From: an uncultured virus (IMG/VR IMGVR_UViG_3300025848_000036)
Taxonomy: Duplodnaviria; Heunggongvirae; Uroviricota; Caudoviricetes
Strand: one strand, 5' to 3'
DNA: 20,000 nucleotides
Virus record (IMG/VR): IMGVR_UViG_3300025848_000036
Part shown: positions 1 to 20,000 of the stretch, one piece after another
Position numbering within the stretch: position 1 is the stretch's first letter
How the letters are laid out: every line of letters starts with the position of its first letter
Made by a program: the position numbers and the translations under genes
Notes under the pieces: generated by a model
The model's input: the letters and a program-made list of their open reading frames with translations, nothing else
The model's database searches: none
What the model was told of the DNA's origin: nothing

Positions 1-191
1 ATTGCTCTCCACATCCCACGTTCGGTATATGCTAAGCCACCCTTACAGGCACGACCCCAATATCCTTCATCTGGCTTTGTACCCATCTGATACCACTTCT
101 GAATCTCCCAGAATCTGGCTCTCTTGCCATATCTCCAGTCACGAGTAACTTTAATTATATATTTTGGTCGTTCAATTTTCTTTTTGCTCAT
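1..191 (-). CDS. Hypothetical protein, truncated by the window edge (MSKKKIERPKYIIKVTRDWRYGKRARFWEIQKW...)
   Basis: Manually translated. ATG at 189-191 overlaps the stop of the upstream ORF (ATGA). Confidence 0.6.
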   Translation of the reverse strand, partial: MSKKKIERPKYIIKVTRDWRYGKRARFWEIQKWYQMGTKPDEGYWGRACKGGLAYTERGMWRA

Positions 192-367
192 TTCTTTTTA
201 CCCTTTTTATTTTTTGCAGGGTTATCATAATTTAAATTTAGCATTCCTTGCTCCAACAATGCTTTGTCCAATATAAAATTAGGACAGTGATTAACTGCTA
301 AATCGTACACATTTCCACAGTCACCACATTGCCAAGTAATGTCATCTACATTAACAAATAGTCTCAT
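188..367 (-). CDS. Small Cys-containing hypothetical protein, 59 aa (MRLFVNVDDITWQCGDCGNVYDLAVNHCP...)
   Basis: Manually translated. ATGA overlaps at both ends; CxxC motif. Confidence 0.65.
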   Translation of the reverse strand: MRLFVNVDDITWQCGDCGNVYDLAVNHCPNFILDKALLEQGMLNLNYDNPAKNKKGKKK

Positions 368-579
368 GTATCCATCATAGCACTAAGACCCTTGGTTACG
401 CAAGTCTCTATGCTATCTCCGTACCTATGATTAAACATTTGACCAGTCTCCCAAGGAAAGTCATCTTCTACAATTAAATAAGTGTTGATTGATTCTGGGT
501 CCGTGTCTCCTGAAACTCTACCAATATGATAAGTTTTAATTAGTTTATCATTAACATAAATTGGAATATGAATTGGCAT
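364..579 (-). CDS. Hypothetical protein, paralog of 4642..4851
   Basis: 45 of the first 65 aa are identical to the 4642..4851 product. Confidence 0.85.
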   Translation of the reverse strand: MPIHIPIYVNDKLIKTYHIGRVSGDTDPESINTYLIVEDDFPWETGQMFNHRYGDSIETCVTKGLSAMMDT

Positions 580-770
580 TAATTAGGAGCCTTTTCAATC
601 AACTCTGCATAAGCATATGCCCAAGCCTTTGCTTCATCAGATGGATGAGGAAACTCTTCTCGCATTTGTTGTGCTATCTTTTTTATTACTTGATGTTCGA
701 TAACTGGTCTAATTGCATTTTCAATCAGCCAACAGATTTGGCAATTATCTTCGTGTGGATGGTTTATCAT
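579..770 (-). CDS. Hypothetical protein
   Basis: ORF track; abuts its neighbours in an operon-like chain. Confidence 0.7.
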
Positions 771-989
771 TTATTTACCATTTCTCGCAATATCAACTGC
801 ATCCGCTAATCCATCTGCATAAGTTAAATGTTCTGGATTATCTGTTTTTCTCCAAACAGCAGCAATTTCTTGTGCTACCTGCTCACGCAGGGCAGTTTCA
901 AGATCATGCAATGTCTTTCTAATTAAAGCATCTTCCATGTTCCCTGCATATTCCATCAAAAGTTGTAGAGTTAATTGTTCTTTATCCAT
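771..989 (-). CDS. Hypothetical protein
   Basis: ORF track; tightly packed with neighbours. Confidence 0.7.
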   Translation of the reverse strand: MDKEQLTLQLLMEYAGNMEDALIRKTLHDLETALREQVAQEIAAVWRKTDNPEHLTYADGLADAVDIARNGK

Positions 990-1356
990 TTACTTTTCTC
1001 AATTCTGCTTTTAGTTCTCTTTTAATAGTTTTCCATTCATGTTCATGATAATACCAACGATTAGCATGATCATTAATAGCATAGGCTTCTACTTCTTCTG
1101 CAGTTCCCCAGAAAATCCCCTTAACAATTTCTTCTTTTAATTCTTCAACCTGTTCATCGTTTTCACAACCTTCAAGGGCATCGCAATAAGAGCATGATCC
1201 ATATCCAACTACAGTAAATCCAAATTTATTACCATTTTTGAGCAGGTATACATAATCACCCTGCCAATCACCAATATTCCAGTCTTTAATAATGGTTCCA
1301 GCAGATGCAACTAAAGAGTCATAAGACTCTGATGGATAATAATATTCTTCGCTCAT
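982..1356 (-). CDS. Phage hypothetical protein (GDWQGDYVYLL...YGSCSYCDALE)
   Basis: ORF track; YGSCSxCD motif; overlaps neighbours by 4-8 nt. Confidence 0.8.
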   Translation of the reverse strand: MSEEYYYPSESYDSLVASAGTIIKDWNIGDWQGDYVYLLKNGNKFGFTVVGYGSCSYCDALEGCENDEQVEELKEEIVKGIFWGTAEEVEAYAINDHANRWYYHEHEWKTIKRELKAELRKVNG

Positions 1357-1616
1357 AACTTTCCTAACATATATTTAATTCGTCTTAATATTGACTTAGA
1401 TTCAAAACACTCAGGATGAATGTCATACCCATACTCTGCATATTGTCCAAGGGCATAATTCCAAGCATCTTGCCACTTTTCAAATTTTTTATCAGTAATT
1501 TCAGCCTCTGGCATAATCTGTTCATCATTTTCATCAGTATCAGAAGCAAATCCTATTACCGCAGCATATCCACCAAGTGGATGTTTGCGTACTATATAAA
1601 AATTATCTGCGCTCAT
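1353..1616 (-). CDS. Hypothetical protein
   Basis: ORF track; ATGA overlap with the downstream gene. Confidence 0.75.
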   Translation of the reverse strand: MSADNFYIVRKHPLGGYAAVIGFASDTDENDEQIMPEAEITDKKFEKWQDAWNYALGQYAEYGYDIHPECFESKSILRRIKYMLGKL

Positions 1617-1761
1617 TTTTTAATAACTCTTTTGCTTGCTCTGGATCATTAAGATCGACATTCATTGTGATGCAATACACATATTCTCCACGCATGCCTA
1701 GCATCCAGGCAACGGTATTTAATATTTTAGATTTCCATCTAGGCATTGCTAATATTTCCAT
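1603..1761 (-). CDS. Hypothetical protein, 52 aa, leaderless (MEILAMPRWKSKILNTVAWMLG...)
   Basis: Manually translated. TATACT -10 lies 6 nt upstream of the ATG; TTGACA at 1792-1797. Confidence 0.65.
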   Translation of the reverse strand: MEILAMPRWKSKILNTVAWMLGMRGEYVYCITMNVDLNDPEQAKELLKNERR

Positions 1762-1793
1762 AGTTTTAGTATATACCATACTAATCTACAATG

Positions 1794-2615
1794 TCAAGCC
1801 TTTTGCATTTCTTCTACAAGTCTCCATATCTTAGTAAGGTCTACTTGGTCTGTGTGGATAAGAAACTCTTGAATACCCCATTTTTCTGCAATATCTTTTA
1901 ATTGTTTTACGACTTGCTCATGCGTACCTTTAATTGGGTGTTTATCATGTTTTCTAAATGCATAATCATGATATTCAATACTTTCAGGGTCTTGCCCTTC
2001 ATCAAGAATTAAAGGATCTATAACAAAAAGTAACTTGGCTTTGATTCTAGACATTGTTTCTTCAGTAAGCATGCGATCATTAATTATGATATAGTCTGCA
2101 TACTCATTTGCTGTCCTGATTGTGGTATCAGATGCTCCAACCACATATAGCACAGTCCTAAATTCATCTTCTACGCCCAATTTTTTATGTTCTTCCAAAA
2201 GCACTTTAAATTTTTTCATCCATCTTTCTGTTAATGCAACACGCTTTTCGTGGCTATTAATCAATTCTACATCCCATGGATAATCTCTAATAACCTTTTG
2301 TTCTATTTCGCCTCTATAGTTGCCACTAATAAGATTAAGATCTAATCTGTGTTTACCCCATCTTTGTGCAGTTACAAACGTTTTCATGGCATATTCTGGA
2401 GACATACCATAAGCAGGCAAAGCAATCATTATTTTAATTTTGACGGTATGCTCAAATATATCTGATAAATGTAATAAAAAATCTGTTCCGTATGGACCAT
2501 ATGGCAATAGTACAGATACTATATTCCTGTTTTCTAAAAACATGAACATATCCCTTAAGCCTTTTTTGGTATTGGGCCAATTATTTCTATGCATCCAATG
2601 GAATTTGTATGCCAC
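1794..2615 (-). CDS. Luciferase-like (LLM class) flavin-dependent monooxygenase, compact form
   Basis: SVLLPYG, IMIAL..YGMSPEY, RLDLNLISG, YVVGASDTTIRTANEYAD and C-terminal GTHEQVVKQL...GIQEF resemble SsuD/LLM TIM-barrel motifs. Confidence 0.75.
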   Translation of the reverse strand: MAYKFHWMHRNNWPNTKKGLRDMFMFLENRNIVSVLLPYGPYGTDFLLHLSDIFEHTVKIKIMIALPAYGMSPEYAMKTFVTAQRWGKHRLDLNLISGNYRGEIEQKVIRDYPWDVELINSHEKRVALTERWMKKFKVLLEEHKKLGVEDEFRTVLYVVGASDTTIRTANEYADYIIINDRMLTEETMSRIKAKLLFVIDPLILDEGQDPESIEYHDYAFRKHDKHPIKGTHEQVVKQLKDIAEKWGIQEFLIHTDQVDLTKIWRLVEEMQKA

Positions 2616-2619
2616 TAGA

Positions 2620-3171
2620 CTACTCTCCTGATGTGTTTGTTAAATTTCCTAAAATTTCTGTATCAAAAAAGATCATCGCTATGTGTGTTCCTGGTTCAAA
2701 CTTTTTTTCTGGTCTAGAATGCTTAACCCTAGCAGGATAAAATGCTATTGCTTCGTTATCTTTTAATTCATAAGTATTACCATTAACAATTATTGGCCAA
2801 GAGGTATTTCCACTAAGTTGATAATCAACCATAAAAATATCTGCCTTGTCTTCATGTTCAACAAGGTGTGGTCTTCCATATTCTGGGGCATACTCAGTAT
2901 ATCCAGCACGAATAAACCTGACATCAAGCCCTTCTTCGTTGGCAATACTAATAATCTTATCCTTGACATGATCTGGCACTTCAAGTTCCAATGTGATCTT
3001 ACCTAAACTAACGTTATGAATTATTTTGTGGGTATCTGTAAATTCAGGTTCTGGCTCTTTAGCAAACTCTTCCCAGCGTTTAACGGCAGATGTTTCTTTA
3101 ATTTGATTTGCTTGATTACGCAAATTTAATATGTCATCTTCGGACAATAGTTCTTTGATGTGCTTTTCCAT
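2620..3171 (-). CDS. Putative 2OG-Fe(II) oxygenase (DSBH fold)
   Basis: HED...DYQL...WPI...LKDNEAIAF...KHSR gives an HxD...H triad. Start moved to ATG 3171 because TATAAT lies 7 nt upstream. Confidence 0.65.
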   Translation of the reverse strand: MEKHIKELLSEDDILNLRNQANQIKETSAVKRWEEFAKEPEPEFTDTHKIIHNVSLGKITLELEVPDHVKDKIISIANEEGLDVRFIRAGYTEYAPEYGRPHLVEHEDKADIFMVDYQLSGNTSWPIIVNGNTYELKDNEAIAFYPARVKHSRPEKKFEPGTHIAMIFFDTEILGNLTNTSGE

Positions 3172-3245
3172 ATAAACCATTATAGCGTATCTTTAAGTTC
3201 GGCGGTAAATAGAAATGTTAACCACCCCATGCTACTACCGTAGCA

Positions 3246-3815
3246 CTATTGGTTAGGAGTTTCTCGTGGCACCCATAATGTTTCATCACCATTGGCTGCA
3301 TATCTAGCAAACACAAATAACAGGTCTGATAAACGATTGAGGTATTTTGGTACTAAGGTATTGACTTCAGCACCGTCATTTGACATATGAACCACAAACG
3401 CCATCCAAACATCTCGTTCTGCCCTACGGACAATTGCTCTAGCATTATGCAATAATACTGCTCCTTGTGGTCCAGCAGGCAGGATAAATGAATGTAAAGG
3501 CTCTAGTTGAGAGTTATATTTATCGATTACATCTTCAAGAAATGTGATCTGGCTCTCAATGATTCGTAATCCCTCAGCAGGAAGCGGTACTGAGAGGTCT
3601 GCCCCTAAGTCAAATAGATCATTTTGAACCTGACCAAGAAGAGCGGAGATATAAGGATTAACAAATGTTCGTGCTAGACCAATTGCTGAGTTGGCTTCAT
3701 CCACAGACCCAATAGCCTCAATAAGTGGGCTAATCTTTGCAACTCTTTCGTTGTTACCAATAGAGGTAAGGCCTTCATCGCCTGTTTTTGTATAGATTTT
3801 TGTTAGGTGTACCAT
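3246..3815 (-). CDS. pduO: ATP:cob(I)alamin adenosyltransferase, PduO type
   Basis: KIYTKTGDxG, GSVDEANSAIG, QNDLFDLGADL, FILPAG, RAIVRRAER and YLNRLSDLLFVFAR signature motifs. Confidence 0.95.
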   Translation of the reverse strand: MVHLTKIYTKTGDEGLTSIGNNERVAKISPLIEAIGSVDEANSAIGLARTFVNPYISALLGQVQNDLFDLGADLSVPLPAEGLRIIESQITFLEDVIDKYNSQLEPLHSFILPAGPQGAVLLHNARAIVRRAERDVWMAFVVHMSNDGAEVNTLVPKYLNRLSDLLFVFARYAANGDETLWVPRETPNQ

Positions 3816-3821
3816 AGGTTA

Positions 3822-3850
3822 AGTTTATCAGATTTGGCACGGTATGTCAA
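3822..3850 (-). promoter_or_regulatory. sigmaA promoter of leaderless pduO
   Basis: TTGACA-17-TAAACT, 6 nt upstream of the ATG. Confidence 0.8.
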
Positions 3851-3984
3851 CTACGACTCCAACAATCCCTACATTTAGGTAAAGAATTATTATCTATTCC
3901 AATAGCCTTTTTACCACACTCACATATAAAAGTCTTGAATCCCAACAATATAGATAAATCATAGGGGTCATCATCAAGAGCCAC
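3847..3984 (-). CDS. Small Cys-rich protein, 45 aa, GTG start, leaderless
   Basis: Manually translated (VALDDDPYDL...CECGKK...CRDCW). TATAAT 6 nt upstream. Confidence 0.55.
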   Translation of the reverse strand: MALDDDPYDLSILLGFKTFICECGKKAIGIDNNSLPKCRDCWSRS

Positions 3985-3998
3985 AAGGCCATTATATA

Positions 3999-4127
3999 TT
4001 ATTCTTCAAATGATATTTGTTGCTCAAACATTTTGTCCTGACATTTTGGACATTGCTTAGTAATGTTATCAGTCCCATAATCAACCTTAAACATTACACC
4101 ACAACTAAAACATAATACATCGAGCAT
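3999..4127 (-). CDS. Small zinc-ribbon protein (MLDVLCFSCG...CPKC), leaderless
   Basis: Two CxxC motifs; TGC-TACAAT lies 6 nt upstream of ATG 4127. Confidence 0.65.
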   Translation of the reverse strand: MLDVLCFSCGVMFKVDYGTDNITKQCPKCQDKMFEQQISFEE

Positions 4128-4154
4128 ATTCTTATTGTAGCATATAATGGTATT

Positions 4155-4487
4155 ATGAACGAGGCTATTTTGTATATTTTGTATAGTCCAATGCATAGGG
4201 CTATCAAAATAGGGATGAGTGATATCTCAGGTAAAAGGTTTGCTCAACATAGGACCAAGGGATGGCTCCTTGTTGCCTATTGGCATTTTTTCGAACGGGA
4301 TCGAGCAAGAACCGTAGAATCCCTAGTACTAAAAACACTAAGAGAAAGATATGGACATGACAGGAACCAAGGTTTCCTTGATAAGTCAGATATGCCTCAA
4401 AATGGATACACTGAGACATTTGATGCTTCAAAGATAACACGCAAAGGTTTGATCCGTATGGTCAATAGAGCGATTAAGGCTGTTTGA
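4155..4487 (+). CDS. GIY-YIG / T5orf172-like domain protein
   Basis: ILYILY...IKIGMS...RFAQH...E pattern; leaderless, TATAAT at 4143-4148. Confidence 0.65.
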   Translation: MNEAILYILYSPMHRAIKIGMSDISGKRFAQHRTKGWLLVAYWHFFERDRARTVESLVLKTLRERYGHDRNQGFLDKSDMPQNGYTETFDASKITRKGLIRMVNRAIKAV

Positions 4488-4498
4488 TACCGCTGGTT

Positions 4499-4621
4499 TT
4501 AGCAGTTATGAGTATATCCACAATCAGGACATTTCTCTCCTGGATTTGCTACACAATCATCACACCAATCTGGTGCATCTTTCCAAGATTTGCCTAAAGA
4601 ATCATATTCTGGTTTGTCCAT
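4499..4621 (-). CDS. Small Cys-rich protein, 40 aa, leaderless (…WCDDCVANPGEKCPDCG…)
   Basis: Manually translated. Two CxxC motifs; TATACT 6 nt upstream. Confidence 0.6.
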   Translation of the reverse strand: MDKPEYDSLGKSWKDAPDWCDDCVANPGEKCPDCGYTHNC

Positions 4622-4641
4622 ATGTACAGTATATCGTAAAG

Positions 4642-4851
4642 TTATCCACAGGTTCGAATACCCTTGATAATACAGGTTTCAACTCCATCCCCATATCTAT
4701 GTTCAAACTCTCTACCCATACTCCATAGTTCATCGTCCTGGACAACTAGATATTTATTAATGGAATCAGGGTTTGTATCCCCTGCTATTCGTCCAATATG
4801 GTAGGTTTTGATCAGTTTGTCATTGATATAAATTGGAATATGTATAGGCAT
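4642..4851 (-). CDS. Hypothetical protein, paralog of 364..579, leaderless
   Basis: Paralogy; promoter TTGACA-17-TATACT (4858-4886) lies 6 nt upstream of the ATG. Confidence 0.85.
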   Translation of the reverse strand: MPIHIPIYINDKLIKTYHIGRIAGDTNPDSINKYLVVQDDELWSMGREFEHRYGDGVETCIIKGIRTCG

Positions 4852-4892
4852 GGTTTAAGTATATATTGGGATAAGGGGTTTGTCAAGCATAG

Positions 4893-4912
4893 TTATCCAC
4901 AAGTTATCCACA
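4893..4912 (+). promoter_or_regulatory. Tandem DnaA boxes
   Basis: TTATCCACA at 4893-4901 and 4904-4912; another at 4642-4650. Confidence 0.7.
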
Positions 4913-5071
4913 TAAAAATCTTACTGATATTTTTCTTAGATGGGGTTAAAGTGGAGTGAAGTGGAGGATAGTGGGTAATGGAGCATTTATATCGTAGCGG
5001 CTCGTAATGCCAAACCACCTATCCTCATATCCAAACAAAATATCCAAACAATTCCAAACCACATTTGCAGG

Positions 5072-5152
5072 ATTATAGCCCAAATATCCATATTTGTCAA
5101 ATAAAAATATATAAGGTTTGGGCATTATACCTGCAAAACCTCTGTTTGTCAA
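5072..5152 (-). promoter_or_regulatory. Two tandem perfect-consensus sigmaA promoters
   Basis: TTGACA-17-TATAAT at 5072-5100 and at 5124-5152. Confidence 0.8.
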
Positions 5153-5235
5153 GTATCTTCGTAAAGAAATTTTGAGCAAAATGCCCAAATAAATCAAATA
5201 ATGTTTGATATTATTTTATTTTGTTTGATATTGTT

Positions 5236-5871
5236 TTAAAACATAGAATTTTCTAAAGAAAAGGCTTTTGCAGTAGTATGCCATATAACTATAGCGTATC
5301 TATTGCCAGAGGTTACTTCTGTTGTACCGTGCCAGGTTTGAGACGGGAAGATCGTAATATCGCCTGGTACTGGATCATATACAAAACCACCTAAATCCTC
5401 AGTGTATAGATCAAAATTACTCTTTCTTTCAAACTCTGACAAATAGGCAATCTTTCCACCTTCAAACTCATTGTTTAAATATAATACACTTGAGCAAACT
5501 GTTGGATGAATTCCATGCTGATCTTTATGCATTCGTAATTGTAAACCAGGTGTTAGTTTGGTAAGGCTGATTCCTTCTATATAGAGATGTGGTCCATCGT
5601 AATGGTAATATTCTTTAAATACCGCTTCGGCTCTACGTGCATAATCGTAAAGTTTTTCCATAAGTGGTTTGGGATGTACCGAAGGAGCAAAATCATTTGG
5701 AACATTAGATCTATAAACATCTCCTCGATCGTAGGCTTGACCTATATGTTTCGTAAAGACTTTTGGATCTTCACAATGTTTGTCTATATAGTCTACCCAT
5801 TCCTGGGCCTCTGAATCTGAAATAAAATTATTAATGATCTTTATGTCGGGGATCAAGTTTATGCTCCTCAC
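5236..5871 (-). CDS. 2OG-Fe(II) oxygenase, prolyl 4-hydroxylase-like
   Basis: MHKD, SVLYLNNEFEGG, PGDITIFPS, WHGTTEVTSGNRY: HxD...H triad plus the 2OG-binding Arg. Confidence 0.9.
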   Translation of the reverse strand: MRSINLIPDIKIINNFISDSEAQEWVDYIDKHCEDPKVFTKHIGQAYDRGDVYRSNVPNDFAPSVHPKPLMEKLYDYARRAEAVFKEYYHYDGPHLYIEGISLTKLTPGLQLRMHKDQHGIHPTVCSSVLYLNNEFEGGKIAYLSEFERKSNFDLYTEDLGGFVYDPVPGDITIFPSQTWHGTTEVTSGNRYAIVIWHTTAKAFSLENSMF

Positions 5872-6025
5872 GCCAAGCCTGGCGGTTGAAAAGGTCGGGG
5901 GTATATGAAAAGAACTTAGACAAACCTATAAGATGAGTAAAGGCTACAAAAGCATTAGCAAGATCTCTATCTTCTTGTTTTGCAGCATTTGGATTATTCA
6001 TTCTAGAAAAGTGTCTTGGACTCAT
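5831..6025 (-). CDS. Hypothetical protein (MSPRHFSRM...), leaderless
   Basis: TGT-TATAAT 6 nt upstream of ATG 6025; overlaps the oxygenase start by 41 nt. Confidence 0.55.
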   Translation of the reverse strand: MSPRHFSRMNNPNAAKQEDRDLANAFVAFTHLIGLSKFFSYTPDLFNRQAWREEHKLDPRHKDH

Positions 6026-6148
6026 AAAATAATTATAACACCATATGTTTGATATGGGGTTTGACAATACCTTCGTAATCTGGTACAGTAAAGGCTCTTC
6101 GTAATAAGGTTTGATACTAATGTTTGATATCGGGGGCTGTGACCTAAA

Positions 6149-6439
6149 TCACGCCCAATCAACACCAGCCTCAACAAGCATATCTGCTAATGACTCATAG
6201 GACTTATTTTCAGGAATCTCAAGTGCCCCACAAAGTAATTCAAAACACTCATTCACATAAGCCTCAACTAATGGTGTAGACTTGATTATATCCATATCCA
6301 TGCAGTATGCTAGTGGCAAACCAATATCGTTATATGTTATAAAATCCTGCAAACTTTGTTCATCACGATATTCCATCCAGAAGTTTGCAAGGATCGCACA
6401 TCTTTTAGAAAAGTCTGTATTGGTGTTGTTGTCTGTCAT
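6149..6439 (-). CDS. Hypothetical protein
   Basis: ORF track; probable start MTDNNT at 6439. Confidence 0.75.
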   Translation of the reverse strand: MTDNNTNTDFSKRCAILANFWMEYRDEQSLQDFITYNDIGLPLAYCMDMDIIKSTPLVEAYVNECFELLCGALEIPENKSYESLADMLVEAGVDWA

Positions 6440-6614
6440 AACTATCTCTTTCATATTGTGCTGACTCTGCTATAACCATAAGACGATTATAGGATACCAT
6501 TGGTGCTACCCTCGCTAGATAGACTCCAACTTTATCTATGTCAAGCCTTAAGTCTGAAACTATACCTGCGAGTTTGAGGGCAGCCCTCTCTTCATCAGTC
6601 ATAGCGTATCTCAT
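6405..6614 (-). CDS. Hypothetical protein
   Basis: ORF track; GGAGG RBS upstream. Confidence 0.7.
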   Translation of the reverse strand: MRYAMTDEERAALKLAGIVSDLRLDIDKVGVYLARVAPMVSYNRLMVIAESAQYERDSYDRQQHQYRLF

Positions 6615-6640
6615 GGTTCCTCCATTGTATCAGAAAAGCA

Positions 6641-6687
6641 GGAGGGGCGCAAGGTAAGAAAGTAGGAAAAAACCTCACGCCCCATCC
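6641..6687 (-). other. GC-rich RNA hairpin with pyrimidine-rich loop, 3' of a stop codon
   Basis: GGGGCGUGAGGU / ACCUUGCGCCCC stem, fully paired (with G-U) on the minus strand. Confidence 0.65.
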
Positions 6688-6691
6688 TTAT

Positions 6692-7054
6692 TTAATTAAC
6701 GAGAAGCGACCCAACTTCTCGTGCCCCAGCATAATAGTTGATGTATTCATCTATTGTGTGAGAAGAATCTGTATCAATAACAGTATTAGTAGTAAAATCG
6801 ACCATTGTGTAATGATATTCTTCCTCCCCACCAACTGGCCCTACATAAATTCCAAACCCAGTTTCTGAGTCCCAATCAGAGCCAATCAATTGGCTTATAA
6901 CAATACGCAATGCATAGCCTGTATCACCAAGACGTGGCTTAGCCTTCTGCAGGGCCATAGCAAGGTCTACATCTTTAGAGTCTCCACCCCAGTGACTATA
7001 TAACGTTAGAATGCCTTCTTCAGTTTTGAAATGGAAATTAGTTCTTGCTCCCAT
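6692..7054 (-). CDS. Phage hypothetical protein (MGARTNF...LYSHWGG)
   Basis: ORF track; GAAAGGA RBS before ATG 7054. Confidence 0.8.
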   Translation of the reverse strand: MGARTNFHFKTEEGILTLYSHWGGDSKDVDLAMALQKAKPRLGDTGYALRIVISQLIGSDWDSETGFGIYVGPVGGEEEYHYTMVDFTTNTVIDTDSSHTIDEYINYYAGAREVGSLLVN

Positions 7055-7134
7055 TGTGGGTCCTTTCGTTAGTACGGATATCAAGCATATCAAAATCCAG
7101 CGGTAAAGTCAATTGTTCGAACATTGTAGATCTC

Positions 7135-7668
7135 CTAGTAGTGAAAGTCAACAGGTACTAAATATTGTTTTGAAGCCTTTTCAGGGTCTTCCAGGCGTTC
7201 CTTAAGGTAAACAGTGGCTGCTGTATACTCCTTACCGTCAAAGAAATGGCTATCAGGATTATAGTTGTTGCCTAACATTTCAGAGGCCAGTTTGACATAG
7301 TAACGATTCATATCAAACCTATCATCTGACATATCACGACCGTCAGCAAACTCTGAGATATCAGAGAAGAATTTATTAATGTCCATGCGCTCAATATAGG
7401 ATTTCATGTTTTGTGTACGCCATTCAGTTATTTTATTTAAAGTCTCATTAAACTTTTCTGGATGTTCTGAATGGGAGATTACATCCTCTTCTGAATCATT
7501 ATATTGATTGTTAGGGTTTTCACTCCACCTACCCCCACCCACTACGTGCCAGTCGGACCAATCTGCGATACGATAACCTTCATCGCTAGGTTCCAACAAT
7601 GAGTAGACTTGGCCAAAGGCATCTTTTTTGCTTTCTGCCTCAACAGTAATATAGTGAATTGTATGCAT
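7135..7668 (-). CDS. Phage hypothetical protein (DWSDWHVVGGGRW...LVPVDFHY)
   Basis: ORF track; start at 7668 overlaps the upstream stop (TAATG). Confidence 0.8.
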   Translation of the reverse strand: MHTIHYITVEAESKKDAFGQVYSLLEPSDEGYRIADWSDWHVVGGGRWSENPNNQYNDSEEDVISHSEHPEKFNETLNKITEWRTQNMKSYIERMDINKFFSDISEFADGRDMSDDRFDMNRYYVKLASEMLGNNYNPDSHFFDGKEYTAATVYLKERLEDPEKASKQYLVPVDFHY

Positions 7669-8111
7669 TATAGGGTCTCCAGTTCTCTTAGTTCTTCTAT
7701 TGTAGCGCAGGCTGGGCACTTTTCCAAATCTGCATCTTGAAACTTATCTCTAATCTCATTCTCAGGGTCGTCCCATTCTTCATGACAGTTCTCACAGAAA
7801 TAAACGGGTACACCAACCAAAACCTGTATATCAGTATCTTCAGGGAAAGGAACCTCAGTAATAAAGTATCCTAGTCTATTTACAAATCCCCAACCAGACC
7901 AGATATAACTACCGCCGTCATCTCCGTCACCATACATCCAGATATTTTGTGGATTCTGGGATTTGACAAATTCTACCTCTTCGCCATATGTTTCGAACAT
8001 GATACCAACACCGTCTTCATTTTGAAAAGAAGCATGTGGGTCAATGAGATTAGGGATTGGCTTATATGTTGCTTCCCACTCATCCATTGTCATCTCAACA
8101 AATTTACGCAT
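7668..8111 (-). CDS. Hypothetical protein with C-terminal zinc ribbon
   Basis: CENC...CPAC. Confidence 0.8.
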   Translation of the reverse strand: MRKFVEMTMDEWEATYKPIPNLIDPHASFQNEDGVGIMFETYGEEVEFVKSQNPQNIWMYGDGDDGGSYIWSGWGFVNRLGYFITEVPFPEDTDIQVLVGVPVYFCENCHEEWDDPENEIRDKFQDADLEKCPACATIEELRELETL

Positions 8112-8409
8112 TATACATATCCTTTGCTTTATCTAGTACGATTGCAAGAGCCTCAATTGCTCCCTCATGATAGTCTTGCATACTTGAATCATCTTTGTCA
8201 AATTGGCCATTCTGACTATCTACTTTAGCAAAGATATCAGAGAGTTCTTGTTCATGTTCGTTAAGTTTGTTTTCAATAAACATGATGAGTTTTTCTACAT
8301 ATTCCGTGCCAATCTCAGTTGCACAATCGCCACACATGGCAGATTCATTTTCAGTGAAGGGTATGCTGCAGCCACACTGACAGCACCAAGATTCATCACG
8401 CATTCCCAT
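8104..8409 (-). CDS. Hypothetical protein with N-terminal Cys cluster
   Basis: CCQCGC...CGDC. Confidence 0.75.
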   Translation of the reverse strand: MGMRDESWCCQCGCSIPFTENESAMCGDCATEIGTEYVEKLIMFIENKLNEHEQELSDIFAKVDSQNGQFDKDDSSMQDYHEGAIEALAIVLDKAKDMYNA

Positions 8410-8636
8410 TAGAATGTCTCTTCAGGGTGGAAGTTAGGTTCGACATTATCTTTTGCAGGCTCATCATAGATTAGGGCAAATGCTTCTGATAACCCCATAG
8501 CATAGCCTTCTGCTTCTTTGCGTTCGAAGCCGTCCATAGCATCGTCATAGCCTGTTTCAGCCTCAGCCTCGTGTAGTTCATTGTAATTAGTCCAAGCAGT
8601 ATCAATCATTGCTTGAAGCATTGCTTTCTTATCCAT
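8409..8636 (-). CDS. Hypothetical protein
   Basis: AAAGGA RBS; promoter TTGACA-17-TAGAAT at 8664-8692. Confidence 0.75.
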   Translation of the reverse strand: MDKKAMLQAMIDTAWTNYNELHEAEAETGYDDAMDGFERKEAEGYAMGLSEAFALIYDEPAKDNVEPNFHPEETF

Positions 8637-8688
8637 ACTTTTTCCTTTTTTTAGATTACTATAATTCTAGCATTTTTGGGCAGGTATG

Positions 8689-8919
8689 TCAAATATGCCC
8701 ACACCCACAGCCACAGCAGTAATTACATACAGTATCGTAGGATTCACAGTGCTGATCTAGATCTATATCCTCACCACACCTAGTACAGTTAAACATTGTA
8801 CGTGGACAGTCTTCATAAGGGAATTCCTCCTGTTCCTCGCAGGTACAGAAACCAAACTTCTCAACCTGAGTCTCATGAGTTAGTTCTGCTAAATCAGACC
8901 AATACATAGTATCCATCAT
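8689..8919 (-). CDS. Cys-rich hypothetical protein
   Basis: Start probably MMDTMYW at 8919/8916, overlapping the upstream stop; many Cys residues. Confidence 0.65.
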   Translation of the reverse strand: MMDTMYWSDLAELTHETQVEKFGFCTCEEQEEFPYEDCPRTMFNCTRCGEDIDLDQHCESYDTVCNYCCGCGCGHI

Positions 8920-9080
8920 TCCCCCCAGTATCTTAGGATAGTTTTCATTGTCAAACATAAGTGGCAATCACAATCTCCACCATTCATGTTTTCTATAAAA
9001 TCAAAATGAGAGTAATTATCCTCATAAATAGTAGTAACGAGTTCGTCTATGGTATATGGCTTATAGGTTGTTTGGGTCAT
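8916..9080 (-). CDS. Hypothetical protein, 54 aa, leaderless (MTQTTYKPYTIDELV...DCDCHLC)
   Basis: Manually translated. TTGACA-17-TAAAAT (9087-9115) lies 6 nt upstream of the ATG. Confidence 0.65.
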   Translation of the reverse strand: MTQTTYKPYTIDELVTTIYEDNYSHFDFIENMNGGDCDCHLCLTMKTILRYWGE

Positions 9081-9221
9081 ACATTTATTTTACTGGAATC
9101 ATGGGGAATTGTCAAGCCCTTCTTAATACGTTCTTAATGAAAATGTAATTAAAATCACATCTCGGGGGCTTTTTGTTTTTTATTTTATGATCTGCAAATA
9201 AAAAAAATAAAATAAAAAAGT

Positions 9222-9249
9222 GAGCAGTTTTAATTCATGCTCAGGAATT
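9222..9249 (-). ncRNA. Repeated pseudoknot motif, copy 1
   Basis: AAUUC CU GAGCA U GAAUU AAAAC UGCUC. Confidence 0.7.
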
Positions 9250-9256
9250 TTTTTAA

Positions 9257-10276
9257 TTATGCAACTTGCATAACATTCTGCACAACTTTTAGCAGACGAT
9301 TTTTTTCTGCGTTAATTGATGCATCGAAGCCAGAAGCAGCAGCAAGGATTGATTCGTTATTGCCACCACGAGCAGAGCGATACCAGTCAAGGCGTTCAGT
9401 AAGAGCGTTAAATGCACCCCACGCATTACCAGCAATCATGCCATTGAATTCGCCAGTGTAAATATCATTGATAACATCAATTTTATTTTCCCACTTCTTC
9501 AATGCGCCCTTAGCATCTTTTTCAGGCTTTGGATAAGCAGCAAGAACAATATCGTTAAATTGCTTAGCATTAACTTCTTGCGAAATCATAGCGTGAGCCA
9601 TTTTATCGAATTCGTCCATGTATGCATTAGCAAGACCAAGAGTCTCACGAGCAATCTGCACTTTACCATTGGCAGTTTGTGTGTGGCGAATCTTGAAAGA
9701 TTGCTTAACGCCATTTTTCTTACGACCTACGCCACCAAGAGCAAGGTTAAGAGTATTAGCGCATACTACACGAACAGGTGTAATTGATGCCTGAATAGCG
9801 ATTGAGCCATCGTGTGATGTGTTGATGAGCAAATAAGTTTTTACTTTATCTGCAACACCATTTGGGTCTAGGATTGTCTCACGCTCAAGAGCAAGAGAGC
9901 CAAATACTACACGACCGCCACGAATAGCACCAGCAGTTTCCCAACGACCTCCGCCGTCTAGGATATTATCACCAAATGAAAATAAATCTTCATTTTGCAA
10001 TACATGATAACGCTCACCAACAACACCAAGAACATCAGTTTGTGATGAATCAGTAGGATTGGTACGAACAACATATTGATAAGATTTATCAGATGTTAAG
10101 TGAGATGGAATTTCCATATCTTCTAATCTAACATTCCAATTAGATAGATTAGCAGCATCTAGCATTTCGCTAGTAGTTTTTTCTTCAGTGAATACAGTGC
10201 CTAGACCATGCCAAGCAGGTTCACGGAATGATGCGAATGAAGCAACGCCATTTTGCGTTTCGAGTTCATGAGCCAT
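9257..10276 (-). CDS. DUF932 / phage-plasmid-like protein (TIGR03299 type)
   Basis: MAHEL...REPAWHGLG, VGERYHVLQNE, WETAGA, YLLINTSHDGS, TPVRVVCANTL, IRHT, AWGAFNALTE; GAAAGGA RBS before ATG 10276. Confidence 0.9.
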   Translation of the reverse strand: MAHELETQNGVASFASFREPAWHGLGTVFTEEKTTSEMLDAANLSNWNVRLEDMEIPSHLTSDKSYQYVVRTNPTDSSQTDVLGVVGERYHVLQNEDLFSFGDNILDGGGRWETAGAIRGGRVVFGSLALERETILDPNGVADKVKTYLLINTSHDGSIAIQASITPVRVVCANTLNLALGGVGRKKNGVKQSFKIRHTQTANGKVQIARETLGLANAYMDEFDKMAHAMISQEVNAKQFNDIVLAAYPKPEKDAKGALKKWENKIDVINDIYTGEFNGMIAGNAWGAFNALTERLDWYRSARGGNNESILAAASGFDASINAEKNRLLKVVQNVMQVA

Positions 10277-10301
10277 TTTTTTCCTTTCGATTGTTAATTT
10301 A

Positions 10302-10330
10302 AGTATAACAGGACAGGCTGACAAATGCAA
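10302..10330 (-). promoter_or_regulatory. Promoter with TGTCAG spacer element
   Basis: TTGCAT-17-TATACT with extended TG. Confidence 0.75.
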
Positions 10331-10457
10331 ATCGAGATAGTTAAACATGGGGCAAATCGGACATGTGGCTTAAATCACAGGATCTTAAGGCGTGTCGTAA
10401 CTTGACAAATCAAAGTTTTGCCCCCCGAGCATTTTTGCCAGGAATAGAATTGAGAAG

Positions 10458-10483
10458 GGGCCTTTTAAACTCGTGCCCAGGAG
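10458..10483 (-). ncRNA. Repeated pseudoknot motif, copy 2
   Basis: CUC CU GGGCA C GAG UUU AAAAG GCCC. Confidence 0.65.
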
Positions 10484-10484
10484 C

Positions 10485-10519
10485 GGTAGATCCTAAAGAA
10501 AGGATGAAAGGGACCTACC
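10485..10519 (-). other. RNA hairpin with anti-SD-like loop
   Basis: GGUAGGUCC / GGAUCUACC stem; loop CUUUCAUCCUUUCUUUA. Confidence 0.6.
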
Positions 10520-10526
10520 AGTTCTT

Positions 10527-10937
10527 TCAATAGTCAACATTGTCTACAGACGATGACACATGTGTGATTTTGTCAATGTCATATGTAATTGCATCAAAAT
10601 CAATATCGCTGATGATTGAATCTACGTCTTCGCCTGCAGGTACTTCTACGGTAATGTAGTAAGTAACGTTTACTTCAACTTCAACTTCCTTAGTAAGTTC
10701 GAATCCACAAATTTCTGCAATCTCTTCTGCATTGGTTTGGGAAATCTCACGTTGCTCTAGGGCCTCAATTGTCCATGTATGCATACCGTCACGAATTCCC
10801 TGCAGTTCACCACGTGTTGCATAGTCACGTTGTGTTACACGCTGCACGTGCTCCTCTAACTGCTGAATGCGTTCGTCCTTTTGAGCAATTTGAGACTTAA
10901 GATAGTCCTCAGTGGCATTAATCATTGTTTGGTCCAT
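10527..10937 (-). CDS. Hypothetical protein with N-terminal coiled coil
   Basis: ORF track; TAATG coupling with the upstream gene. Confidence 0.8.
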   Translation of the reverse strand: MDQTMINATEDYLKSQIAQKDERIQQLEEHVQRVTQRDYATRGELQGIRDGMHTWTIEALEQREISQTNAEEIAEICGFELTKEVEVEVNVTYYITVEVPAGEDVDSIISDIDFDAITYDIDKITHVSSSVDNVDY

Positions 10938-11200
10938 TATTCAATATCCTTTCCCATTGAATCCATTTCGTTAATTGTTTCAAGCATATCATTTAACTGC
11001 GCTTCTGTCAAACAAGCGTGTGTGACTAATGAGGCTGTTAGTGAAGCAAGATGAGCAGAGTAGTGAAACATTGCGTCAGAAAATTCTTCGTCAGTCATAT
11101 TTTCACGAGATGAAGAAATTGACTTAGCCATAATTAATGTGCTAAAATCTGTGACGGCACTTCCAGTAGCGTCTTGAATTGCGAGTGCGGTTGATATCAT
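10937..11200 (-). CDS. Hypothetical protein
   Basis: AAAGGG RBS; promoter TTGCAT-17-TATGAT at 11230-11258. Confidence 0.8.
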   Translation of the reverse strand: MISTALAIQDATGSAVTDFSTLIMAKSISSSRENMTDEEFSDAMFHYSAHLASLTASLVTHACLTEAQLNDMLETINEMDSMGKDIE

Positions 11201-11339
11201 TTTTTCCCTTTCTTTTGTACAATAATATAATCATAGCACTGGGGTCTGACAAATGCAACTTAATAGGCCCTCTTAAAATGTGATTTGGGCCACATCCTCG
11301 GGGGGTCCAAAATGTCCGAATTATTTACGCATAAATTAT

Positions 11340-11365
11340 GAGCCTTTTAGTGCCATGCTCAGGGC
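11340..11365 (-). ncRNA. Repeated pseudoknot motif, copy 3
   Basis: GCC CU GAGCA U GGC ACU AAAAG GCUC. Confidence 0.65.
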
Positions 11366-11370
11366 GTGTA

Positions 11371-11509
11371 TCGCAATTTAACGTTATGCGAGAACGATCT
11401 CACTAGGGGACTTTCGCAGAAGATCTGCCGTGAACGCAAGTGAGAAAACTAAGTGAGTTCTTACTTACGACATTGGGCGAGAACACTCACGAAACTGCCC
11501 CTGTTTCGT
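11371..11509 (-). ncRNA. Candidate multi-hairpin structured RNA
   Basis: Stems 11489-95/11503-09, 11453-61/11480-90, 11398-404/11439-45, 11416-20/11424-28 and 11371-75/11387-91. Confidence 0.5.
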
Positions 11510-11515
11510 TCGCAA

Positions 11516-11683
11516 TTAGTAAGTTTTTACCATTGCAAATCGCTGTTGTCCATTTGCTAAGCGCAACATAACACGAGTTACATTTTTGCTTTGTGGCACA
11601 AACTTTTCAATTCGTCCTGTAACACCTGTTTTGCTTGTTGTGAATAAATCACCAATTTGGTAAGTGTATCCGCCTAATGTCAT
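11516..11683 (-). CDS. Small SH3/KOW-like beta protein, paralog of 12315..12482
   Basis: TYQIGDLFTTSKTGVTGRI; GAAAGG RBS; promoter at 11721-11749. Confidence 0.75.
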   Translation of the reverse strand: MTLGGYTYQIGDLFTTSKTGVTGRIEKFVPQSKNVTRVMLRLANGQQRFAMVKTY

Positions 11684-11771
11684 TTTGGGTCTTGCCTTTC
11701 TGTTTTTGGGTCTTATTATTATTTTACTAGATTTTGGCAGGGAAGTCAAATACCCTCCCCTGCCTATCTAA

Positions 11772-12197
11772 TTACAAGTATCTAGCGATAGCGTTGTAGG
11801 TAGAAGTAGAAACTACTTCCTCATCTGTCATCTTGAGAATACGGATTGCGTTCTCAATTTCCTCTTTCATTTCATTGTAAGAGTGTTGGTGTAGAACCTC
11901 AAAATCACGCTGTGGTTCAGCAGGAAAATCTGCTTCATTACAGGTTAGGTCAAAATCTACATTGAGAGTTTTGTTCCAAGAACGATAGTTAGTGCGGAAG
12001 TTTTCTGCTTTTGCTATGTTAGCAACAGCAAACTTGCCAACTTCCTTACGCCACTTTTCTCTTGCCTTCTCATACTTTGCTTCGTTTTCTGATTGGTTAG
12101 CCCAACTCTTGTTGAGTTCTGCTAATTTAGTTTCTAAAGCCTTGATGACCTTAGTTGTAGCGATTTTCACGCTAATTGCTTTTTGGTTTCTAGCCAT
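11772..12197 (-). CDS. Phage hypothetical protein
   Basis: AGAAAGGA RBS; promoter TTGATT-17-TATGAT at 12237-12265. Confidence 0.85.
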   Translation of the reverse strand: MARNQKAISVKIATTKVIKALETKLAELNKSWANQSENEAKYEKAREKWRKEVGKFAVANIAKAENFRTNYRSWNKTLNVDFDLTCNEADFPAEPQRDFEVLHQHSYNEMKEEIENAIRILKMTDEEVVSTSTYNAIARYL

Positions 12198-12267
12198 TGG
12201 TATTTCCTTTCTTTTTGGGTTTTTGGGTCTTATGCTATCATAGCATTTCTACGATAGAAAATCAAGT

Positions 12268-12297
12268 GAGCAGTTTATCCTCCACTTGCTCAGGTGG
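12268..12297 (-). ncRNA. Repeated pseudoknot motif, copy 4
   Basis: CCAC CU GAGCA A GUGG AGGAU AAAC UGCUC. Confidence 0.7.
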
Positions 12298-12314
12298 CGT
12301 TAGCGTTTGCTAAA

Positions 12315-12482
12315 TTACTTTGCTGTCCAAGTTGTCCAGCGAGGTGTTCCAGCGACATCAAGTTTTACACGAACACTTTGTCCGTCTTTGTTTGGCTTGA
12401 TTTCTGTGATAGTGCCTGTTACCTTTGACTTCTGTGAAGTGTAGAGGTCGCCTACCTTGTAAGTTGCTGTTGCTACTGCCAT
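12315..12482 (-). CDS. Small SH3/KOW-like beta protein, paralog of 11516..11683
   Basis: TYKVGDLYTSQKSKVTGTI; AAAGGAG RBS; promoter at 12515-12543. Confidence 0.75.
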   Translation of the reverse strand: MAVATATYKVGDLYTSQKSKVTGTITEIKPNKDGQSVRVKLDVAGTPRWTTWTAK

Positions 12483-12656
12483 TTTCATTTCTCCTTTTTC
12501 TAGTTGATAATACAATTCTAACATTTTTTGAGATTTTTAGCAAATCCAAATCCACTATTTTTTGTGTGATTTAGACCACACGACAAATAGGGCAAAACGG
12601 ACATTATTGGTAGAGGAATAGGGCTATGAGTAATAGGATAAGTAATAAGGCTATTT

Positions 12657-13373
12657 TCACTTTTTACTCGCACTAAATACTATGTCTGCCTTGTTGAATA
12701 CGCATAGACTACATTTTACACACGCTGAGCCTTCTTTGTCAATTAGGGCAATTCGCTTAGCATTTTCAGGGCACTTAGCACCAGGCTTGCCAATCATTGC
12801 CTTTAAGTCTGCTTGACCTACCGCAAAATTTTTGGCAAGGTATGCAAGGCGTACTCCATTAGTTTTTAATTCTAAAGCAATTTCTTTATTCTCTTCATCA
12901 GTACTAAAATAGAGAGATAGATTAGAGATACCATTAAGAATTGTTGCTGCAGATCTAACACGAGTATAGACCCAGAATTGAACATCGCTATGAGTTTCGA
13001 TTACATCTTTCCATGCGTGTGCATAAGTATCATTAAAGAAATCACCGTCCCAGTGAATGCGGAATAGTTTAGGTGCGTCTTTCTTTTCACAATCACTTTT
13101 GAAATCAACAATCATCTCATTAAGCAGAGATACCATTGTTTCTTTATCTGCGTCTTTCAATAACTCCCAATTATGCAGGAGGACCGCTCTTACTCCCTTG
13201 TATACTCTTTCGAGTTTTCCTGCATAGCAAACGCTCTCACAAACTGAAGTGGCACCAGGACACGAGAAAGCCTTTCCAGCAGGCAATCCAAATGTGTTGG
13301 CAATTGTTGGGGTTTTTCCATTTTTTGAGACAGCATTAGTGACCTTCCTATCATTACTTCTTTTTAGTTTCAT
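12657..13373 (-). CDS. Phage gp88-like protein (radical-SAM-like Fe-S protein)
   Basis: FGLPAG...SCPGATSVCESVCYA, FRIHWDGDFF, FWVYTR, NLSLYFSTD, CP...CVKCSLC. Confidence 0.75.
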   Translation of the reverse strand: MKLKRSNDRKVTNAVSKNGKTPTIANTFGLPAGKAFSCPGATSVCESVCYAGKLERVYKGVRAVLLHNWELLKDADKETMVSLLNEMIVDFKSDCEKKDAPKLFRIHWDGDFFNDTYAHAWKDVIETHSDVQFWVYTRVRSAATILNGISNLSLYFSTDEENKEIALELKTNGVRLAYLAKNFAVGQADLKAMIGKPGAKCPENAKRIALIDKEGSACVKCSLCVFNKADIVFSASKK

Positions 13374-13522
13374 TTCTCATCCTTACTTTTATTTTCTAAT
13401 TCTATCATTTTTTTGTTATTTTGTCTAGTATAGTGTTTCTTACTCTTAACAAACGAGGCAGCATTAGACCTGCGTAATTCCATAAGGATACGCAATTGTT
13501 CAGGTGTCTTTTTTTGTCTCAT
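13370..13522 (-). CDS. Small basic protein, 50 aa, leaderless (MRQKKTPEQLRILMELRRSNAAS...)
   Basis: Manually translated. TTGCTT-17-TAAGAT 6 nt upstream; ATGA overlap with the gp88-like gene. Confidence 0.65.
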   Translation of the reverse strand: MRQKKTPEQLRILMELRRSNAASFVKSKKHYTRQNNKKMIELENKSKDEK

Positions 13523-13614
13523 AAAATAATCTTATCATAAAAATATCAGATAAGCAAATCATGGGAGGTTCTACTTAATCGTAACAAAACGGACATTTCG
13601 CCCCTCGGGGCTTT

Positions 13615-13845
13615 TTAGTCTTCTATATAAACATAGAAATCAAATTTTGCATCATCACTTACTTCAATTACCTCTAGTTCGCCATATTCATCTACATAAG
13701 AAATTGCATAACCATCTTTAAGTGAATTAATTTCTTTAACTTCACATACCATGCCATCAATACCAATTAAATCGTCAGGCATGAGTATATCAACACTGAA
13801 CACATCGACTTTTTTGAGATCCATATTCAATATTGTAGCAGTCAT
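13615..13845 (-). CDS. Hypothetical protein
   Basis: ORF track; ATGA overlap. Confidence 0.7.
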   Translation of the reverse strand: MTATILNMDLKKVDVFSVDILMPDDLIGIDGMVCEVKEINSLKDGYAISYVDEYGELEVIEVSDDAKFDFYVYIED

Positions 13846-14057
13846 TTTATTGCTACCTTGCCATTACGATAAAAAATCTTAGTGTGCATTTTGCCACTAG
13901 GTTCTGATAAGTTAATTGTGCGATACTCTACGGCATCTCCAAAGTCATTAAACTTCTGATAAGTTTCAACGGCAGTTAAAGCGTCGCTAAATCTACCAAC
14001 CCACTCAGGGCTAGTAGAATTATCATTAGTGCTAGTTACGGCATAAGTGTATTCCAT
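13842..14057 (-). CDS. Hypothetical protein
   Basis: ORF track; GAGGA RBS. Confidence 0.75.
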   Translation of the reverse strand: MEYTYAVTSTNDNSTSPEWVGRFSDALTAVETYQKFNDFGDAVEYRTINLSEPSGKMHTKIFYRNGKVAIK

Positions 14058-14058
14058 C

Positions 14059-14358
14059 TTAGTATTCCTCTCTTTCGATAATCCATGCGTCTAAGTGGTG
14101 AGCCTCAATAATAGCATGAGCAGGGGCAGTATTCAATCCACGCCATGACACGCCTTCAGGAAGTTCAATATCTGCGTCCCATAGTCCTAAATCATTTACT
14201 GCGTCAATAGCCTCAATACAAGGCTTGACCATAAACTTGGGCACTGGTGGATAGTGATTAGCAGATAAGTGGATACCAATCTGCGTTTCAATATCTAAGT
14301 GGATACCCAAATCCTCTAGTGTTCCGTCTGCCATTTCAGTTGCCATATTGCTTCCCAT
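14059..14358 (-). CDS. Phage hypothetical protein (HLSANHYPPVP...IIEAHHLDAW)
   Basis: ORF track; GGAGG RBS. Confidence 0.8.
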   Translation of the reverse strand: MGSNMATEMADGTLEDLGIHLDIETQIGIHLSANHYPPVPKFMVKPCIEAIDAVNDLGLWDADIELPEGVSWRGLNTAPAHAIIEAHHLDAWIIEREEY

Positions 14359-14654
14359 TAGTTAGCCTCCTGTGTAGTCCAAAGTTTATCCATTTCAGTA
14401 TAGTCTATCTCTGCGTTGTTAGCAAGGTAGCAGGTATAGCAATATAAAGCGTCCCAAGATACTTTATTCTCATTACAACCAATACAAGTTTCTTCCATCG
14501 CTACTTGATAGAAATCCTCATTAGTTAGGTGTTGAGGATTACAATCGCACCACTCAATATCAAAGTCCTCACCATTAGCCCAACCCTCATAGCCAAGCCC
14601 ATTACACATTTCGCAATTAGCAATCGCTTCAATCGCATTTTTCATTTTACTCAT
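14358..14654 (-). CDS. Cys-rich hypothetical protein (CEMCNG...CDCNP...CIGC...CYTC)
   Basis: Probable start 14654 after a GAGGA RBS; promoter at 14680-14701. Confidence 0.75.
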   Translation of the reverse strand: MSKMKNAIEAIANCEMCNGLGYEGWANGEDFDIEWCDCNPQHLTNEDFYQVAMEETCIGCNENKVSWDALYCYTCYLANNAEIDYTEMDKLWTTQEAN

Positions 14655-14703
14655 TTTTTCCTCTTTTCTTTCTAATTCAATCCTAGCAGTATGGTCTGAC
14701 ATT

Positions 14704-14919
14704 TTAGTAGTCCTCAACCCTCACGCTAACTGTTGCCCACTCATCTTTAAGTGAACCTGTTGGGCGGTATCTAATAGCAAAATCTAACCAACCCTCAGCA
14801 GGATAAGTATCCTCACGCTTCTCAGCATAGTTAATTATTCCGCCATTAAATCTGCGCTTCATTGAAGTTGGCGCATAGTATTGGTCAATTAGTAAATCAA
14901 CAATAGAATAACCTCTCAT
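14704..14919 (-). CDS. Hypothetical protein, distant paralog of 15765..15968
   Basis: YSIVDLL...GIINYAEK; AGAAAGGA RBS; promoter at 14951-14979. Confidence 0.75.
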   Translation of the reverse strand: MRGYSIVDLLIDQYYAPTSMKRRFNGGIINYAEKREDTYPAEGWLDFAIRYRPTGSLKDEWATVSVRVEDY

Positions 14920-15037
14920 TGTTTTTTCCTTTCTTTAGTTTCAGGCTTCCAGCCTATCATTTTTATTTTTAGAAATCAAATCGACACGCCGTAAATTACA
15001 TGCCCGTAATTCTGTGATCTTAAACACATACTTAAAG

Positions 15038-15058
15038 TTATACACAGCCTGTGGATAA
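15038..15058. promoter_or_regulatory. Inverted DnaA box pair
   Basis: TTATACACA-GCC-TGTGGATAA. Confidence 0.7.
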
Positions 15059-15086
15059 CCCCTCGGGCCATTTTAGTTGAAAGTTC

Positions 15087-15114
15087 AAGCAGTTTTAAAT
15101 CATGCTTAGGATTT
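15087..15114 (-). ncRNA. Repeated pseudoknot motif, copy 5
   Basis: AAAUC CU AAGCA U GAUUU AAAAC UGCUU. Confidence 0.7.
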
Positions 15115-15119
15115 TTATT

Positions 15120-15272
15120 TTACTTTTTTATTCTTTCAGTTCGCAAAGCAATTTGCAATCTGCGAATTTCTTTTTCAAGTTGAACATTACGATTCCAAAA
15201 TGCAATCATCATTCCAAGCGATCCAGCGAGTGCAATTACAATTGCGATTAGTGTTCCGTTATCTAGTATCAT
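15120..15272 (-). CDS. Small membrane protein, 50 aa (MILDNGTLIAIVIALAGSLGMMIAFW...)
   Basis: Manually translated. One TM segment plus a basic tail; ATGA overlap. Confidence 0.65.
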   Translation of the reverse strand: MILDNGTLIAIVIALAGSLGMMIAFWNRNVQLEKEIRRLQIALRTERIKK

Positions 15273-15379
15273 TTCTTTCCCATTCTCTTTTGTTCTCTAA
15301 TTGCTAGGTAGATACCAAAAAGAATTGGTGCCCATAGCATTATTTGTACGAGTGATGTTATTAGTCTATTCATTGTCAT
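15269..15379 (-). CDS. Small membrane protein, 36 aa (MTMNRLITSLVQIMLWAPILFGIYLAIREQK...)
   Basis: Manually translated. ATGA overlaps at both ends. Confidence 0.55.
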   Translation of the reverse strand: MTMNRLITSLVQIMLWAPILFGIYLAIREQKRMGKK

Positions 15380-15564
15380 ACTAGTAAATTCTCTCCATAT
15401 ACAGCCTGCAAGAATTTTTCTTCATTGAAATTAGGATTATCTTCTGCAAACATATCAACAAAATCTAAAACCATATATTTGAAATCTGAAATTTCAACAG
15501 GATTATTTTCATAGTAATCACGCAAAATTTTTGCTGTGGCTACATAGTCTTTTCTAGTCATCAT
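15376..15564 (-). CDS. Phage hypothetical protein (MTRKDY...DNPNFNEEKFLQA)
   Basis: ORF track; MTRKDY...F..DNP.F...KF pattern typical of small phage proteins. Confidence 0.8.
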   Translation of the reverse strand: MMTRKDYVATAKILRDYYENNPVEISDFKYMVLDFVDMFAEDNPNFNEEKFLQAVYGENLLV

Positions 15565-15746
15565 TAGAGTTTAGCCTTTCCAATAAGGCGACCTGAGATA
15601 CCTAACAAGTCGCAAGAAATTTTTACTGCGATACCTGCTGGCAATTTGTCAGGGTAGTTAGAAATAAAATCTGCTACCTGACCTTTAGTAGATAGATTGA
15701 CAATAGAGGTAGAACCATTGAAGGTTTCTAGTTTTACTTTATACAT
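15564..15746 (-). CDS. Hypothetical protein, paralog of 17818..17991
   Basis: VKISCDLLGISG versus VKITCDLVGIDG. Confidence 0.8.
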   Translation of the reverse strand: MYKVKLETFNGSTSIVNLSTKGQVADFISNYPDKLPAGIAVKISCDLLGISGRLIGKAKL

Positions 15747-15764
15747 TATTTTAGTTTTCCTTTC

Positions 15765-15968
15765 TTAGAGATTTTCTGTTTTTACTGCGATAGTGCGATA
15801 AGTATAACCGCCACCCTGCTTACGAATTTCTACAAGATAACTTTCGCAACCCTCATACCAAACTGCGTGAGGGTGTTTTTCTGCGTTGATAATTTCACCA
15901 ACTACTGAGCGAGAGTGGTAAGGCTTTCCTACAAGTAGGCTTTCAATTGAATAGACATTTGCTGACAT
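15765..15968 (-). CDS. Hypothetical protein
   Basis: GAAAGGAG RBS; promoter at 16012-16033. Confidence 0.8.
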   Translation of the reverse strand: MSANVYSIESLLVGKPYHSRSVVGEIINAEKHPHAVWYEGCESYLVEIRKQGGGYTYRTIAVKTENL

Positions 15969-16041
15969 TTAGTTCTCCTTTCAAGAGACTTTCATTTTTA
16001 CTGATAAGGCTATCCTATCAGAGGGGGCTGACATTTTGGCT

Positions 16042-16097
16042 ACTTATTTGCTAAGGCTCATTGTGATTTATCTCACACTTATTTGCTTAGGCTCATT
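16042..16097. repeat. 21-nt direct repeats flanking a perfect TGTGA-N6-TCACA box
   Basis: ACTTATTTGCTWAGGCTCATT at 16042-16062 and 16077-16097. Confidence 0.85.
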
Positions 16098-16194
16098 AGC
16101 CAATTTGTCCTTTATTTAGTTTTGATACTGAGTATCCTATCAGATATCCCTTGAAAAGTCAAGGCGACACGCCGTAGGCACTCTGTGATTTATA

Positions 16195-16287
16195 TCACTT
16201 ATGGATACAATCACTTTCAATCTCATGACCAAACTCTTCAACGAGTTCCTCATAGATTTCATCCATATAGTCTAGATAGTCTGACAT
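16195..16287 (-). CDS. Acidic peptide, 30 aa (MSDYLDYMDEIYEELVEEFGHEIESDCIHK)
   Basis: Strong RBS; promoter TTGACT-17-TAGTAT at 16336-16364. Confidence 0.6.
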   Translation of the reverse strand: MSDYLDYMDEIYEELVEEFGHEIESDCIHK

Positions 16288-16502
16288 TTTAGTTCTCCTT
16301 TCAAGAGACTTTCTTATTTAATTCTTTATAGTAGAATACTAGCAGATAAATCTCAAAAAGTCAAGTCGACACGCAGGACAAAACGGACATTTTAACAAAT
16401 ATTTTTGTGGTATTCATCACACTTACTTAAAATGGACAAAACGGACATGGCTCGGGCAATTTTTGCGGTGATTGTCAAGATCAACACGCAAAAACTTTTT
16501 AT

Positions 16503-16715
16503 TTAGTCAAAGTAAATTGCACCTTTAACGTCTTTATGATTAACACAAACATTACCACGTGGAATTTCTACGTGACATTTGAAACAGAGCATTTTAACTT
16601 CTGCTTTTGTTAAAATTGCTAATTCTAAATCTAACTTAGTATCAGCAGAAGCATTTTCTAGTGCAACCCAACCTGCACCATTTGAATTCATTTCAAAAAT
16701 TTCTAAAGTAGCCAT
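16503..16715 (-). CDS. Hypothetical protein with C-terminal CxxC...CxxH
   Basis: ORF track; probable start MATLE after GGAG. Confidence 0.7.
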   Translation of the reverse strand: MATLEIFEMNSNGAGWVALENASADTKLDLELAILTKAEVKMLCFKCHVEIPRGNVCVNHKDVKGAIYFD

Positions 16716-16720
16716 TAGGA

Positions 16721-16927
16721 TTACTCCCAACTTCTAGTAGTAGCGAATACTACACGCTTACTAGGTGTGTAGTTTTCTAACTCTTTCAAGTTAGTTTCTA
16801 GGATAACTCCCTTTTGAGAGAGTAGGTCTAACATTTCGTTAGCAGATTGTTCATCTTTTACGAGAACACCTAAACAAGTACCAAACTCGTTTTCTGAGTA
16901 TTGAATTTTATAACTTAGTGAAAACAT
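16721..16927 (-). CDS. Hypothetical protein
   Basis: AGAAAGGA RBS; promoter at 16981-17002. Confidence 0.75.
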   Translation of the reverse strand: MFSLSYKIQYSENEFGTCLGVLVKDEQSANEMLDLLSQKGVILETNLKELENYTPSKRVVFATTRSWE

Positions 16928-16980
16928 TTTGTTTTCCTTTCTTTAGAAGTAACCTTTACTTCTTTATCTTTATACTACGT

Positions 16981-17196
16981 ATCCTAACATAGACCACTGA
17001 CATTTTCAGGGGTATAAATGGGATAAATTGGACATTGTGGCGTACCTCACATATGACGTACATCACATACGTAGTTATCCACAGAGTTATCCACAGCCCC
17101 GAGGAGATGTCCGTTTTGCCCTATTTATGGTGTGGGGTACATCACATGCGACACGCCGTGGTAGGACTTGACTTTTGGGGAATAGTGTGCTATTAT
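16981..17196. promoter_or_regulatory. Divergent regulatory hub: two outward promoters, 3 CRP-like boxes, 2 DnaA boxes, CCCGAG, 2 GGACAT motifs and a GACAC box
   Basis: DnaA boxes at 17075-83 and 17087-95; CRP-like boxes at 17036, 17052 and 17131; plus-strand promoter TTGACT-17-TATTAT at 17168-17196. Confidence 0.75.
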
Positions 17197-17247
17197 TCTA
17201 CTATAAGAAAAATTAAATAAGAAAGTATCTAAGAAAGGATAACTAAA

Positions 17248-17394
17248 ATGAATACATTTAACAAACTTCACCCAATCTGTCCAACATGTGGACATGTATC
17301 CCCTGAAAGTCAGGATAGGATATGCCCTAAAGACAAGACCTACAAGGTCATGGAAATCCTCACATTTGATGAGAACATGTACCTTGTGAGGTAA
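17248..17394 (+). CDS. Small Cys protein, 48 aa (MNTFNKLHPICPTCG...ICPKD)
   Basis: Manually translated. AGAAAGGA RBS. Confidence 0.65.
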   Translation: MNTFNKLHPICPTCGHVSPESQDRICPKDKTYKVMEILTFDENMYLVR

Positions 17395-17421
17395 CTCACA
17401 CACGACACGCCGTCAAGGTGC

Positions 17422-17450
17422 TTGACTTTTGGCAGGGTATCTGATAGGAT
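17422..17450 (+). promoter_or_regulatory. sigmaA promoter
   Basis: TTGACT-17-TAGGAT, preceded by CGACACGCC and TGTGA-N6-TCACA. Confidence 0.75.
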
Positions 17451-17503
17451 ACTCCTAGAAAATTAAATAAGATTATTACTACTAAAAAGAAAGGTGGTCT
17501 AAA

Positions 17504-17707
17504 ATGACTACACTAACAATTACAAATACTACCCTTTGCGATAAGGGACATACTCCTCACAAGGAGAGCATCTCAGTTGTTGCTCACAACTTTGATGATG
17601 CTGATTACTACACTTTCTGTGAAGTGTGTGAAAATAACATTGAAATGTTTTCCTACTATGATGATGATTGTGGCGTTCGCTACTCTAAGTGGAGTGTTTC
17701 TAAATGA
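17504..17707 (+). CDS. Hypothetical protein (CDKGH...CEVC)
   Basis: GAAAGGTGG RBS. Confidence 0.75.
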   Translation: MTTLTITNTTLCDKGHTPHKESISVVAHNFDDADYYTFCEVCENNIEMFSYYDDDCGVRYSKWSVSK

Positions 17708-17817
17708 ATAACCTACACATCTACATCTGTGACAGTTGCGATACATTAGCAACAATAACCCAAGAGGGTGCAACAATAACAATAAATAAATGTAAGTGTT
17801 CTAAGGAGAACAACTAA
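17704..17817 (+). CDS. Small Cys protein, 37 aa
   Basis: Manually translated. CDSC...CKC; ATGA overlap. Confidence 0.55.
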   Translation: MNNLHIYICDSCDTLATITQEGATITINKCKCSKENN

Positions 17818-17991
17818 ATGAAAGTAACATTAACCTCAATGAGTGGCAACACTCGCAACATACAATTACAATCTAAACAAGAAGTGTTAGATTTTATTGA
17901 TTTATTTAAATCAACTATGGATAAACACACAAGGGTAAAAATTACTTGTGATTTGGTTGGGATAGATGGGTACCTACAAGGTACAAAATAA
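17818..17991 (+). CDS. Hypothetical protein, 57 aa, paralog of 15564..15746
   Basis: Manually translated as MKVTLTSMSGNTRNIQLQSKQEVLDFI...RVKITCDLVGIDGYLQGTK; AAGGAG RBS. Confidence 0.75.
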   Translation: MKVTLTSMSGNTRNIQLQSKQEVLDFIDLFKSTMDKHTRVKITCDLVGIDGYLQGTK

Positions 17992-18000
17992 ACCCCTAGG

Positions 18001-18037
18001 TAGTGGGTGACGAAATCACGTCCTCACTATCTTTTTT
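18001..18037 (+). terminator. Putative intrinsic terminator
   Basis: Imperfect hairpin TAGTGGG...CTCACTA followed by a T-run. Confidence 0.5.
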
Positions 18038-18122
18038 ATATTTTTATTCTTAGATCATGCATCATTCATCTGCAAAAAATATTCAGATTTACATGAAATA
18101 GATAGTGTGCTACAATAGTATT

Positions 18123-18548
18123 ATGGAAAATGAAATTTGGAAACCAGTAAAATCAATCACATTACGCAATGGCACTGTTTGGTATTTTGAGGGATATGAA
18201 GTATCCAATTACGGCAGGGTACGAACATATAAGCAAAAATATGGAAGAATGCCAGCATCCTCAAAGGGTACTATAAATAATAGGCCATTAAGATCAAGTC
18301 CAACACTAATCAATGGTCGTTCTGATAAAAAAGGTTATATACAGTTTTATTTATCTGATATAAACAAAAAAAGACATAACGTTAGAGCACATGTATTAGT
18401 TATGCAAACCTTTAAAGGACTTCCAAACGAATATGAGGTGGTTTGTCACTATAATGATATTAAAACTGACAATCGACTTGATAATTTACGATATGACACT
18501 ATGAAAGCAAACTCTGCTGACTCTAAAAGAAATAAGGCGTATAATTAA
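18123..18548 (+). CDS. NUMOD4-HNH homing endonuclease, leaderless
   Basis: EIWKPV...YEVSNYGRVR (NUMOD4); AHVLVMQTF...VCHYNDIKTDNRLDNL (HNH); TACAAT 6 nt upstream of the ATG. Confidence 0.9.
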   Translation: MENEIWKPVKSITLRNGTVWYFEGYEVSNYGRVRTYKQKYGRMPASSKGTINNRPLRSSPTLINGRSDKKGYIQFYLSDINKKRHNVRAHVLVMQTFKGLPNEYEVVCHYNDIKTDNRLDNLRYDTMKANSADSKRNKAYN

Positions 18549-18551
18549 GAT

Positions 18552-18656
18552 ATGTGCGAAGATAAAGATTGTCAATGTGAATCAAAACCCATAACACCAA
18601 CAGATGCTATGGGTAGAGAAATGTTTTGGCTAGACTTAGGTCGTCCTCAAGACTGA
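18552..18656 (+). CDS. Small peptide, 34 aa, leaderless (MCEDKDCQCESK...)
   Basis: TATAAT at 18540-18545, 6 nt upstream of the ATG. Confidence 0.45.
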   Translation: MCEDKDCQCESKPITPTDAMGREMFWLDLGRPQD

Positions 18657-18793
18657 TTTTCAGCAGCGATACGATCTCGCCAATACTTTTCAGTATACTT
18701 ACGCATATTGGCAATATCCTCATATTTTTCACGGGTATCTTCAGTAAGATCCTCTAGATCACAATTCATAAGATAAGACTTTAGATCATCCAT
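18647..18793 (-). CDS. Hypothetical protein, 48 aa
   Basis: Manually translated. GGAG RBS; overlaps the upstream stop. Confidence 0.55.
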   Translation of the reverse strand: MDDLKSYLMNCDLEDLTEDTREKYEDIANMRKYTEKYWRDRIAAENQS

Positions 18794-18974
18794 TTATAAC
18801 TCCATTTTCCTTAAGTACGTCATATAGCATTCCATTGACGTATGTTAACTCTTGTTGAGCCTTTAGAATATATTCTTCAATTTGTTTGGAATCTATTCCT
18901 TGTTGTGCAGCCATTTGTCGATTAAAAGAATTAATCGTATCAGTCATTAACTGAACTGCTTCATCTTTATACAT
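18786..18974 (-). CDS. Hypothetical protein
   Basis: ORF track; probable start MYKDE. Confidence 0.7.
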   Translation of the reverse strand: MYKDEAVQLMTDTINSFNRQMAAQQGIDSKQIEEYILKAQQELTYVNGMLYDVLKENGVING

Positions 18975-19194
18975 TGTTATTCCCATCTACTCCAAATGGC
19001 CAAGGATAGTAACTATATCCCAATAGTTTTTCAGCCATGCCATTTGCACTTTTTGTAATATTAAATTCGTTCAATGCAATATCTGCCTCAGACATTCCAC
19101 TATTACGAAGTTCTTCTATTTTTGAATTTGTTATTTTTTCTACAGTTTCAAAATACTGCATTACTTTTTCTTTATGCTCTTCTGGAATTGCCAT
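18967..19194 (-). CDS. Hypothetical protein
   Basis: ORF track; probable start MAIPE. Confidence 0.7.
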   Translation of the reverse strand: MAIPEEHKEKVMQYFETVEKITNSKIEELRNSGMSEADIALNEFNITKSANGMAEKLLGYSYYPWPFGVDGNNNV

Positions 19195-19195
19195 T

Positions 19196-19393
19196 TCACC
19201 ACTTCCCAACTGGACATTTTGCCTTAGATAATGTTGTTTTCATTTTCATAAAACATCCACATTTTCTACAAGTTTTTGGAACTGGACGAAAATGTTCACA
19301 TGTTTTGCAAATCTCATATCTTTCAAGTGCGACGGTATCAAGAACTCGTTCTGATCCATTGATCAAATCCCAAGGCTTAGCATCATCCGTCAT
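19196..19393 (-). CDS. DUF6171-like Cys-rich protein
   Basis: ERYEICKTCEH...CRKCGCFM..K......CPVGKW pattern. Confidence 0.75.
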   Translation of the reverse strand: MTDDAKPWDLINGSERVLDTVALERYEICKTCEHFRPVPKTCRKCGCFMKMKTTLSKAKCPVGKW

Positions 19394-19911
19394 TTCCACT
19401 CAATCTCCTGATTATACGTTACAGAATACTCTCCTGTAAAGATTTCTGCATAACTTATTATATCAGACATATACCTTTTGACCGTATTTACTCCTACCTT
19501 ATCCACAAGGTATTTCTGACCTGTGACGAGTTGCTTATGTGGGATTTGTTCTGATAGAAATGCTTCATTGAGGGTTTGGATATACCGTTCTTTTCCATAC
19601 CGCTTGTTTGTAAAAGACTGGTTTGGATATATTTCTCTTATCTTTTTATCTTCTTCCTGTATTACATCTGTGTTCCAGATCACATAGGATACGGGATCAC
19701 ATTCCATCCTAGACGACCATCTTCGCATATTATCTCCGTACTTCTCCATATTCTGTAAAGTAGAATCGGAGAAAGCCATGCGTATGCGGTCGGTAAGAGA
19801 TGTTTGGACTTCTGTTGCAAACGCAACCAAATATGCGGTAGCGTAAGGAAACTTGGCGGAATAAGTATTAACGCTGTAATGTGTATTAGGGTTAAAAGAC
19901 TTATCAGACAT
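19390..19911 (-). CDS. Hypothetical protein
   Basis: ORF track; start uncertain (19911, 19932 or 19962). Confidence 0.65.
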   Translation of the reverse strand: MSDKSFNPNTHYSVNTYSAKFPYATAYLVAFATEVQTSLTDRIRMAFSDSTLQNMEKYGDNMRRWSSRMECDPVSYVIWNTDVIQEEDKKIREIYPNQSFTNKRYGKERYIQTLNEAFLSEQIPHKQLVTGQKYLVDKVGVNTVKRYMSDIISYAEIFTGEYSVTYNQEIEWK

Positions 19912-20000
19912 ACTATCTTCTTTTAAGCGCATGTGGTTTCCGATCGAAACAAAACCATTCATGTCACAGTCAACGAAAAGACATTCTGTCGGATTTACAT

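What the first reader, a model, noticed from the sequence alone, without database searches (positions are those of the whole stretch)
9222..15114. Five-copy covarying mini-pseudoknot RNA placed 3' of stop codons
Seen in sequence, read on the transcribed (minus) strand: 9222-9249 AAUUC-CU-GAGCA-U-GAAUU-AAAAC-UGCUC; 10458-10483 CUC-CU-GGGCA-C-GAG-UUUAAAAG-GCCC; 11340-11365 GCC-CU-GAGCA-U-GGC-ACUAAAAG-GCUC; 12268-12297 CCAC-CU-GAGCA-A-GUGG-AGGAUAAAC-UGCUC; 15087-15114 AAAUC-CU-AAGCA-U-GAUUU-AAAAC-UGCUU. Stem 1 differs in every copy yet always pairs (UUC/GAA, CUC/GAG, GCC/GGC, CCAC/GUGG, AUC/GAU). Stem 2 covaries (GAGC/GCUC, GGGC/GCCC, AAGC/GCUU), while the CU loop and the A-rich loop are conserved. 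The stems interleave, which is an H-type pseudoknot. All copies are intergenic and follow the last gene of a unit (5-17 nt after the stop in three cases), with no obligatory U-tail. Established: compact pseudoknots with a short C-starting loop 1 and an A-rich minor-groove loop occur in luteoviral frameshift elements and in ToxI antitoxin RNAs of type III TA systems. I cannot match this one to a family I know. Inference: a 3'-end exonuclease block or terminator, a protein-binding tag, or a processed decoy RNA.
Basis: partly seen in the sequence, partly recalled or inferred. Interest (0 to 1): 0.85.

Follow-up and report, generated by a model that had tools for sequence, protein, structure and literature searches.

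The report
Tiny RNA knot at message ends
The five repeats are real copies of an uncatalogued knotted RNA of about 27 bases that many bacterial viruses, and some bacteria, place at the tail end of genes and small RNAs, most likely to shield that end from being chewed back, although this job has not been tested.

Summary
They belong to a widespread ~27-nt H-type pseudoknot: in 80 related freshwater actinophage loci, 159 of 166 sequence-only cores pair both stems, none on the other strand; seven of nine pairs covary. No Rfam match or paper found. It also occurs in named phages of Mycobacterium, Bacillus, Lactobacillus, Roseobacter and Vibrio and behind a small chromosomal peptide gene (86 of 110). 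Placement points to a 3'-end role: just after stops, 3-19 nt before tRNAs (97 vs 4 after), just before hammerhead cut sites (20 of 27; reverse order 0 of 11), and kept here although the tRNA that follows it in 80 of 80 relatives is gone. Best reading: a 3'-to-5' exonuclease shield (0.55, inferred, untested). Rivals: ribosome brake, protein handle, RNase J block; its register matches the plant-virus coremin xrRNA but it lacks coremin's second hairpin. Not a tight terminator, not a readthrough signal. The scan noted this element before on other DNA (five earlier findings).

The parts
9222..9249 (-). Pseudoknot copy 1, 7 nt after the DUF932 stop; followed here by an A/U-rich tract, in relatives by tRNA-Asp
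   Evidence: 80 of 80 relatives: stop, knot, tRNA-Asp; no tRNA in the window
10458..10483 (-). Pseudoknot copy 2 (GGGC/GCCC stem 2, AG variant of loop 3), 43 nt after the stop of ORF 10527-10937
   Evidence: orthologous gap holds a knot in 36 of 42 relatives
11340..11365 (-). Pseudoknot copy 3, closing a 150-nt structured 3' region
   Evidence: RNA contig of run X3 ends at 11334, 6 nt past it (one run of three)
12268..12297 (-). Pseudoknot copy 4 (long loop 3), 17 nt after the stop of ORF 12315-12482, 3 nt before the next promoter-like -35
   Evidence: bridged by RNA contigs of X1 and X3; orthologous gap holds a knot in 46 of 56 relatives
15087..15114 (-). Pseudoknot copy 5 (AAGC/GCUU stem 2), 5 nt after the stop of ORF 15120-15272
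11366..11512 (-). Non-coding array of small structured RNA modules between the stop of ORF 11516-11683 and copy 3
   Evidence: folding z = -4.0, 0 of 200 shuffles as stable; its first module recurs in 11 distinct contexts; no Rfam match
9257..10273 (-). DUF932 gene (PF06067, phrog_1221), upstream of copy 1
   Evidence: best named relatives are Samistivirus (Streptomyces) terminal-repeat genes at 52-55% identity
10527..11200 (-). Two small ORFs of unknown function, unit ending in copy 2
   Evidence: no family
11516..11683 (-). 55-aa ORF, paralog of 12315-12482, upstream of the module array and copy 3
   Evidence: 38% identity, E 4e-9
12315..12482 (-). 55-aa ORF upstream of copy 4
   Evidence: (weak DUF7258, below cut-off)
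15120..15272 (-). 50-aa ORF upstream of copy 5
9087..9115 (-). Sigma-70-like promoter site of the next unit, 107 nt past copy 1
   Evidence: (11 of 12); consensus match only
10296..10324 (-). Promoter-like site ahead of DUF932, past copy 2
   Evidence: 9 of 12; RNA contigs of three runs stop at 10268-10282 (weak hint)
11224..11252 (-). Promoter-like site past copy 3
   Evidence: 10 of 12; RNA contigs stop at 11172-11206 (weak hint)
12237..12265 (-). Promoter-like site directly past copy 4
   Evidence: (9 of 12, with TG)

Best explanation
A ~27-nt H-type RNA pseudoknot (4-bp stem 1 closed by C-G, CU loop, 4-5-bp stem 2, one-base loop 2, A-rich loop 3) that acts as a portable, probably protein-independent 3'-end shield. 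Shown: the fold is conserved by covariation on one strand, and it sits at the 3' side of genes and small RNA modules and at the 5' side of tRNAs and self-cleaving ribozymes. Inferred: when RNase P, a ribozyme, an endonuclease or termination creates a 3' end just behind it, 3'-to-5' exonucleases (PNPase, RNase II/R) trim to the knot and stop, because the tail left is short and the triple-stranded knot is hard to open; the upstream early mRNA or small RNA keeps its stop codon and lives longer. Inferred: it is kept at least 5 nt behind phage stop codons so that a terminating ribosome need not unwind it.
For: Structure: 273 of 278 cores with stem 1 also have stem 2, 0 of 38 cores on the other strand have stem 1; pairing-blind core: 159 of 166 pair both stems, 0 found on the other strand, G.U 60 vs A.C 12 at paired sites; 7 of 9 pairs with double changes, 96.6% paired vs 30-40% for slid partners (rows were preselected for pairing). 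Polarity: 459 of 739 copies within 30 nt of an upstream same-strand stop vs 15.9% of 3760 random non-coding positions and 57 of 739 on the wrong strand; tRNA begins 3-19 nt behind it in 97 of 755, ends within 25 nt before it in 4 of 746 (79 of the 97 are tRNA-Asp, mostly one orthologous site); hammerhead behind it: 20 of 27 matches carry the full knot although its 5' half was not in the pattern, 18 with a type III cut site 5-21 nt behind it; reverse order 0 of 11 (6 of the 20 loci scanned confirmed as hammerheads by Rfam; many near-duplicates); twister-P1 directly behind it in L332; three knots in L296, two directly before hammerheads. It travels with what is upstream: kept in the window after loss of the tRNA-Asp present in 80 of 80 relatives; one non-coding module has it on its 3' side in 33 of 35, on its 5' side in 6 of 35. 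Tail length: 78 of 97 tRNA gaps are 7 nt or less and RNase R needs about 7 nt (PMC12320835, passages). One RNA contig ends 6 nt past copy 3.
Against: No function was tested. In 28 of 86 chromosomal copies a terminator-like hairpin follows, which would make a shield redundant. In that peptide family the knot sits a fixed 10 nt (82 of 86) after the last Cys codon while the stop wanders from 0 to 8 or more codons, often inside the knot, which fits a ribosome effect better. 160 of 755 copies have a Shine-Dalgarno-like site and ATG within 45 nt behind them, a place where a 5' block would also be useful. The closest fold in print, coremin, blocks 5'-to-3' decay, and that paper reports that luteoviral-type frameshift knots alone do not stall Xrn1 (PMC10321173). 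The RNA end near copy 3 is seen in one run of three; X1 and X2 contigs stop 135 and 258 nt earlier, and contigs cannot show ends. Six hammerhead cut sites lie 13-21 nt away, longer than RNase R needs. The test for GC hairpins replacing missing knots was inconclusive (p 0.13 and 0.21).
Confidence: 0.55

Rival explanations
1. Ribosome brake: the knot docks at the mRNA entry channel when the stop (or a key codon) is in the A site, and pauses the ribosome, aids termination, or stops 70S sliding into downstream RNAs.
For: Sharp lower edge in stop-to-core distance: 93 copies at 8 nt, 59 at 9, only 7 at 0-7, plus 11 with the stop inside the core. Fixed 10-nt offset from the last Cys codon in 82 of 86 chromosomal peptide genes regardless of stop position. 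Coremin stalls scanning ribosomes and promotes frameshifting (PMC10520033; PMC10321173); knots can block E. coli ribosomes (PMC3245918, abstract).
Against: Long tail of distances beyond 30 nt (280 of 739); copies close non-coding modules with no ORF (33 of 35; window copy 3 is 150 nt from a stop); the edge is also explained by avoidance of unwinding.
Confidence: 0.14
2. Protein handle: invariant bases are read by a conserved host factor (nuclease, S1, an RNA chaperone, RNA polymerase) that tags or protects the RNA.
For: C5, C6, U7, A12, G14, A20-22 are near-invariant across hosts of many phyla while paired positions vary; the U of loop 1 has no obvious partner.
Against: The invariants can be met by base triples, as in coremin and luteoviral knots (PMC10321173); no co-occurring phage protein was sought or seen; part of the invariance comes from the search patterns.
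Confidence: 0.12
3. Prokaryotic coremin: a 5'-to-3' block for RNase J that saves the RNA downstream (next cistron, pre-tRNA, 3'-UTR small RNA).
For: Same register as coremin: 4-bp hairpin closed by C-G, loop from a pyrimidine to a penultimate A, 5-nt A-rich spacer, then CU (PMC10520033; PMC10321173). A flaviviral xrRNA blocks RNase J1 (PMC5760640, passages). Most named carriers have hosts in groups with RNase J (group-level knowledge).
Against: It lies 5' of ribozyme and RNase P cut sites that would sever it from the RNA it should protect. Coremin needs a hairpin right behind; here one starts within 3 nt in only 10% of 219 and 19% of 440 non-tRNA copies, and in none of the five window copies. 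Full knots occur in Vibrio phage D456 and a Coxiellaceae bin; no RNase J over cut-off in that bin or in Aliivibrio fischeri (bin completeness unknown), and beta/gamma-proteobacteria mostly lack it (PMC3997798). No RNA cover behind window copy 1 in three RNA runs is listed only as a non-finding.
Confidence: 0.1
4. Transcription terminator or pause signal without a U-tract.
For: In the window each copy lies between a stop and the next promoter-like site; downstream promoter-like sites in 74 of 276 actinophage copies vs 6 upstream; 176 of 755 copies have a T-rich stretch behind.
Against: tRNAs, ribozymes and ribosome-binding sites follow within a few nt with no room for a promoter; RNA contigs bridge copy 4; real terminator-like hairpins follow it in 28 of 86.
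Confidence: 0.04
5. A new minimal self-cleaving ribozyme or endonuclease signal.
For: Its contexts (after stops, near tRNAs and other ribozymes) are those of bacterial self-cleaving ribozymes (PMC5737381, passages); arrays of modules separated by knots.
Against: Redundant 5-8 nt before a hammerhead cut; 27 nt is smaller than known natural nucleolytic ribozymes (own knowledge); no conserved sequence beyond the knot.
Confidence: 0.03
6. A DNA site (operator, recombination repeat) whose pairing is incidental.
For: Clustered with other repeated DNA boxes in the early region; modules appear shuffled between copies.
Against: Two interleaved covarying stems, G.U over A.C 60 to 12, strict strand polarity: 127 multi-copy loci, none mixed.
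Confidence: 0.02

Closest known systems
Coremin motif (xrRNA-C) and its Watson-Crick variant xrRNA-WCC of plant and other eukaryotic RNA viruses (PMC10520033, PMC10321173)
   Same: 4-bp first hairpin with C-G closing pair, loop starting with a pyrimidine and with a penultimate A, a 5-nt spacer ending AAA then CU in the same register; loop-spacer pseudoknot; often placed just after a stop codon.
   Different: 8-nt loop CU-NNNN-A-H instead of YGAD/YGNNAD; 4-5-bp Watson-Crick stem 2; no obligatory second hairpin; found in DNA phages and bacterial chromosomes; context points to guarding the upstream, not the downstream, RNA.
Luteovirus-type -1 frameshift pseudoknots (BWYV, PLRV; as described in PMC10321173)
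   Same: Size, H-type topology, short C-starting loop 1, one-base loop 2, A-rich loop crossing stem 1.
   Different: Non-coding position, no frameshift or readthrough frame, longer stem 2, multi-copy dispersal.
3' stem-loop barriers of bacterial mRNA (intrinsic terminator hairpins, REP elements; own knowledge, PMC3997798 passages for terminator resistance to 3' exonucleases)
   Same: Position after stop codons and between cistrons; proposed job.
   Different: Pseudoknot rather than hairpin, fixed tertiary core, no U-tail, tight coupling to tRNA and ribozyme cut sites.
ToxI/type III antitoxin pseudoknot repeats (recalled, not fetched)
   Same: Small H-type pseudoknot RNA in multiple copies; phages are known to mimic them.
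   Different: No Rfam match, no tandem array of identical units, no toxin gene beside it in the window.
Theta ribozymes (PMC10879173, passages) and RAGATH motifs (Rfam)
   Same: Small phage RNAs tied to tRNAs and to hammerhead/twister neighbourhoods.
   Different: Theta ribozymes process tRNA 3' ends and are double pseudoknots; this knot lies 5' of tRNAs; no RAGATH model matched the knot.

Membership tests
H-type pseudoknot | Two interleaved stems supported by covariation | tested here: met
   three stem-1 pairs and four stem-2 pairs with double changes
H-type pseudoknot | Both stems form at once in solution | not testable with these tools
   needs probing or a structure
Any Rfam 15 family | Match to a covariance model | tested here: not met
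   Searches (window, E up to 10; 49-nt stretch), 23, 85, 93: no family covers the knot; models cannot score pseudoknot pairs and short RNAs are weakly detected
Coremin xrRNA-C / WCC | 4-bp hp1 followed by a spacer ending AAA-CU in register | tested here: met
   649 of 762 copies have this spacing; compare PMC10520033
Coremin xrRNA-C / WCC | Loop consensus YGAD or YGNNAD (G at position 1 for WCC) | tested here: not met
   loop begins CU in 758 of 762; PMC10520033, PMC10321173
Coremin xrRNA-C / WCC | Second hairpin directly after the spacer | tested here: not met
   10% of 219 and 19% of 440 non-tRNA copies; none of five window copies
Coremin xrRNA-C / WCC | Stalls a 5'-to-3' exoribonuclease | not testable with these tools
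   needs Xrn1/RNase J assay
Readthrough / frameshift stimulator | Open frame continuing past the stop or a coding context | tested here: not met
   median 7 codons to the next in-frame stop, 285 of 459 within 10; stops are UAA in 369 of 549; slippery sites were not searched
Intrinsic terminator | GC hairpin followed by a U-tract, ending the transcript | tested here: not met
   no copy called by the terminator scan; T-rich tail in 176 of 755; tRNA follows in 80 of 80
Type III antitoxin (ToxI-like) | Tandem near-identical repeats directly upstream of a ToxN-like toxin | tested here: not met
   copies dispersed 0.9-2.8 kb apart; neighbours have no such family in PHROGs or Pfam
Self-cleaving ribozyme | Site-specific self-cleavage | not testable with these tools
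   no known class matched
3' exonuclease barrier | RNA 3' ends accumulate just behind it | tested here: inconclusive
   one of three RNA runs has a contig ending 6 nt past copy 3; contigs only

The most novel reading that the evidence does not exclude
A pan-bacterial, protein-independent exonuclease-resistant RNA working from the 3' side: a 27-nt relative of the coremin fold that phages and bacteria bolt onto mRNAs and small RNAs and pair with RNase P sites or self-cleaving ribozymes to make defined, stable 3' ends (a cut-and-cap cassette), and that a family of chromosomal 17-25-residue Cys peptides has co-opted as a codon-positioned ribosome stop.
Probability: 0.3. Interest if true: 0.88.

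Novelty: new variant of a known kind. Interest (0 to 1): 0.74.

Why it matters
If the reading holds, this is one of the smallest and most widespread uncatalogued structured RNAs of prokaryotes and their viruses, and it offers a testable answer to a standing question: what phage self-cleaving ribozymes and isolated tRNAs between genes are for (cutting long transcripts into units whose new 3' ends are pre-capped). It would link a phage element to the unsolved coremin fold, giving a Watson-Crick, covariation-rich version for structure work, and supply a 27-nt portable 3' stabiliser for RNA engineering. It is directly testable with synthetic RNA and in laboratory hosts (Mycobacterium smegmatis phage Labelle and Roseobacter phage SIO1 carry full copies).

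Tried and rejected
No own genome is held; the nearest record G001 (24.8 kb) shows the same copies (its stricter pattern skips copy 3). Rfam: no match in window, a 49-nt stretch, 20 mixed loci, 9 related loci, 20 hammerhead loci. Literature: ten searches found no description of the element; the literal-motif search gave one unrelated paper. Supplements of PMC10690425: seven files searched without a hit, files 1 and 2 too large; supplement of PMC5737381 unreadable; the 2015 RAGATH paper PMC4509812 not held. The motif could be listed in those unseen files. Named Streptomyces relatives Bmoc and Jay2Jay lack it in their first 16 kb. Readthrough and selenocysteine recoding rejected (stop type and position vary). 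Hairpin-replaces-knot test: first run cut regions wrongly (p 0.13), second still had boundary errors (p 0.21); inconclusive. In GTDB genomes the 17-base pattern is largely chance: only 51 of 122 matches have stem 1. Of ten named-phage loci fetched for the motif, six carry a full knot; Erwinia Berlingot and E. coli phages ST32 and flopper have only a 2-bp stem 1 plus a mismatch, Synechococcus S-EIVl has one C.A mismatch in stem 2; Pseudomonas BLAST hits were 19-nt matches inside genes. The chromosomal peptide has no NCBIfam family. RNA runs: no cover at 8667-9200 behind copy 1 in X1-X3 is a hole, not evidence. Sequence look-up in earlier findings gave nothing.

Full report
Observation. All are intergenic; stem 1 begins 7, 43, 150, 17 and 5 nt after the upstream stop and each is followed, 3-134 nt on, by a sigma-70-like site (such sites are only modestly enriched window-wide, 93 vs 71 +/- 9).

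Setting. The window is an early region of short, separately promoted genes of a freshwater phage. Its DUF932 and GP88 genes match the terminal-repeat genes of Streptomyces Samistiviruses at 52-55%, so an actinobacterial host is inferred. Three freshwater metatranscriptomes hold part of it. In five near-complete relatives of 109-117 kb, 25 of 26 pattern matches lie in one stretch of at most about 6 kb each.

Is it a structured RNA? In 80 loci fetched by the DUF932 protein, 273 of 278 cores with stem 1 also have stem 2, and none of 38 cores on the other strand has stem 1. A core that presupposes no pairing gives 166 distinct elements on the gene strand, 159 pairing in both stems, and none on the other strand; wobble G.U outnumbers A.C 60 to 12. 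In 498 distinct elements the top corrected mutual-information pairs are the stem-1 and stem-2 pairs plus an adjacent CU/AG swap at the end of loop 3. On 72 rows (70 of 137 elements that had passed the descriptor, plus two window copies) 7 of 9 pairs show double changes and slid partners pair at only 30-40%. The closing C-G, CU, the A before loop 2 and AAA are near-invariant.

Spread. Full knots are in Mycobacterium phage Labelle, Bacillus phage WH1, Lactobacillus phage phiAQ113, Roseobacter phage SIO1, Vibrio phage D456 and crAss-like cr7_1 (6 of 10 loci fetched); E. coli and Erwinia Chaseviridae have a weak stem 1 and S-EIVl one mismatch. In GTDB, 51 of 122 matches have stem 1, in Saccharibacteria, Clostridia, Chloroflexota, Cyanobacteria, Desulfobacterota and others. 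A chromosomal gene for a short peptide (consensus read from loci MKRFMIPRxAHCxxGC, no NCBIfam family) carries the knot in 86 of 110 distinct contexts found by the peptide alone.

Which side does it serve? Of 739 copies, 459 lie within 30 nt of an upstream stop (random non-coding positions 15.9% of 3760; wrong strand 57) with a sharp edge: 93 at 8 nt from stop to core, 7 at 0-7, 11 with the stop inside. No locus mixes strands (0 of 127). A tRNA starts 3-19 nt behind it in 97 of 755 copies but ends shortly before it in 4 of 746; 79 of the 97 are tRNA-Asp and largely one site. All 80 relatives read stop, knot, tRNA-Asp, yet the window keeps the knot with no tRNA. Hammerhead and twister ribozymes lie directly behind it. 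A dedicated two-way scan found the full knot before a hammerhead core in 20 of 27 matches, 18 with a type III cut 5-21 nt behind it, and in 0 of 11 matches in the reverse order within 35 nt (several near-duplicates; hammerhead core recalled, 6 of 20 loci scanned confirmed by Rfam). One non-coding module has the knot 3' in 33 of 35 and 5' in 6 of 35. In every such case cutting leaves the knot at the 3' end of the upstream piece, usually with a tail near or below the ~7 nt RNase R needs (PMC12320835, passages). RNA contigs add little: one of three ends 6 nt past copy 3, and copy 4 is bridged.

Mechanism. Best: a 3'-end shield against 3'-to-5' exonucleases (0.55); structure and polarity are shown, the block is inferred. 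Against it: redundancy with terminator-like hairpins in 28 of 86 chromosomal copies; a fixed 10-nt offset from the last Cys codon in 82 of 86 while the stop moves over 0-8 or more codons, which suggests a ribosome brake there (PMC3245918, abstract); 160 of 755 copies sit just before a ribosome-binding site; and the hairpin-substitution test failed to decide. Readthrough is rejected, a tight terminator is disfavoured.

Comparison. No Rfam family covers it. The closest fold in print, a lead from earlier finding e1-6119916 that I checked, is coremin: same hairpin size, closing pair, spacer and CU register (PMC10520033, parts 1-2 of 6; PMC10321173, parts 1 and 3 of 6). It fails membership on loop consensus and on the required second hairpin. 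A coremin-like RNase J block is conceivable (PMC5760640, passages) but the knot lies on the wrong side of cut sites and occurs where RNase J was not found (PMC3997798, passages); the latter rests on few, partly binned genomes. Other papers seen as passages: PMC10690425, PMC5737381, PMC3014915, PMC10879173. Ten searches found no description; unseen supplements and subscription papers may hold one. ToxI, REP and ribozyme size comparisons are recalled.

Novelty and verdict. A real, widespread, apparently uncatalogued RNA family: a known kind of fold in a new setting and probably a new polarity of use. My 3'-shield reading was recorded, before the earlier notes were seen; five of them describe the same element on other DNA and are not independent support. 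New here: the two-way hammerhead test, retention after tRNA loss, the module arrays, the host range against RNase J, and the chromosomal peptide family with its codon-fixed spacing. Interest 0.74.

Noticed in passing
window 11366-11512 (-); L136, L140, L142, L143, L157, L158, L172, L188, L203 and others: Array of small conserved RNA modules in a 3' region; the first has a hairpin whose G-rich loop could pair with a GCCC further on (a second pseudoknot-like motif). z = -4.0, 11 distinct contexts, no Rfam match.
   Followed up: partly
L144 8930-9130, L171 9100-9270, L175, L188, L208, L336, L356: Relatives carry shuffled sets of at least six other non-coding modules in the same gaps, each often closed by the knot; candidates for decoy or sponge RNAs.
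   Followed up: partly
L225, L236, L255, L276, L283, L311, L315, L323, L330, L632-L748: Unannotated chromosomal gene for a 17-25-residue peptide ending in HCxxGC, found in diverse anaerobic and marine contigs, with the knot 10 nt after the last Cys codon in 82 of 86; no NCBIfam family.
   Followed up: partly
L296 2400-3420 (-): Phage-like contig in a Polynucleobacter bin with three knots, two directly before type III hammerheads, each between small genes.
   Followed up: yes
window 9200-9221 (-): The tRNA-Asp that follows DUF932 in 80 of 80 relatives is absent and replaced by an A/U-rich inverted repeat.
   Followed up: yes
window 9166, 11302, 13609, 15067, 16456 (-) and 14990, 16173, 17157, 17411 (-): Repeated DNA boxes (CCCGAG, GGCGTGTCG, ATGTCC-type) in the promoter gaps of the early region, likely operators; similar boxes are visible in Samistivirus repeats.
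   Followed up: no
window 11740-11765 (-): A GC hairpin overlapping the next -35 box stands after ORF 11772 where 43 of 62 relatives have a knot; a relative in run X4 joins this stop to a knot.
   Followed up: partly
window 12657-13373 (-): GP88 gene is never followed by a knot (0 of 55 relatives), unlike its neighbours.
   Followed up: no
window 11516-11683 and 12315-12482 (-): Two 55-aa paralogs, 38% identical.
   Followed up: no
window 1794-5871: Accessory metabolic genes: luciferase-like monooxygenase, cobalamin adenosyltransferase, 2OG-Fe(II) oxygenase.
   Followed up: no
window 17000-17250: Switch of strand with divergent promoter-like sites and repeated TTATCCACA boxes, which resemble DnaA boxes (recalled).
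   Followed up: no
L002, L003, L061, L070, L086, L102: A conserved variant with a longer loop 2 and a conserved upstream stretch, possibly part of a larger RNA; L102 had no Rfam match.
   Followed up: no
L572 2380-2640, L580 6560-6800, L581 3150-3400: Chaseviridae of E. coli and Erwinia keep the core and spacing with a 2-bp stem 1, inside long non-coding stretches.
   Followed up: partly
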